From positions 71,564-135,563 of IMG/VR virus record IMGVR_UViG_3300028591_000110: 64,000 nucleotides of DNA, one strand, 5' to 3'. The position numbers were made by a program, and so were the translations under genes. The notes beneath the pieces were generated by a model. It did not search any database. It had not been told where the DNA came from and saw only the letters and a program-made list of their open reading frames with translations. The stretch is from a virus (taxonomy: Duplodnaviria > Caudoviricetes). Shown here piece after piece: positions 1 through 64,000 of this stretch. Within the stretch, counting starts at the first letter, position 1; every line of letters begins with the position of its first letter.

Positions 1-126
1 GCGTTTTTCTGGTGGTTGCGCTCTCCGCATTCTGTTTACGAGGGCTATTTCTTTCGCGCGTCATCTGCGGGTGATCGCGATTGGCAGTCTGGCGGAAACC
101 CAAACACCGGCGTCGCGTTCGGCTTC
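1..126 (+). repeat. DGR template-repeat (TR)-like or variable-region (VR)-like segment, 5'-truncated by the window edge
   Basis: Frame 1 reads AFFWWLRSPHSVYEGYFFRASSAGDRDWQSGGNPNTGVAFGF, the WWLRSP...GVAFGF C-type-lectin (DUF6273-like) VR/TR pattern. It lies about 260 bp upstream of a DGR-type RT. Confidence 0.75.
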
Positions 127-380
127 ACACGGGCGACAGAGTAGAGTATTTGAAAACAGACCGTATGAAGAGAAGGAGGGCATGGCCTTTCTCATGTCAA
201 AAGCATGAGATAAAACGCCTCCAAGTTGGCGTGGGTTGATCCGCGTCACAGATGACCTGCAGGCGGACGCTATCGAGCTTGGTATCGCTTGACGGTGATG
301 CGATATTTCAAGCCTGCAGGCTACGCAGCTAGTGGAACCGTCCGAAAAGCTGTACAGGGAGAGAATATAAATAACATAGG
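127..380 (+). ncRNA. Structured TR-RT spacer RNA of the DGR
   Basis: Hairpin TCTCATG/CATGAGA (190-210), ACGCC/GGCGT stem, paired CCTGCAGG copies (256-263, 313-320) enclosing TATCGC/GCGATA. Position matches the DGR spacer. Confidence 0.55.
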
Positions 381-389
381 TGATTTGTT

Positions 390-1646
390 TTGACTGGTAC
401 ACAGAGAAGAAAACAGAAAATCTATGAGCGGCGCGTCGCAAGGCGGGCTGCTAAACGAGCTGAACGCAATAAGACCTACGGCAGTTTTTATTGGGTGTTT
501 CAGCACGGAAATGTTGACCGTGGTTTCAGAGACATTCGCAAGAAGCTGGTAAAGTGCGCTGACGGCATTTGGTACTGTGTGCACGCTCCGATTAACGAAG
601 TACACACATGTAAGAAGTTAATGAACGGGACGTACAAATTCCGTCCTCTTCGCAAAAAGCATATTAAGCAGCGAGGAAAACCGAGGGATATTGGGATCGG
701 AGCCGCAGAGGACAGGGTTGTTTTAAGTACGCTGACAACGCACTGCTTGATGCCGATGATTGAACCAAGACTAATCAACACATGCACAGCCGGTCGTCCA
801 AACATGGGGCCGGAGGTCGCGATGCTTCAGCTTGAAGAAATGCTGAAGGATCACTACCGAGAGCACGGCACGGACGGGTATGTTCTAATCTTCGACATCC
901 GTAATTACTACGGCAGTATTGACCGGGATAAACTTGGCGTCATGCTGCGTAAAGTAATCAAAGATCAGCGCTTGATTCGGCTTATCGAGGATTCAAATGA
1001 CGTCGCGATTCCGGACAGCAGGATCGGCATCAATCTTGGCAGCTCTACTTCTACGATGCTTGCTGCGCTTTATATGAGCGGAGTGGATCATTATATGAAA
1101 GAAGTTTTGCGGCTCAGATACTACGGGCGCCATGGGGATGATGGGTTTATCATTCATCATGATAAGGAGTTTCTGCTTTCCGTTCTGGACGCGCTGCGCG
1201 AAAAGACTTCTGAGCTTGGTTTGGAATTGCATCCGAAGAAAACGCAGATTATCAAACTTACCAAAGGGTTCCGATGGCTGAAAGTGAAGTGGAAACTGAA
1301 AGAAACCGGATACGTTGTGAAGAAAATGAATCACGATATCGTGACGCGAGACAGCAAAAAGATGAAGAAATGCCTTGCTTTAGAGGCAGAAGGTCTTACT
1401 ACTATGAATTATATTCGCAATTCTGTGTGGAAGGGCTGGCTGAACAAGTCGAAGAATCCGGATCTTATCAGGCAAAAGCCGATCCGCAAAGGCTTCAAAA
1501 AGCGGTTTAGATATGATAATTACTTTGTCAGGATAAAAATGGCGAACAGGTATTACAGCCTGTTCGGTGAGTGGGAGGGCTGTAATAGAGATGTATTTTA
1601 TCAAATTATTGGAGAACGACGAAGTAGTCGGAGCCGAGCAGCTTGA
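390..1646 (+). CDS. DGR-type reverse transcriptase with atypical motifs
   Basis: RGKPRDI, EDRVV, GYVLIFDIRNYYGSI, GINLGSSTST, YYGRHGDDGFII, GLELHPKKTQI. 418 aa, no maturase or endonuclease domain. TTG start with an AGGTGA RBS. Confidence 0.85.
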   Translation: MTGTQRRKQKIYERRVARRAAKRAERNKTYGSFYWVFQHGNVDRGFRDIRKKLVKCADGIWYCVHAPINEVHTCKKLMNGTYKFRPLRKKHIKQRGKPRDIGIGAAEDRVVLSTLTTHCLMPMIEPRLINTCTAGRPNMGPEVAMLQLEEMLKDHYREHGTDGYVLIFDIRNYYGSIDRDKLGVMLRKVIKDQRLIRLIEDSNDVAIPDSRIGINLGSSTSTMLAALYMSGVDHYMKEVLRLRYYGRHGDDGFIIHHDKEFLLSVLDALREKTSELGLELHPKKTQIIKLTKGFRWLKVKWKLKETGYVVKKMNHDIVTRDSKKMKKCLALEAEGLTTMNYIRNSVWKGWLNKSKNPDLIRQKPIRKGFKKRFRYDNYFVRIKMANRYYSLFGEWEGCNRDVFYQIIGERRSSRSRAA

Positions 1647-2133
1647 AGTGCTTGAGTATGTTCGACAAGATACAAACGGAAATAATATTCGATGCTCTGT
1701 GCTTTCGGCGCAGGGCATCATTTCATTAGATGGCGGTTCGATCTATCAACTTGACGGCAAGCCCGCAATGGTCGGCGGGTATAAGATCGCTGTGTTTATT
1801 GATGGCGACGAATACAGCGAGATTATCCAGGAGCTTCAGGACGAAGATCCGGATGACGACATTCCCGCCAGCGACGAGGCTTTGACGCGGGAGGAGCTGA
1901 CTGCGAAAGTAGCAAAGCTTGAGGAAATGAACACCATGCTTACAGGAATGCTCCTCGAAAACCGAGAGGACAGCATGAAAGCGTCCAAGGTATACAGCGA
2001 GGGCGATCTCATCATTGTAAACGGCGAGCTGTATAAGGTTCTTGCAAAAATCGCAAACGGTTCTTTGCTGACTGTAGGCACAAATGTAAAACAAACAACT
2101 ATTGCGGCTGAGATTGCCGCATTAAGTGTATGA
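1591..2133 (+). CDS. Hypothetical tail-associated protein (C-terminal CBM5/12-like YSEGDLIIVNGELYKV)
   Basis: ORF overlapping the RT 3' end, in structural-gene context. Confidence 0.55.
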   Translation: MYFIKLLENDEVVGAEQLEVLEYVRQDTNGNNIRCSVLSAQGIISLDGGSIYQLDGKPAMVGGYKIAVFIDGDEYSEIIQELQDEDPDDDIPASDEALTREELTAKVAKLEEMNTMLTGMLLENREDSMKASKVYSEGDLIIVNGELYKVLAKIANGSLLTVGTNVKQTTIAAEIAALSV

Positions 2134-2147
2134 TAGGAGGGCAAAAC

Positions 2148-2360
2148 ATGAAATATGCCATTATTAAGTTCATTAACGGTAACTGGTTCATCCACGCCGA
2201 GGGTATCACCACGCTGGAAGCGGCAAAGACGCAGTTCCACGGGCTTTGCCAGACCCTTTGGAATGCTCAAGACGTGCTGTCCGCCTATGTGATGATCTCG
2301 GACGAGCAGTTGGATGTCGTGGAGGGCTATAAGGAGTTCATTCATCACGAGGCAGCGTAA
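2148..2360 (+). CDS. Hypothetical protein
   Basis: GGAGG RBS before ATG 2148. Confidence 0.65.
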   Translation: MKYAIIKFINGNWFIHAEGITTLEAAKTQFHGLCQTLWNAQDVLSAYVMISDEQLDVVEGYKEFIHHEAA

Positions 2361-2402
2361 TTCGTGAAAAGCTGATCGAAAAAATTGAATATATGCACTT
2401 TG

Positions 2403-2432
2403 AGGCAGCGGTGAAATATCCGCTGCCTTTTC
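2403..2432 (+). terminator. Intrinsic terminator
   Basis: AGGCAGCGG/CCGCTGCCT stem followed by a T run. Confidence 0.65.
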
Positions 2433-2451
2433 CATTGGAAGGAGGGATGAC

Positions 2452-3741
2452 GTGGCTACGAATGAGGAAGTAATCTGGTCTTTCCTGTATGACAAGATCG
2501 GCAATGCATACGGCGTTGCCGGGCTGATGGGGAATCTCTACGCAGAAAGTGCGTTGAAGCCTACAAATTTGCAGAACAACTTCGAAACCAAGCTCGGATA
2601 CAGCGATGCATCCTACACCGCTGCGGTTGACAACGGCGTTTACAAGAACTTCACGATGGACGGCGCCGGATACGGATTGGCGCAGTGGACATATCGGACA
2701 CGCAAGGCGGCTCTGCTTGCTTACACGCAGGCACAGGGCAAATCTATCGGAGACTTGGACACTCAGCTTGCGTTTCTATGGAAGGAGCTGCATGAGAATT
2801 TCGCAACAGTTGTGAAAACTCTGAAATCCGCAAAGAGCGTGAAAGAGGCTTCCAACGCTGTTCTGCTCAAGTTTGAGGCTCCGAAAGACCAGAGCGAAAA
2901 AGTACAGGCATTGAGGGCGAGCTACGGACAGGCGTACTACGACAAGTACGCAATCGCTCCGATGTCGGAGGAGGAGAAGATTATGGCTGATCTAGGGATC
3001 ATCAATATGCCGGCGCACAGCACGAATCAGTGGTATCGCAACGGCAACAAGATTCAGTACATCGTAATGCACTACGTTGGTGCGGTCAGCACGGCCAAAA
3101 ACAATGGCTCTTACTATGGGAATACTGCGAATATCGGCGCGAGTGCGCACTATTTCGTGGATGAAAATCACATTGTTGCTTCCGTGCCGGAGATTATGAG
3201 TGCAGGACACTGCGGTGTTGACTATTCGGGCGGCAAGGCGCCGTTCTGGGGCAAGTGCACGAACAAAAACAGTATCGGCATTGAAATGTGCTGCAAGAAA
3301 ACCGCAAGCGGACAGTGGTACATTGAGCCAGCAACGGTTACGAAGTCTGTTGCACTTGTGAAGTGGCTTATGGCGAAGTATGGCATTGACGCGGCTCATG
3401 TGGTGCGTCACTACGACGTCTGCTACAAGCGTTGCCCTGAACCGTGGGTTCGCGACGCTGCGCAGTGGGCGGACTTTAAGCGAAGAATCAGTGAGGAGGA
3501 AATTGACATGACGAAAGCTGAAGTAAAAGATATGGTCAAGGAGATCGTGACCGAAATGCTTACGGGCGCAAACACTGAGCCCAGCGATTGGGCAAAGAAA
3601 GAGATGGGCGAGCATCTTGAGGATGTAAAGCACATCACGGACGGCACTCGTCCGCGCGGATACACCAAGCGCGAGGAGACGGCTGCCATGGTTCGTCGCG
3701 CCGAGAAGCGTCTGATGGCAAAGATCGAAGAGTTGAAGTAA
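2452..3741 (+). CDS. Endolysin: phage tail-lysozyme domain + N-acetylmuramoyl-L-alanine amidase + SLH-like C-terminus
   Basis: GLMGNLYAES and GYGLAQWT (lysozyme); IVMHY, ASAHYFVD, SIGIEMC, VVRHYDV, CP (Amidase_2); SDWAK...DGTRPRGYTKREE (SLH-like). Confidence 0.9.
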   Translation: MATNEEVIWSFLYDKIGNAYGVAGLMGNLYAESALKPTNLQNNFETKLGYSDASYTAAVDNGVYKNFTMDGAGYGLAQWTYRTRKAALLAYTQAQGKSIGDLDTQLAFLWKELHENFATVVKTLKSAKSVKEASNAVLLKFEAPKDQSEKVQALRASYGQAYYDKYAIAPMSEEEKIMADLGIINMPAHSTNQWYRNGNKIQYIVMHYVGAVSTAKNNGSYYGNTANIGASAHYFVDENHIVASVPEIMSAGHCGVDYSGGKAPFWGKCTNKNSIGIEMCCKKTASGQWYIEPATVTKSVALVKWLMAKYGIDAAHVVRHYDVCYKRCPEPWVRDAAQWADFKRRISEEEIDMTKAEVKDMVKEIVTEMLTGANTEPSDWAKKEMGEHLEDVKHITDGTRPRGYTKREETAAMVRRAEKRLMAKIEELK

Positions 3742-3754
3742 GGAGGTCGCCAAC

Positions 3755-4030
3755 ATGGAACTTGATTTTGCCGGCCTCGGCTCATATATCGTAATCACAG
3801 CGATTGCGCTTTTCATTGGCTACTGCTTCAAAACGATGGATCGCTTCGACAACAAATATATCCCCGTGGTCGTCGGTATTACCGGCGTTGCTTTGGGGAT
3901 TCTCGCATTTTACATGAATGTTTCTTGGTTCCCTGCAACAGATCCGCTTCACGCCGCTGCGGAAGGTTTGTACTCCGGCGTTGGCGCGACGTGGCTGCAT
4001 CAGCTTTATAAACAGTTGACACAAAACTAA
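3755..4030 (+). CDS. Holin
   Basis: 91 aa with 3 hydrophobic segments, NKYIP and HQLYKQ motifs, adjacent to the endolysin. Confidence 0.8.
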   Translation: MELDFAGLGSYIVITAIALFIGYCFKTMDRFDNKYIPVVVGITGVALGILAFYMNVSWFPATDPLHAAAEGLYSGVGATWLHQLYKQLTQN

Positions 4031-4091
4031 TAGTACGCTGTGGGCGCAGGGCAATTAAAGCTCTGCGCCTGCGGAGAATGGGGGACGTGAC

Positions 4092-4523
4092 ATGGAAATT
4101 TTCAAGCACTTGGCGGGAGAGATCGCCGCCATTATTGTTGCGCTTTCTGTTGTTGTCGAGATTACGCCGATCAAGCTGAATCCTTGGTCGTGGATTGCAC
4201 GAAAGATCGGTAAGGCTATCAATCATGATGTGATTGAAAAAGTAGATCAACTGGAGAAGAAAGTGAACCGCGTCGGAGACGCATTGGACGAAAAGAGTGC
4301 GAAGGACGCCAGGACTAAGATCCTGAATTTTGGCGATGAGCTGATATATAACCCGGAGCGAAAGCACAGTAAAGATAAGTTTGACGAGGTTGTTGCAAAC
4401 ATTACTGAGTACGAACAATACTGTTCTGAGCATCCGGACTTCAAGAATCATATGACGGAAGCAACGACCAAACTGATTCTTTCGACATATGAAACTTGCA
4501 TGAAGAAACATTCATTTTTGTAA
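4092..4523 (+). CDS. Lysis-module membrane protein
   Basis: N-terminal TM with ITPIKLNPWSWI, followed by a coiled coil. Confidence 0.65.
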   Translation: MEIFKHLAGEIAAIIVALSVVVEITPIKLNPWSWIARKIGKAINHDVIEKVDQLEKKVNRVGDALDEKSAKDARTKILNFGDELIYNPERKHSKDKFDEVVANITEYEQYCSEHPDFKNHMTEATTKLILSTYETCMKKHSFL

Positions 4524-4572
4524 AAGTAACTGCGCGGCTGCAATGCCGCGCAGTTTTTGTTGTGGTGATGAA

Positions 4573-5094
4573 ATGAAAACTGTGAGAATTGATTTTGCAG
4601 ATCTCCCACAGGAGAATCCCGTGATCGGGAGAAGGGGAGAGAACCTATGCACTGAGGTAATCTTTGACGTTTCATCGTTGTTCGAGACTTGGCCGCATGG
4701 AACCGTTACCATTCTATATTGGCGCCCAGATAAGAAAGCAAAGTTTATTTGCGCTCAGACAACAGAGCATGAGGTTTCTTGGAAGCCGACAAGTGCAGAC
4801 CTGAAATATCCAGGAACTGGCTTTGTAGAGGTACGAATGTATCAGGGCGAGGTGTTGGAGAAAAGAGCACCTATCTTTTTGGAAATTGAAAAGGCTCCTG
4901 TGAAGAATGCTCATTTTGAAGACGACGATGACGACGATTGGGTAAAGGAGTTCCTTGATACAATCGGCACGATCAAAACGGAACAAGAAGAAAACGATAA
5001 AGATATTGATGAGCTCCGAGCCATGATTGAAGGATACGAGCATTACGGTTTGCGCGAGATTACCAATATGGATCTTGAAGAGCTGCTGAAGTAA
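4573..5094 (+). CDS. BppU-like N-terminal domain structural protein
   Basis: IGRRGEN...V.FD...W.P...DL..PG.G.VE pattern; C-terminal EITNMDLEELL. Confidence 0.55.
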   Translation: MKTVRIDFADLPQENPVIGRRGENLCTEVIFDVSSLFETWPHGTVTILYWRPDKKAKFICAQTTEHEVSWKPTSADLKYPGTGFVEVRMYQGEVLEKRAPIFLEIEKAPVKNAHFEDDDDDDWVKEFLDTIGTIKTEQEENDKDIDELRAMIEGYEHYGLREITNMDLEELLK

Positions 5095-5105
5095 GGGGTG
5101 AAGAA

Positions 5106-5591
5106 ATGGCACAAACAACGATTAAATTTGCAAGCGAAAATACAATCCTGTATTTTTGGCAGAAGATCAAAGCACTGCTTGGCAATAAGGTTGACAAAGT
5201 AACAGGCATGGGGCTATCCCATAACGACCTGACGGACGCCCTTGTTGAGAAGATTAACAACGCCGGCGACAGTTCCTTTACCGGAGCATACAACGATCTG
5301 ACTGGCAAGCCCAGCATCAACGGCGTGACGCTTGGTGCGACGAACACGCTGGCGTCTCTCGGCATTCAGCCTGCGGGCAATTATCCTACCACAAGCGAAG
5401 TGGAGGGCATGATTGACGACTTGGTTGACAGCGCTCCTGCTGCGCTTGACACGCTGAAAGAGCTGTCTGCTGCGTTGGGCGACGATCCGAACTTTGCAAC
5501 GACGATTGCAACACAGATGGGCAATAAAGCAAACACCAGTGATTTTGTAGAGATCACGAATGCGGAGATTGACACGATCCTCGCCACTTGA
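5106..5591 (+). CDS. Fibre-type structural protein
   Basis: KVDKVTGMGLSHND, YNDLTGKPSING, APAALDTLKELSAALGDDPNFATT fibre motifs. Confidence 0.75.
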   Translation: MAQTTIKFASENTILYFWQKIKALLGNKVDKVTGMGLSHNDLTDALVEKINNAGDSSFTGAYNDLTGKPSINGVTLGATNTLASLGIQPAGNYPTTSEVEGMIDDLVDSAPAALDTLKELSAALGDDPNFATTIATQMGNKANTSDFVEITNAEIDTILAT

Positions 5592-5608
5592 GAGGATGGT
5601 GATTTTTT

Positions 5609-6739
5609 ATGATTAAAATTTTTGGGTTAAACTCACTTTCATATCTGTGGGGCAAACTCAAAGAGAAGCTGGCTGCGAAGTATGATAAAGCCGGTGGCGA
5701 CATCAGCGGAGACGTCAAGGTGTTTGGCAATTTTACGCTTGACATTGACGACGAAGACTATGATGCCGGCATTCGATTCACAAAAACACTTGACAACAAT
5801 CTCGGCACAATCTTGACTTTGACGGGCTATGCGGGTGGTACGAATTACAGGCCGCGCATTCGCAATGTCGGAGAACCGGCGTCCAACTACGATGTGGCGA
5901 ACAAGAAGTATGTAGACGACAACATTGTTCGCCCGCTGACATATTTCGTGTTTCTGAATGATGACGGTACGTTGGACGCATACAGCTCGCAGCTAGATTA
6001 CGCGACAGTTAAGGCAAACTTGACGAACATGACAACCAATGTTTATCTTGATGTTATTCAGGGTGCAAGCAGATTCTATGTCAAGGCTGAGCAGGACATG
6101 GATGTGAATAACGGCCCGATCAAATTCATGGACTGGTATTCCAAAGACGGCAATATCGTAGAGATTGAATTTGACTTGGCGTCTGACAATACACTGACTC
6201 ACACAATCCGTGTTGTGGAGCATATCGGCAATAAGGTGCAGTCTGTTGCAGGGAACAGTCTGAGCGCTTCTGCATATCCATCTGCTGCAGCGGTATTCGC
6301 AGAGTTTCAGAGGAAGCCGGTTGTAATTTGGGAAGTTGATGGCGTAAATGTGACTGCTGGGCTTAACGCGCTTCAAACAGAAATCGCTGCAAATGTGAAC
6401 TGGCAGCTTACGGGTCTTGATCTTACGCCGTATAAGAGAATCAAGATATATGCCAAAGGTGGGCAAGGCAGCACGAATGCGAGCACCACCGGTGGGATAA
6501 TTTGCGAAATTATGCTTGATCCACGACTTGCCATTTCGTCAAAAGGCGGACATTATGTTGGATCAGCAGTCGTACAAAAGCCAAACGACTCGAATAGACT
6601 AGCAACGCTGACCTGTGCTGTATCAGCAGACAAAACTTCATTTGCGGTTTTGCGCCAGACAAGCTTGTACGGAACTGCCGCTACAACCAATGCGGACATT
6701 GGAGCATCTGTTGTTTTGATTGAGGGGTATTACGACTAA
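5609..6739 (+). CDS. Fibre tip / receptor-binding-like structural protein
   Basis: KYDKAGGDISG and EPASNYDVANKKYVD fibre motifs. Confidence 0.6.
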   Translation: MIKIFGLNSLSYLWGKLKEKLAAKYDKAGGDISGDVKVFGNFTLDIDDEDYDAGIRFTKTLDNNLGTILTLTGYAGGTNYRPRIRNVGEPASNYDVANKKYVDDNIVRPLTYFVFLNDDGTLDAYSSQLDYATVKANLTNMTTNVYLDVIQGASRFYVKAEQDMDVNNGPIKFMDWYSKDGNIVEIEFDLASDNTLTHTIRVVEHIGNKVQSVAGNSLSASAYPSAAAVFAEFQRKPVVIWEVDGVNVTAGLNALQTEIAANVNWQLTGLDLTPYKRIKIYAKGGQGSTNASTTGGIICEIMLDPRLAISSKGGHYVGSAVVQKPNDSNRLATLTCAVSADKTSFAVLRQTSLYGTAATTNADIGASVVLIEGYYD

Positions 6740-6746
6740 TAGTTTT

Positions 6747-6780
6747 AGGGAGTAGAGAAATCTACTCCCTATTTTTTTTG
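6747..6780 (+). terminator. Intrinsic terminator ending the late operon
   Basis: AGGGAGTAGA/TCTACTCCCT stem followed by a T run. Confidence 0.85.
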
Positions 6781-7023
6781 ATTAATATGAACTCTTATTA
6801 GTGGCTCAGTTTTGCTGCAAATGGCTATGGTTTGGGCAACTAATAACAGCTCGTATTATTGGCTTTGGGTACAAATTGGGTACAAAACTGCGATTTGATA
6901 GTAAAATCAGTAGGTATAAGATGGTACTAATCAAAAGTGCGATATTCAAAAAGTCGTGTATTTTCAATGCTTTTTCATACACGATGGTACTAACGGGTAC
7001 TTAGTAAATACTTCACGAGGGTA

Positions 7024-7068
7024 TTGGTAAGGATGAGGTCGGCAGTTCGAATCTGCCCAGCAGCTCCA
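7024..7068 (+). mobile_element. attP core = 3' half of tRNA-Thr(GGT)
   Basis: TTGGTAAGGATGAGGTCGGCAGTTCGAATCTGCCCAGCAGCTCCA: anticodon loop, T-arm and CCA with no 5' half, next to the integrase. Confidence 0.85.
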
Positions 7069-7070
7069 AA

Positions 7071-7111
7071 AAAGCCTTGAATCTCAACGGATTCAGGGTT
7101 TTTATTTTTTT
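7071..7111. terminator. Terminator after the attP core
   Basis: CCTTGAATC/GATTCAGGG stem with a T run. Confidence 0.65.
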
Positions 7112-7181
7112 AACACATTGTCCGTTTTAGGCGTTTGGGTACAGCGTGGGTACAAATAGCGATTTGATTTGCTGTTCAATA

Positions 7182-8543
7182 CTATTTGTTGTTGCTGATC
7201 GCGAGCAGAAGTTGAAGCAATTCAGGGGACGCGGCAATGGCTGAAATGACCTGATCTTTCTTTGCTTCGATGTCGTCCGGGGTGGTGACGCCGTTCGAGA
7301 AAAATGCTTTTTCCATGAGAACGGCAAGCCTTTTTCGATCTTCATCAAAAATTTCTGCATACACATCTGTAACCATAGCTGCTTGTGCGTGTCCGGTGTC
7401 TCCTTGGACTGCCTTAATGTCGCCGCCTGATAGTTTGAGTTTTTCTGATGTGCTGAGATGGCGGAGGGAGTGGAAGACAACCTCTTCAAACCCATGCTCT
7501 AAAATGAAAGACTTGAAATCTTTTGCGATCAGACGTTCTTCCACGGGTCTACCGTTTGGCTGGGCGATGACCATGTTATAATCCTGATAGAGTCCGTGCA
7601 AATGCTCCATTTGTTCAAGCTGCTCTTGCCGGATCTCTTTCATAAACTTTGCTACGGTGTCCGGAACGAATACAGTGCGGCAGCTCGATTTCGTCTTTGG
7701 TTCTTTCAGAACGAGGACGGTCTTGCATGCAGATTTGACTTTGAGATCCGGGAAGCGGAAGAATACCTTTGTGCGCTTCTTTTCTTCCAGTTTCTCCAAC
7801 GTACTATTGCTGCATCGCTTCAGTTCCTGCTTGATCTTGATCGTTGTGAGGCCGTTATCCTTGAATTTGACTTCCGGCCATTGAAGGCCAAGAATCTCAC
7901 CGATTCGCATACTGCATCCGATGGATAACATCATGCAGAGCTTCAGGATTTTGTTGTCGCAAACTGTGAGCGCTTGCATGGCTGTTTCACGATCCCAAAC
8001 AACACGCTTGTTCTGATCGTATTCCGGAATGACCGCATCTGCAGCAGAATTGTTTTGCGCATATCCCCAAGCGATCCCTTGCTTATAAGCGTTTCGGAGC
8101 AGACTGTGGATCTTCTCAATGACCGACGGCGACACGGTTTTCTCTGTGTCTTTATGGCCGGCAAGCTGGACAGCAGGGTAGGATAGAAGATCGGAATAGT
8201 ATTCGCTGATATCTTCCGCGTCCAGATCTTTGAAGATCCTGTTTCCGATCAGCGGCTTGATGTAATCGTTGATCCTGTGAACCGATGTGGAATAGTAGCT
8301 GTCTCCCCATTTTAAGGCGCCGTATCTCTCTACATAGAGATCCATGAACTCGGATACCGTAAGGTTGTCGTTTCGCTTCGTCTTCTTTGGCGGTTTCAGC
8401 GTTCCGCGTTTTTTCTCAAGCTCAATGATCGCGCATCTCAGAACGGCTTCTTCCTCTGTGTCGAAGCTCTCCTTGAAGGGCTTATCATACCCTTTGACGC
8501 GATATTGAACCTTCCATTTGTTTCCGTGTTTTGTGGGTTTCAT
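7182..8543 (-). CDS. int: Tyrosine integrase
   Basis: MRIGEILGL, PKT, FHSLRH, GH, TDVYA catalytic residues; N-terminal arm-binding domain. Confidence 0.95.
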   Translation of the reverse strand: MKPTKHGNKWKVQYRVKGYDKPFKESFDTEEEAVLRCAIIELEKKRGTLKPPKKTKRNDNLTVSEFMDLYVERYGALKWGDSYYSTSVHRINDYIKPLIGNRIFKDLDAEDISEYYSDLLSYPAVQLAGHKDTEKTVSPSVIEKIHSLLRNAYKQGIAWGYAQNNSAADAVIPEYDQNKRVVWDRETAMQALTVCDNKILKLCMMLSIGCSMRIGEILGLQWPEVKFKDNGLTTIKIKQELKRCSNSTLEKLEEKKRTKVFFRFPDLKVKSACKTVLVLKEPKTKSSCRTVFVPDTVAKFMKEIRQEQLEQMEHLHGLYQDYNMVIAQPNGRPVEERLIAKDFKSFILEHGFEEVVFHSLRHLSTSEKLKLSGGDIKAVQGDTGHAQAAMVTDVYAEIFDEDRKRLAVLMEKAFFSNGVTTPDDIEAKKDQVISAIAASPELLQLLLAISNNK

Positions 8544-8574
8544 TTTATATCTCCTTTATCATGGCCTCCTCTCG

Positions 8575-8823
8575 TCAAGTATTTGATAAAGTACCCGTTG
8601 CGTCTACTGTAGCAGAAAAAACGGGAATACTCAAGCTGTTTTGGTAGTTGATGATGTCGCCGCGATAGATGCGGAATTGCTTTCCAACTCTGATAGACGG
8701 GATCTCCTGGTTTCGCACCAGAGAGTAGGCGGTGTTCCTGCCGATTCTCAAAAGCGCCGCCATTTCATCGACGGTCATCATAACAGGAATCTCTTCGACA
8801 GAGGTATAGGTCTTAGTTGCCAT
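8575..8823 (-). CDS. xis: Excisionase (HTH_17)
   Basis: MTVDEMAALLRIGRNTAYSLVRNQEIPSIRVGKQFRI, adjacent to int. Confidence 0.85.
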   Translation of the reverse strand: MATKTYTSVEEIPVMMTVDEMAALLRIGRNTAYSLVRNQEIPSIRVGKQFRIYRGDIINYQNSLSIPVFSATVDATGTLSNT

Positions 8824-8845
8824 TCCATGATCCTTTCTTATAGAT

Positions 8846-8878
8846 TAGGGGCTGTATTGCACAGCCCCTATTTTTTTG
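8846..8878. terminator. Terminator hairpin
   Basis: TAGGGGCTGT/ACAGCCCCTA stem followed by a T run. Confidence 0.7.
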
Positions 8879-9042
8879 ATTGTGTTATTTCATGAAATAT
8901 CGCTTAGCATAGATGTACTTGCGAGCGGCAGGGAAGTGTGGCAGGTTCTTCTTGCAGTGAATCTGCCATGCAGTTCTTCTGATTTTCTCGGCTTCGCTCG
9001 CGTCAGACGCTTTCATGTTATTGTGTTTGAGTGATGAAGTGC

Positions 9043-9726
9043 TCATTGATCGATTCCTTCCTTGTCTTTCTCAGATTGCGGCACAACGTAATACTTGATA
9101 TTTCCTGTGTCGAGATCCTTGACGTATGCGCAGAGCATGCCTCCGAATACGCAGCCTCCGTCGATGCAAATGTCTCCGGTTTTTACGATATACGGCACGA
9201 CGTCTTCGCTCGGAGTGTGGCCGAATACGACCAGCTTTTCTCGCGGTGCGTCATCTTCCTCGATCCAGTCACGACCCCATAGGAGATCTTCTTCGGTGTT
9301 GTCTTTGAGATGCGGGTGTGTAAGCCCAGCGTGGCAGAAGATTGTGTCATCTGTTTCATAATACAACGGCAGCGAGCGGAACCATGCGATATCGCTTTGG
9401 AGCTGAGCCGGATTCTCGTCATAGCTCATGACCGTTTGCATGCCGCCATTCCACGCCCAAAGCGGATCGACGATTCCGTCGTTATCGATGGCGAATTTTT
9501 CATGATTCCCTTTTAGGCAGACGACTTTATCTCTGCCGGCCTGCCTCTGCAGCAGGCGTATGGTTTCAACCACCTTTGCGCTATACGGGCCGCGATCGAT
9601 GTAGTCTCCGATAAACACCAGCGTATCCGTTTCGCTGCTGTAATCGATTCCTCTAAACAGATCGCACATGGTATGGTAGCATCCGTGGATGTCTCCCATG
9701 GCGATGAGTCTCTTATGTTTCTCCAT
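9043..9726 (-). CDS. Ser/Thr protein phosphatase (calcineurin-like, PphA/NinI type)
   Basis: GDIHG, GDYIDRG, GNHE, HAG, GHTP. Confidence 0.9.
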   Translation of the reverse strand: MEKHKRLIAMGDIHGCYHTMCDLFRGIDYSSETDTLVFIGDYIDRGPYSAKVVETIRLLQRQAGRDKVVCLKGNHEKFAIDNDGIVDPLWAWNGGMQTVMSYDENPAQLQSDIAWFRSLPLYYETDDTIFCHAGLTHPHLKDNTEEDLLWGRDWIEEDDAPREKLVVFGHTPSEDVVPYIVKTGDICIDGGCVFGGMLCAYVKDLDTGNIKYYVVPQSEKDKEGIDQ

Positions 9727-9994
9727 TTTCTTTTCTCACTTTTTCATACAGGTGATAGACCGGCGGACAAACATAGAAGAACTCTGTGTGGCTGCCGACA
9801 TCATATTTCGTCGCCGGCTTTCCTTTCAGATCCTCGTTCCAGACCCTTGTGTAGTAGATCGTGAAGTTTCGCTCGTCGCAAAACGCTTTGATCTGTCTTG
9901 AGATCTCGTCGATGACCTTCTGAGCTTTCATTCGCCCGTCGATCTTGCCGATCTGCCTGATCTTCCCGTGGCTGTTTCTAAAGTATAGAGTCAT
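9713..9994 (-). CDS. Hypothetical protein
   Basis: ORF coupled to its neighbours; DVGSHTEFF motif. Confidence 0.65.
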   Translation of the reverse strand: MTLYFRNSHGKIRQIGKIDGRMKAQKVIDEISRQIKAFCDERNFTIYYTRVWNEDLKGKPATKYDVGSHTEFFYVCPPVYHLYEKVRKENGET

Positions 9995-10944
9995 GCTGTC
10001 TCCTCATGCGCATCGCTGATTAGTGTACTGGACTCAATGTAATGCAGATATGTATCAATACACACAGACTGAACCTGAGCAGGGGTATATTCTCTTCTAA
10101 TACACGGGTTTTCTCCGCGATAGAAAGTAAGCCGAAGCATTGCTAGATCGCTCTGTTTTTTGCTTTCTTCCGGCATTTCGACATAATCAAAGAATTGTTT
10201 TGCCATCTTGAGTGCGTCGTACTCAGACAGCTTGGTGATTTCTTCGATGTGCGAAAACCGCCTGTGGAGAGCGGGGTCGATGGAGTCAAAACGGTTTGTT
10301 GTGGCGATGATGATGTTGTCATTCTGAACTCTGTCCAGCTCCTGCATCAGCGCAATGACGACGCGATTCATTTCTCCAACGTCAGAACTTGCACCGCGCT
10401 TGAGAGCAACCGCATCAAGCTCGTCAAAGCAAAAGACGCATGGCGTCTTTCTGACAAACTCGAAGATCCTGCCCAAACTCTTCTGTGTTTCGCCGAGATA
10501 TTGTCCAAGCAAGAACGAAAAGTTTACATAATAGAATGGAAGACCTGCTTTGTATGCGATGTATTTTGCAAGCGTTGTTTTTCCGGTTCCGCTTTCTCCG
10601 TGCAAAAGCAGCGACGGCATATAGCGGATATTTTTCTCTGCCAAGACTCCTGCGGATTTATATGTCAACAAGAGCTTGTCTACGATCTCTTTTTCTTGAT
10701 CTCGAATGAAAAATCTCCCGTCTACCATATCCGATACATCTTCGTAGATTAGAACGCTCTGCAGGTTTAGCGGAATCTCAAAGCGCTTCGCTTCTTTCTC
10801 TTCAATAAGCCTGCTCATTCTGGCGCAGAATGTTTGATCTTTTTGAGTCTTCGACTCTTTAACGATGTACGCTGCCTGTTCTCTTGCCTGCTGCATATTC
10901 CCATTGATAACGTATTGGATCAGCAGCTTTTCTCTTTCTGTCAT
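9991..10944 (-). CDS. AAA+ ATPase
   Basis: GESGTGKT, CFDELDAV, ATTN, DPALHRRF. Confidence 0.9.
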   Translation of the reverse strand: MTEREKLLIQYVINGNMQQAREQAAYIVKESKTQKDQTFCARMSRLIEEKEAKRFEIPLNLQSVLIYEDVSDMVDGRFFIRDQEKEIVDKLLLTYKSAGVLAEKNIRYMPSLLLHGESGTGKTTLAKYIAYKAGLPFYYVNFSFLLGQYLGETQKSLGRIFEFVRKTPCVFCFDELDAVALKRGASSDVGEMNRVVIALMQELDRVQNDNIIIATTNRFDSIDPALHRRFSHIEEITKLSEYDALKMAKQFFDYVEMPEESKKQSDLAMLRLTFYRGENPCIRREYTPAQVQSVCIDTYLHYIESSTLISDAHEETA

Positions 10945-10975
10945 TCAGATCCTCCGGATTACGCTCTTGATTTTT

Positions 10976-11200
10976 TCAAGAAACGTCATTACTCTGCCCC
11001 CCCCCCATCAGTGGGGTGACGGTGGATGCGTCTACCTCAGAGAATGGGCCGATTTCCACGTCATTGTTGTATTTAATGCTTACAAATGGCGCCTCGCAGA
11101 TGTAGTAGCGTTTCTGAGCGTCAATGGCAAGATAGCCTTCGACATATCCGCCGGTGTCTTTTCTGCGGCCTTTATAGAGGCCGGTTCCTTCTCTATACAT
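10976..11200 (-). CDS. YopX-like protein
   Basis: YKGRRKDTGGYVEG...EVDASTV pattern. Confidence 0.55.
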   Translation of the reverse strand: MYREGTGLYKGRRKDTGGYVEGYLAIDAQKRYYICEAPFVSIKYNNDVEIGPFSEVDASTVTPLMGGGQSNDVS

Positions 11201-11209
11201 ATTGTCTCC

Positions 11210-11500
11210 TTAGTAAACCAAGTATTCGTCAAAGCCGTACTGCTCTGACAGCGTGCGGGTCATTGATGCAAAGACTGATTCTGTACTGTGGTCATATTTG
11301 AAAATACAAACGTCTTTATCGTCGTAAATTGCCGCTCCAATTTTCAGAATCTTGACCAGCAAATCAAGTTCATCATCCGATAGCTTGTAGTGACCGCCCT
11401 TATACTCATGGAATGAGCATCCGGTCGTTTGGCTTACAGCGCCGGCCTTTTCGCATGCCAGACGCACATGGGAACAGGTGTCACATGTTGGCATGCTCAT
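11210..11500 (-). CDS. Hypothetical protein
   Basis: Operonic ORF with RBS. Confidence 0.55.
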   Translation of the reverse strand: MSMPTCDTCSHVRLACEKAGAVSQTTGCSFHEYKGGHYKLSDDELDLLVKILKIGAAIYDDKDVCIFKYDHSTESVFASMTRTLSEQYGFDEYLVY

Positions 11501-11778
11501 TCTGTTTCCTCCCCCGGCTTCGACGACAGAATATATTGCCCGCCATAGCCGAACATGGCGTTCTGCTCATCCGTCAGACCGCATTCGTCATAGGCTTCCT
11601 GTTCGTCAAACGAATTGAGGAAGATCCAGGTGTGCATCTTCTTGCCGGCCTTCAGCAGCTCGTCGATGACGGTTTTTGCCTCAACGACCGCAGCGGCAAA
11701 GTCCGGGTCGAGATGTTCGGCGATGCACTTTTCCGTATATCGCCCAAGGCGATTGATAATATCTTTACAGTTTGTCAT
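11497..11778 (-). CDS. Hypothetical protein
   Basis: Operonic ORF with RBS. Confidence 0.6.
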   Translation of the reverse strand: MTNCKDIINRLGRYTEKCIAEHLDPDFAAAVVEAKTVIDELLKAGKKMHTWIFLNSFDEQEAYDECGLTDEQNAMFGYGGQYILSSKPGEETE

Positions 11779-11788
11779 GTATGATCTC

Positions 11789-12061
11789 CTAAAGTTTTGC
11801 TTCTTTCTTCAGCCATTCCTGCCAGCATTTGATGCAGCTCGCGCCTTTCTGTTCGCACTCGACATGCGGGCAAATTCCATTGCTGACCATCGCTAGAAAA
11901 GGAGCTAGTTTTTCATCCGGCAAACGTCGGATGTCGTCTCCGTTTGTCAATGCTCTGTAATGCTCGCAATCGCGAATGATGTCCGGGTCAGGGCTGTCAA
12001 TCACTTTTTCACACCAGTTGTTGATAAGGTTGAAGCACTTTTTACATTGAATGAATCTCAT
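11789..12061 (-). CDS. Hypothetical Cys-rich protein
   Basis: TNGDDIR...EKLA...C..CWQEWL phage motif. Confidence 0.6.
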   Translation of the reverse strand: MRFIQCKKCFNLINNWCEKVIDSPDPDIIRDCEHYRALTNGDDIRRLPDEKLAPFLAMVSNGICPHVECEQKGASCIKCWQEWLKKEAKL

Positions 12062-12450
12062 TATTCCTCATCTTTCTGCGCCTTTTGCAGCTTATCCAAA
12101 ATCCAATCAGCCAGATCTGCTACGTTTTCTTCGTCCCATTCAGAAAAGTCATCAAAAGACATTGTACCGATTGCGAATGCTTCCTTTACGCGGGTCAGCT
12201 CGAATGTCATGCTGTCGCCAATTTGAAAGTAATGAGATAGAATGTCGATCAGCTTCTCTCGTGTGGGAATCATGGATAGCAATTCGTCAATGGCGTTTGC
12301 AGCGCGTTCTGCAAGCTCCTCAGAGCACGTCTTAAATCTATCTTCGTCGAAGCCAGAGTATAAGCTGCATTCTGCAAAATTGTATTCACAATTCCCAGTG
12401 TGGCAACGGAGATCTTTTGCTAATCCCTTATAGTCAGTCGTCGTTGTCAT
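12061..12450 (-). CDS. Hypothetical protein
   Basis: Operonic ORF. Confidence 0.6.
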   Translation of the reverse strand: MTTTTDYKGLAKDLRCHTGNCEYNFAECSLYSGFDEDRFKTCSEELAERAANAIDELLSMIPTREKLIDILSHYFQIGDSMTFELTRVKEAFAIGTMSFDDFSEWDEENVADLADWILDKLQKAQKDEE

Positions 12451-12907
12451 TATCCTCCTTCATTGTCCTGTGCCTTTTCTGATGGCACTTCTTGCAAAGC
12501 GTCACCAGATTGTCCGGCTCATCTCCGCCGCCTTGCGAAACGGGGAGAATATGATGCACTTCGAGCTGTCCGTCGTCAATCGGAACCGGCATACCGAACG
12601 GATTCATAAACACATGCAGCTCACCGCAATCCTGACAGGTGAAGTTGTCTCGATACAACATGCGGAGTGAATACGGATCTCTGCCGCGCTGCCAGACCGT
12701 GCGAAGATCAAACTCTCTGCGGCAATCGTCCGAACAGAATCGGCGCCGTTTACTTTCAACAGCTCCACCGCACCACGGACATTGGCCTTTTGCCTCATAT
12801 CGCGGCTTCGAATACATCACAGCGTCCCTTCCGTATAGTTCAACAGCCTTATAGAGAGCGGGGAAGGGGCGTCGTGTTCCGTGCGTTTGCCAGTAGTGTT
12901 TAATCAT
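12434..12907 (-). CDS. HNH endonuclease
   Basis: RDNFTCQDCG, LEVHHILPVSQGG, NLVTLCKKCH. Confidence 0.9.
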   Translation of the reverse strand: MIKHYWQTHGTRRPFPALYKAVELYGRDAVMYSKPRYEAKGQCPWCGGAVESKRRRFCSDDCRREFDLRTVWQRGRDPYSLRMLYRDNFTCQDCGELHVFMNPFGMPVPIDDGQLEVHHILPVSQGGGDEPDNLVTLCKKCHQKRHRTMKEDNDNDD

Positions 12908-13106
12908 CTTTCTCCTTTACGCGAAACTTTTCAATATTGGCACTTTGATAACCGCAGTTGAGACAGCTTGCTTTGGCCTTCCTGTAATAAACCGGATATG
13001 CCAGTGTGCGGCTAGGGATACGAACTACCTTGTCGCATCCGCACTTCGGACATTTGTATTCAATCATTTTTGCGCAGAAGTGATTTGTCTCTGTATGTGA
13101 GTCGTT

Positions 13107-13463
13107 TCAATCCGCAGCCTCCTTGTTTGACGGAACGATGACAGGCGCATTCGCAAGCATATTAATGATCGTCGATTTTGCTGCGTCCGCTTCTCCATGC
13201 CTTCTTTGCGTGCCGCGCCCGAACGGATAATGATTATCCATCTCCGCACGGAAAGCGGCGCGATCAATCAGATCGCCATGCTCTGACAACTGTTCGAGAG
13301 GGCATTTTGGATGCGTCCCTGTGCAAAAATCAAATCCCCTATTGGTTGGGTCGTACATAAACTTGATGGTTTCGTTTAGTGGGCAGTAAGCATTATAGGA
13401 TCGGATTTTGCAAACTGCGCAGCTCTTTGGTATCTCTGCGCCACGGATGATAATGTCAGGCAT
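13107..13463 (-). CDS. Hypothetical phage protein
   Basis: IPKSC..C...CPL...HGDLID pattern; start inferred from the RBS. Confidence 0.55.
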   Translation of the reverse strand: MPDIIIRGAEIPKSCAVCKIRSYNAYCPLNETIKFMYDPTNRGFDFCTGTHPKCPLEQLSEHGDLIDRAAFRAEMDNHYPFGRGTQRRHGEADAAKSTIINMLANAPVIVPSNKEAAD

Positions 13464-13585
13464 CCTGCTTCTCCTTTGAGCCATTGAGCAAAGCAGCGCA
13501 GGCCATCGCGATCGCTTCGTGGGATCTTGGATCTTTGAATTGAAATATAGCGGCAAGGTTTACAAGAATTACCGCAGCTTCCGCA

Positions 13586-13885
13586 TTAGTCATCTTTTTT
13601 CACTCCAAGCATTGCTCCGCAATTTGGGCAGAATGGAGGCATTTGTTTTGTGCCTCCGATTCCGCTGTGTTTTCCGCAGTTGGTACAATATGTTCTGCGG
13701 CGCCCATACGGGCCGTCGAATCTCACGACCCATTCTCCGGCAGGACGACTGTCGCTTGGCATTGTCGGAGCGGCGTCGATCTGCTCGGCGAGCCACGCCA
13801 CGCCGTCATCGAATGAGTCTGAAAAACCATCCGGGATGCCTTCGTAGCTGATCAGCTCGAAGGGATCTGCGTCGATCAAACGCAT
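13586..13885 (-). CDS. Zinc-ribbon phage protein
   Basis: MRLIDAD...CTNCG...FCPNCGA. Confidence 0.7.
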   Translation of the reverse strand: MRLIDADPFELISYEGIPDGFSDSFDDGVAWLAEQIDAAPTMPSDSRPAGEWVVRFDGPYGRRRTYCTNCGKHSGIGGTKQMPPFCPNCGAMLGVKKDD

Positions 13886-14172
13886 TTACTCCATCCCCTC
13901 TCTTCCTTCAGCATCTCGTTTCGCTCGCGGTGCGCGTCTCTTCTCTTCAGCTCCGCGAACTTTTCCTCTTCTGCTTTGCGGAGCTCTCGAATGCATTCTT
14001 CGTCAGACCTCGTTACTACGCAGTCCTCTTTCAGCGGCCTTCCGACAATGCTTCTTTTGAGATATTCAGATACATCCTCAAACAGCTTTTGTTTCCGCAG
14101 CCTTTGAAGGCAGTTATCACAGGCCGCCTTCTTCTCGTCGCACGGCCTGTTCGGGCAGGACTCGCACTTCAT
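13876..14172 (-). CDS. Hypothetical protein
   Basis: Operonic ORF. Confidence 0.5.
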   Translation of the reverse strand: MKCESCPNRPCDEKKAACDNCLQRLRKQKLFEDVSEYLKRSIVGRPLKEDCVVTRSDEECIRELRKAEEEKFAELKRRDAHRERNEMLKEERGWSKCV

Positions 14173-14549
14173 GGGCGTTCAGCTCCGCAGCGCTTACACT
14201 TGCCGTCCTCGCCCCAAACGTGGTCGTTCCTGGGGCAGAGGGTGGAAGACAGCTTGGCCTGCAGCTCGTTACGCTCCTTAAAGAACATATCGCGCTCTTC
14301 GGCTGTGACAGCGAGCTCCGCGTACAGTGAGTCCTTGGCGGCGTTACTTGCATAGAGTGCCTTGCTTGCCTCGTCAAGCTGCGCTTGGCGTTCATCAAGC
14401 GCAGCGCTGCACTCTTTCTGCAGCGTGAGGTTCAGGCTGATTTCATGCCAGCGCTTTTTATACTCTTTGCGCCACATGACGGCGAGGAAGACAACCGCTG
14501 CGACGAGCAGCAGAATCACGACGCCAATGATAATCCATGCTGTGGTCAT
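14169..14549 (-). CDS. Membrane-anchored coiled-coil protein
   Basis: N-terminal TM, coiled coil, C-terminal C..H...CKRC. Confidence 0.6.
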   Translation of the reverse strand: MTTAWIIIGVVILLLVAAVVFLAVMWRKEYKKRWHEISLNLTLQKECSAALDERQAQLDEASKALYASNAAKDSLYAELAVTAEERDMFFKERNELQAKLSSTLCPRNDHVWGEDGKCKRCGAERP

Positions 14550-14709
14550 TGTTTCAATCCTTTCTATAATCTTCGTTTCAGCTTGCTTGCGATCTCATCT
14601 CCAACTACGAGAATTGCGATGATTACATAGTCTGTATCACTTAGCGTGATGCCGAACTTTTTGGAGAGGAGATAGGCAATGAAGGAGACAATGAAGAACC
14701 CGATGTAAA

Positions 14710-14904
14710 TCAATGCTCTTCACCCTTATCGTTGAATGCAGACGTGGTGGTATAGCCGCTGTCGTTGCCGTATTGGATTGTTACGCTTTGCTGCGGGCAT
14801 TGTCTGCCAAGCTCTTTACAGTAACCGCATGGCAGCATGTAGGCGCATCCATTTAACGATCCGCCTTCGCCCCAATACGGAGGGGTGTGATTCCAGTCTT
14901 TCAT
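14710..14904 (-). CDS. Hypothetical protein
   Basis: CAYMLPCGYC motif. Confidence 0.5.
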   Translation of the reverse strand: MKDWNHTPPYWGEGGSLNGCAYMLPCGYCKELGRQCPQQSVTIQYGNDSGYTTTSAFNDKGEEH

Positions 14905-15689
14905 GGTTCCACCTCCACCTTGTTCCAGTACGTCGCGGTCATGTAGATCCCTTCGCTATCGTTGCAGGTTGCGATAAAAAGATCGTATCCCAGTTTGAAG
15001 CATGAGTTACCGTCGTCGTCCCATACGTCCGATCCTTTGTTCCTGACATGGGCGTCTGTTTTCTGCCATTCGTATGTTTCAACCGTTCCATCCTTCTTGA
15101 CGATCTTCATGGTGTCGCCAGGCCCGCACCAGCGAATAATCCAGAGTCCTTCTGAATCGTGATCCCCAACCATATAGCTGCCGCCGAAAAGTTTCATGAT
15201 GAAAGCCGCATCAGAGGAGTCAACAAGCTCTTTATCAAGCGTGTCGTACAGGCCAACGGAATAGGTGTCTCCGATGTACATTCTGCCGTAGTAGTCCAGC
15301 TTATACTCCGGGACAATGGTAGGATGTGGCTCCGGAACCTGATAGGTCAGATCTGCAAGCGTTCTCTGCGGAGGCGTGGGCTTCGGCGTGGACGCCGGGG
15401 TAGGATCTGGCGTAGGCTCCGGATCTACCGGCAGGGTGGTCGCCGGCGCTTCTTCTGTTTTCTCCTGCTGCGACATTCGCCACAGGAACGTAATCATTTC
15501 TGCGCGGGTAATCGGCTTGTCCGGCGAAAAGTGCGTTTCGTCCGTGCCGAAGGTGATGCCGTTTTCTTTCGCCCACGCCACAGCGTCTGCATAATAGGCG
15601 TCCTGCGGCACATCCACAAAGCCGGACGCGCCGACAACGGACGTGATGAGCAGCACGGCAACAATCATGATGATGAGTGTTTTCTTCAA
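14901..15689 (-). CDS. Secreted SLH-domain protein with a sortase-like C-terminal domain
   Basis: Signal peptide; FVDVPQDAYYADAVAWA...FSPDKPITRAEM (SLH); Pro/Thr linker; VGDH...GDTMKI...LFIATC. Confidence 0.7.
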   Translation of the reverse strand: MKKTLIIMIVAVLLITSVVGASGFVDVPQDAYYADAVAWAKENGITFGTDETHFSPDKPITRAEMITFLWRMSQQEKTEEAPATTLPVDPEPTPDPTPASTPKPTPPQRTLADLTYQVPEPHPTIVPEYKLDYYGRMYIGDTYSVGLYDTLDKELVDSSDAAFIMKLFGGSYMVGDHDSEGLWIIRWCGPGDTMKIVKKDGTVETYEWQKTDAHVRNKGSDVWDDDGNSCFKLGYDLFIATCNDSEGIYMTATYWNKVEVEP

Positions 15690-15704
15690 ATGGTTTCCTC
15701 CTGT

Positions 15705-16373
15705 TTATTTTCCATCTGGCAACAAGCGCTCTACGCTGCTTGCAAGGCCAGCAAACGTATCGCTTGCCATAAGGAGATTTACAACATTGTCTGTCAGCGT
15801 TTGACGCATCGTTTCGTCAAACCTCTGCTTGATACCTGCGTTGATTGAGTCGCGGCAGCGTCTGGCGAACTTTTCAATTTCTTCGCTCGCCGCTTTCTTC
15901 GCATACTCAATCGTATTGTTTTTGCTGAATGCCTCCTCAAGCTTCTTCTGAACAAGCTCTGCGAGGTATTCATTTCTTGGGAGTGTTCGCGTTGGTTCTG
16001 CCCAACCGCCGCCAACTGTGATGTCGCCGGCCATAAACTCGGAGACCTGCCGATCAACAATCTGTTTGACGGCTTCTACGGTCAGAGATTTGACGACAGA
16101 TCTGTACTCGTCTTCGACGATCTTTTCGATCTCTCTGACCGCAATCTCATGCGCTTCACTTTCGAACGTATTGTGAATGGTGTCTCTGATGTACTCTGTA
16201 AAAAACTCTACATCAATTTGAATGACACTCTTGTTCTTGCGGAACGTCGGCGCCAAGTCATTGTATGGACACTTCTCATATCCGCCATCCACTTCGCAAT
16301 AGGGCGTACCGTCGTCGTCATTCCACCCGCTGAAGTGATCACATTCTCTGCATTCTTTGCTCAAGTATTGCAC
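15705..16373 (-). CDS. Hypothetical protein
   Basis: 222-aa operonic ORF. Confidence 0.65.
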   Translation of the reverse strand: MQYLSKECRECDHFSGWNDDDGTPYCEVDGGYEKCPYNDLAPTFRKNKSVIQIDVEFFTEYIRDTIHNTFESEAHEIAVREIEKIVEDEYRSVVKSLTVEAVKQIVDRQVSEFMAGDITVGGGWAEPTRTLPRNEYLAELVQKKLEEAFSKNNTIEYAKKAASEEIEKFARRCRDSINAGIKQRFDETMRQTLTDNVVNLLMASDTFAGLASSVERLLPDGK

Positions 16374-17407
16374 TCCTCATTTCTTCTGTCTCTGTACTCG
16401 TAATATGCTCTCGTATATTCAATGCTCGGCCCGAATACGTTCAGAGCTGCTTTGTATAGTTTCGGCTCATAGATTCTGGCAACCTCAAGTTCTTTTTCAA
16501 AGTATCTCCCGAACGGGCAGCATGCGCAGCCGGTGCGATCCAGACCGTAAAGCGAATAGCACTTAGAATGCTCCACACCAAAAGTCTGGTCGTATGCGTC
16601 GCAGTCGCTCTTCTTAAACCAGAAAAGCGGTCTGAGATTGGAACATCCAAATTCAATATGGTCAAAGCAATTCTGATATGCGAATCTTCTGACGCCGCCC
16701 TCTGCCTTACGGACGCCTGTGACACTGAGATCCGGGTTGTGCTCCTTCAGGATCTCATGCGAGGTGTCCTTTTTGGACTTTTGGCAGCACTGATCTGAGA
16801 TCTGAAATGTGGGTGGATTCTCAATCATAAACTCTTTGAGCCACTTTCTTGCGCTGATATTTACGAGTGATTTTTCTCCCCATAAATTACACCACCACCG
16901 GAGCGCTGCTTTGCAGTGCGGGTATCTCTCATAGAGGACTTCAAAAGGCTCGTCCTCCCACTGAAAATTGTGAATCTGCAGCCGGTGAATATAGTTGCTG
17001 ATTTTCTTTGAAAGGAACGGGTAGCCGTATCTTCTCACAGCAAGAGGCACAGGACACTTTGCTCTGTATTCTTTGATCTCTACGCCGTATTTCTCCCGCA
17101 GATAGGAAAGATGATCCTTCGTTGCCTGATACTCCATGCCGGTATTGAAATAGCAATAATGCACGTTTCCGTCCGGATGACCGATTCGCTCGATCATATC
17201 CAGCATCCGATCACTGTCAGCTCCGCCTGAAATGGAAACTACCACATTTTGGAATTGGGGGGGGGTGGAAGTTTTACCGTTGAACTTTTGATAGTGCTTG
17301 ATAAAAGCGGACTGGATCTCAGCGGTAGGAGAGAGCGACATTAAATCAGAGTAATCCGTTTGGATCGCAGTCAACATAGACTGTTCGATTGCCATCTGCT
17401 CCATCAT
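16361..17407 (-). CDS. PAPS reductase-family protein
   Basis: SISGGADS, FNTGME, CC..SKK, GVRKAEG, RTGCACCPF. Confidence 0.85.
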   Translation of the reverse strand: MMEQMAIEQSMLTAIQTDYSDLMSLSPTAEIQSAFIKHYQKFNGKTSTPPQFQNVVVSISGGADSDRMLDMIERIGHPDGNVHYCYFNTGMEYQATKDHLSYLREKYGVEIKEYRAKCPVPLAVRRYGYPFLSKKISNYIHRLQIHNFQWEDEPFEVLYERYPHCKAALRWWCNLWGEKSLVNISARKWLKEFMIENPPTFQISDQCCQKSKKDTSHEILKEHNPDLSVTGVRKAEGGVRRFAYQNCFDHIEFGCSNLRPLFWFKKSDCDAYDQTFGVEHSKCYSLYGLDRTGCACCPFGRYFEKELEVARIYEPKLYKAALNVFGPSIEYTRAYYEYRDRRNEECNT

Positions 17408-17625
17408 AAAAGTCGACCTCCTGTTTCCGGGTCGATCAGCTCGTCAATCTGGTCAATTGCAGGAGCGTTTTTATCCTTGATTTCCGTATTGATTACGGAA
17501 TAGATGGCGTTCATCGCGCCCTCCGCTTTGCCGAGCTTGCGGTCTGACGAATCCTTCTCCTCTCCGAACTCGAAGAAGTCGCTGACGATCTGGTCAATGA
17601 GCGCGAGCTTGATTTTTTCGTTCAA
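17404..17625 (-). CDS. Hypothetical protein
   Basis: Operonic ORF, TTG start. Confidence 0.55.
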   Translation of the reverse strand: MNEKIKLALIDQIVSDFFEFGEEKDSSDRKLGKAEGAMNAIYSVINTEIKDKNAPAIDQIDELIDPETGGRLL

Positions 17626-18023
17626 GTTTGTGCCTCCTCATACAAAACTCTCGGTACATAGACCCGGTTTTCCATTTGCTTTTCCACCTTGCGCGTGCGG
17701 CCAAGGACTTCTTTCATCAGGTTTGTAAGCTGCCGTCCTTTGTCGCTGTCCAGGAACTCCACAAGCGGCTGCAAAGCGCGAACGGTGTCTTTGGATTCTC
17801 TGCGGCTCTGCCGGCACTTCATGATCTGCGTGGCAACTCTGGCGCGGTTTTTGTAATTGAGATTGTTCAGCTCGATCTGATGCAGCAGATCTTCCTGCAG
17901 GCCATTGAAGTAGGAAACCTGCTCTTCATTCCATGTGTAATCCCGCTGCGCCTGTTCCATGAGCGCCAAGAACGCCTCGATGCTGCCGGAGAAGTGCGGG
18001 AGCTGCTTTTTGACTTTAGGCAT
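17622..18023 (-). CDS. Hypothetical coiled-coil protein
   Basis: QEDLLHQIE...RR..KD...YVPRVL phage motif. Confidence 0.65.
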   Translation of the reverse strand: MPKVKKQLPHFSGSIEAFLALMEQAQRDYTWNEEQVSYFNGLQEDLLHQIELNNLNYKNRARVATQIMKCRQSRRESKDTVRALQPLVEFLDSDKGRQLTNLMKEVLGRTRKVEKQMENRVYVPRVLYEEAQT

Positions 18024-18837
18024 TGTCCTGCACCTCCAAATGGCGCTCTACATAGCTGCGATCCTGCGTAAAGATCGGCGTATCGTGATCTACGATCCAT
18101 TTGCCGCGCTGATACTGATTGCCGTCCTTGCCGGTAATGGTCTCTACGCGCTTGAAGCAGGCCGTACCACGCTTTTCATCCGGAGAAAAGTCGTTCCAGT
18201 TGATATTTTTCTCGGAAAAAAGCATCTCCTGAATGACATTGCACGACTTGTTCTGCAGCTCAGCGTGAGAGAAGTTGGCCTGACCGACAGACTGAATACT
18301 GTTTCGTGTGGCGTCTTGCTGGCGCCAGATCAGGCAGTTGCATACCTCGTCCTTTGGCATGGAGAACGCGCGAGCGTCAAACATGGCTCCTTTTGTAAGT
18401 GCAGCAAGGTGCCATTGATGCCTCAAAATAAATTCAGATGACGGGTTTGTCTCCCCTTCATACGCAATGGATGAAAAGACACGAAATGACTGATTGAAAT
18501 TTACAGTTGCCATTGACGCCGCAATGCTGCACATCTTCTGGACGTTGTAGCCGAACCATGCGTCTGTCTTAATCGTCGCATAGTCCGTAAGAACCAGCGT
18601 GATTTCGTCCGACTGCGTATAGCCAAAGACACAGCCCTGAATGTTCTCGCAGAGATACTTCATCGTGTCCTGCATGGCGGACATCAGAACGTGGTCGAAC
18701 GGCTTGACAAACCCTTTGGTGAAAGTATGAAATGCCTTGCCGTCGATGCGGATAATCACGGGGATTCTGCGTGGCAGGTAGTTGCGGGAGATATACTCGT
18801 AACCTTTCATCCGGTCGCCGAGAGAATCTTTGTTCAA
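18016..18837 (-). CDS. thg1: Thg1-like tRNA(His) guanylyltransferase / 3'-5' polymerase
   Basis: LGDRMKGYE, IIRIDGKAFHTFT, YTQSDEI, FDARAF, WRQQDATRNSI. Confidence 0.95.
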   Translation of the reverse strand: MNKDSLGDRMKGYEYISRNYLPRRIPVIIRIDGKAFHTFTKGFVKPFDHVLMSAMQDTMKYLCENIQGCVFGYTQSDEITLVLTDYATIKTDAWFGYNVQKMCSIAASMATVNFNQSFRVFSSIAYEGETNPSSEFILRHQWHLAALTKGAMFDARAFSMPKDEVCNCLIWRQQDATRNSIQSVGQANFSHAELQNKSCNVIQEMLFSEKNINWNDFSPDEKRGTACFKRVETITGKDGNQYQRGKWIVDHDTPIFTQDRSYVERHLEVQDNA

Positions 18838-18877
18838 ATAAAGCCCTCCTAGTCTTTAATGTTTTACTAACAAGGTC

Positions 18878-18906
18878 AGTATATCAGACAGAAGGGCTTG
18901 TGTCAA
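18878..18906 (-). promoter_or_regulatory. Sigma70/SigA promoter for thg1, flanked by operator-like boxes (18851-18870, 18916-18935)
   Basis: TTGACA-17bp-TATACT on the minus strand. Confidence 0.85.
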
Positions 18907-18932
18907 TAGGAAAATAAGTTTTTTGTGTTGCG

Positions 18933-19727
18933 CTATACCAAGGTTTTAATCAGGCGATCTTTTGCCACCTCAGACCACGGCTTTCCATAGTACGGGCTCT
19001 TCTTTTTATCGCAGAACCCGTTGTCCATGCCGATAAAACGGCGGCCTTCCAGTTTTGCGGCAATCAGAGTCGATCCGGCGCCGCAGCAGTTGTCCAGGAT
19101 CAGATCGCCGGGATTGGAATAGGTGCGGATCAGGTATCGCAGGAGTGATACAGGCTTTTCTGTTGCGCTAATGGCAACGGAAGGGTGCGGCTTTGCAAAA
19201 GAGAGGATAGAACCGGGATACTTCATCGTGGATTCGCGCTGCTCCACGATGTTGTAGTCACCGTAGCTGCGGTTGGAATGCACATCATCCGCTTTCCGTC
19301 CAAGCGCTCTGCCCTTGGTATGGTTTTTCTTGCCCTTTACCATTTGCGGGTGATAGGCAGGCGGAGCTTTGTAAAACACCATGATATCCTCATGCTGGCG
19401 CAGCGGCATTCGTTTGGCGTTAAGAAATCCGCTCTTGAGCTGCTTGTCCCAAACGAGATTGTAGCGATGCAGCTTTGGATTGGAGAGCATCATGGTCGCG
19501 GTGAATTTATCCTGACCGAACATGAGAATTGCGCCGTTCGGCTTGATGATCCGCTCGTACTGCTCCCAAAGCGGAGCCGGAGGGATCATGACATCCCATG
19601 AGTTCTGAGTCATCTGATACGGAGGATCTACCAGAATCATATCGATGGATTCATCCGGGATCTGGCGCATCAGCTCAAGACAATTGCCTTGATAGACATT
19701 GTTTTCAGATACCAAAAACGTCCGCAC
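18933..19727 (-). CDS. DNA N6-adenine / N4-cytosine methyltransferase (beta class)
   Basis: DPPY, EKPVSLL, ILDNCCGAGST. Confidence 0.9.
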   Translation of the reverse strand: MRTFLVSENNVYQGNCLELMRQIPDESIDMILVDPPYQMTQNSWDVMIPPAPLWEQYERIIKPNGAILMFGQDKFTATMMLSNPKLHRYNLVWDKQLKSGFLNAKRMPLRQHEDIMVFYKAPPAYHPQMVKGKKNHTKGRALGRKADDVHSNRSYGDYNIVEQRESTMKYPGSILSFAKPHPSVAISATEKPVSLLRYLIRTYSNPGDLILDNCCGAGSTLIAAKLEGRRFIGMDNGFCDKKKSPYYGKPWSEVAKDRLIKTLV

Positions 19728-20049
19728 CTACTCTTTCATAAAGTTCTTTATCATAGAAAAAGTGTACATCTGATTTATCTCCTCTATGAAACGCAACAAT
19801 GCTGCGGCTCACCATTTCGATCGGTGTGTTGATGTCAATATACAGATTGTCGCAGCGCAGCCCTCTCATATTAGCGAAGGCTGAATGCCACTCAATAACG
19901 ACGCTTCCATCAATATTGATTTCAAAATTGTCTCTGCCGAATCTCCAACTGATAACATCCGATTCGAGGTTGCGATATCTTTCTGAGATGATTTTTTGCG
20001 CAACTCTTTCTGCGAGCTTTTTGTTATACGACAAAATGAGATACCGCAT
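19705..20049 (-). CDS. Hypothetical protein
   Basis: Operonic ORF. Confidence 0.55.
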   Translation of the reverse strand: MRYLILSYNKKLAERVAQKIISERYRNLESDVISWRFGRDNFEINIDGSVVIEWHSAFANMRGLRCDNLYIDINTPIEMVSRSIVAFHRGDKSDVHFFYDKELYERVGADVFGI

Positions 20050-20051
20050 AA

Positions 20052-20489
20052 TTACGCCCTCCCCGTGCTTCCGTGGCCTCCGCGATCTGCGTTGCCGAGC
20101 GCTTCCACTTCTTCAAAGATCAGCTCCGGCTGATGCTTCATGATACGGAACTGACAGATGCGGTCTCCCTTCTTGATCTTCGTCGGACGCATGGCGATGG
20201 CAGGGAAGAACCACTGATCGTTGTCGCCGCAATAGCTCTCGTCGATCAAGCCCATGCTGTTGGCCTGAATGATGCCGAAGTTCTTGAACGTGGAGCTGCG
20301 CGGGATCACATGCGCCTCGTAGCCTTCCGGCAGCTCCATTGCGACTCCGAGCGGGATCAGACGGAAGGAATGCCCGCGCATCTCGACATCCTCCGCAGCG
20401 CGAAGGTCGATCCAGTCAGACTTGCCGTCGATGTAGGTCAGCTTCTCAATACTGTCGTCAAAATACTTGATTTTGATTTTTTCAGCCAT
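20052..20489 (-). CDS. dut: dUTPase
   Basis: [32 protein letters not shown]. Confidence 0.95.
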
Positions 20490-20502
20490 TCTTTGTCCCT
20501 CC

Positions 20503-21258
20503 TTAGCCGTAGCAGAAGTAGGTGCTTCCGCTGAGCGGATGATAGAAATGCATCGCCACGCCGTAGCCCTGCTTAAAATTGGCCTGATACAGAACAGACG
20601 GATCGTCAAACACTCTCTCCCCGTTCATCAGCCTTACTGCTGCGTCAACGCAGTATGGATACAGAACCATGCCATTGTATCTATGCTTATCCGCATACTG
20701 TCCATCCTGATACACGACATCGTAGATCGTTTTCGGATACTTGGGAGACGCAACGCGATTGAGCACAACTTCGCCGACGCCCATCCGCCATTCCATAGGC
20801 AGCCAATCACTGCCGGCCTCGTTCTGGATGACCTTGGCGAGCAGGACAAATTCATCGAAGGTAAACTTCTGATAGCCCAAGCCGAGGTAAGAGATCTTGA
20901 TGTTGCGCTTTTTTGCCGCTTCGACGCCGGCGTTGTAGTCTCCGGAGTATACGGCGGAAACCATCTCCGCCATATAGTCTGCCTCCAGAGAGAAGCCGAC
21001 GCGATATTCAAAGGTCTCCAGCAGCTCCGCCGCAGAGACGGGCGTCCAGCTCATGTTTTCGCCCTTGATCTTCTCGTTGCGAAGACGCGCGGCCTCCTCA
21101 AGCGATTTGTAATCGCGGGCGATGGCGGCTTTGATCATCAGCTCCATATAATCCACATTCGGATCATAGCTTGCTGCAGCAGCAGTCCCAAACAGGAGGG
21201 ACAGGGCGATCAGTGGCGTGATGATATATTTCACAACGGTTTTCATATTTTTCTTCAT
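20503..21258 (-). CDS. SleB-like cell wall hydrolase (Hydrolase_2), secreted
   Basis: [38 protein letters not shown]; signal peptide. Confidence 0.85.
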
Positions 21259-21270
21259 GGTGTTTCTCCT

Positions 21271-21864
21271 TTACATATACTCCGAGACGAGCGACGCGAG
21301 CGACATGCCGTTCTGCTTTGCGAGATCAATGCAGATTGCAGTCACATTCTTTTCGGTGGACGCGCCGATCTCATTGTTGATGTAGTTCAGCAGATCCGGA
21401 TATGTACGCTCTTTGTAGCAGTCGCAGATGTCTTCATCCTTGGCGCCGCAGCCGAACTCTTCACGGTCTTCGCACGGCAGACAATACTCTGTGTACCAGT
21501 CCTGCCGAACCCGACCGTCCCATGCTTTCAGACTTTTGCCGCGAATGATGTAACTGCGCTCGACCGGGCCGAGGTTGGAGCCTTCTGCATGGCGCCACCA
21601 GCCCCATTTCTCTTTCCAGTCATCGTCTGAGATCTTGCAGAGCGCTTTGAACCAGGAGCTCGGAAGCTCCCATACTTCCCAATAACCGTTTGAAGAGACG
21701 GCAGTTTTCGTGGCCGGAACGCCGAGATCGGCGAAGGCGTTGGACAAGCCTTCGCCTCCAAGGATCTCGACCATCGGCTCTCCGTACTCAAAAAGATCAG
21801 CAATAATTTTGGCGCTTCGGTCATTGCTGACGGTAACTTTCTTTAGGATGCTGGATGTTGCCAT
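21271..21864 (-). CDS. Hypothetical protein
   Basis: Operonic ORF. Confidence 0.6.
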   Translation of the reverse strand: MATSSILKKVTVSNDRSAKIIADLFEYGEPMVEILGGEGLSNAFADLGVPATKTAVSSNGYWEVWELPSSWFKALCKISDDDWKEKWGWWRHAEGSNLGPVERSYIIRGKSLKAWDGRVRQDWYTEYCLPCEDREEFGCGAKDEDICDCYKERTYPDLLNYINNEIGASTEKNVTAICIDLAKQNGMSLASLVSEYM

Positions 21865-22343
21865 TATGAAAGCTCCTTTGCATACTGATTCGGTGACGCC
21901 AGCCAGACGCCGAGCACTTCGTCATAGTGCTTTTCCTGATTCGGGATGAAGCGACCAAACTTCATAATGACGTTCGGGAGCCGGCTGAAAGCATCGACAG
22001 AGCTTCTGATCTCATCTTCTGTATATCCGGTATAGATTACGACCGGATCATTGCGCTTATATTTCGTGCGAAGCAGATTGATGAAATGATAGACTTCCTG
22101 AGACTGATCCATCGGTTCAAGTCCTGCAAATACAATCGCCTTCGTGATTGGGTTTCGCAGATAGCGCTGAATCAGCATGTCATCGTCAATGAGGATGGAC
22201 GGCTCTTTGGCGAGAGAGCTGTTTTGACAACAGCTCGCCCCGCTTTCTTTATCGCACTTGAAATTGCAGGTGCTTGTGCAGATGTACATGGACGGCAGCT
22301 TGTAGTTTGGAAAATCCTCATCTACCAGTCCTTTGATTCTCAT
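21864..22343 (-). CDS. nrdG: Anaerobic RNR activase
   Basis: CNFKC...CCQNS, GLEP, IYTGY, LASPNQ; adjacent to nrdD. Confidence 0.9.
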   Translation of the reverse strand: MRIKGLVDEDFPNYKLPSMYICTSTCNFKCDKESGASCCQNSSLAKEPSILIDDDMLIQRYLRNPITKAIVFAGLEPMDQSQEVYHFINLLRTKYKRNDPVVIYTGYTEDEIRSSVDAFSRLPNVIMKFGRFIPNQEKHYDEVLGVWLASPNQYAKELS

Positions 22344-24310
22344 TGCATCACCCCATCATTGGACAGCACATTCATCCAACGGCGTTTGTCAAATTCCGTT
22401 TTACGGATTTTCTGATAGCTTGAGGTTGGCGTGTAAAATCCGACGACACGAGCATAGGTGTCCGCCACGGGCTCACCGCAGACAGGACAACGCGGCTCAC
22501 TGATGAATGCGTGACGATCTTTACAGACGCTGATCTTTGTAGTGAATGCGAAATAGATTACACCTTGAGACGCCACATAGTTCAGCATATCCCACGCTGT
22601 ATCGCTGTCAGGGAAGCGGTTTTCGATGTTGATATGCGCGATGCATCCGCCTCCGCACTTCTTATCGAACAGGGAACCAAGTCTGCACTTCTCCTGAATG
22701 GTGCATTTCTCCATCAGAGGAATCCACTGGTTCGAGTAAATGAAATACTTGTTCTGCTCATACAGAAGGTTGTCTGCCTGACAGATGACGCCGGCACAGT
22801 TTTCTGCAGGGATCATCTCAATGTTGAAGGTGAAGTCGCATTCAAAGTTGTCTTTGACTTCATTCATCACATCAAGGATCTCCGATGCAAACTCCACGGC
22901 CTCATCGGAATAACTCTTGCAGCCAACTTCATCCGTATCGATCAGGCCAAAGAGATCCATGACCTCATACATGCCGATGCCGCCGATGGTGCAGAACTGC
23001 TTATCCAGCTCTACGGCGCCATCCTGATAGTTTGGCAGGAGGCCTTTTTCGATATTGCGCTGAATGATGTGGCGCATGGCGGTAAGCGCTTTGCAATCCA
23101 GCAACACACGATCACGCAGGATCTTGATGTATTTCTTTCGGTTCATGCCGCTCTCATACGCAATGCGGACAAGGTTGATCGTGCTAACGCGGCAGGAGCC
23201 GACAGAGAGCGCAGTACCGCCGATGGAGTTGATGAAGGCGTCCAGCTTTTTGGTGTCGCTCAGAAGACGGCAGCAGTTGGAAAGAACACCAACATTATCG
23301 CTGCAGAAGAAGTTGCTGTCAGACCATTCGATGTTATGGTCGGAGCACCATCTTGCAAATGGAGCGTCCACAAAAATATCCCATTCACGCGTTTGAATCA
23401 TTTTCTCGATCTCTTCCGGAGAATGAGGTTTTACAAGGAGAGAGTAAGACAACACCGGATAGGTGAACATGTTTGTCTCCCTGATTTCGCTGACGACCTC
23501 CATAAAGACCTTCTGGCAGTCAATCAGATCCTCAATATGATCGATTGCATAGGTTCCGTCCGGGAACTCTACGCCTCCGAAGAGTGATTCCAGATAGGGA
23601 CGATCAAAAATCGACACATTGGTGAAAGCACTCTGATCAATACGGAGGAACGGTTGATTGAGACGATAAATCAGCTTCTGGAACTGCTGGCGGAGATAGT
23701 AGTCAGGATCTTTCATGTAGTATCCCTTTTCTACGTCCACCTTCCAGAACCACCATGCCCAAATCAGGATGTTCGGCATACCAACGGCGCCGGACTGACG
23801 GTTGCTGAGGAAACTGACAAACTCGATGACATCATCAAAGTAGGTCGTGAGATGCTTTGGGGCTTGGTTGTTGTACTTGCCGAGGAAGAACAAGCCCTCT
23901 GTGGCAAGGCGGGTGAAATCGTTTGCCCAGCAGTACGGGAAGTAGCTTGCGGTTGTTGAATCGTTCAGATAAAATCCACGACTAAACTCTTGCTCCAACC
24001 ACTGCTTTGCCGTGCGAAGCCCAAACATCTTCTTGATCTCGCTGAAGATCTTGTTCAGGCCAAAGAGTTTGTCTTCGCTTTTGCCTTTTTCGGTCATGAA
24101 GCTGCGGATATCTTTATGGTTGGAATTTGCGTTCGGGTCAATGCTGGCGTCCGCAAGCGTGTCCTTGTCCACAAAGTTGTCAATGAACTCAGAGAAGTCA
24201 AGCTGACTCGGATGAACACCATTGATGTATTCAAAATCTTCGCCGTACTTCTTCTTGAGGTCTTCCAGACATCGCTCGAAATCTTTGGAAAGTTTTAGCT
24301 GAATCTCCAT
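22340..24310 (-). CDS. nrdD: Class III anaerobic ribonucleotide reductase
   Basis: QSGAVG, SNCCRL, EMIPAE, CPVCG, YARVVGFY glycyl-radical motif. Confidence 0.95.
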   Translation of the reverse strand: MEIQLKLSKDFERCLEDLKKKYGEDFEYINGVHPSQLDFSEFIDNFVDKDTLADASIDPNANSNHKDIRSFMTEKGKSEDKLFGLNKIFSEIKKMFGLRTAKQWLEQEFSRGFYLNDSTTASYFPYCWANDFTRLATEGLFFLGKYNNQAPKHLTTYFDDVIEFVSFLSNRQSGAVGMPNILIWAWWFWKVDVEKGYYMKDPDYYLRQQFQKLIYRLNQPFLRIDQSAFTNVSIFDRPYLESLFGGVEFPDGTYAIDHIEDLIDCQKVFMEVVSEIRETNMFTYPVLSYSLLVKPHSPEEIEKMIQTREWDIFVDAPFARWCSDHNIEWSDSNFFCSDNVGVLSNCCRLLSDTKKLDAFINSIGGTALSVGSCRVSTINLVRIAYESGMNRKKYIKILRDRVLLDCKALTAMRHIIQRNIEKGLLPNYQDGAVELDKQFCTIGGIGMYEVMDLFGLIDTDEVGCKSYSDEAVEFASEILDVMNEVKDNFECDFTFNIEMIPAENCAGVICQADNLLYEQNKYFIYSNQWIPLMEKCTIQEKCRLGSLFDKKCGGGCIAHINIENRFPDSDTAWDMLNYVASQGVIYFAFTTKISVCKDRHAFISEPRCPVCGEPVADTYARVVGFYTPTSSYQKIRKTEFDKRRWMNVLSNDGVMQ

Positions 24311-24319
24311 GCGTTCACC

Positions 24320-24529
24320 TCACTGCTCGTTTACCCAGGCGATTGCAGAGGGAAAATTACGGAGCTCTCCGTCCACCTCAAGCATCGGCGCCTCCATGAT
24401 TCCGAGCTCTCGCATTGCCTCCACATCGGTGTTGACCTCATACGGGATCTGCTTTGCTGCGAGCTTGCTTTCCAGCACCTTGCACTTCGGACAATTTGTG
24501 GAATGTACAACCACATTCATAAACATCAC
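24320..24529 (-). CDS. Glutaredoxin / NrdH-like protein
   Basis: CPKC, APMLEVDG. Confidence 0.85.
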   Translation of the reverse strand: MMFMNVVVHSTNCPKCKVLESKLAAKQIPYEVNTDVEAMRELGIMEAPMLEVDGELRNFPSAIAWVNEQ

Positions 24530-25113
24530 TCCTTTTTCTTCGGTAATAAATCAAACTGGCAAGCGCGGTATTTGATGGCTGCGTAGACCTCATCGAAATT
24601 GTGTACGCGGATCATACCGGAGCCCTTTGTGTCAAAGGTTCTGTTATGCGGGCGATCAAACAGAATGCCGTAGTATGTGCCGCCTACCAAATTAACGGGG
24701 TTGTCGTCCACCAAAATATCCCCGATTACCATTTGTTTGTTGTGTGCGACGATCAAATGTTTGTCGTCGATAAATGGGAACATCTCTTTCAGCCGGTCGA
24801 ACTTGACGCGGCAGTTCCGATAGTCCGTCGCTGTGACGATATAGATCTCAAACTTCTCCTCATGCAGCTTGTTCAGGATCTTCTGGCTGCCGGGGATGGG
24901 GGAGAGGCTTTCCCAAAGCTCATCCTCCACGAGAAGTTCATACACTTGCTCGCGCGTCAGAGACGGGAACGCCTCATTTACATTCCATGAATGCACGTCC
25001 TCCGGTTCAACAGACGTACCGTATCTGCGGTTTAAGAGTTTCACCCAGCATTCCAGAAGATTTTCCAGAACGTCATCTGCGTCGAACAGAATCACAGGCT
25101 TTCTGGAAATCAT
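24526..25113 (-). CDS. 5'(3')-deoxyribonucleotidase (HAD family)
   Basis: FDADDVL, IVTA, ILVDD, PHN. Confidence 0.85.
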   Translation of the reverse strand: MISRKPVILFDADDVLENLLECWVKLLNRRYGTSVEPEDVHSWNVNEAFPSLTREQVYELLVEDELWESLSPIPGSQKILNKLHEEKFEIYIVTATDYRNCRVKFDRLKEMFPFIDDKHLIVAHNKQMVIGDILVDDNPVNLVGGTYYGILFDRPHNRTFDTKGSGMIRVHNFDEVYAAIKYRACQFDLLPKKKE

Positions 25114-25646
25114 TCTTCACCTCGCGTGAGCTCATGCAGCAGGAGCTGAGAGGAATTGAAGAGGTCTGCGAGCGACGTGTTCTCCACGATGTAGTCATAG
25201 ACATAATCGTCAAGCGCGGTTTCGGACGGGTGCTGCTTCTGTTCTTCCGTGAGGCCGGAGTCAAAGTCCGGCCTGACGACTCTGACCAAAGAGACGTCAA
25301 AGCCGTAATGCTCCAGAAGTTCCACCTCATTCGGGAATCTCGTGTCCGGGATGATTACATAGTCCCATTCATCCTTGAACATGGACAGGATGTTCACGAT
25401 GAAATCCGCCCAGTAGTCCGGCGAGACGGCGCGAACTCTGTCAGTGCCGACGTACTGAAGGAGAGTTCGTCCGCGCTCGTCCTTTACACCGTCCCATTTG
25501 AAGAAGGTCTTGCAGACGTACTTGACCAGATCCGCATAGTGCGCAATCAGTACCCGTTTGCTTTGGAATTGCAGCCCATCTTCCAGATATTTTGCGAGCG
25601 TGTCCTTGCCATGCCGAGCCTTGCCGGAAATGCAGATTACTTTCAT
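25110..25646 (-). CDS. Deoxynucleoside monophosphate kinase
   Basis: SGKARHGKDT, RTLLQYVGT, DTRFPNE, HPSET. Confidence 0.9.
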   Translation of the reverse strand: MKVICISGKARHGKDTLAKYLEDGLQFQSKRVLIAHYADLVKYVCKTFFKWDGVKDERGRTLLQYVGTDRVRAVSPDYWADFIVNILSMFKDEWDYVIIPDTRFPNEVELLEHYGFDVSLVRVVRPDFDSGLTEEQKQHPSETALDDYVYDYIVENTSLADLFNSSQLLLHELTRGEE

Positions 25647-26338
25647 TTGTACATCCCCCAATAAATATCATCGAAGAGCGCCGGCATGAGCTTGTACATC
25701 TCAACCAGCATTGGGATTGCGATCTCTCTCATTTGCGGATGCGCTGCCGGAGCGCAGCGGAGCTTGAAGAAGTGACGCCACGCGCGAATGTCCATCGTGA
25801 CGACGATATCCGCCTTGGTGGAATTTGGCAGGACGCTTCTGGCGATCTGAGGCGAGGCGCCGAGCGCGATCATGTTCATGTAATGCTGCTCCGCATCACG
25901 CACAGCCTTGCACCACTCTTCAAAGATCAGAGCGAAATCGTCTTCGTTGAGATTTTCCATCGTCTGATCCTGAGCCATGCCGCCGCGAATATCGATAAGC
26001 TGGATCTCATTGCCAAACTTATCCTTGGCGTAATTGCAGTAGCGCGTGGACTCCTGGCTGTAGCTGGCGAGACGGTGACGGACGATCTCATGCGTGACGC
26101 CGCGATCAGTCGTGATAATGGCGGTCACGAAGGAATGCTCAAGGACAGATTCATGACCACGAGCGATCAAGCCGCGAATGAATTTGTCATAGGAGTTGTC
26201 TGTGATCGCACCTTCGCTCTTGTAGCAGATGCGCCCGCAGCGCTCGATGTGCTTCATCATGTTCACGCCGTCCTCCGGCGTAAGTTCCTGCATCGTAACA
26301 GGGGAGAGGAGCTTAAATGACGGGGTTAAAACAATCAT
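25643..26338 (-). CDS. thyX: Flavin-dependent thymidylate synthase
   Basis: GHESVLEH, RHRLASYSQESTRY, ARSVLP, AHPQMR. Confidence 0.95.
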   Translation of the reverse strand: MIVLTPSFKLLSPVTMQELTPEDGVNMMKHIERCGRICYKSEGAITDNSYDKFIRGLIARGHESVLEHSFVTAIITTDRGVTHEIVRHRLASYSQESTRYCNYAKDKFGNEIQLIDIRGGMAQDQTMENLNEDDFALIFEEWCKAVRDAEQHYMNMIALGASPQIARSVLPNSTKADIVVTMDIRAWRHFFKLRCAPAAHPQMREIAIPMLVEMYKLMPALFDDIYWGMYK

Positions 26339-28032
26339 GCGATTTTTCTTTTCCTTTCTTCGCAGTATTCAGGCAGATTCGCCCGGACAAGCGCCGCCGC
26401 CATGGGAGGCGAGACCGCATTTCCGCAGCGGGCAACTTGTTTGGTTTTCGGATACGGCTTGCCCTGGTCATCGTGGTCAATGATGTAATCCTCCGGGAAG
26501 CCCATGGCGCGGTACAGCTCTCTCGGTGTCAGCATCCGCAGCGAGATATCCGAGATGTAGTAGAGCGCGTCGTCGATCTTCAGCAGCAGCACTTCATTGT
26601 CCGCAAGGCTGTAGCCGCAATGCTGATTCAGGAGCGCTCGGATTTCAGGCCAGTAGCCTAGATCTGTGCCGCCGGCATATTTCTTTACAAGCACCTCCGC
26701 AACGGCAAACTCTCCTGCGCTTGCGGTAACGGTCTGCAGCGGCTGCGTAACGTCCTGACCGAGATTTGTGCCTTTGAACTTGACAATATGAACGCAGGTC
26801 AGCGCCTCGCGGTCGTGACTCGTGACCGTCCGCATCGGCTCGCGCGGATCGATCGGATTGCCGTTGCCGTAATACTCCGTGAGATGCGCTGTCGTCATGC
26901 CGTAGCGATTGGAGGAATCCACCGTCGGCAACGGATCGCTCAGATTGCTGACACGGGCGTTTTCGGTCTGCTCGGTGTGATACTGGATCAGGTTTGCGGC
27001 AGACAGACACAGGCCGCCGCTGGATCGGATGACGCCGACGGGCTTGTCAACCGCGTCTCCGACGCTGTATCCGGTGTTGGAGAAGACCACAAATGGCTTA
27101 CCGCTCTTGATGGTGAATTTATCAACGCCGCGAATAATCCGGCGAAGCGTGTTATTCGCAAGCGGGCGAACAGCATTGACGCCGTATTGGTCTTTCAGCT
27201 CCTGTTTGGAGGCGAAAATGGAGTATGTCGGGATAGACCAGTCAATCACACTGGCAGCAGAGACCCATGGCAAAGACACTGAGATGCTTTCGCCATTTTT
27301 GAATCGGACACATCCGCCGTTCGAGTGCGTCTTTTCCGGCCAGACAATCGGCTGACCATCTGATCGCGCGATCAGGACGAACCGCTTACGAGTTGTAGGC
27401 GCTCCATAATCAGCAGCGACAAGCTCTTTGAACTCAATCTTGTAGCCGAGGCCGTTCATCAGCCGGACGGCATCTTTCCCGTTGCGCGGGATCTCCAGAA
27501 ACTCGCACGCTTCGTCCAGAGCATCCAGCGACGCAGCGTCTTCCGGTAGCCCGTCACCGAGCATGCCGATAAACGCGCGGAAGGTCTCGCCCTTGCGTTC
27601 CGGATCTGGAGTATACATCGGCAAATCGTGACTGTTTTTGCCGATATACATCAGCGGCCCCCAAGTCTGGATCTCCTCGACGTTTTCCATCATGATCACT
27701 CGCGGACGCACCGTCATCGCCCAGCGCAGAATCACCCACGAGAGACCGCGAATGTTGCGATCTACGAGCGGAGCGCCCTTTGCCTTGGAAAAATGGCGAC
27801 AATCTGGAGAGAACCATCCGAGCGCAACGGGGTTTCCTCCGCAGGCTTTGACAGGATCGATATCAAAGACCGATTCCTGATAATGCTTTGTTGACGGGTG
27901 GTTCGTTCGGTGCATGGTGATGGCGTCCGGATCGTGGTTGACGGCGATATCCACATCACGACCGATTGCCATGCGGATACCGGTGGAAGCGCCGCCTCCT
28001 CCGGCAAAATTGTCTACGAATAACTCCCTCAA
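26335..28032 (-). CDS. DNA C5-cytosine methyltransferase
   Basis: FAGGGG, SPDC, ENV, YGAPTTRKR, CGNAV. Confidence 0.95.
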   Translation of the reverse strand: MRELFVDNFAGGGGASTGIRMAIGRDVDIAVNHDPDAITMHRTNHPSTKHYQESVFDIDPVKACGGNPVALGWFSPDCRHFSKAKGAPLVDRNIRGLSWVILRWAMTVRPRVIMMENVEEIQTWGPLMYIGKNSHDLPMYTPDPERKGETFRAFIGMLGDGLPEDAASLDALDEACEFLEIPRNGKDAVRLMNGLGYKIEFKELVAADYGAPTTRKRFVLIARSDGQPIVWPEKTHSNGGCVRFKNGESISVSLPWVSAASVIDWSIPTYSIFASKQELKDQYGVNAVRPLANNTLRRIIRGVDKFTIKSGKPFVVFSNTGYSVGDAVDKPVGVIRSSGGLCLSAANLIQYHTEQTENARVSNLSDPLPTVDSSNRYGMTTAHLTEYYGNGNPIDPREPMRTVTSHDREALTCVHIVKFKGTNLGQDVTQPLQTVTASAGEFAVAEVLVKKYAGGTDLGYWPEIRALLNQHCGYSLADNEVLLLKIDDALYYISDISLRMLTPRELYRAMGFPEDYIIDHDDQGKPYPKTKQVARCGNAVSPPMAAALVRANLPEYCEERKRKIA

Positions 28033-28068
28033 ACAATCACTCCTAGTTTTTAATGGTTTGCTAATGGT

Positions 28069-31000
28069 TTAGTAAATCTTTTCGTATCGGTTCAGATACC
28101 AATAGCCGCGCTCTTTGCCGACATCCCATGCGTAGATGGTATCGAATTTGCCAAGCGGCAGCCTGTCAAACATTTTGCTGCGCACGGTCAGACGCGCTTC
28201 TTTCCCGGTTCCGATGGAGCGGGTCGTCACGGCGTAGCCCCAAGCCTCGTTGGTCTTTTTGGAGCGAAGCGGGAAGATGTCTGTGATGATTAGCTTGCGG
28301 CGATCCTCCGGCTTGCCGGTCGTGAGATCGATATAGCCAAGATTATCAAGTTGCATCTGCATCTTCATCTTATAGTCAAAGTCCTGAATATTCTGCGCTC
28401 GGATCTCTGTCTCCAAATCAAGGAGCAGTCCGCGCATATCCAGAATGGTAATAGAATCGGACGTCTTGCCGTTCTTGAGTTGGTCTGTTCCGTGTTCGAG
28501 CAGGAGCTTGACAGATCCCTCGCTCAAACCGACCTTCTTGACTTTCTTCGCCTCTCCGTCTTTGAACTTCTGAAAGACGCTCAGCATCCGCAGCAATTCT
28601 TTGGCGTTGCCATATTCGGAGAAGTAGTCGATCTTGACCAAGATCTCACGCTGATTGCTTTTCAATGATGTTTCGCGGCTCATGAGCCACAGAAGATCCA
28701 TGAAGGATTCCGGCTTGTGGTTCTGCGCGAGCTCGTAAAGCTCGTTGGAGACAGCGGCATTCATGTACTTCACGGATGCTAGTCCTTTTGCGATGACATG
28801 CTGCTCGCGGTCAAACTGATATTGATCCTTTGAGATCCCAAAGCGAGGCGGGATAATCTGAATGCCATATAGCTTGGCAAGCTCGCTTCCGTCCCGCACA
28901 TCGTCGTCATTGTCGGCGTTGTTCAGGTATGCCGTAATGAACTCATACGGATAATAGTAGCGGAGATAGGCACAGAGATAACCAACCATGGAATATGCGA
29001 CGGCATGAGAGTAGTTGAACTGATAGTTTGAGCTGTCCTCAATGATTTTCAGAAACTCCTTGGCCTCTTCCTCGGCAACCTCTCGCGGCTGCGTGGATTT
29101 CTCACAGTATCCATTCAGGATCTTCGGCATGGCGGCGTCCAAGATCTCTTTTTTCTTTCGACCGATGCCGCGACGCACGGTATCTGCCTCGCTGCCGGAG
29201 AATCCGCAGATCTCCTGCAGAAATCGGATGGTGTCTTCCTGAAAACAGAGGTAGCCTAAGCTGTTTTTCAGCAGCTCATCCAGGAGCGGAGACGGATTCT
29301 TATGCACCTTCCGCGCGAACAGCTCATCGCGATAGGACTCTCCTGCGGGGCGTGTGCCTGCATTCAGGAGCGCCATTTCGTAGATGTTTTTCGGCTCAAA
29401 CTTTTTCAGCAGAGAGAAAGCAAACGCGGATTCCATCTGGAAGATACCGACAGGGGAACGGAGCATGTCTTTCCACACTGCCTGATCGTCCCAATCAATC
29501 TCATGCGTCTTCGGATAAGGCTTCCCGGCGAGCTCGAATGCGTCACGGATGATGGCGATATTCTTGAGGCCGAGAATGTCGTATTTCACCAGGCCCGAAT
29601 CGTGAACGCAGTCCATGTCGATCTGAAGAATCTCTTTGCCGTCCGAAATGAACGTGCCGTAATTGTCTCGGAGTGTGATCGGGCTTGCGACAATGCCTGC
29701 GGGGTGCATGGACTGAGAGATTGCGACATCCAGCAAGCCTTCAAAATACTGAAATACTTCCGGATATTTTTTGCAAAGGGTTTTATAATCCGGATGCTCC
29801 AGAAATGCCGTTCGGTATTTCTCTGTGCCTGGGTTGCCGGATTTCTTTGCAGCTTCGTCAATCGGCTCGATCTGCTTCTTGATCTCTTTTGCGATCTCTC
29901 CGCGCCACGGATTCTTTGCGGAGATCTCTTCGTTTTCGTTTTTCATGGAGAGGTATTTCTCCCTGAGCTGCTTTACAAGCTGCTCGCGAGGCGAACCCTG
30001 CTGCAGAATGGAACCAATCTCTTTCCCGGTTTTTTCATCGTAAAGACTGAGCACGTCTTCCCATTCGCTGTATCCTTCTTTATAGCTTACGCCCTCATCC
30101 TTGATACGCTTGAGAATCTTATCGAACTCTTTTAACGGGTGACAGTTTTCTCTGTCCCATCTGGCAGCAAGCGCTCGGCAAATCTCATCAATGCAGCCCT
30201 TGGCCTTGACCGTGCCGATGGCAAGGATGAACGCGGCCTTTTCATGACCAAAGCGATTGATGATATAGTCATAGACTTTTTCGCGGTCGTTCGGCGCATA
30301 GTCCGTGTCGATATCGCCAATCTCAAGACGGGACTCGTTGCAGAAGCGAGAGAAAATGGTTTGCCATCGCTCTGGATTCAGGTCGATGATGTCAATCAGA
30401 TATGCGATTCGCGATCCGCCGACAGATCCGCGTCCCGGCCCGACCGGGATACCGTGTGTTTTACACCACGTTACCAGCTCCGACATGAAGAGCATGAACG
30501 CGGACATATCCAGCTTATCAAAGACGCGCATTTCTTCCTGAATGGCGTCGCGGTATGCCTGCTCCTGCTCCGGAGGAATCGCGCCGGACTTGAGCTTTTC
30601 CTGCAAGCCCTGTTCGATGCGCTCCAAAAGCACGTCGCGGTCTTTCTCTCCGTACAAGACGGGGTATTTGAAAGACGTGTCCAGATCGAAGGACTCAATC
30701 TCATCCGCGATCCGGTTTGTGTTTTGAATCGCCTCCATCCAGAGCGGTTCCGGAATGGCGTCCTGCTCGCGGAACATCTGCACAAGCTCGTCATAGCTCT
30801 TATAGGTGAGATCGAACGTGTCTTCATCCGCAAACTCGATATGCTTTGCGAGCTGCATGATAGAGCGGCACTCCGCTTTATAGGCGTCCAAGCTGTGCGT
30901 ATCCGTCGTGGCGACAAGCGGGATGCCGTATCGCTGCGACAGGTCTGCCAGATGCCGATTGAAGGCAACCTGATCCGGATGTCTGTGCGGCTGGATTTCC

Positions 31001-31503
31001 AGATAGTCATAGGATTTTACCAAGCGTTCGTATAGCGAATGGGAAACAGGCAGCTTATTCAGGGGAGACGCGAGACAGGCGCTCAGTTTCATGACATTCT
31101 TTGAGATTCCGAAAAACTCCTGAAACGAAATTCTCGGCTTGTAGTAGAAGTGATCTTCACACGACGAACGGCTAACCAGCTCATTGATCTCACGAATGCC
31201 ATCCATATTTCTGGCAAGCAGAATGGTATGGAAGTTATCACGCAGCTTCGTTTGCTCGCCGGACTCTCCATCCCAAAACAGCTTTTCCGTCAGATACACT
31301 TCGACGCCGAACAGAAACTTGATGCCGGCTTTGTCGCAGGCGAGTTTTTTGGCAACCCAATTAAAACAGTTGCCATGTTCCGTAAAGGCGATTGCCTTTT
31401 GACCGAGCGCGACAGCTTTGTTGATATACGCCTGATAGTTTGTAGCACTGTCTAACAGAGAGAACCATGTGTGCAGGTGCAGGACGGTATAGTTGTCGTT
31501 GAT
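28069..31503 (-). CDS. dnaE: DNA polymerase III alpha subunit (PHP domain included; probable ATC start)
   Basis: The frame extends upstream of the track ORF to INDNYTVLHLHTWFSLLD...TEHGN...GVEVY. Also GRGSVGGS, DIDTD, HPAG, KYDILGL, FNYSHAVAY. Confidence 0.95.
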   Translation of the reverse strand: MNDNYTVLHLHTWFSLLDSATNYQAYINKAVALGQKAIAFTEHGNCFNWVAKKLACDKAGIKFLFGVEVYLTEKLFWDGESGEQTKLRDNFHTILLARNMDGIREINELVSRSSCEDHFYYKPRISFQEFFGISKNVMKLSACLASPLNKLPVSHSLYERLVKSYDYLEIQPHRHPDQVAFNRHLADLSQRYGIPLVATTDTHSLDAYKAECRSIMQLAKHIEFADEDTFDLTYKSYDELVQMFREQDAIPEPLWMEAIQNTNRIADEIESFDLDTSFKYPVLYGEKDRDVLLERIEQGLQEKLKSGAIPPEQEQAYRDAIQEEMRVFDKLDMSAFMLFMSELVTWCKTHGIPVGPGRGSVGGSRIAYLIDIIDLNPERWQTIFSRFCNESRLEIGDIDTDYAPNDREKVYDYIINRFGHEKAAFILAIGTVKAKGCIDEICRALAARWDRENCHPLKEFDKILKRIKDEGVSYKEGYSEWEDVLSLYDEKTGKEIGSILQQGSPREQLVKQLREKYLSMKNENEEISAKNPWRGEIAKEIKKQIEPIDEAAKKSGNPGTEKYRTAFLEHPDYKTLCKKYPEVFQYFEGLLDVAISQSMHPAGIVASPITLRDNYGTFISDGKEILQIDMDCVHDSGLVKYDILGLKNIAIIRDAFELAGKPYPKTHEIDWDDQAVWKDMLRSPVGIFQMESAFAFSLLKKFEPKNIYEMALLNAGTRPAGESYRDELFARKVHKNPSPLLDELLKNSLGYLCFQEDTIRFLQEICGFSGSEADTVRRGIGRKKKEILDAAMPKILNGYCEKSTQPREVAEEEAKEFLKIIEDSSNYQFNYSHAVAYSMVGYLCAYLRYYYPYEFITAYLNNADNDDDVRDGSELAKLYGIQIIPPRFGISKDQYQFDREQHVIAKGLASVKYMNAAVSNELYELAQNHKPESFMDLLWLMSRETSLKSNQREILVKIDYFSEYGNAKELLRMLSVFQKFKDGEAKKVKKVGLSEGSVKLLLEHGTDQLKNGKTSDSITILDMRGLLLDLETEIRAQNIQDFDYKMKMQMQLDNLGYIDLTTGKPEDRRKLIITDIFPLRSKKTNEAWGYAVTTRSIGTGKEARLTVRSKMFDRLPLGKFDTIYAWDVGKERGYWYLNRYEKIY

Positions 31504-31585
31504 TCAATCCACCCCCTCTGAAATAAGATGAATTTTATTGCGTGTTATACCGGATAATCCGGGTTAAAGTGAAAGATATTGCACT

Positions 31586-33565
31586 TTATGATGCGGCGCC
31601 GAAGACTTCATCCTCGTCTCCTTCGTCCTCCTTGAGCTTGGCGATCTTTTCGGAGTGCAGCGCGTCATCGTATTTCTGCGTGTCCCAGGAATAGTGATAG
31701 TCAAACTCTTCGTCGGTGGTGTAGAAGCGGCGGGAGATCTCGTCATAGAACACACCGCAATCGATGTTCTGCCGACCATACATGCGGTCTTTGATGATGG
31801 TTGCGACGACATCATATTTCAGCAGCTTTTTCTGCTCGTCGGAAAGTTTGCCGGTGTTGTGCCTCTCCTTGTCATAGATACGGCGGAGGCCGATGGTACG
31901 GTGCGCGAGGTTGACGATATTGCTGCTGCCGGCAATGTCGTAGATATCCATATCCGTGTTGGAATCGAACTTTCGCGGATGGCAGACGAGAACAACGGCG
32001 GTTTGATATTCCCGCGCAAACTTGACAAGGCGTTTGATGATCTCGGTCTGCGACTGAAGCTCCTCCTTGTCATCCAGCGGATCGATGCACATGAAGTTAT
32101 CCAGAATGAGGAGCTTGACGTCTTCGCGCGTAACGACATCTTCCATGGAATGAATCAGCGTCTCGATATCGTTATCCCAGTCATCCCGATAGATGAACCA
32201 CTGGCCGCGATATTGCTTGTTGATACCGGCGAGCGCCTGCGGCGAGACCTTGAGATAGGGATTGCCGTATCTGGAAACCTTCTTCTCAATGTTTCTCCGT
32301 CCTGCCATTACCAAATTCATCCAGCCCTTGTTCATGCCGTTCGGGAGCTCGCCTGAGAAGATCCATGTCTTGAAGCCCTGCTCCATCGCCTGACAGACAA
32401 GCTGTGCCAAAAAGGAAGACTTGCCGCTGCCCGGTCTGCCTGAAACCACCGTGAGCGTGGAGAGGAAAATGCGCGTCAGATTCTTATCCAGAGAGGAAAG
32501 GCCGATGCGAATGCCGTCCATATCGTCATAGTCCACCGGTTCCACGTCAGAGAGATCCACGACTGAATCAATCGGCGTGTCGGACGCATTGACGATCAGA
32601 TCAAATGTGGCCTGTCTGCCGCAATAGTAGAGGTATTCGTTCAGATCCTTGATGAAGACGTTCTCTCCTTTGGAGTTCGGAAGATACTTCGGGATGTTGA
32701 CCGTCTTGCCGCGCACGACCTTGCTGCGGCCATTGGCGCGAGGGAAGCGGAGGCGCGGGAGAATGTCTTTCAGATACTTTGCGCCGGATTCGTCGTTGTC
32801 GGCGCAGATGATGATGGTGTCGAACTGCTCCAAAAAGTCAGCGCATTCTTTTCGCCATTCGGTATTCTGATCTCCAAGCGGGATCGACACAGCGTTCAGC
32901 CAACCGGATTCAATAGCGGCGGCGCAGTCCAGCTCGCCGGAGCAGATCAGCAGGGGAGAGGCGGGGTTGCAGCGGTTCATGTTGAACAGCAGCGGCGTGG
33001 TGTCGGCATCCTTTTGACACCAGTTTTTATTTTCGCCCTTCTTGATCTGCCGCGCGGGGCGGTACTTCACCATGGTAAGGACGTCGTTCGTGTCATAATA
33101 ATTGAACACGAGATTTCCTTTTGCGTCCTGGCGAATGTCCAGATAGTCCGCTGTCTGCTGCGAGATTTTGCGCTTGGCGAGATATTGATAAATCTCTGTT
33201 TTATCTCCGAGCGGTTCTTCATGCGGATAGCGGTAGGATCGCTTCGTCTTGACGTGGTGCTCCGGAATTGCAAACGGCATATCCGCTTTTTCGAGGAGCG
33301 TCTTGACCGCATCGGTATAGGTGGCGCCTTTATACATGAGCGCGTCGATCAGATCGTAGCTTCTGCCGCAGGCGCCGAAGCACCGGAAATTGTATGCTTT
33401 GCGATTGTAGATGAACGATGCATGATTCTCCTGATGGAACGGGCAACAGCATTTGAGATCCCGTTCATTGAAGTCCGGGATCTCAAGCGTCTCTGCAATC
33501 AGGAAGGCGTTTTGATCACCAAGCTTCTCTTTGGCCTGCATGATGATGTCACGATCAATTTGCAA
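31586..33565 (-). CDS. Primase-helicase (zinc finger + Toprim + SF4 helicase)
   Basis: CCPFH...CFGAC, GELD, DNDESG, GRPGSGKS, ILDN, HPRK, AGS. Confidence 0.9.
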   Translation of the reverse strand: MQIDRDIIMQAKEKLGDQNAFLIAETLEIPDFNERDLKCCCPFHQENHASFIYNRKAYNFRCFGACGRSYDLIDALMYKGATYTDAVKTLLEKADMPFAIPEHHVKTKRSYRYPHEEPLGDKTEIYQYLAKRKISQQTADYLDIRQDAKGNLVFNYYDTNDVLTMVKYRPARQIKKGENKNWCQKDADTTPLLFNMNRCNPASPLLICSGELDCAAAIESGWLNAVSIPLGDQNTEWRKECADFLEQFDTIIICADNDESGAKYLKDILPRLRFPRANGRSKVVRGKTVNIPKYLPNSKGENVFIKDLNEYLYYCGRQATFDLIVNASDTPIDSVVDLSDVEPVDYDDMDGIRIGLSSLDKNLTRIFLSTLTVVSGRPGSGKSSFLAQLVCQAMEQGFKTWIFSGELPNGMNKGWMNLVMAGRRNIEKKVSRYGNPYLKVSPQALAGINKQYRGQWFIYRDDWDNDIETLIHSMEDVVTREDVKLLILDNFMCIDPLDDKEELQSQTEIIKRLVKFAREYQTAVVLVCHPRKFDSNTDMDIYDIAGSSNIVNLAHRTIGLRRIYDKERHNTGKLSDEQKKLLKYDVVATIIKDRMYGRQNIDCGVFYDEISRRFYTTDEEFDYHYSWDTQKYDDALHSEKIAKLKEDEGDEDEVFGAAS

Positions 33566-33577
33566 TCCGTTCGCCTC

Positions 33578-34348
33578 CTAAAGTAGTTCGATATATTCAC
33601 ACGGCTCTGAGACTCCGCAAATGAAGTTGCAGAACCAGTAGTTTAAGATAGGATACCATTCATCCGTTTTGGTGATGGTCTCGATGGTGTGCGCCGCCCA
33701 CGCCTCTGTTTCTTCCATGCGATCCATCCGGAACGGCTCGCGGATGATCTCATTGCTGCGGAAACAGTTGAACTCCAGAAAATCAGGCCAGACGCCGCGC
33801 TCATGATGGACGGCGGCGGCATAGATATAGAGCTGACGCAGATAGTCGTCCAACTCTCGGTCTGATTTTGTGGGCTTGGCGCGTCCGGAACGTCGGGACA
33901 ATGTACGGGACTTATGATCCGTGATATAGAGCGCTCCGGATTCGTTGCGGCTTTGCAGGTCAACATACGCAATGAAGTCATGGCCGGCAAACGGGAAGTG
34001 AAACTCCTGCTCTACGGCAAGCACTTTTCTTTCTGGGAAAGAAAATGACTTGAAGTATTGATAGCCCTGCTCAAAGTAGCTGCGCTGGATCTTGGAGTTT
34101 GGCGCTTCGGACTCAATGTCTGATGCAAAGCGCACGACATACTCCATGGAGAGCTGAGATTTGGTCAGCTCTCCGGAGAAGTAACGCTGCAGAAGACGGT
34201 GCATCATCGTTCCGTACTCCGCGAAGAATTTCGGGATCGCCTCTTCGCTGTAGATGTATCGCTGCACCCACTGATACGGACAGTTCTCGAACGAGGACAG
34301 ACGCGAATAGCTCCACACCATATCTGCAATGATGGGATCAAAGCGCAT
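33578..34348 (-). CDS. PD-(D/E)XK (Cas4/RecB-like) exonuclease
   Basis: WSYSRL...CP, GT..H, VD, ITDHKS, QLYIY, C...C.....C. Confidence 0.85.
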   Translation of the reverse strand: MRFDPIIADMVWSYSRLSSFENCPYQWVQRYIYSEEAIPKFFAEYGTMMHRLLQRYFSGELTKSQLSMEYVVRFASDIESEAPNSKIQRSYFEQGYQYFKSFSFPERKVLAVEQEFHFPFAGHDFIAYVDLQSRNESGALYITDHKSRTLSRRSGRAKPTKSDRELDDYLRQLYIYAAAVHHERGVWPDFLEFNCFRSNEIIREPFRMDRMEETEAWAAHTIETITKTDEWYPILNYWFCNFICGVSEPCEYIELL

Positions 34349-34351
34349 CGG

Positions 34352-34759
34352 TTAGAACGGCAGATCCTCTTCGTCGTCGTCATCCGACGCGGGCTTGGTT
34401 TCCTTCTTGGGCGCGGCCTTCTTTTGCTCGCCGGACGGGGCTGCGGCATTATCCGACTTGGAGCCGAAAAACTCCACATCGTTTACACCAACCTCGTAGT
34501 CCGTGCGGTTGTTGCCGTCCTTGTCGGTGAACTTCTTCTGATGCAGCTCGCCGATGACAAGGATTCCGGAACCCTTTGAAAAATACTTGGAGACAAACTC
34601 CGCCGTCTGGCGCCATGCGACGCACTTGATGAAGTCTACTTCGTCCTTGGCGTACTTGCGGTTGACGGCAATGTCAAAGTTGCAAACACTCAAGCCGCTG
34701 TTGGTCTGCTTGAGCTCCGGATCGCGGACGAGACGCCCGGTAAATCTTACGTCATTCAT
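34352..34759 (-). CDS. ssb: Single-stranded DNA-binding protein
   Basis: GRLVRDPEL, DFIKCVAWR, C-terminal DLPF. Confidence 0.95.
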   Translation of the reverse strand: MNDVRFTGRLVRDPELKQTNSGLSVCNFDIAVNRKYAKDEVDFIKCVAWRQTAEFVSKYFSKGSGILVIGELHQKKFTDKDGNNRTDYEVGVNDVEFFGSKSDNAAAPSGEQKKAAPKKETKPASDDDDEEDLPF

Positions 34760-35528
34760 GTGCTTTCTCTCCTTCCGCAAGCTGCTGCAACTCCTTGAGG
34801 AGATTGCCGGCGGCTGTGATGTCTTTTACGTTGCGGTAATCAGCAGACGGTTTCCCGTTTTTGCTAACCGCGTACTTCTTGATGATCTCCGAAACGCGCT
34901 CTCTGAACGCCGGCGCCTCTTCCTCAGACTTGCTGGACATGATATCCGAGACGACCGACGCGATATCATCAATGATGGGCTTGAGCATTTCCTTGGCTTC
35001 CTTCTGCTGGACTTCCTCTTTCTTGCTGCGCCAGTTGTCCGGATCATCCTCCGGCGTGGCGACGCCGAAGAATTTGAGGAGGAAGTATCGGGTAAGATAG
35101 GTGAGACCGCTGCCGGCGGCCTGGCTGACATCCTCCTGCTGTCCGGCGAAGAACCACGGCACATCCAGCGTCTCTTCCGGATTGTCCAGATTGACCCAGG
35201 TGAAAACCATCTCGCCGCGCACGATGAACTCGTTGATGTCCTGCGTGATGGCAGGCGCGTTTCCTTTGCCGGCCTTGGTTTTTGTATAGTGATAGGGCTG
35301 GATCTCTACGGTTCCGGGGACAATGCGCGGATAGAGGTTGAGGTGATACCGCTCCATGCCGGCATTGATGTGGGCGCGGATGTCGTCTTCCGCGACGTAC
35401 TTGAAGTTGTAAGCCTGCGCGTCCTTGCGGATGACCTCGGTCATGGCGCGGATCTTCGCAAGCTTTTCATGCAGGCTGAGCTGTGATACATCCTCTCTGG
35501 CGTCTGCAAGTTCTACCTTTTTTGGCAT
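34752..35528 (-). CDS. ERF-family ssDNA-annealing protein
   Basis: SQAAGSGLTYLTRYFLLKFFGVATPEDDPD. Confidence 0.9.
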   Translation of the reverse strand: MPKKVELADAREDVSQLSLHEKLAKIRAMTEVIRKDAQAYNFKYVAEDDIRAHINAGMERYHLNLYPRIVPGTVEIQPYHYTKTKAGKGNAPAITQDINEFIVRGEMVFTWVNLDNPEETLDVPWFFAGQQEDVSQAAGSGLTYLTRYFLLKFFGVATPEDDPDNWRSKKEEVQQKEAKEMLKPIIDDIASVVSDIMSSKSEEEAPAFRERVSEIIKKYAVSKNGKPSADYRNVKDITAAGNLLKELQQLAEGEKAHE

Positions 35529-35651
35529 GACAACACTCCTGTTGATTTATTTTCTGAGATTTGCTGTGTTTTCGGACAGCAACACCGCCGATCTATCTGA
35601 AAAACGTAAAAGGTGTCAGCGATAAAAACGGCGGTGGATTGCGATTGATAA

Positions 35652-35945
35652 TTACTGTTTTACTGTGAGCTTCCAGACAGACGTGTTCTTGCCGGTCTTT
35701 CTGCTCGGGCGCCGCCCGACGACACAAACCTCTCCGTCCGCCTTCATTTCCGTCAGGCGCGGACGGACAAAGTTGTTGTCCTCATAAGAGATCATGCCGG
35801 AAGCGACGAGCTTGGACAGAATCTCTTCGGCGGTCATGCCGTCCTCGCTGGATGCGAGCACGGACTTGATCATGTCTTTGCGGCGCTGCACCTTCGGGAT
35901 GACAGCGTTATAGGCGTCTCTGCGATTCTTTCTGGTGATATTCAT
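35652..35945 (-). CDS. Winged-helix DNA-binding protein
   Basis: MTAEEI...VRPRLTEM...G.R....TGK...VW. Confidence 0.7.
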   Translation of the reverse strand: MNITRKNRRDAYNAVIPKVQRRKDMIKSVLASSEDGMTAEEILSKLVASGMISYEDNNFVRPRLTEMKADGEVCVVGRRPSRKTGKNTSVWKLTVKQ

Positions 35946-35956
35946 ATAAGCTCCTC

Positions 35957-36055
35957 TCAGCTCGGGCGGTTTCGTCCGCCGTGGTTATACCAGATCGTGA
36001 ACGTCAGGATTGCGACTGCGGCCAGAAGATACATGACCGTCCAGAAATCATACAT
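35957..36055 (-). CDS. Small membrane peptide (32 aa)
   Basis: MYDFWTVMYLLAAVAILTFTIWYNHGGRNRPS, overlapping the upstream stop; not in the ORF track. Confidence 0.45.
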   Translation of the reverse strand: MYDFWTVMYLLAAVAILTFTIWYNHGGRNRPS

Positions 36056-36503
36056 CTTCCTTCACCCAGCGATTCAGAACCTTGTTGAAGGTGTTGTCGT
36101 TGCCCATGAAGCGCTTGAGCATGCAGGCCATGATGCCTTTCTCGGTGTCATACACATCTTCGCGCTGAACCTTGACGACAGATTTCGTTCCGTCGTCCCA
36201 CAGGATGATGGTTGCGGGATAGTTGAAGATAACACGGGAGATCTTGGGAAGAAGCCCTTCCGGTCTCACCCATTTGAACGGAGGGAAGACACACCCATCC
36301 GCCCGATCTGGTCGCCTCGTCGCCAGCAGAAACGGGAGCAGCTCTCCGCTCACTTTTGCGGTCAAAGCGACATCCGCATCATCCGCCGCATCTGCCTTCG
36401 TTGTGATTGATTCAACAATGATATCACGGACATCAAAGCTTGCCATGATTTGATCGCCACTGGCGATTACCAAAGAAGCCTTTGCATCATTCACATAGTT
36501 CAT
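36048..36503 (-). CDS. Conserved phage hypothetical protein
   Basis: VIFNYPATIILWDDGTKSVVK...YDTEKG. Confidence 0.75.
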   Translation of the reverse strand: MNYVNDAKASLVIASGDQIMASFDVRDIIVESITTKADAADDADVALTAKVSGELLPFLLATRRPDRADGCVFPPFKWVRPEGLLPKISRVIFNYPATIILWDDGTKSVVKVQREDVYDTEKGIMACMLKRFMGNDNTFNKVLNRWVKEDV

Positions 36504-36518
36504 TTTTTCACTCCTTCC

Positions 36519-37466
36519 TTAGTGCGCTGCCTCGTCTGCCTGATGAAGCAGCAAGATTTTTTGGTATGTATCTAAACCGAGAAGATTTTTGATTTTGTTC
36601 TCTGTCTTCATCGGATTGTCGGAGCGGTCGACTGTGTAAGGGTGCATGTGCCAACGGATCAGCGTTGCGATTTCCGTTCGATTATCAGCAGTTCCGCTGG
36701 AATACTGATAGCTGTCATAAGCGCTGACGTGCTCGTGGTCATAGAAATGCGCGATCTCGCTTGGCTCGCCACGGTGATTTTTGAACACTTTGGTAAACGG
36801 CTTTCCGATATCGTGCAGCAGCGCCGCCTGCGCGAGCACACCGTTTTCTTCCTCGCCGAGCATTGTCAGCGTGTAGAAATAAGCGAGGATGGAGTGCTGC
36901 CCGACGGAAAGTGTATGGTGCGGATTGTCATGCTCGATGGCTGACATTCGGCGAATCAGATTCATGCGATCCTCGCCAAGCGTTTCATAGTTCGGCATGC
37001 CGCGAATCCAGATTTCATCCCAGCCCTCGGCGTACATCGGCGGATCGAAGGAGCGATACATTCTTTCAATGACCGGTTCCGGGACGACGCGCTCTCTGTT
37101 CGCGTTGCGGCGCAGACACTCCTGATACGGCGTCGGAATGAAGATGCATCTCGCCCAAACTGACTCCACAATCCGCCGCAGCTCCTGAAGAAACTGCATA
37201 CGGCGCTTGTAGTTCAGGTTGGTCGCATCGTAGATGACATCCTTGCCGGCGTTCAGGTCACGGAACACGCGGCGGTGCAGCTCCGCAAACACATCCGCCT
37301 GCTTCGACTGGTCGTTGACGTCTCCAAGCAGTTCCTGTCGAAGATAGTCGCTGGAATGAACCGCAAAGTCTCTTGGAATATAGTCGGATGCAAACGTGGA
37401 TTTTCCACTTCCGGGCAAACCAACCATCATAAAAAACCATGGACACTTGAATTTATCGTGAGCCAT
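36519..37466 (-). CDS. Polynucleotide kinase (P-loop) + HD-domain protein
   Basis: GLPGSGKST, DATN....R, RN..R.R.VP; HH...H, LLHDIGK, H...S, HM, AD. Confidence 0.85.
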   Translation of the reverse strand: MAHDKFKCPWFFMMVGLPGSGKSTFASDYIPRDFAVHSSDYLRQELLGDVNDQSKQADVFAELHRRVFRDLNAGKDVIYDATNLNYKRRMQFLQELRRIVESVWARCIFIPTPYQECLRRNANRERVVPEPVIERMYRSFDPPMYAEGWDEIWIRGMPNYETLGEDRMNLIRRMSAIEHDNPHHTLSVGQHSILAYFYTLTMLGEEENGVLAQAALLHDIGKPFTKVFKNHRGEPSEIAHFYDHEHVSAYDSYQYSSGTADNRTEIATLIRWHMHPYTVDRSDNPMKTENKIKNLLGLDTYQKILLLHQADEAAH

Positions 37467-38283
37467 CCTGTACCTCCGAAAGAAAATGCCGCTTCAAAAT
37501 CTCAACGGTTGCTGTTTTCAGAATCTGATCCGCCTCGCGGTCGATGACGACGGGATGCGTTTGCATATACCGCTCTTTTTCGCTGCGCATCGTAGAAACC
37601 GTGTACTCCATCAGCTCTCGCGCCTCTGGAAGCAACAGATTTCCAAATTTCAGCCACATCAAATGCTGCCGCATCGCTTCACTTCTTGGCGTCAGACAAT
37701 CTTCATAAGAGACTCCGGCGATATAGCGCTCTAAAAAGTCCCGCATCCGTACTGCGTGATGCAATTGTTTCGGGTCATATCCGTATTTCTCGATCTTATC
37801 CAAGATCGTCGGATAGGGATGCTCCATGGCCTTTTGTTTTTCCAGCGCCATGCCGACGATACAGTTGACGCCGGCATAGTTGTTGTATCGTGCAATCCGT
37901 TCTCGGTTTTCCAGAACGGGGCGGAAGAGATCTTCGTACTTCGGATTCAGGATCATCCATGGCGTGAACAGGATTTCCACGAAGTTGACATTCTGCTTCT
38001 TGATGGTCTCGAACATGAGGCGAATGTCTTTGAAATCGCAGTGCTCGTTGTTCTCCATGACATGCGTGGTGCTGATCGGCTTGGCGTTCAGCACAAAGTC
38101 CTCGAAGGAGGGGAGGAGGATTGCCTTGGTGTCGATGTCGCTCCCCTCGTAATCCAGACCGTAGTTCTGCGAGCCTTGCAGAAAGATCCCAACCCAGTCA
38201 TGCCCGGTTTCCAGGACGGCCTCAAGGTGTTCGGAAACGCGGTGCATGATGGCGTCATGATCAGGTCTCTTCGTCTGCGGCAT
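37453..38283 (-). CDS. Nucleotidyltransferase (Pol beta-like)
   Basis: LQGSQNYGL...SDIDTK, NFVEILF, YDPKQLHH. Confidence 0.85.
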   Translation of the reverse strand: MPQTKRPDHDAIMHRVSEHLEAVLETGHDWVGIFLQGSQNYGLDYEGSDIDTKAILLPSFEDFVLNAKPISTTHVMENNEHCDFKDIRLMFETIKKQNVNFVEILFTPWMILNPKYEDLFRPVLENRERIARYNNYAGVNCIVGMALEKQKAMEHPYPTILDKIEKYGYDPKQLHHAVRMRDFLERYIAGVSYEDCLTPRSEAMRQHLMWLKFGNLLLPEARELMEYTVSTMRSEKERYMQTHPVVIDREADQILKTATVEILKRHFLSEVQDGSR

Positions 38284-39688
38284 CTGCCAGTTCCTCCGCT
38301 TCTTCGAGATCAGGCGCGGCTGCGGTTTCCTTGATCAACCCTTCGAGCGCCTTGAATGAAAAATTCTTGTGCTTAAACGCCGCGAAGGACGGGCGGTTGA
38401 CGATGCGGGCAACAACGCCCTCACGGACGTGCGTTTTGCCGATGGGATCGGGGCCGTCGTAGTATCGCTCGGCGCGATCCTTAACCCACTCCGGGACGTC
38501 ACGATACCCGGCTGTTGCAACCGCTGTCTCAGACGGCACAAAGCCACAGTAGAACACCGGGACACACTTGACGCCCATCTGCTGGCAGCGGTAACGCATG
38601 AAGTCCGGCGTGTATTCCACCACGTCGCCGTCCTCGTTGGTCATGGTCATGCGGTAGACATAGCAGTCATGAACCGGCATTTCCTTCTGAACACTGACAG
38701 CCTTCTCCGCGTTCGGGAATCCGCCGTCCAGGAGACCGGAGGCGTCAATGGTGATTGAGCCGGTAGGATCGCAGCCATAGGAGAAGGTGGTCGTCTCTCC
38801 GTACTGTTTGATGAACTCCTTGTCGTTTACCTTCTTGTTCGGGCAGGACGGCATGATGGGCTTGCCGTTATCCGTGAAGCCGACGACCTCGTAGTAGACG
38901 GTCTCGCCCTTGTGGAGCTTGCCTTCAAAGGCTTCGGCGTGCGGCTCGCGGAAAGAGTTGTTGCCGTAATAACCGCCATCCTCGAAGTCGTTTAAGACAG
39001 TGCGGCGCGTGCCGGTGACATAGCCATATTCGTAAATCGGCTTGCCGGGGCGACGCAGCAGCCAATCCATAAAGCTCCGCTTGTAGCCGGAGAACTTCGG
39101 GAGGTAGCCTGTCCGCTGACTGGTTCCGTGCATTTTCAGCGTAATCTCAATGAGATCACCGGGATGGAACGCGGACAGGTTGTAGGCGAGCTGCTCGGTG
39201 TCGGTGTGTTCCGCGAAGAGCGGGGCGATCGGCTCCTTGTGCTTACGGACGCGGTTGCCGCCTCCGTGCTGCTTCGGGGTCTGCACCTTCGGGATGTACT
39301 TCTCACAGATGGTGACGCCGTTCAGGACGGTGATTGTGTCGCCCTCCTTGAGCTTGGAGATATCCGTAAAGCTCTCAAGAGACTTGAGCGGCATGAAGAG
39401 GCCGTCGCTCTTTTCTCCGCGTAGCTTCATGGCGCGGATGTTGCGCTTGACGGGATCAAGATAGCCGCCGACGTTGTTGCCGTCTGCATCCTTGCGGCGG
39501 AGAAGATTGTTCTTGGTGGCGTATTCCACTCCGAGCTTCCCGTCAACAGGGAAGTACACACCCATCTCTTCCGGCTGCGTGGATAGATCCACAATGACGG
39601 TGTTGCCGAAGCACTCACCGCATTGCAGACGGTCTGCGTTGGTATGCTTTCTGAGGTTTTTGATGCGGGTAATGTAAGCTCTGTACAG
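38261..39688 (-). CDS. RNA ligase (Rnl2 / DRB0094-like with N-terminal OB fold; probable CTG start)
   Basis: HTNADRL, KLRGEKSDG, TLKMHGTS (motif I), YYE, REGVV, KHKN..F. Confidence 0.85.
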   Translation of the reverse strand: MYRAYITRIKNLRKHTNADRLQCGECFGNTVIVDLSTQPEEMGVYFPVDGKLGVEYATKNNLLRRKDADGNNVGGYLDPVKRNIRAMKLRGEKSDGLFMPLKSLESFTDISKLKEGDTITVLNGVTICEKYIPKVQTPKQHGGGNRVRKHKEPIAPLFAEHTDTEQLAYNLSAFHPGDLIEITLKMHGTSQRTGYLPKFSGYKRSFMDWLLRRPGKPIYEYGYVTGTRRTVLNDFEDGGYYGNNSFREPHAEAFEGKLHKGETVYYEVVGFTDNGKPIMPSCPNKKVNDKEFIKQYGETTTFSYGCDPTGSITIDASGLLDGGFPNAEKAVSVQKEMPVHDCYVYRMTMTNEDGDVVEYTPDFMRYRCQQMGVKCVPVFYCGFVPSETAVATAGYRDVPEWVKDRAERYYDGPDPIGKTHVREGVVARIVNRPSFAAFKHKNFSFKALEGLIKETAAAPDLEEAEELADAADEET

Positions 39689-39735
39689 CGTGATCACTCC
39701 TTATAGTCTTTAATGTTTTGCTAATGCTAAAAAAA

Positions 39736-40866
39736 TCAGCGGTTTAGTTTCAGGATAACGGACGCAGCTTTTGCAATTTCCATCGCCGCTGTGTTCACCT
39801 CAGAAAAGGTTGTGTTCCATCCGAAAGAAATGCGGATGGTACAGGCGGCGTCCGCCTCGCTCAAGCCCATTGCGAGCAGCACGCTTGAGACGTTCGATCC
39901 GTGCGCGTTGCAGGCGGAGCCGGCAGAGACGCAGATCTCTTTGGTGTCCAGCATCAGCAGCAGGGATTCCGAATTGACGCCCGGAATCGTGAGGCTGATG
40001 ATGTTGTCTACAACCGCTTCGCCGCCGTTGACAAAAAAGGGCTTGGTCATATAGGAACGAAGCGTAGACAGGAACGCATGGCGAAGCTGATGATACACGA
40101 GGCGTTCTTCCTTCATGTCCTTCATGGCGATCTCTGCTGCAGCGCCGAATCCGACGATGCCGGGAACATTTTCCGTTCCGGGACGAATGCCAAACTCCTG
40201 GCGTCCGCCATACATAAGCTGGCGATGGCGCTTTTGAACGCCGCCTTTTACATAGAGCGCTCCGACGCCCATCGGCCCGCCGAATTTATGCGCGGAGAAG
40301 GTCATGTAATCCACGCCGGCGGCCTTCACATCCACCGGAATATGGCCGACCGCCTGAGATGCATCGGTGTGCATTTCGATCCCTTCTGCTTCGCAGATCT
40401 CCGCGAGCTTCCAGATGGGGAATATCGTTCCGGTTTCGTTATTGACCCACATGACGGACATAACGCGCGGCATCGTATGAAAACCACTTGCCGCAATCTG
40501 CAAGGCAGAAACGTCAACGCCATGTTCTTTATGGTACGGGACATATACTGACGACCCGCACATCAAAGAACGAACAGAAGAATGCTCCATTCTTGTTGAG
40601 AGAAAAAGCATATCACGCAGGCCAACCATGGACGCAAACAGGCTGTTCGACTCCGTGGCGCCGGAGGTGAAGATGATCTCCTCCGGCTCCGCGTTGATCA
40701 GCGCTGCAACCTGTTCTCTCGCATGCTTGACAGCCTCTGACGCCTCCCGTCCGCAGGCGTGAATGCTGCCGGGATTTCCGGGATGCTGATACGCCATCAC
40801 ATGCATCATCTCGTTCAGCGCTCTCGGCTTGACCGGCGTGGTGGCGGCATGATCCAGATAGATCAT
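39736..40866 (-). CDS. iscS: Cysteine desulfurase (IscS/NifS)
   Basis: YLDHAATT, FTSGATES, NNETG, SAHKFGGP, GSAC. Confidence 0.95.
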   Translation of the reverse strand: MIYLDHAATTPVKPRALNEMMHVMAYQHPGNPGSIHACGREASEAVKHAREQVAALINAEPEEIIFTSGATESNSLFASMVGLRDMLFLSTRMEHSSVRSLMCGSSVYVPYHKEHGVDVSALQIAASGFHTMPRVMSVMWVNNETGTIFPIWKLAEICEAEGIEMHTDASQAVGHIPVDVKAAGVDYMTFSAHKFGGPMGVGALYVKGGVQKRHRQLMYGGRQEFGIRPGTENVPGIVGFGAAAEIAMKDMKEERLVYHQLRHAFLSTLRSYMTKPFFVNGGEAVVDNIISLTIPGVNSESLLLMLDTKEICVSAGSACNAHGSNVSSVLLAMGLSEADAACTIRISFGWNTTFSEVNTAAMEIAKAASVILKLNR

Positions 40867-42413
40867 TCGTTCGCCTCCGCAAGCGCACACTCAATGGGTG
40901 CGTAGCGCTCCGTGTTCAGCACGTCCAGCAGGCACTCAAACGGGTCGAGCTTGCCGGACATGACCATGTTGACGATGTTCACGGAGAAGCCGGAGACCAG
41001 GGCGACGCCGAGGTCGTTTTCCTTGACGGGGATCGTACCGGTGCGGCTGTTCAGGTTCCAGAACACGAGGCGCGGGAGCTTGTAGCCGTGCGCGGCATAC
41101 TTCTTCGCAATGGCGCCGAAGAGCGTGCTCGGGATTCCTTTGGTATTGTAATACCCATAACCGACGGTGGAATTGCAGCGAGCGCAGCCGTCAAACTCCA
41201 TGTCGGAGAGGATCAGGACGTTCTGCGGCAGATCCTCCTGCGGCATTTCGTTCTCCACCGCCGTCTGAAGGATCAGATCGAACACCGCTTCGATGTTGGT
41301 GTTAGAGCACTCGTCGTGCTGCAGAGCGATCATCAGTTTGTCGCGAAGGTTCTTTCCGCTGCTGAGATCCACGAGCTGCGGGCGACTTGAGAAGGTGATG
41401 TACTTGTCCTTGAACTCGCTGGAGGAGCGCTCCGCGAAATAGATTGCGAGCGCGTTCGCGACGGAGATCGCGGACACATTGCTGCCCCCAACCTTGCAGA
41501 TCATGCTGCCGGAACCGTCCGCGACGACGATGGCATTACCGCAACCGTTGACGGTATCAGGAAGCGCCTTCCAGAGCTGTTCCAGCGTGGCGTCGTAGTC
41601 CCTGGGGCTCCAGCCGCACATGTACTTATGCACGATATCGTGCGGGAAGAGCGTGCCGGCGTTGATCTTGGTCTCTCCCTTTTCGAGCGCAGCAAGATAG
41701 GCGCGGCGGCGAGACTCGTCATTGCGCAGGAACGCATTGTTATAGAGCAGATTCGCGCGGGACGGGACGATCTCATAGTTGATCTCATTCCACTGCTTAG
41801 CGGACATCTGCTGCTCCACGACGCGCAGCGCCTTGCGCATGGCGGAAAGCTGCTTGCGGTAATTGCGCTCCGTGAGGCCGAAGGCGTCGCAGATCAGACG
41901 CGCATAGCGGCGCGTCTCCGCAGAGCTGGCGTTCGCAGAGGGCATCCACTTTGCCAGCAGGGAGCAGGGCTTTCCGGCGCGGACGTTCTTCCAGTCCGCG
42001 TTGAACTGGCCGCGCACAAAGGCGAGCACGCGATCCCGCGCAGGCGTATCCAGCAGCGGCCAGAGGTCATCCCATCTGCCGTACTCCGGAATCAGGGAAA
42101 TCAGCGGGAGTACACAATGGGAATCCACGCCCATCATCGTCTTGATGACGACGCGGAACAGACGGCGCTCGCCGAGGCCGCCGCGCACATCGCGGGCATA
42201 GAACAGCCACTTCATGGCGAGCACACGATCCTCGAAGAAGGCGTCCACAAACTTGCGGGCGATCTGATCCTCCGTCATACTGCGCATGGACGCAACGGCG
42301 AAGTTGAGGTCGAGGAGCGCATGACCGGTCGTTCTGTAGCCGACGGCGCCGTTTTCGGTGATGGACTTTTCGTTGTTCAGCGTGTTCTGAACAGCACTCA
42401 TAAAGTTGCTCAT
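40863..42413 (-). CDS. DUF2828 protein (TROVE/Ro60-like helical ring + vWA)
   Basis: TENGA, RDVRGGLGER, EYGRWDDL, LLAKWMP, DGSGSM (MIDAS), SDMEFD, VFWN, GVALVSGFS. Confidence 0.9.
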   Translation of the reverse strand: MSNFMSAVQNTLNNEKSITENGAVGYRTTGHALLDLNFAVASMRSMTEDQIARKFVDAFFEDRVLAMKWLFYARDVRGGLGERRLFRVVIKTMMGVDSHCVLPLISLIPEYGRWDDLWPLLDTPARDRVLAFVRGQFNADWKNVRAGKPCSLLAKWMPSANASSAETRRYARLICDAFGLTERNYRKQLSAMRKALRVVEQQMSAKQWNEINYEIVPSRANLLYNNAFLRNDESRRRAYLAALEKGETKINAGTLFPHDIVHKYMCGWSPRDYDATLEQLWKALPDTVNGCGNAIVVADGSGSMICKVGGSNVSAISVANALAIYFAERSSSEFKDKYITFSSRPQLVDLSSGKNLRDKLMIALQHDECSNTNIEAVFDLILQTAVENEMPQEDLPQNVLILSDMEFDGCARCNSTVGYGYYNTKGIPSTLFGAIAKKYAAHGYKLPRLVFWNLNSRTGTIPVKENDLGVALVSGFSVNIVNMVMSGKLDPFECLLDVLNTERYAPIECALAEANE

Positions 42414-42439
42414 GTTTCTTTCCTCCTGAGAAAAAATAG

Positions 42440-42524
42440 TGGAGGTACAAGGCGCACACCATGCCGATCAAACATGGGTTTGAAATGGAGACTCATTGGG
42501 GTTGCTGTGCTGCGCCTTTGCACC
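42440..42524 (-). ncRNA. CAGCAA-type RNA a: long bulged terminal stem with TCCA 3' end
   Basis: GGTGCAA-A-GGCGCA pairs with TGCGCC-TTGTACC, followed by TCCA; internal ACAGCAA and a 7-nt-loop hairpin. Confidence 0.6.
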
Positions 42525-42551
42525 AGGGCGTAATGCCTTGCCAAATGCTTA

Positions 42552-42677
42552 TGGAGCGGAGAGCAGGAATCGAACCTGCGATGGCGGGATGGATATTTCA
42601 TCAAAGGCTTGCTGTAAGCGCTTCGGATCGAAGCGCGGAAGAAAAAGCCCGCTGTCTTACCACTTGACGATCTCCGC
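42552..42677 (-). ncRNA. CAGCAA-type RNA b: tRNA-Gly-like body with an expanded anticodon arm
   Basis: Acceptor GCGGAGA/TCTCCGC-TCCA, D- and T-arms intact; insert has the GCGCTTCG/CGAAGCGC hairpin + TTACAGCAA. Confidence 0.75.
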
Positions 42678-42680
42678 ATA

Positions 42681-42802
42681 TGGCGCCGGGAGCAGGGCTC
42701 GAACCTGCGGCCTCGGGTTTAACAGACCAAAATAAATTTGCTGCGGGTGTCTGCAAAACCAGACACCATAATACGCGCTCTAACCGACTGAGCTATCCAG
42801 GC
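42681..42802 (-). tRNA. tRNA-Asn(GTT) with a 45-nt CAGCAA insert in the anticodon stem (RNA c)
   Basis: Removing 42729-42773 gives a 77-nt cloverleaf with CGGGT-CTGTTAA-ACCCG and CCA. Confidence 0.8.
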
Positions 42803-42877
42803 ATATAAAAGCCGTCTGTCCGGCTGTCAAGCGTCTAGTTCCGCTTTGCCAAGAGAAAAAGGGGGATTCACGGCTTT

Positions 42878-42990
42878 TGGGAGAGGAAGGAATCGAACCT
42901 TCGAGGCAAAAGATGAACAGTCTTTCTAAAATTAATTTGCTGTATGCGCCCGCCGTGCGTTGCGCAATAGAGCCACAGTCCATGTCTCCC
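42878..42990 (-). ncRNA. CAGCAA-type RNA d: degenerate tRNA-like RNA with a GTT anticodon loop
   Basis: GGGAGA/TCTCCC acceptor, T-arm GAAGG-TTCGATT-CCTTC, TGCGC/GCGCA + TACAGCAA, AAAGA-CTGTTCA-TCTTT; no D-arm. Confidence 0.65.
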
Positions 42991-42991
42991 A

Positions 42992-43075
42992 TGGTATCGG
43001 CGGCGGGAATCGAACCCGCACGGTCAAACCATCGTATTTTAAGTACGAAGTGTCTGCCTGTTCCACCACGCCGAC
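42992..43075 (-). tRNA. tRNA-Leu(TAA)
   Basis: Cloverleaf with TCGTA-CTTAAAA-TACGA, long variable arm, CCA. Confidence 0.9.
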
Positions 43076-43231
43076 ATAGAAAGCGGTTTGTTTCAGTCCA
43101 ATGCAGGAGGCGTTGCCGCGCTCTTGAACCCTGCATAACCGCAAAGGACATACGCTTGCGCGAATTTTCGAAAGGAGGTATCGTTGCCCACACAAAAACA
43201 CTCGCACCGGAAATCCCACAAACCGGCGCAA

Positions 43232-43322
43232 TGGCGGACGGGGTGAGACTCGAACTCACACGGCCTTGCGACCTACTCACGGTTTAGCAAACCGCTGCCT
43301 TACCGGTTAGGCTTACCCGTCC
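43232..43322 (-). tRNA. tRNA-Ser(GCT)
   Basis: Cloverleaf with GCGGT-TTGCTAA-ACCGT, long variable arm, GCCA. Confidence 0.9.
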
Positions 43323-43329
43323 ATAAAAC

Positions 43330-43385
43330 GCGGCACGTTGTTTTTGATTTGCAGTCAATTGTTTTACCATTGCTGTGCGTGCCGC
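43330..43385 (-). ncRNA. CAGCAA-type RNA e: mini-RNA with a Cys(GCA)-like anticodon stem-loop
   Basis: GCGGCACG/CGTGCCGC stem enclosing CACAGCAA and TTGA-CTGCAAA-TCAA. Confidence 0.65.
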
Positions 43386-43396
43386 TGATAGGGGGA

Positions 43397-43705
43397 TTAC
43401 TCGTCTGTTTGTTCTGCCGGCGCTTCGTCGATCTCCGGATTTGATGACTCAAAACCGAAGAGCTCCGTCAGCTTCTGGATCACGGTGTTGTTGCGGGTCA
43501 TATTATTTACCAGATCGTTTCTGGCAATTGCTAACCGCTGGATGTAAGAATCGATTTCCGCGAGCTTGTCACGGGATTCCTGATTGATCAGCTCAAGGCT
43601 GGAAACCGTTCTGGCGAACACATCCATGGCGCCGTCTGACTGCTCCTGCAGGAGCTGCGACGCCTGATTCGTGACTTCAAGGAAGTCTGTCTTCTTTCTT
43701 GCCAT
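43397..43705 (-). CDS. Coiled-coil hypothetical protein
   Basis: Operonic ORF. Confidence 0.65.
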   Translation of the reverse strand: MARKKTDFLEVTNQASQLLQEQSDGAMDVFARTVSSLELINQESRDKLAEIDSYIQRLAIARNDLVNNMTRNNTVIQKLTELFGFESSNPEIDEAPAEQTDE

Positions 43706-43712
43706 CCGCGCC

Positions 43713-44576
43713 TCACTTTCCGGTTAGATCGATGATGGGTGTTCCGCCTGTGACCTGCGGCATAACGCCGTCCCACTGCTCATACTTGATCTTTTCGATC
43801 AGCTCCGGCGTGAGGGAAGCGGCAATCTCACGGTTGGCCTCTGCCTCGGCCTGCGCTGCGATCCTCGTTGCCTCCGCCGCTGCGTTGGCGTCCACGATCT
43901 TCTTTTCTGCCTGCACCTTGGCGGTCTGCGTTTCGATATTCGCAAGCTCAAGCTCCTGCTGCGCCGTGACCTTCTTCTGAATGGCAGCAGCCGTCTCGTC
44001 ATCCACGCTGATATCTGTAAAGTTTACGGTGTCGATGATGATGCCGTACTTATCGAATTTCTGCTTGAGATATTCGTCCAGCTTGGCATTGATATCCGTT
44101 CGCTTATCGCCGAAGATGTCCGTGACCGGGAAAAGCGCACTGACTTCCTGCGTCCACGCAATTACCTTGGGCTTAATAAATGTGTCCTTGATCTCCTCGC
44201 CGGACTTGCCCTTGAAGCGGACGAAGGTTTCGGCGACACGCTCCTCGTCGAAGCGGTAGGAGTATTCCAGATTGACGCGCACGGTCTTGCCGTCGCTGGT
44301 AGGGATGTTGAAGGATTCATCCTTCTTGGAGTCTCCCTTTTCCTCTGACGACAGATACGACTGTTCAATGCCGACGGAGTACATGGTGACTCGTTTGGTT
44401 GGCGAAACGACGTGCCATCCCTGCGTCAGAATCTCTCCGTCCACGCCGCCGTTCATGTTGTACACAACGCCGACATAGCCCGCCGGCACTTTCTCCGTGA
44501 CCCATAGGGTAAAGAAGAGTCCGCCGATCAGAATGACGGCCAGAATGATCGCGCCCAAGGCGCCCTTTCTGTTCAA
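43713..44576 (-). CDS. SPFH / band-7 (prohibitin-like) membrane protein
   Basis: N-terminal TM, KVPAGYVGVV, AEAEA coiled coil, QWDG.MP. Confidence 0.9.
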   Translation of the reverse strand: MNRKGALGAIILAVILIGGLFFTLWVTEKVPAGYVGVVYNMNGGVDGEILTQGWHVVSPTKRVTMYSVGIEQSYLSSEEKGDSKKDESFNIPTSDGKTVRVNLEYSYRFDEERVAETFVRFKGKSGEEIKDTFIKPKVIAWTQEVSALFPVTDIFGDKRTDINAKLDEYLKQKFDKYGIIIDTVNFTDISVDDETAAAIQKKVTAQQELELANIETQTAKVQAEKKIVDANAAAEATRIAAQAEAEANREIAASLTPELIEKIKYEQWDGVMPQVTGGTPIIDLTGK

Positions 44577-44755
44577 ATGCTTTCATCCTTTCTATCTGAT
44601 TTTTTAGAATTTGTATTTTCGTCCTCGTCATCCATGACTGCGCCGGCGGCATCGTCCAGCAGCTTGGCAAAGATCTTGCCAATGGGACGATACAGACCGG
44701 ACAGCAGGAGAAGGAGGATCAAAGCCCCGATAAAAAGAAGCGGAATAATTTTCAT
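44573..44755 (-). CDS. Small membrane protein
   Basis: Hydrophobic N-terminus, coupled to the SPFH gene. Confidence 0.6.
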   Translation of the reverse strand: MKIIPLLFIGALILLLLLSGLYRPIGKIFAKLLDDAAGAVMDDEDENTNSKKSDRKDESI

Positions 44756-44838
44756 GAAGTCCTCCGTTAGTCTTTAATGATGCGCTAATGTCTTGAATAC
44801 AGCGGCGCGGTTTTGCGCCGCTGAAAATCTGAATGAAA

Positions 44839-45768
44839 TCAGAATAGTTTTTTATAAGCGTTGTAATTTCCGATCGCGGCCAGGTGTTTGGATTCTGTGG
44901 AGGTGTCCGCACACAGAACCTTTGCAGCGAACGCCGGATCTTTCAGGTTGAAGGAATCGCTTGCGCACTCAAGCATGTAGGCGCGGAAGTACACGCCGGA
45001 TCGGAACGCGGTTTCGTAAGACAGGGAATACCGGCAATCCGATTCTTTATTCATGCGATAAAGGATCGGGCGCATGGATTCCACCGTCATTTTATCGGTG
45101 CGATCCGTGCGGATCAGGTACTCGGACGGGATATAGCTGCGGAAGATGACGCCCTTTGCCTGCTGGTTATATCCGAGAGAGATCTTCACCTGATGCAGAA
45201 ACTGCATCACATCATCCGGGATGGAGACAAACCGGTCTCCGACCGTGACGCCGCCGTCCGCTAGATCCGCCTTCCTGACATTGATAATCTCTTCTTCCGT
45301 GAGACCGAACCACGCGAGGAACAGAATGGCAGTGGGGATGTCAAATTTTTCCGGATATTTGGCGCCGGATTCCACAACGGTCTCCATGACGGCGGTCTTC
45401 AAGGCCTGAAAGTTCTTGAAGTAGCCGAGCTTTACGGCGCTCTCCTTGGCCTGCCAAACCGTTCCGGCGACGTTAAGATCCGGAAAGTGGACGGAAGAAA
45501 GCACAGTCACCTGTTCCGCCGGCAGGCTGCCGGACTCCACCATGGCTCTGACATAGGACATGACGGCGCTTTTCCTCGCCGTGAATCCGGCGCGGCGGCG
45601 GCAGAACGAGGAGAAGAGATCGATATACTGCTCTCTCGTGAGGCCATTGTCCAGACTGTTGCCGCTGGACGCCTCGTAGGCCAGAACGTGCTTCCAGACC
45701 TGCCGAAACATGTTAGATGCGTTGGTGTTCTGATCCAAAATGCCTTTTACAATTTGTTCTCGTGTCAT
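44839..45768 (-). CDS. Catalytically degenerate tyrosine-recombinase-like protein (MrpR/YopR-like repressor candidate)
   Basis: AILFLAWFGLTEEEIINVRKADL (Thr at the catalytic Arg position); SYETAFRSG in place of HxLRH; SAM-like N-terminus. Confidence 0.6.
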   Translation of the reverse strand: MTREQIVKGILDQNTNASNMFRQVWKHVLAYEASSGNSLDNGLTREQYIDLFSSFCRRRAGFTARKSAVMSYVRAMVESGSLPAEQVTVLSSVHFPDLNVAGTVWQAKESAVKLGYFKNFQALKTAVMETVVESGAKYPEKFDIPTAILFLAWFGLTEEEIINVRKADLADGGVTVGDRFVSIPDDVMQFLHQVKISLGYNQQAKGVIFRSYIPSEYLIRTDRTDKMTVESMRPILYRMNKESDCRYSLSYETAFRSGVYFRAYMLECASDSFNLKDPAFAAKVLCADTSTESKHLAAIGNYNAYKKLF

Positions 45769-45798
45769 GACGGGAACCCCCTTTGTTGCTCTGAGGTT

Positions 45799-45827
45799 AT
45801 TGTATCAGAAGGAGATTCCCTTGTCAA
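45799..45827 (-). promoter_or_regulatory. SigA promoter of the MrpR-like gene, with an abutting operator-like box (45828-45847)
   Basis: TTGACA-17bp-TACAAT. Confidence 0.85.
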
Positions 45828-45904
45828 TAGCAAAACACAAAAAACTTGCAAAAAGATTTCAGAATCAGTCAAAACGCTTTAGAATCAACGAGATAGCGAA
45901 AAGA

Positions 45905-46303
45905 TCAGGCGGATTTCATAGCGTTCCGGCGCTGCCGTTCGTGCCTCCAGACCATAAACATGGTCTCCCAATGTCCCTCCCAATATGGATCAAGACCGGA
46001 CTTGCCGTTGTTCGGATCGGCAAAGAGCTGCCGCAGCATCTCTTCCACTTCGTCATCCTCCGCAGAGACAGGGAATTTTTCGGTTCCGGACGGTGTTTTT
46101 ACGATCAGCAAAATTCTGACCGGCGGATAAGGCCAGGTGAACGCCTCCGGCTGCACAATCACGGACAACCCTGCCTCCACCGGCTCGCTTCTGCAGCGCG
46201 GGACTTCGCCGTAATACGGGAGCAGGATGTTCATCCGATCTTTGCTTTTGATTTGAATCGCATTACGGTTCAGTTTAATGGATGGATCGCGTTTCAGGTG
46301 CAT
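45905..46303 (-). CDS. Hypothetical protein
   Basis: ORF with RBS, downstream of the leftward switch promoter. Confidence 0.55.
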   Translation of the reverse strand: MHLKRDPSIKLNRNAIQIKSKDRMNILLPYYGEVPRCRSEPVEAGLSVIVQPEAFTWPYPPVRILLIVKTPSGTEKFPVSAEDDEVEEMLRQLFADPNNGKSGLDPYWEGHWETMFMVWRHERQRRNAMKSA

Positions 46304-46340
46304 GGCAAATCCCCTTTTCCTAAGTATTTGAATAAAAATG

Positions 46341-46455
46341 TTGACTCACCGGAAAATATGTGGTAAAATCACATCGAAAACAGAAAATTTTCTGTTCGTC
46401 TTGAATGATAGCAGAAGATATTCGGATTGTCAAGGCTAAAATTAGAAAATTTTCC
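46341..46455. promoter_or_regulatory. Face-to-face SigA promoters with palindromic operators (genetic switch)
   Basis: Plus strand TTGACT-17-TAAAAT (46341-46369); minus strand TTGACA-17-TATCAT (46405-46433); AGAAAATTTTCT/C at 46382 and 46444. Confidence 0.75.
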
Positions 46456-46467
46456 GGAGGTTATATT

Positions 46468-46839
46468 ATGGATTCCATCATTTTCTCCAGAATCAAAGGC
46501 TTGTGCGAAAAGAATGATCTTTCGGTGACGCAGCTTGAGAATGAGCTTGGGTTAAGCAGCGGTTCCATCGGTAAATGGCGCACGTCCGTATCTCCTTCCG
46601 TGGACAAGATCTATAAGGTGGCAAAATACTTCGGCGTCTCGCTGGATTATCTCGTCGGCGCAAGCGATCTGGAAACCACGGCAGACAAAATGATGGAGGA
46701 CGAGGATATCGTATCCATCCAGAGAGCGCGGGAACGACTCTCTGACCGGGACAAGGATCGCATGATGCAGATGATCCGCATCGGCTTTGACTTCGCGTTT
46801 GATGACGCGGATGAAGCTGCGGAGGAAATTACAAATTGA
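46468..46839 (+). CDS. XRE-family repressor (ImmR-like)
   Basis: SVTQLENELGLSSGSIGKW...PSVDKIYKVAKYFGVSLDYL. Confidence 0.9.
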   Translation: MDSIIFSRIKGLCEKNDLSVTQLENELGLSSGSIGKWRTSVSPSVDKIYKVAKYFGVSLDYLVGASDLETTADKMMEDEDIVSIQRARERLSDRDKDRMMQMIRIGFDFAFDDADEAAEEITN

Positions 46840-46903
46840 TTACATTGTCCAGAAACTTGGACACCATTCCTGTTATCCTGACGCTGTAAGGAGGGATGCG
46901 GAA

Positions 46904-47500
46904 ATGGTACGCAGAGTTTACGCACAGCAGAAGGTTCTGGAACTCTATCGCAGCATGAAGTCCATCCATTATCCGATTACGCCGGAGAAACTGCTTCCGC
47001 TGCTTCCAATGCCGACCAGGATGATAAGCTACAGCGAGATGGCAAGGGCGTCAAAATGCACGGTAAGAGATGTGGCGGTGATGTGCAACAGCGAGGCCGG
47101 TGCCACGCATTATGACGCGGCCAACGACCGCTGCCTGATTCTCTACAACGACGCCATGCCGGCGGGGCGTGTTCTGTGGACACAATGCCATGAGATCGGA
47201 CACATCTGCATGGGACACTTGCTGCTGCTGTCCAATCCGCAGATCGCGGACACAAGCGGCAGGGCAGGGAATGAGCTGGAGCAGGAGGCAGATTACTTTG
47301 CATGGAATCTGATCGCTCCGATGCCGATCATGCGGGAGCTTGGCGTCTGTGACATCCCCGGCATCATCCAGACATTCGGTATGAGCGTGCAGGCTGCCAA
47401 CCTGCACCTGGATCGTTATCAGAAATGGATGCGCGGCCACACGAAAACCGCATGGGAAAACAATTTGCTCCGGGAATACCGGCGCAAAAACAGATGGTAA
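46904..47500 (+). CDS. ImmA/IrrE-family metallopeptidase
   Basis: HEIGH, EQEADYFA; downstream of the XRE gene. Confidence 0.9.
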   Translation: MVRRVYAQQKVLELYRSMKSIHYPITPEKLLPLLPMPTRMISYSEMARASKCTVRDVAVMCNSEAGATHYDAANDRCLILYNDAMPAGRVLWTQCHEIGHICMGHLLLLSNPQIADTSGRAGNELEQEADYFAWNLIAPMPIMRELGVCDIPGIIQTFGMSVQAANLHLDRYQKWMRGHTKTAWENNLLREYRRKNRW

Positions 47501-47504
47501 ACAG

Positions 47505-47541
47505 AAGAATCTCCTTCATGAAGAGGGAGATTCTTTTTTTC
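47505..47541. terminator. Terminator between convergent genes
   Basis: AAGAATCTCC/GGAGATTCTT stem followed by a T run. Confidence 0.75.
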
Positions 47542-47550
47542 TCCGGGATC

Positions 47551-50500
47551 TTAGCTGATCATCTGTTCGCCCCAGCGGATGTGAAAGTGGCCTTCTTCGT
47601 CCGCCTCGCGGCGCATGAGCTGGCTCATGAGATCATAGTCGATTCCGTAGCGCTCGTAGATCTCATCCAGATCCACGTCCTTGCCCTTCATAAACAGATT
47701 CAATTTCTCTTTTGCTAACACCATTTGCATTAAATTTGCTTCCAGGCTGCCGGAATAGGTGACAAAGAAAATGTCCTTCCAATCCGTGGAGGTGTAGCGG
47801 ATGAAGCGGAAATAGAACTGGCTCATGCGGGCGTCGTTATAGTGGAGCTCCGGGATGATGATCTTGTTGACATACTCGAAGTTGACGGAGGACGGCAGGC
47901 TCTGCTGCGTGCAGATCAGGATTCCGTTCCGGCTCTCCCGGAGCGTTTTTCTTAACGCTTTCCTTTTCTTGAGCGTCATGGTGCTGCCAGTGACGACGAA
48001 GAGCGGGCGATCCGGGAAGCGCTGACGGAACAGATCGGCATAGGCGTCCACAACGATCTGATGACGGACGCCGACGGCGACGATTTCATCCGGGAAGGAG
48101 GCAATCATCTCCGCAACGCGATCCAGCTTCGCCGGCGCGTCCTCGGAATCGTACTCCGCCATAGTGTTCGGCGCGGCGGAGATCCGCAGCAGCAGCGTGA
48201 TCTGCTGAATGAGCTTCATCATACTGTCCTTGCGGGTGTTCCCGGTAGAGGAGAAGTAGTGCATCCGAATGCGCTCAAACTCCGAGACGGCCTGACGATA
48301 GACTTCCTGTTCCGGCGGCGTGAAGCGCACGTTGACCTGATGCATCCGACGGATCTCCTTGCCGACGATCTCCTCAAAGGTGCGGGTGATGACGCTGTAG
48401 GAAAGCAGATCATTGAGTTCATCCGCATTGAAGATGTCCTGCGTCCGCTTCTCCTGACCGAAGACTGTGATCTTGGCGGGCAGGTGAGAGGCGGCAAAGA
48501 GCGCATAGCCCGGCGCATAGGCGGGGATGGGCTTTCCGAAATGGTCGTTCGGCTCCGTGCGAAGCTGCATTTCTCCGTCGTCGTCCTTTTCATAGGAGTA
48601 GACCCAACGGCAGCGGGACATGTAATTATAAGAGTTGTTATATAACAGCTCGAACTGCGGCGCGGACTCCGAGATGTTGTTGCGCGTGACGGTTCCGGTC
48701 ATGGCGAGCTTCCAGCGCACACGGCGAAAGCAATCCAGAACGGCCTTCGTCCGCTTGCTCTGCGGGTTGGTCATTTCATCCGACTCGTCGAAGACGAGGC
48801 AGATCTTCTGGTTCTGCATCCGGATATGGCGCTTGATCTGCTTGCGGTATTTGGTGAGCATGTTCAGGGTGATCAGAACGAACTCGCCGTTCTGAATCTG
48901 ATCCAGATCGGACAGGCGATTGATCGAACGATGCTGCAGCCCGTAGGCCGGCATGACGTCCTCCCAGTTGTTATGAATGGAGATCGCTGTGGAGACGACC
49001 CAGACATTTTTTGCTCCCTGGAATTTCATCCGGTAATTGCCGACGGCGATGCCGGCGAGTGTTTTGCCGGAGCCCTGCTGCCACTGAAGAAGATGGTACT
49101 TCTTCTGGAGAATCAGGTTGATGTCCTGCTTCTGGCGGTCGTTCAGGCGGATTTCCTCTTCGTCGGCGGAATTGAAGATGACGAAATCATCCAGATAATC
49201 TGTGATTTTGGCGTCCGGTTTCATTTCGGAAAACGGCATGGTCTCTCTGTTATGCTCGCGCTGTTTGCGGTGAATCAGACGTGCATATGGGCCGGAAATG
49301 TCTGCGGATTCCGGATCTGTGACCGTCTGCCAGACCGGGATCGGGGTTTTCATCCAATCCGTAAGCTGCTTGCGGGTCTTCGGGGAGTAGGCTTTGTAGG
49401 CAAAGGAATATTTGTGCTTGACAAAACAGACCTTATCCACAGGCTCCGGCTTGCTCTGTTCCTTGAGCGTTCGGCGGAGATACGCGAGCACCTTGGCCTC
49501 CGTGAGCTTGACCTTCTGCCATTCCTCGTACTTCATGTTCTCCGGCTGCTTCTGATTTTCAAAACGGTGAACATATTCCTGACAGCGGGCGTATTTATCC
49601 CGCAGCTTCGGGTTGGAGCTGATCTGATAGAGCATCTTCCGCACCCGATAGGTGAAATCGCTGTCGTTTCCGCCGGAGCGGAGCATCCGAACATGCAGGC
49701 GCTCCTTTTCCGCACGTTCTCTGGCGGGCGCAAGCATGACAGAGCGTACCTGTTCCAGAACGGCGGCGCAATCCTGAAGATCCTCGATGGCGCCGGCGCA
49801 TTCCGTGGTGTAGGAGGAGCCCGCTTCGTCCGGCGTGAGATGCTTTTGCCAGAACATGACCTTAGTTCCGTAGCCCGTGACGCCGAGATGGGAGAAGGCG
49901 TTTTTCTCCACGGAGATCTGACCGAGGAAATGGAAGCGCTTTTCCATTTCACGGATCTTTCCGCTATCCGTGAAATCGTCCGCCAGGAAGGAGGCGGGGA
50001 CGACAATGCCCATGATGCCGAGCGGCTTGAGGAGATCCGCAGCTTTGACGCAGTAATACATCTGCGAGATCCAGTCCGTGTCATCCACCGTCCACTTGAG
50101 ATTGAAGGGCGGGTTTCCGACCACGAAGTCAAAGCGCATATCCGGATGGTAGGATCGAATATCTCCGTAGGTGAGCTGCGCGGCGGGGTAGAGGTAGTGC
50201 GCGACCTTATGAGATTTGATGTCCAGCTCGCAGCCGTAGAAGTTGGCCTCCGTGGGCATGTAGTTACAGAACGATGCGATCCCGGACGTGAGATCCGCAA
50301 CGGTGTCGTTGACACCGGGGTTGATGGCCTCCATGATGAAGCGGCAGAGGGCGTCCGGCGTGAAGAACTGGCCGTTCTCAATCTCTTTCTTGGCCTCGGC
50401 AAACTCGTGGTAGTTTGCGAAGTCCGCACGATCCAGACCGTGCAGGCCGCCGTCTCCGGTATAGGCATTGAAGATATCCTCGCTGGTGATGCCGGATTCC

Positions 50501-50595
50501 TCCGCTGCGTCCTGATCCACGAGGTACAGGATTTTGTCATTGATGGCTTTTCTGCGATCCATGGGGATGCGCTGATTGCTCGGCGTGTACTTCAT
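47551..50595 (-). CDS. DNA methyltransferase-SF2 helicase fusion (DarB-like)
   Basis: GQFFTP, VVGNPPF, QGSGKT, DESD, MTGT. Confidence 0.85.
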   Translation of the reverse strand: MKYTPSNQRIPMDRRKAINDKILYLVDQDAAEESGITSEDIFNAYTGDGGLHGLDRADFANYHEFAEAKKEIENGQFFTPDALCRFIMEAINPGVNDTVADLTSGIASFCNYMPTEANFYGCELDIKSHKVAHYLYPAAQLTYGDIRSYHPDMRFDFVVGNPPFNLKWTVDDTDWISQMYYCVKAADLLKPLGIMGIVVPASFLADDFTDSGKIREMEKRFHFLGQISVEKNAFSHLGVTGYGTKVMFWQKHLTPDEAGSSYTTECAGAIEDLQDCAAVLEQVRSVMLAPARERAEKERLHVRMLRSGGNDSDFTYRVRKMLYQISSNPKLRDKYARCQEYVHRFENQKQPENMKYEEWQKVKLTEAKVLAYLRRTLKEQSKPEPVDKVCFVKHKYSFAYKAYSPKTRKQLTDWMKTPIPVWQTVTDPESADISGPYARLIHRKQREHNRETMPFSEMKPDAKITDYLDDFVIFNSADEEEIRLNDRQKQDINLILQKKYHLLQWQQGSGKTLAGIAVGNYRMKFQGAKNVWVVSTAISIHNNWEDVMPAYGLQHRSINRLSDLDQIQNGEFVLITLNMLTKYRKQIKRHIRMQNQKICLVFDESDEMTNPQSKRTKAVLDCFRRVRWKLAMTGTVTRNNISESAPQFELLYNNSYNYMSRCRWVYSYEKDDDGEMQLRTEPNDHFGKPIPAYAPGYALFAASHLPAKITVFGQEKRTQDIFNADELNDLLSYSVITRTFEEIVGKEIRRMHQVNVRFTPPEQEVYRQAVSEFERIRMHYFSSTGNTRKDSMMKLIQQITLLLRISAAPNTMAEYDSEDAPAKLDRVAEMIASFPDEIVAVGVRHQIVVDAYADLFRQRFPDRPLFVVTGSTMTLKKRKALRKTLRESRNGILICTQQSLPSSVNFEYVNKIIIPELHYNDARMSQFYFRFIRYTSTDWKDIFFVTYSGSLEANLMQMVLAKEKLNLFMKGKDVDLDEIYERYGIDYDLMSQLMRREADEEGHFHIRWGEQMIS

Positions 50596-50666
50596 ACCGA
50601 TCCCTCCTTTGCTCTATATTCAGAAAATCTCTCGGGTTTGCTAACCGGAATCTGTCGGAATGGAGA

Positions 50667-50912
50667 TCAATTTTTCCGGATGATGACCGTGGCGGCGTCC
50701 ATGGGCGGGCGGCTGTGCAGCACGGTCATGCGTGTTCCGGGAAGCACCGGATCTGTCGGGTGCTGTTCTTCCAGACCGGCCAGCCGGGACATAAAATCCA
50801 GCAGGGTGTTGGTTCCGTGGAAGTGCTGCGCCGCATCATCCGTCGGAACATCGAACAGCCCGGAGACGTAGCTGGTGTTCGCATCCGGGTCATAGAAAGC
50901 AATGCGTGTCAT
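50667..50912 (-). CDS. Hypothetical protein
   Basis: Coupled ORF. Confidence 0.55.
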   Translation of the reverse strand: MTRIAFYDPDANTSYVSGLFDVPTDDAAQHFHGTNTLLDFMSRLAGLEEQHPTDPVLPGTRMTVLHSRPPMDAATVIIRKN

Positions 50913-51481
50913 TGATAGATGAAGTTTTCCTCCCCTCTGTTCGGCAGCAGCAGACACAGCGGCACGAGCGGCTGAAGCTGCGTCCAGTTGTCCGGCACGA
51001 GATACAGCACGGGATGATCCTGACCTGCGAGGAAGATGGAAAAATCCTTGCCCATCACATCCATCAGATCCAGGAGATACTGCACGTCAAATACTGCGCT
51101 GCGGTGTTCCGTGTCGAGCCGGATCAGGCAGCGCCTTTCGGCGAAGTCTTTGTTTTCGCGCTTCCATGCCTGATACTGCCGGCGAAGTTCTGTTTTGCGC
51201 AGCGGTTCCAGAATCGCCGTCGGATTGAAGATGTAGACATGGGTGTCCCACGGCTTGACGACGTAGGATTCGTAGATCTTGGCGTAATCCGATTCGGCGT
51301 CCGCCTTCGGAATGCAGTCCGGCATCTTCGGAAGGGCGGCGAGCATGAAGCCGTCGGAGAGAACGGCAACGCCATCCGCAGCAGGCCTCCATCCGGAGGC
51401 GCCATCTCCTGTTTTTCCGCGCCCCTTCCTGCCTAGCTCTCTGGCATAGATGCGCTTCAGCGCGTTTTCTTTTTGTGTCAT
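50909..51481 (-). CDS. Hypothetical protein
   Basis: ORF with GGAGG RBS. Confidence 0.65.
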   Translation of the reverse strand: MTQKENALKRIYARELGRKGRGKTGDGASGWRPAADGVAVLSDGFMLAALPKMPDCIPKADAESDYAKIYESYVVKPWDTHVYIFNPTAILEPLRKTELRRQYQAWKRENKDFAERRCLIRLDTEHRSAVFDVQYLLDLMDVMGKDFSIFLAGQDHPVLYLVPDNWTQLQPLVPLCLLLPNRGEENFIYQ

Positions 51482-51484
51482 GTG

Positions 51485-52429
51485 TTACACCTCCGTGATT
51501 TCTGTTCTGAGATAGCGATCCACAAAGTCGTTGCAGGCGGCGGCGTCTACAAACTTAATATCGACCTTGCCGTTTTTGTAGCACTTGATTTTTTCCACCT
51601 TTTCCGACATGAACGGGGTGTACACAGGGCAATCGTGGCGATAATCCATCAGAGACGGGAAGATCCGAGAGCCAGCGTTGGTGTCACCGAGTTCGTAATG
51701 CGCAATCGCATTCAGGAGTTCCTTTGTACTGTCTGTCATCTGCCACGGGCCGCTGTCTGCAAACCACTCGTCATAAGAGACGGCGTAAGACGTGAGCTTG
51801 AGCGTCTGCCCTTTGACCTCAAAGCTCTCCACTGTTTTGTTGTCGCTATGCCATCCTCTGTAATGGAATTTGTCCCAAAGACTTTTCTTCATTTCGCGCA
51901 GGGCGCGATCCTTAAATGAGAATCCACCAAGCTGCTGGAAGATCTCGTCCACGATGTCCTGATAGTGGATCACGAGCTGATCCATCTGATCCTGATAGGC
52001 CGCAAGGCTGTCTTTATACTGTTCCATTTCATCTTTTGTGGGATGTGAATAGAATCCGGAATACGGGTGCTCCGGCTCCTTCGGAACCAGATGATCTACA
52101 ATCGCTCCGTCGTTCAGATTGACATTGTATCTGCGCTCGAAGTAATGCACAATCGTCCGGATCATTCGCTCGTGCCGTTTGTTCCTGGCACGCAGCGCCT
52201 TGTCGTCATCCAGATCGGAGGACGCAAAATAAGAAGCGCAGTTGGAGTACGACTCCAAAAGCCGATCCTGCTCGTCCAGACCTTCCTTGATCATGATCGC
52301 GATCTGCTTGAGCTTCTGTTCCGCAGCAGCGCACGCGGCTTCCTGCGCTTCGCAGAATGATTTGTCAACAGGTGAAATCCGGCGGTCTGCTTTGACCTCC
52401 ACGGCGTCGAATTTTTCCAAAAGATTCAT
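51485..52429 (-). CDS. Hypothetical protein (DUF4942-like C-terminus)
   Basis: KIKCYKNGKVDIKF motif. Confidence 0.65.
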   Translation of the reverse strand: MNLLEKFDAVEVKADRRISPVDKSFCEAQEAACAAAEQKLKQIAIMIKEGLDEQDRLLESYSNCASYFASSDLDDDKALRARNKRHERMIRTIVHYFERRYNVNLNDGAIVDHLVPKEPEHPYSGFYSHPTKDEMEQYKDSLAAYQDQMDQLVIHYQDIVDEIFQQLGGFSFKDRALREMKKSLWDKFHYRGWHSDNKTVESFEVKGQTLKLTSYAVSYDEWFADSGPWQMTDSTKELLNAIAHYELGDTNAGSRIFPSLMDYRHDCPVYTPFMSEKVEKIKCYKNGKVDIKFVDAAACNDFVDRYLRTEITEV

Positions 52430-52674
52430 AATAATACCCCCTTAAAGAATCAGCAGAACGAGGGATCGTTCTGCTGGCTGTTCCGTTCTCTGCTTACCAA
52501 TACTTCTTCACTTGTGCTCCACCTTCTTCACGTCTTTTGTGTCCAGCATGAACGCGCGAAACTGATCCTGCTGGCGGATATACTTGCGGACAGACGCTTT
52601 TTTGCACTGTTCGTAAATCAGGACGCCTCCGATGATGAAGACGGAAATCAAAAGACCCATGCGTTTACCTCCTG

Positions 52675-53694
52675 TTACATATCAGATTTGTTTTCGGATT
52701 TGCTAACCGCGTTTTCTTCCGTCTCTTCGCGGACGGCGCGGATCAGTTTGTTGAGATAATCCCAAACCGTGGTGGAGCCTTTCTGCGTTTTGCTCGTGCG
52801 GTGATACCGGCAGGACGCGGCGCTTCCTTCCTTGGAAATGACGACGTAATCCAGGCGCTCGTTGATCCAGCCCTGTGTCCGCAGCGGAACCTTGATTTTG
52901 TATTCCCGCATGAGATAGAGAATGATGGAGTAGGAACGGGAGATGGCGTCTCCCTCCACCCCCAGCTCCCAAATGTCAACATCGTCATTGCGGAGCGTTC
53001 CGCCGTGGCGGAGGATTTCTTTGGCGTTGAAAAGCTGCTTCGCGGTTTCGATCTTGCCGTTCGCCACGCGCTGGCGCTCGTTCTTCAGATACTCTTCATG
53101 GTGCTGCCGGCGCTTTTCCTCCTGAATCTGCTTGTGCGCGGCGGAGAGCTTGACGCAGGCGTCCAGATCGTCCAGCACGAGAGCGCCGAAGAAGTCCGGG
53201 AATGTCTGGCCGCCGTCCTCCTTGCACTTGAGATAGGAACGCACACGGTCATCCATGCAGCGGCGAAGATAGGCGGTCTGAACGGCGGGGTCATGGCGCA
53301 GCTTCTCGATCAGCGCCTCCTCCTCGCGAAGCGTCGCCTTTTTCTGCTCGCTGTTCTCGCCGTACTGCCGTTCGAGCTGGAGAAAATAATCGACGCGCTT
53401 TCCGAAGTCCCCGTCGAACATCTGCGCGAGCGCCGCGTTGTCCGCAGAGACGTCCATCAGGCCTCGCATGGTGCAGCCGATTGTTGCGAGGACGCCGTGC
53501 AGCTCGATCCAGAGATAGTACATGTCGTTCTCGTCCTTCGGATATTCGACCTCCTTGTTCCCGGCGGAGCGCCAGAGGCGGAACGTATCTGTTCCGTCGG
53601 AGATCTCCTTGACGAAGACCGAACGCATCTTGTGGCCTTCTCGGTTATAATTGCCGTTATAAAACAGCGTTGGCATCAGCTTTGTGGTTTCCAT
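52675..53694 (-). CDS. Hypothetical protein
   Basis: LMREYKIKVPLRTQGWI motif; RBS. Confidence 0.7.
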   Translation of the reverse strand: METTKLMPTLFYNGNYNREGHKMRSVFVKEISDGTDTFRLWRSAGNKEVEYPKDENDMYYLWIELHGVLATIGCTMRGLMDVSADNAALAQMFDGDFGKRVDYFLQLERQYGENSEQKKATLREEEALIEKLRHDPAVQTAYLRRCMDDRVRSYLKCKEDGGQTFPDFFGALVLDDLDACVKLSAAHKQIQEEKRRQHHEEYLKNERQRVANGKIETAKQLFNAKEILRHGGTLRNDDVDIWELGVEGDAISRSYSIILYLMREYKIKVPLRTQGWINERLDYVVISKEGSAASCRYHRTSKTQKGSTTVWDYLNKLIRAVREETEENAVSKSENKSDM

Positions 53695-53707
53695 GGTGTT
53701 CTCCTTT

Positions 53708-53929
53708 CTAGTCATTCGAGCAGAGATATTCAACCTGCGCTCTGTTTAGTCCGTTCTCCTCCGCCGCTGCCCAGTCATCATCTGTGAAGTCTTCCAAACC
53801 GACGGAACTTTCATAGTCTTGGATCGCCCATGGCAATCCTTCGTCATACCAGCGCCAGTAAAGCGTTCCGTATTTTTTCATGTACCACGCTTTGGATTCT
53901 TTGATTTTGTTCCGCAGTGTGAATGCCAT
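53708..53929 (-). CDS. Hypothetical early protein
   Basis: RBS directly after the repeat motif. Confidence 0.65.
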   Translation of the reverse strand: MAFTLRNKIKESKAWYMKKYGTLYWRWYDEGLPWAIQDYESSVGLEDFTDDDWAAAEENGLNRAQVEYLCSND

Positions 53930-53984
53930 GTTCAGCACCTCCTGTTCTATCTACAGAAAAAGAGAGCGGCTTGCTAACCGCTCT

Positions 53985-54347
53985 CTAAAATTTTCTCAAT
54001 TCAATCATCCCGGCCTTCTCCATCTGGAGCGCGATGGGATCATACAGATCGAACTCCGCATAGGTATTTTTCCGCTCAAAGTGATAGCGGATGTTCTCAG
54101 GCGGGAAGCCGTGGCGCTTGCACCAGCGGTACAGCTTCTCCATATCTTCCGCGACGCCGTAGTCCTTGCGGTAATGGTTCCAGCCGACCAGTCTGTAACG
54201 ATACAGACCGGCCTCCTGAACGCGGGGCTGCAGCAGCGGCTCCGGCGATCCGAAGACCGTGACCTCCCGGAAGAGAACGGGGAGCATGTACTTCGGCAGC
54301 TTGACTTCACGATAGGCTCCGTGACGATCCGGCAGATAGAGCGGCAT
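53985..54347 (-). CDS. Hypothetical early protein
   Basis: GGAGG RBS. Confidence 0.65.
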   Translation of the reverse strand: MPLYLPDRHGAYREVKLPKYMLPVLFREVTVFGSPEPLLQPRVQEAGLYRYRLVGWNHYRKDYGVAEDMEKLYRWCKRHGFPPENIRYHFERKNTYAEFDLYDPIALQMEKAGMIELRKF

Positions 54348-54349
54348 GG

Positions 54350-54598
54350 TTATTCCTCCTCCAGTGTGTGCGGGTGCTTTACGACAGGCTCCTCGCGAAC
54401 GTCAACATCATACAGGCAGCTTTCCATGATCTTTGCGAAGGAATGATACTCCACACAAGCGAGTAGCTCGTCTCGCCTTCCTTCCCGGATTAGATCGACG
54501 TAGACGCCCGGAAAATCGTCCGGGTTGTCGTCCTCTGTTTTGGCATACACATGGAGCTTGCCGAGCGGGGTGTCTACATAGAACTCGCGTTTTTCCAT
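54350..54598 (-). CDS. Hypothetical early protein
   Basis: RBS after the repeat motif. Confidence 0.65.
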   Translation of the reverse strand: MEKREFYVDTPLGKLHVYAKTEDDNPDDFPGVYVDLIREGRRDELLACVEYHSFAKIMESCLYDVDVREEPVVKHPHTLEEE

Positions 54599-54679
54599 GG
54601 TTAATCCTCCTTTTCCACTATCTTTACAGAAAAAACAGAGCGGCTGCTAACCGCTCTGTAAAAATATTTGATTTACTTT

Positions 54680-54907
54680 TTATCGGATGTCATATCCGAC
54701 GATAGGGAAGCACCCGTTTTCATCTTCGTCCCCGTAAACAGGGAATAGGCGTCTTCCTTCGTCGAGATCGTAATACTCCCCGTTCCATGCGCCTGGATCA
54801 TAGATATCAAACCATTTTGCAAGCTCTTCCAGATTATGAAAAGAGGGGTTCTCAAGCGCTGCCCTCAGTGCTTCATCATACTCGTATCTTCCGTATACCA
54901 TCTTCAA
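54680..54907 (-). CDS. Hypothetical early protein
   Basis: GGAGG RBS. Confidence 0.6.
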   Translation of the reverse strand: MKMVYGRYEYDEALRAALENPSFHNLEELAKWFDIYDPGAWNGEYYDLDEGRRLFPVYGDEDENGCFPIVGYDIR

Positions 54908-54928
54908 CTATCCCTCCGAACGATCAGA

Positions 54929-55285
54929 TCACAAACTGGATTCCGAACTTTGCTCTTCTTTATCGATGTCGTCAAGCAATTGACATTCGTTGAACCAGCA
55001 GCAATGGCAGCATCCATCCTCTCCGATGTTCCCATCCATAATGATATGCAAATCATCCCAGCCGCTATAACTATCATAATCTGGATTGACAATTTTGGCG
55101 ATCTGGTTAATCAGTTCCGGCGTAATGTCTGATGTCTTGATATATTCTCTACCATCAATGATCGCAGAAACAATTTTCCCCTCCAAGAGCACAAAAAAGA
55201 TTCGAGCATCGTGGCTCCAATATGGCGTACAATAAGACATCCCTTCGTCTTCATGCTCTCTTAGGTATGTTCTAATGCCATTCAT
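54929..55285 (-). CDS. Hypothetical early protein
   Basis: GGAGG RBS. Confidence 0.6.
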   Translation of the reverse strand: MNGIRTYLREHEDEGMSYCTPYWSHDARIFFVLLEGKIVSAIIDGREYIKTSDITPELINQIAKIVNPDYDSYSGWDDLHIIMDGNIGEDGCCHCCWFNECQLLDDIDKEEQSSESSL

Positions 55286-55528
55286 GTTCCCGCCTCCTTA
55301 TTAGTTTTATTCTATCACATCCATCCGGACAAGACAAGATTAACTCTTAACCTGTCCAGATTCCTGTACAGTGTTATTCCTCCTCGTCGACATGTGTGTA
55401 ATCCAACTGCGATCCGCATTCCGGGCAAATCTCCGGCATATCGCCGCAATCATTGCACTCCAATTCGTAACCGCAGCATCCGCAGATTGCTTCTCCAAAG
55501 ATGGAGATATACACTTCCGATTTCACGA

Positions 55529-55900
55529 TCAATCCTCCTCCGTGAAGAGCTCGATTGTCAGATTATCAAACGCTTTGGAAAAAGCATTGATGATATCCTT
55601 CCAGTACCTGGCCTTGGATTTGTTCAGGCGCAGCTTCGTGATCTTCTGAACGCCGGTGTCATAGATGTTATCACCGTAGCCGTCCTTCTTGTTCAGGCCG
55701 AGGCAGTTTTTCATGTGCTGCACGTCGGCGAAGAAACCTGCGAGAGTATAGGTGTCCTTCTCGTCATCTTCAGAGAGCATGATCAGACAGGCGTTGCCGG
55801 TATAGAGGCGAAGCGGATAGTCCTTCCACGTTCCGTCCTCCTGCATCTGCGAGAGCGTGATTTCTCCGCAGCGTTCTTTCCAGTCCCAATGAAGTGCCAT
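55529..55900 (-). CDS. Hypothetical early protein
   Basis: GGAGG RBS. Confidence 0.65.
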   Translation of the reverse strand: MALHWDWKERCGEITLSQMQEDGTWKDYPLRLYTGNACLIMLSEDDEKDTYTLAGFFADVQHMKNCLGLNKKDGYGDNIYDTGVQKITKLRLNKSKARYWKDIINAFSKAFDNLTIELFTEED

Positions 55901-55903
55901 GAT

Positions 55904-56131
55904 TTAATCCTCCATTTCTTTGTAGCAATCCGCGCAGCGAACGATGCTGTCTTCCGCGAGCATCGTGTCGAAATCCTTGCGGGACGCGGAGCGGATAAAA
56001 CAGTCTGTGCAGAAATGCTTTCCGCAATCCTCGCACTCCCAAATCCCGCCGTACTGATCGCCGGGCGACAGAAACGGAAAGAGCGTTTCGCAATCGTCAC
56101 AGACGTAGGTGTCGATATCCATCAAATACAT
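55904..56131 (-). CDS. Zinc-finger early protein
   Basis: Four CxxC pairs. Confidence 0.65.
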   Translation of the reverse strand: MYLMDIDTYVCDDCETLFPFLSPGDQYGGIWECEDCGKHFCTDCFIRSASRKDFDTMLAEDSIVRCADCYKEMED

Positions 56132-56134
56132 GAC

Positions 56135-56470
56135 TTACTCCTCCTCGTCAAAAAAGTGGGCATACGCGCCGCCGGGAAAGAACATCCCGATAGATTCGAT
56201 CTCATGGATGTCCAGCTCCTCACCCTCACGATCACCGCTGATATAAACAAAGCGGTAGGAAATTTCGTCATCCGGCAGCAGCAGAGCTGATTTCGTGACC
56301 TGACGAATCCCGACGCCGAGCTTTGCGACGATCTCTGCGCCGCCGCCGTCCAGAATGTACTGGTGGAGCCGGTGAGTGGCTTTGTTCATATGGTGTTCCG
56401 ATCTCGCAACGCCATAGAACAGCTCTTCCGTCAGCTTGCGGTAGTCGATGTAGTTACATTTCACGGTCAT
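56135..56470 (-). CDS. Hypothetical early protein
   Basis: Coupled ORF. Confidence 0.6.
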   Translation of the reverse strand: MTVKCNYIDYRKLTEELFYGVARSEHHMNKATHRLHQYILDGGGAEIVAKLGVGIRQVTKSALLLPDDEISYRFVYISGDREGEELDIHEIESIGMFFPGGAYAHFFDEEE

Positions 56471-56730
56471 TCCTCCTCAATCAGCTTGTGGCGCAGGATG
56501 TAGGCCTTGCAGCGCTCGGATTCCTCCGGCGTCCGGTTTTCGTTACAGGCAATGGCGTACATTTCGCGAGCTTCGTTTGTCCGGGGCGACAGGGAATAGG
56601 GATTGCGCTTCGGACAGCCGTTTCGATCCCGCTTCGGTTTCGGATTGGCGGCCTTGAAATCCTGCATGGCATATTTCGCAACCAACTGCTCCAAAAACTT
56701 GCGATTACTAGCTGTAATCATATGTTCCAC
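56467..56730 (-). CDS. Hypothetical early protein
   Basis: RBS after the repeat motif. Confidence 0.6.
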   Translation of the reverse strand: MEHMITASNRKFLEQLVAKYAMQDFKAANPKPKRDRNGCPKRNPYSLSPRTNEAREMYAIACNENRTPEESERCKAYILRHKLIEEE

Positions 56731-56933
56731 CTCCTGTTTTCTATACAGAACTCCGGGCGGATTTGCTAACCGTCCTGAAATTATTTTCAGAATTGATAAA
56801 AGCGTTATACCCTGCTCTTTGCAGGGTATAACGCGCGGGGATGATAAACAGAAAGCAGCGTACTTGGGAATGTTTTAGTCGATGCTGGATTATTCAAGGG
56901 AGGCAGTACAATGCTTCATGTTTATTGCTGTTG

Positions 56934-57857
56934 TCAGGCGGCGACCTTTGCCACGAGCTTGTCCAGCATGGCGTGGCCGTCCATGATGCGGCCCCAGTTG
57001 TTTTCGCGGTAGTTTGCCGTCCGGCGCTGCGGGGCGTTGTGCGTGACCAGATCGCTCATGGCGTTGACCATGCCCCATGCGGTGTTCCGGAACTGCTGGA
57101 TGTCCGGGGCGAAGTAGCAGATCATGAACTCGTCCTTGAGCTTCTTGACGTTCTGTTCCTCGCGCTTGGAGGCGTCGGAGGGGAGGGGGAAGAGCTCGTC
57201 GAGGATCTTGTAGATCTCTTCGTCGCGGATCTTCTTATCGGCAAGGCGCAGCGCCTCCTGTTCCAGATTGTCCATGTAGGCGCCGGCCATCTCCAGACAC
57301 ATCTGCGCTTCATGCAGCTTGCCCTCGATGTTTCCGGTATGGCGGACAGACCACGAGCGCTTGGCCGTGCGCAGGGCGAGATTGAGCGTGTTCTGACAGA
57401 CGACGCGCACCGGCGTCATGCAGACGCGAATCGCTCCGCTGCCGTCGTGGGTGTTGGAGAAGCAGAGATAGGTCTCCGTCTTGTCTACGATGATCTCCCG
57501 CTCCGGGAGCTGGGCGAGGAGCCAGACCTTGCGGCCTCCGGCGAGCGATCCGGCGGCCTCGTAGCGCACGTCGCCGCCGATCAGGTTGTCCGTGAAGGCG
57601 AACGCCTCGTGATTCTGCACGACGCGATAGCGATCCGTGACGACGCCGAGCACTTTCTTATCAGAGCTGCGGACGTTGGCCTTGAAATTTTCGATCTTCG
57701 AGCCGCCGCAGACCTGAATCGATTTCTGATCCACCGTCCAGTCCAGACCGGCGAGCTTGAGCGCGTCGGCGCTCGTGGGCGCTTCCTCCACGCGGGTTCC
57801 GAGGCCGTGCCAGGGAACTTCTCTCACATACATCATGGTTTCAACATTGGCAGACAT
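56934..57857 (-). CDS. DUF932 / TIGR03299-like protein
   Basis: VPWHGLG, AGLDWTV, YRVVQN.EAF, NTHDGSG, TPVRVVCQNTL. Confidence 0.9.
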   Translation of the reverse strand: MSANVETMMYVREVPWHGLGTRVEEAPTSADALKLAGLDWTVDQKSIQVCGGSKIENFKANVRSSDKKVLGVVTDRYRVVQNHEAFAFTDNLIGGDVRYEAAGSLAGGRKVWLLAQLPEREIIVDKTETYLCFSNTHDGSGAIRVCMTPVRVVCQNTLNLALRTAKRSWSVRHTGNIEGKLHEAQMCLEMAGAYMDNLEQEALRLADKKIRDEEIYKILDELFPLPSDASKREEQNVKKLKDEFMICYFAPDIQQFRNTAWGMVNAMSDLVTHNAPQRRTANYRENNWGRIMDGHAMLDKLVAKVAA

Positions 57858-57912
57858 TTTTTGTACCTCCTTAAATCTCTGTGGGTTTGTCCTGCGGTGA
57901 TATATCAGACCG

Positions 57913-58689
57913 TTATTCCGATTTGCTAACCATGCTAGACATACAAAGAAGCCCAGCGAAAAACGGGTCTTTTACTTCACTGATTAACGACTCCATATCG
58001 TTCATAAGTTTATTCCCGTCTCCGTGTTGCCGACGAGGATTGATTTTGACCAACTCCGGCATATGAACAACAATCATCTCCTTGAATTTGCCAACATCGT
58101 TTGTGTCTCCGCGTCCAGCCGCGATCTTGTTCGCATACGCGACTGCATCTTTCCCATCAAGAGCAGAAAAATAGTTATCTTTACGGATGTTTGGGTTGTA
58201 GTGATATTCGACGAACAGACCGGTTCCACCATGATTACAGCCGAGACCAAACGTATTAACAACGTAGCGTGGCTCGCTCGTTACAACATAGAGTTCGCCA
58301 TTCACCACAATATAATTACGCATATCCTTTCGTGCCGCTTTAATTACTCCGTCTCGCGAAGTATCTAGGCCGCATTGTCTATCCCAAGAGAAACGGAAAT
58401 ACCTGCCGCAATTTGCACGTTCCCAGATCAATTCTTCAAGCGCGGTCATTGTTCCGTGTCTTTCTGCAATAAACATATTTCTGGGAGCTTTGCACCACAA
58501 TCTGCGGTTGAAGAAGAAAATTTTCCCCTTCCCTTGATAGGAGTTATCCTCGAATGCGAGCTGAAGAGCATCCGTAGCAATCTCTCTCAGATTGATGTCG
58601 ACATATTCCTCACATGCACGATAGCGAAGTTTTCTGCATCGCGGAGGCAGGTAGCTTTCCTCGTATTTAATCCAAGTTTTGATTTTCAT
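57913..58689 (-). CDS. Hypothetical early protein
   Basis: YLPPRCRKLRY, EPRYVVNTFGLG.NHGGT motifs. Confidence 0.7.
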   Translation of the reverse strand: MKIKTWIKYEESYLPPRCRKLRYRACEEYVDINLREIATDALQLAFEDNSYQGKGKIFFFNRRLWCKAPRNMFIAERHGTMTALEELIWERANCGRYFRFSWDRQCGLDTSRDGVIKAARKDMRNYIVVNGELYVVTSEPRYVVNTFGLGCNHGGTGLFVEYHYNPNIRKDNYFSALDGKDAVAYANKIAAGRGDTNDVGKFKEMIVVHMPELVKINPRRQHGDGNKLMNDMESLISEVKDPFFAGLLCMSSMVSKSE

Positions 58690-58746
58690 ATTTTTCAACC
58701 TCCTGTGATAGCTACAGAAAAACATCCGGTTTTGCTAACCGTTAAA

Positions 58747-58968
58747 TTATTTTTCTGATACGAGCGCCTGACCGGATGATTTTCGATTATTCAGATCGAT
58801 GACCAGAGATTTGTCCGGCATGACTTGAATCCGCTTGATTTCCAGATTAAGCCAGCCTTTCGGGATCGCTCTCTTTTGGCCAATGATGACGCCATAGGAG
58901 TTTAACAGATAAACCGTACACTCTTCCGGAAATGTCACCCCGGCAGCCATCATGTTCCTGATGGTCAT
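58747..58968 (-). CDS. Hypothetical protein (paralog of 58970-59185)
   Basis: MTIRNMMAAGVT...IP...L.LEI. Confidence 0.6.
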   Translation of the reverse strand: MTIRNMMAAGVTFPEECTVYLLNSYGVIIGQKRAIPKGWLNLEIKRIQVMPDKSLVIDLNNRKSSGQALVSEK

Positions 58969-58969
58969 T

Positions 58970-59185
58970 TTATTCCTCCCTGACCTCGATGTTCAGGCCG
59001 TTTTCGTCCGAGAAGATGTACATGACCTCCATATCCAGCATATCTTCCGGAATCTGATAAGCGGCCAGATCGTCTTCGTTCTGAAAATAGAAGCTGTCGT
59101 TTCTTCCGCCGTATCCGGAGGCGGCGATTCTTCCGGTTCCCTGAATGGTGATCCCGGCGTCCAGCATATCGCGCAGTGTCATCAT
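58970..59185 (-). CDS. Hypothetical protein
   Basis: MTLRDMLDAGIT...IP...LDMEV. Confidence 0.6.
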   Translation of the reverse strand: MMTLRDMLDAGITIQGTGRIAASGYGGRNDSFYFQNEDDLAAYQIPEDMLDMEVMYIFSDENGLNIEVREE

Positions 59186-59199
59186 TTTGATCTCCTTTC

Positions 59200-59586
59200 T
59201 TATTCCCAGATGTCTCTGACCATGAACAGGAAGCGCGTTCCCTGTTCGTCCGGCAGAACATCCACAACCACGGTTCCGAAATGATCCGTGATCTTCAGCA
59301 TTTTTGCAATGACCTCCACAGCCGGTCGATCCAGACTTGCGATCCGCGCAAGCTCCAAGATGATCGTGCCGTTTCGCACGTCCGGCTTCGGCTCGATCTC
59401 CGAGACGCGCACGATGTCCTCGCAGAGCTCCACGGCTTTAACTGCGAGCTCGCGCAGCTCTTTATAGCGGTTCAGGCGCTCCATGTTCGCCATGCGTCCG
59501 CGAAAAGCGTTGTTTTCCTCGTGCTTTTTCGCAAATTCCTCCGCCTGCTCCGGCGTGAGGGTAAATTCCTGCTCCTTGTCCTTCAT
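59200..59586 (-). CDS. Hypothetical early protein
   Basis: GGAGG RBS. Confidence 0.65.
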   Translation of the reverse strand: MKDKEQEFTLTPEQAEEFAKKHEENNAFRGRMANMERLNRYKELRELAVKAVELCEDIVRVSEIEPKPDVRNGTIILELARIASLDRPAVEVIAKMLKITDHFGTVVVDVLPDEQGTRFLFMVRDIWE

Positions 59587-59783
59587 TTTTCCTCCATGGT
59601 TTTCAGTTTTGCGGACAAAATCATCAGCGCGTCCGCTGCGGCCTCATTGCTTGCGGCGTCCTCCTCGTCGTCCGCATATTTTGCGCACTCGCGCCGGTCG
59701 TCCTCTGCCCATTTCAGGGCGTCGAGAATCCTGTCAAATTCATCCTGCGTCAGTTCCAGATGGATCATCTGTATCACCTCCAC
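59583..59783 (-). CDS. Hypothetical early protein
   Basis: RBS after the repeat motif. Confidence 0.6.
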   Translation of the reverse strand: MEVIQMIHLELTQDEFDRILDALKWAEDDRRECAKYADDEEDAASNEAAADALMILSAKLKTMEEK

Positions 59784-59823
59784 TTGATTTACAGAAGAAA
59801 GAGCGGCTTTGCTAACCGCTCTT

Positions 59824-60510
59824 TTATTTGGCGTTAAAATTTTCGTTGAACGTTTCCGAATAGGCGGCGGCTCCGTTCCAGTCGTCGTAGGTGATGCGCT
59901 CGCGCTGACCGTTGCTGTTGAGAAAGATCAAATTCGGTCTCGGCTCGTCTCCGTCGTCCGGCATACGGCGCGTTCCGCAGACGTACCACTTGGCGAAGTC
60001 CTCGGAGCTTGCGACCTCGCGGAGATAGTAGCGGTTGCTCTCGATTCCGCGATAGACCTCCCGGCCCGTTCCGGGTTCGATCTCCACAAAGCGGACGGGG
60101 ATCACCTTGACGGGATTGCGCTCCGTGTCGTTGTAATAGTCGTTGCGGGAAATTGTGACGGCGTAGTCATCCAGAATGCGGTCATAGCGCAGCATGGCGT
60201 GATCCGCAATGTATTCCAGACCGAGCTTTTCGATCTCGTCGATGGTTTCCAGCACATAACCGATGTGCTTTCCGTCCGTGACGATGATCTTCCGGCGCTT
60301 CGACCAGTCGATGTTGAAGTTGTATTCCTCATATTCTTTGATCGTGACAGAGGAGACCGGCTCGATCTGCACGGTGAATTGAATCGCCTCAAAGGAATAG
60401 AAATCCTCGTCGCAGTCTCTGCACTGATAGGTATAATCCGGCAACTCGGACGGTTCCAGAACGCGACCGCAGAAGCGGCAGCGCATTGATGTCATTTTGA
60501 TGGTATCCAT
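59824..60510 (-). CDS. Hypothetical protein with N-terminal zinc ribbon
   Basis: CRFCG...YQCRDCDEDFY. Confidence 0.7.
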   Translation of the reverse strand: MDTIKMTSMRCRFCGRVLEPSELPDYTYQCRDCDEDFYSFEAIQFTVQIEPVSSVTIKEYEEYNFNIDWSKRRKIIVTDGKHIGYVLETIDEIEKLGLEYIADHAMLRYDRILDDYAVTISRNDYYNDTERNPVKVIPVRFVEIEPGTGREVYRGIESNRYYLREVASSEDFAKWYVCGTRRMPDDGDEPRPNLIFLNSNGQRERITYDDWNGAAAYSETFNENFNAK

Positions 60511-60575
60511 GTGATCGCCTCCTGTCTCATATACAGAAACGCCGCCGGCTTTGCTAACCGGCGGCGAAACTTTTT

Positions 60576-61001
60576 TCAGAACAGCAGGGCGCTGTTCCCG
60601 ATCTGCTTTTGGTGCTGATACCAGTTCAGCATGGAGACAAAATCCCCGTCGCTGATATGGTAGAAGTAATCCACGTCGCCGTCCGGCTTGACGCAGGTGA
60701 CGACGGTGTGTCCGCGCTCGTAGGTGAGGACGAGCTTGCGACCGTTGTTCACGTCCAGAGAGATGATCGGCTCCCAGGTGTAGTGCGGCTGCGCGGCTCC
60801 GTCATACAGATACAGGCTTGTGAAGCGGCGCTGCGCGTCCATGTTCAGAACGCCGACCGCCTTGTCCTGCATGGAGAAAACCTTAACGACGAAAAGGAAA
60901 TCGCCGTTGGCCTGCTGGAAGCGCCGGATGTCCTTTTCGTAGAATTTGAGGAGCGTTCCGTCGTCCATTTCGATGGTGGTGAAGGTGTTGTTCAGTTTCA
61001 T
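60576..61001 (-). CDS. Hypothetical early protein
   Basis: Coupled ORF. Confidence 0.65.
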   Translation of the reverse strand: MKLNNTFTTIEMDDGTLLKFYEKDIRRFQQANGDFLFVVKVFSMQDKAVGVLNMDAQRRFTSLYLYDGAAQPHYTWEPIISLDVNNGRKLVLTYERGHTVVTCVKPDGDVDYFYHISDGDFVSMLNWYQHQKQIGNSALLF

Positions 61002-61378
61002 GCGTTTTCCTCCTTGAGATATGCGAACATGTCATCGAAGCGTTCATCGTCCGTCGGATCGAACGCGCCGGAAAGCTGAAGATCCCCATCGTGGAGAATC
61101 CAGTACCAGTCGCCCTCATGCGTTTCGAGCAGCTTGTACCATCCGGCAATCAGCGCCTCGGCAGAGTGATAGGCGAAGAAGTCCTTGACGCCTCTACCAT
61201 CGAAATCGTCCGTCCAGAAATCACTGTCGTCCACCGCAAAAGCGATAACAAAATCTCCGTCCGGAAGATCTACATCGAACGATCCTCCGCATTTCGGACA
61301 CATACTGTGCCATCCGAGCTCGTCCAGACTGACGCTGCCCTCAAATTCGTGTTCGCATTGCAGACATTTGAGTCTCAT
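60998..61378 (-). CDS. Zinc-ribbon early protein
   Basis: CLQC...DELGWHSMCPKCGGSFD. Confidence 0.65.
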   Translation of the reverse strand: MRLKCLQCEHEFEGSVSLDELGWHSMCPKCGGSFDVDLPDGDFVIAFAVDDSDFWTDDFDGRGVKDFFAYHSAEALIAGWYKLLETHEGDWYWILHDGDLQLSGAFDPTDDERFDDMFAYLKEENA

Positions 61379-61446
61379 TGTTCCACATCCTTTCTGTTAT
61401 AACTACAGAAATCCTCCCGGTTTTGCTAACCGGGAGGAAAAGTTTT

Positions 61447-61725
61447 TTACCAGACGCCCTTGAGCGTTCCGTCTTCGATGATGACGCGCGGTTTGCTGCG
61501 GTACTTTTCTCTGCGCTCGGCCTGTTCGTGCGCCTCCGTCATGCGTTCCAGAGCGTAGTACAGCGTGCGCCAGAAATCGGAATTGTAGGGGTTTCCGGCG
61601 ATGGTTTTGATCTCGTACAGCGCCTCCTGCAGCTCCTCCGGCTTGCAGTCCTCAGCGCAGTTTCCGAGAGACAGGATCGCTTCGGAGATTTCCTCCGGGT
61701 AGTATGTCGGTTTGAATGCGTCCAT
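61447..61725 (-). CDS. Hypothetical early protein
   Basis: RBS; AGNPYNSDFWR motif. Confidence 0.65.
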   Translation of the reverse strand: MDAFKPTYYPEEISEAILSLGNCAEDCKPEELQEALYEIKTIAGNPYNSDFWRTLYYALERMTEAHEQAERREKYRSKPRVIIEDGTLKGVW

Positions 61726-61737
61726 GATGGTTCCTCC

Positions 61738-61950
61738 TTATCCGTAAAAGTCTTTCAGGCGCATTGCCGCATATTCGTCAAATGCGATTTCTTCTTCCAG
61801 CCTTTCGTATTCTCTGCAGATCACCAAGCAAGTGCCTGCGAGCTCTTCGTCATCCGGGACAAAGATTTTTTCCTCCGCTTCCATGTAACCGGCAATGTTT
61901 GCGGCGCAGACAATGAACGTCAGATCGTCAAACGAAAGATTGTACATCAT
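61738..61950 (-). CDS. Hypothetical early protein
   Basis: RBS after the repeat motif. Confidence 0.6.
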   Translation of the reverse strand: MMYNLSFDDLTFIVCAANIAGYMEAEEKIFVPDDEELAGTCLVICREYERLEEEIAFDEYAAMRLKDFYG

Positions 61951-62013
61951 TTTTATCAGCCTCCTGTTATCACAACAGAAAATCCTCCTGGTTTGCTAAC
62001 CGGGAGGGAAAAA

Positions 62014-62499
62014 TTATTTTTCGTTCATCACATCATTGATGATACCTTCCATGATGCACCATCCGTGCTCGATCATCAGATCGCTGAACGCAAGATGGTG
62101 CTTCATCCGCTTTTTGATTTTTGCGACCAGCTCCGGCGTGGCGGTGATATCCATATCCTCAAGCTTGTCTCGAATGTCATCTTCGCACCAGCGAACGACG
62201 CCGAACGTCTCCGGCGGGTCGTACAGATCGGAGGACGTCACGTCGTCGCAGTACAGGCCTCCGTCTTTGAACGCCATTGCCATCAGCCGCAGGAAGAGCG
62301 CCATCAGATCGGAGAAGTGCTCGTCCTCCAGATAGTATGCCAGATCGTCTTCATCCGTGGGGAGAAGGTCTCCGTATCGGATATCTCCATCCGCCACGCC
62401 GTCGCCCAGCCAGTACATAAAGATGTTCTCGGCGTTGATCTGCCGGGCAAGGAACTCCATGGCCTTGACCGCTCTGATTCTGTCTGTCTTATTCGCCAT
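62014..62499 (-). CDS. Hypothetical early protein
   Basis: WLGDGVADGD motif; start inferred from the RBS. Confidence 0.65.
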   Translation of the reverse strand: MANKTDRIRAVKAMEFLARQINAENIFMYWLGDGVADGDIRYGDLLPTDEDDLAYYLEDEHFSDLMALFLRLMAMAFKDGGLYCDDVTSSDLYDPPETFGVVRWCEDDIRDKLEDMDITATPELVAKIKKRMKHHLAFSDLMIEHGWCIMEGIINDVMNEK

Positions 62500-62728
62500 T
62501 GAAATTTTCCTCCTCAATGTCAGCGCAAATGCGCATAACCTCCTGCGCCGCCGCTTCCAGGCGGGCAATGCTGTTTGTCGCATACGGCTCTCGCTGCTTG
62601 ATCTCATAGACCTCGGAGAGCAGCACGTCGCGCACGAACTCAAACGCGAGCGCGGCGTCGTCCGGCACAAGAATCACCGTGTCGTGGATTTTCTTGAGCC
62701 TGTCAAATTCTTGCTTCGGGAGCAGCAT
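62489..62728 (-). CDS. Hypothetical early protein
   Basis: EPYATNSI motif; RBS. Confidence 0.65.
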   Translation of the reverse strand: MLLPKQEFDRLKKIHDTVILVPDDAALAFEFVRDVLLSEVYEIKQREPYATNSIARLEAAAQEVMRICADIEEENFNGE

Positions 62729-62935
62729 GTGTAAAACCTCCTGTCTTTGATCTGTTATATATACAGACGGGAATCCGGTTTTGCTAACCGTTAATAATTA
62801 ATTTTTACTTCCATTGTGGCGCGGATTACTTTTGCAAGGCAGAACAGACCATAGATGATCCAGTATGCCGTTCCGCAGTGCAGCTTTGCGCCGATGATTG
62901 CGAAAAGAACAATCGACATTGTGTGATCCCTCCAT

Positions 62936-63382
62936 TCAGCAGACCGGGGAGACGGCCTGACGGACGCGGGATCGGACGGTGTTTTGCACCTTGCTGTACC
63001 ACGCCTCGCCGTTGGAGAAGCGGGCAGAGCAGTAATACTGCTCGAATCCGTAGTCCGCTGCCAGATCGCGGAGCATGCGGTTGATCTTGTTGATCTCGCG
63101 GTCGTATTTCCGGATCGCGACGGAGCGGCAGGAATCGAAGTAATAGTGACAATCCTCGTTGTCGTAGTCGTTCGGGTCGTGCAGCTCCTCCACATAGAAC
63201 TGAAGCCCGGTGTAGTATCCGCTCTCCACGCTGATCTCATGGAACATCAGGTCGTCGTTCATGTTGTCCAGCTCCGGTCTCAGATCGTCCATCAGAAACT
63301 GAACGTCGAGCCAGTCCATTTCGTCCGTGTCCAGCAGGAACAGCGGAAAGTTTTTCATGGTTCTGAAATTCGGTGCGCTCAT
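62936..63382 (-). CDS. Hypothetical early protein
   Basis: SGYYTG, ARFSNGEAWY motifs. Confidence 0.7.
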   Translation of the reverse strand: MSAPNFRTMKNFPLFLLDTDEMDWLDVQFLMDDLRPELDNMNDDLMFHEISVESGYYTGLQFYVEELHDPNDYDNEDCHYYFDSCRSVAIRKYDREINKINRMLRDLAADYGFEQYYCSARFSNGEAWYSKVQNTVRSRVRQAVSPVC

Positions 63383-63460
63383 TGCAGCAGCCTCCTTTTT
63401 ATGATTTCTGTTATATATACAGAAACAAATCCATATTTGCCAACCGTTATAAAAATAAAA

Positions 63461-63497
63461 AAATCCCCTGCCGGAAACACCACTAACCGGCAGGGGA
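63461..63497 (-). terminator. Intrinsic terminator
   Basis: CCCCTGCCGG/CCGGCAGGGG stem with a minus-strand T run. Confidence 0.7.
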
Positions 63498-63672
63498 CAG
63501 GAGCTGTGGAGCTTTGAAGGTATGGCCTCCGCTGCTCCATATAGCGGAGCGGCTTTGCGCCGCTCCGGATCATATCGGGTGACTTTTGTGGTTCCGCGCA
63601 GGACGCTGCAGGGAATCGGGCTGGATTATTATGGGCTTTGTTCTTCGCATGATCGGGTCTCCTTTCATCGTA

Positions 63673-64000
63673 TCAGAAAATGGTCTCCTTCGCAAGCGCC
63701 GCCTTGTGAACGTCCGCGAGCTGCAGGAGCAGGTCGTCCGGGTAGTTGACGCAGAGAGCGCAGAGCGCGGAGAAGTTTTTCTTATCCGTGACGGCTCCGG
63801 CGTCGATGAATTTGCCGAGGCCGTGACTGACCATGGCGGTTCCGGTGTCCTTCCAGATGGACAGGTGCAGCGTGGGCCGGACGCCGACCTTGCGGAAGCC
63901 CTCTGTGACCTCACTGTAATACAGGCGAGCCTCCAGCTTTCTGCCGTCCGGCAGGGGGATGTATTTGCTGATCTCCTTTCACCGCGCATGAGGAAGCGGT
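63673..64000 (-). CDS. Hypothetical protein, 5'-partial
   Basis: Open frame ...KYIPLPDGRKLEARLYY...MVSHGLGKF...KETIF* running off the window edge. Confidence 0.5.

Follow-up and report, generated by a model that had tools for sequence, protein, structure and literature searches.

The reverse transcriptase (RT) locus at the start of the window appears to be a derivative of a diversity-generating retroelement (DGR) that has turned into a cassette switch, by which stored templates are singly and faithfully copied into the tail fiber gene of a rumen phage. We put the probability of this reading at about 60%. DGRs are defined by a single template and by adenine-specific hypermutation. The locus described here holds 17 templates, and its expressed variable region (VR) is identical to one of them. 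The more specific proposition, that a DGR RT lineage has lost adenine mutagenesis and performs faithful, RNA-templated, site-specific replacement of a segment of ~110 to 140 nt from up to 17 or more templates per transcript, seems to us slightly better than an even bet.

The window, the whole stretch of 64,000 nt that was analyzed, comprises bases 71564 to 135563 of a virus record that is 135,563 bp long and carries a rating of complete. A search of the whole phage genome returned ~35 short matches to window positions 1 to 400, all within the 3.4 kb preceding the window; the window start falls inside an array of cassettes that runs on upstream. The upstream region was fetched as L009 (L009 position = window position + 13564), which gave the order of the locus as a 2214-aa tail fiber gene, a GC hairpin, an Avd-like gene, the 17 cassettes, the RT-2 RNA, and the RT (Table 1). 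The units lack promoters, and each gives a distinct full-length version of the VR; they are bounded by TGGTGGTTGCGCTCTCC and GGCGTCGCGTTCGGC and are separated by stop-containing spacers of 37 to 44 nt. Tandem Repeats Finder left the array blank because the cassette cores are too dissimilar; the units were recovered by anchor matching.

Table 1. Features of the locus, in coordinates of the window or of the fetched upstream region (L009)
Feature	Position	Strand	Remarks
Fiber ORF, 2214 aa	L009 3628-10272		C-terminus ends in WWLRSPIAEAGTFWYMLTSGSRDNGNYYTSNSVRGVAFGFCI, then stop
Expressed VR	L009 10144-10260		last ~40 residues of the predicted lectin-like domain of the fiber
Avd-like ORF, 159 aa	L009 10480-10959
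17 co-oriented cassettes	L009 10990-13687	+	C01-C16 at L009 10990-13529
3' end of leader/spacer	window 1..9	+	between cassettes 16 and 17
Cassette C17, 114 nt	window 10..123	+	last of 17; stop-free, in frame; encodes WWLRSPHSVYEGYFFRASSAGDRDWQSGGNPNTGVAFG
5' anchor TGGTGGTTGCGCTCTCCG (WWLRSP), 18 nt	window 10..27	+	common to VR and all cassettes
3' anchor GGCGTCGCGTTCGGC(TTC) (GVAFGF), 15-18 nt	window 109..126	+	common to VR and all cassettes
Structured spacer RNA, Rfam RF03077 (RT-2 RNA)	window 127..382	+	from last cassette to RT
RT, 418 aa	window 390..1646	+	TTG start; intact; DGR-derived, array-associated clade
LGSSTST	window 1035..1055	+	replaces DGR signature [I/V/L]GxxxSQ; L216 = bRT I181, T222 = bRT Q187
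HGDD	window 1131..1142	+	replaces YMDD; G249 = bRT M214

The succession of a WWLRSP..GVAFG unit, a structured spacer, and an RT given in the preliminary description was confirmed, and a recount of the first 126 nt (15 A, 35 C, 38 G, and 38 T; AAC codons 2, AAT 0) agreed with its figures for adenines and AAC codons. Its interpretation of the unit has to be revised. The unit had been said to read like an already diversified VR and is instead the last of 17 silent cassettes. It had also been placed in the role of the template; it is one of the templates, but 1 of 17 alternatives and not the sole one, and the suggestion that the true TR lies upstream therefore holds sixteen-fold. Window positions 1 to 144, which translate as AFFWWLRSPHSVYEGYFFRASSAGDRDWQSGGNPNTGVAFGFTRATE followed by a stop, are not the 3' end of a long ORF, as had been allowed for, since in L009 the frame is closed by a TAG in the preceding spacer. 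Nor is adenine poverty a general trait of the templates: the A content of the cassette cores runs from 9 to 35%, and C06, at 35%, is rich in AAC and has 11 AAY codons.

Six further loci with the same anchors were obtained from RT relatives, a metagenome pattern scan, and homologues of the fiber gene. A single Streptomyces match from a pattern scan of genome contigs was rejected as a chance match. The 8 related loci contain 66 silent cassettes, every one of which is a multiple of three nucleotides long and stop-free in the WWLRSP frame; their lengths take 12 values from 108 to 144 nt. Shuffled cassette cores are stop-free at a rate of 30%, and the other two frames are open in 37/66 and 10/66 cassettes. 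The dN/dS ratio was 0.13 for one orthologous cassette pair from diverged phages and ~2 for one paralogous pair within an array. Judged by this coding pattern, the cassette library has evidently been selected to remain translatable although it is untranslated. The anchors appear to be constrained in a further way. Their codons are fixed at synonymous sites (TTG in 65/66, GTC in 66/66, and GCG in 65/66 cassettes), whereas the fiber gene uses these same codons at 22 to 28%. Therefore, the anchors act as nucleic acid homology blocks. The first codon is not TGG in many cassettes; the VR always begins TGG TGG. The arrangement as a whole is that of a silent-cassette system, with a single expression site and an untranslated, in-frame donor array in which the donor is retained.

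The VR matches one cassette in all four complete loci, which come from independent assemblies. The donor is C03 of 17 in G000 (identical run of 131 nt, with 23 A), cassette 6 of at least 6 in L020 (116 nt, 16 A), cassette 8 of 9 in L021 (126 nt, 26 A), and cassette 16 of 16 in L022 (116 nt, 29 A), where one G/T mismatch lies beyond the identical run and the first anchor codon differs. The identity ends on the 3' side right after GGCTTC and on the 5' side inside the WW anchor or a few bases upstream. Retrieving the upstream sequence and tabulating mismatches by template base, as the preliminary description had proposed, thus uncovered both the VR and the Avd-like gene and gave no change at any of ~94 adenines across the four pairs; the adenine mutagenesis of a DGR is not seen. 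For comparison, single-TR relatives have 16/40 (L014) and 14/29 (L016) template adenines changed (40 to 48%), and every mismatch is at A. The chance of finding no adenine change at the relatives' rate is ~1e-24. In vitro, misincorporation by bRT-Avd occurs at 52% of template adenines (bioRxiv 10.1101/2020.04.29.068544). Among the options offered at the outset, a faithful retrohoming RT fits these letter-perfect copies best, and an altered or non-adenine mutational specificity finds no support. The related fiber proteins P0021 to P0023, which come from k=31 contigs spanning a whole VR, may be exceptions, in that their samples may lack an identical array copy.

Public gut runs X1 to X4 were compared, as contigs and not as raw reads, with L009 8800 to 15300, so that the comparison covers the assembled variants of each sample. 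The four samples contain the same phage species, and the live gene carries C03, C12, C13, and a C09-like cassette, respectively. In X1, the probable source, a 131-nt VR/C03 unit forms a separate unitig at double depth (28.9 versus ~14). In X2, two contigs bracket the VR: the fiber contig passes into the first letters of C12 (CGGCTGTTCGCT; 12/12 letters), and the downstream one opens with AAGCTACGTTTAT, the end of C12 (12/13 letters). C12 itself is a stand-alone 130-nt unitig, which is the expected outcome of assembly at k=31 if the VR and C12 are identical. A contig in X3 links C13, at its end (13036), with the 3' anchor of the VR (10246), and the X4 fiber contig runs into CGATCTTCAACT, a version of C09 that has a single synonymous change (11/12 letters). 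The fiber gene is ~97% identical in X2 and X4. These contigs indicate that strains of one phage species differ in which cassette occupies the VR. The arrays differ between strains as well: cores have been replaced, lost, or gained at anchor boundaries (joints 12544->12708, 12598->12421, and 11007->13359), and the slot of a given core varies from strain to strain. Since the live gene of related phages contains different stored versions, reproduced letter for letter, host recognition seems to be changed by template swapping and not by mutation.

The RT is, as first described, full length, with all three catalytic aspartates (D169, D250, and D251) and the HGDD and LGSSTST motifs. Its best PDB match is the Bordetella phage bRT (8ub7_A; E 1.5e-15), and in a quick maximum-likelihood tree of 66 RTs it nests among the RTs of canonical DGR loci, which places it in the DGR lineage. 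The 8 array RTs form one clade within the canonical DGR RTs in this tree (SH-aLRT 100, branch length 0.8). With an RT dN/dS of 0.05 (G000 versus L011), the clade is under strong purifying selection. Only a handful of relatives were found among 5.8 billion proteins, no RT of a GenBank phage exceeded 36% identity, and scans of viral contigs gave no further array member, a wider RT profile returning only two canonical single-TR DGRs.

Comparison with 97 canonical relatives separates the substitutions that are general in the array RTs from those that are local. The G of xGDD is present in 8/8 array RTs, against an M in YMDD in 86% of the relatives, and the array RTs also lack W55, K56, S58, Q112 (L here), and F174 (Y here), which are 84 to 96% conserved among those relatives. 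The replacement of SQ by S(T/A) is confined to the subclade P0001 to P0005, in which P0001 is the LGSSTST RT that lacks the DGR SQ signature, and H in place of Y to P0001 to P0003; SQ is kept in L021, L022, and P0098. The altered motifs are thus characters of a clade under selection, not the private mutations that had been considered. The suggestion that HGDD/ST defines a clade with dN/dS below 1 stands for the clade and for the ratio but not for the motifs, of which only xGDD is clade-wide. Because the L021/L022 sister subclade keeps SQ together with arrays and faithful copies, the YMDD-to-xGDD change, and not LGxxxST, tracks the array architecture. Two residues of bRT, R74 and I181, promote adenine mutagenesis (bioRxiv 10.1101/2020.04.29.068544). 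Their equivalents are conserved here as R99 and L216, and therefore the sequence itself does not predict high fidelity. This, and likewise the retention of SQ in the L021/L022 subclade, counts against our main reading.

Between the last cassette and the RT, the spacer matches RF03077 over the full length of the family (1 to 222) at 72.3 bits, compared with a gathering score of 40, and the same RNA was found in L010 to L013 and in L015. RNAalifold analysis of five loci gave 16 pairs with compensatory changes. RF03077 is followed by an RT in 7/7 loci where the 3' end of the array is visible. A dedicated and apparently selected RT clade, together with this RNA, evidently accompanies the arrays in every case. 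A conserved 11-mer, GGTYNTGYYCT, lies ~30 nt 5' of every cassette in all loci and also of the L015 TR. Docking of the leaders on the spacer RNA was considered and is not supported: the leaders form duplexes with the spacer of the same energy as shuffled leaders do (mean z -0.43 to 0.03), and their best sites do not cluster. RNAalifold also predicts that the 3' anchor pairs with a conserved, purine-rich stretch of the spacer; all columns of this helix are invariant, so that covariation is absent from it, and one pair is broken in L021/L022. Neither the leader-spacer pairing nor the anchor-spacer helix analysis revealed a mechanism by which an internal cassette would be chosen, and cassette choice is the weak point of our main reading.

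The 159-aa ORF gave no sequence match in Pfam or PDB. It models as a four-helix bundle (pLDDT 80), and its Foldseek matches are S23-family bundles and Avd (4dwl_D and 8ub7_E), with TM scores of 0.77 to 0.85 by target length and weak E values of 0.005 to 0.24. On these models the ORF is Avd-like, and the locus would possess the Avd component of a DGR. The fiber target contains DUF6273 (E 2e-17), and its last 229 residues model as a C-type-lectin/FGE-like domain (pLDDT 87). Structurally, it is closest to part of the T. ramosa IgA peptidase, a domain seen in 9qa6 (Z 16.0); the DGR target TvpA (2y3c) matches with Z 6.7, and further matches are FGE-like folds (PvdO, CarF, FGE, and EgtB) and C-type lectins at Z 3 to 6, together with the Bacteroides fimbrial protein 4eps. 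The modeled fold suggests that the VR lies within a C-type-lectin-like ligand-binding domain, as in a DGR target. In L020 and L022 the gene follows baseplate genes and is therefore a tail fiber gene.

In the mechanism that we favor, the avd-array-RNA-RT region would be transcribed, yielding one transcript with all the templates and one RT-2 RNA. A complex of RT and Avd, organized by the RT-2 RNA, would reverse transcribe one cassette without adenine mutagenesis, and the cDNA would take the place of the anchor-bounded VR sequence. Because the donor cassette is retained, the process is copy-paste. The RT probably carries out the transfer, and its direction is probably from array to VR because the VR always has an array copy (5/5 cases).

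A real rival, though a considerably less probable one, is that the transfers are instead gene conversions driven by recombination, in which silent donors are copied at the anchors as in pilE/pilS or vlsE and the RT, uninvolved in the transfer, is perhaps a rare mutator or has another role. The error-free, non-reciprocal nature of the transfers fits such conversion, the replacement, loss, and gain of array cores at anchor boundaries is what recombination between anchors would produce, and RNA pairing that selects internal cassettes was not found. Against this, the anchors are just 15 to 18 nt long, and the VR/cassette identity breaks off precisely at the 3' anchor, like the homing boundary of a DGR. 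Furthermore, the RT, Avd-like gene, and RT-2 RNA are intact beside every array down to 40% RT identity, with the low RT dN/dS and the compensatory RNA changes described above, and the RT clade is array-specific. This strict linkage speaks against a recombination process that does without reverse transcription. Counting against the main reading, a recombinase of the phage or host could yield the same copy-paste products from anchors of this length.

An archive, in which information flows from VR to array and the cassettes are records of earlier fiber tips, is improbable. The cassettes share the anchors of the VR and could be targets themselves, and the occurrence of the same cores in different slots across strains would fit such a scheme. 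However, it leaves new VRs without a source, and length variation from 108 to 144 nt is impossible by adenine mutagenesis. An archive would also often lag behind the expressed gene, whereas the array copy was already present in all five cases. The many cassettes whose first codon is not TGG, set against a VR that is always TGG TGG, fit a transfer that starts inside the anchor.

Marginally less probable still is an ordinary mutagenic DGR with many TRs, whose identical VR/cassette pairs would represent recent or selected events. Several cassettes do contain AAY codons, C06 most clearly, and the equivalents of bRT R74 and I181 are conserved. The complete absence of adenine changes in four loci, in the same kinds of assemblies that revealed 40 to 48% in the relatives, argues against this explanation, as does X2, which likewise collapses the VR and C12 into one unitig. 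In addition, AAY makes up only 7.5% of cassette codons, and the A content of the cassettes (22.6%) is below that of the neighboring gene (26.9%). A decaying or domesticated DGR remnant without current activity, which the preliminary description had listed and which the non-consensus RT motifs might suggest, is very improbable given the purifying selection on the RT (dN/dS 0.05), the intact ORFs in 8 members, the conserved RNA, and the near-identical strains with different cassettes in the VR.

The locus resembles the DGR of Bordetella phage BPP-1 (mtd-VR, avd, TR, spacer RNA, brt) in its DGR-lineage RT and Avd-like four-helix bundle, in having the VR at the C-terminus of a lectin-fold receptor-binding protein with a hairpin downstream, and in the succession of template(s), structured spacer RNA, and RT, with a sharp 3' homology boundary. 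Unlike BPP-1, which has one template, the arrays hold 9 to 17 or more, varied in length and sequence. The array loci are also without adenine-specific TR/VR differences, and their RTs have xGDD for YMDD, have lost SQ in one subclade, and have lost several conserved N-terminal residues. Closer relatives are the single-template DGRs of Firmicutes gut phages (L014, L015, and L016), which share a homologous DUF6273 fiber of ~1800 to 2200 aa with the WWLRSP..GVAFGFCI tip, the gene order, the RNA family RF03077 (seen in L015), and an RT of ~30% identity. Unlike the array loci, these DGRs rely on a single AAC-rich TR, show mismatches at A only (16/40 and 14/29), and keep SQ and YMDD.

Outside the DGRs, the closest parallels are Neisseria pilE/pilS and Borrelia vlsE/vls, in which an expressed site likewise lies next to promoterless, in-frame cassettes with conserved flanks and variable cores and copying is non-reciprocal. 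Those systems, however, act on bacterial surface antigens by recombination, not by an RT, and usually transfer segments, giving mosaics. Here, the recipient is a phage host-range gene, cassettes are copied whole from one short anchor to the other, and the locus has its own RT, Avd-like protein, and structured RNA. The invertase systems Mu Gin, P1 Cin, and R64 Rci also provide a programmed C-terminal receptor-binding switch among pre-encoded alternatives (fiber or pilus), but by site-specific inversion among 2 to 7 alternatives with no donor copy left. In the locus described here, all 18 units (17 cassettes and the VR) lie on the + strand and the donor copy persists, which is not the arrangement of an inversion-type (invertase or shufflon) system.

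We found no description of template arrays or of faithful DGR copying in the literature, a weak negative because subscription journals were mostly outside the scope of the search; no mention of multiple TRs was found in the survey of Wu et al. (PMC5758913). Loci of this kind would be overlooked or misinterpreted by standard DGR finders, because these search for A-biased TR/VR pairs.

The array clade keeps the DGR machinery and alters both of its rules: its templates are many, and its copies are exact. Should the RT be the copying enzyme, then DGR-type enzymes can be faithful, and the clade-wide substitutions, including YMDD to xGDD, are candidate determinants of selective infidelity. The system would then show how sequence replacement that is multiplexed, targeted, and template-encoded occurs in nature, which is of interest in the development of genome-writing tools. 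For the phages themselves, it would be a retro-conversion that writes one of many stored alleles to set host range, and thus a new route to changing receptor specificity, which relies on a tested repertoire versus a random draw.

The variable region (VR) at the tip of the tail-fibre gene is flanked by two hairpins. The first lies 8 nt 5' of the VR anchor, in the sequence just upstream of the window, and its counterpart in the related locus L021 is GGTCCC/GGGACC, a compensatory pair made up of a Ser-to-Pro replacement and a synonymous Gly change. This hairpin is absent from the leaders of the silent template cassettes. Together with the GC hairpin on the other side of the VR, it may mark the recipient site.

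The cassettes are preceded by a different element. At all loci the conserved 11-mer GGTYNTGYYCT lies approximately 28 to 31 nt 5' of each cassette, including the first, and a similar GGGTGTTCTCT precedes the single template (TR) of the relative L015. Pairing of the 11-mer with the spacer RNA was not supported. In two canonical single-TR DGRs from IMG/VR, 24-nt tandem repeats (three to six copies) are found just 5' of the TR.

Features of the array, its flanks, and comparison loci (L009, fetched upstream region; L009 position = window position + 13564)
Feature	Location	Description
Hairpin GCGGTTCC-AAC-GGAACCGC	L009 10118-10136	within fibre coding sequence, directly 5' of VR
GC hairpin	L009 10292-10310	3' of fibre stop codon
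Cassette C01 (first)	L009 10990-11112	extremely A-poor: 9% A, 43% G
11-mer GGTYNTGYYCT	e.g., L009 11290-11300	every array spacer; also L012, L018-L022
Cassette C06	L009 11790-11900	AAC-rich: 11 AAY codons, 35% A
188-aa ORF	window 1567-2133	overlaps RT stop; weak CBM_5_12 match
429-aa ORF	window 2452-3741	in the position of the L013 and L021 endolysins
24-nt tandem repeats	L024 9384-9462; L025 9351-9542	

The 188-aa ORF at the RT end may be a conserved companion, or it may simply be the next gene of the tail or lysis module. A small ORF likewise overlaps the RT end in L010, L012, L013, L016, L021, and L022. Farther downstream, the position of the 429-aa ORF is taken in L013 and L021 by Phage_lysozyme2 and Amidase_2 endolysins, which would place the retroelement between the tail-fibre module and the lysis module.

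In L009, the usual WWLRSP anchor is altered to WWVRSP in C01. C06 resembles the template of a classical DGR. Cross-matches link its 3' part to contigs that belong to unrelated elements from the gut samples compared with L009, with loose ends at 11859 and 11893.

Comparison of L009 12421-12722 with contigs from two bovine samples (X2 and X3) revealed that the C10 core occupies the C11 slot in both, with an unknown core in slot 10. Thus, array cassettes change place or are overwritten. Within the L021 array, two paralogous cassettes (11244-11351 and 11567-11674) are 73% identical with a dN/dS of about 2, a hint that the stored tips are under diversifying selection.
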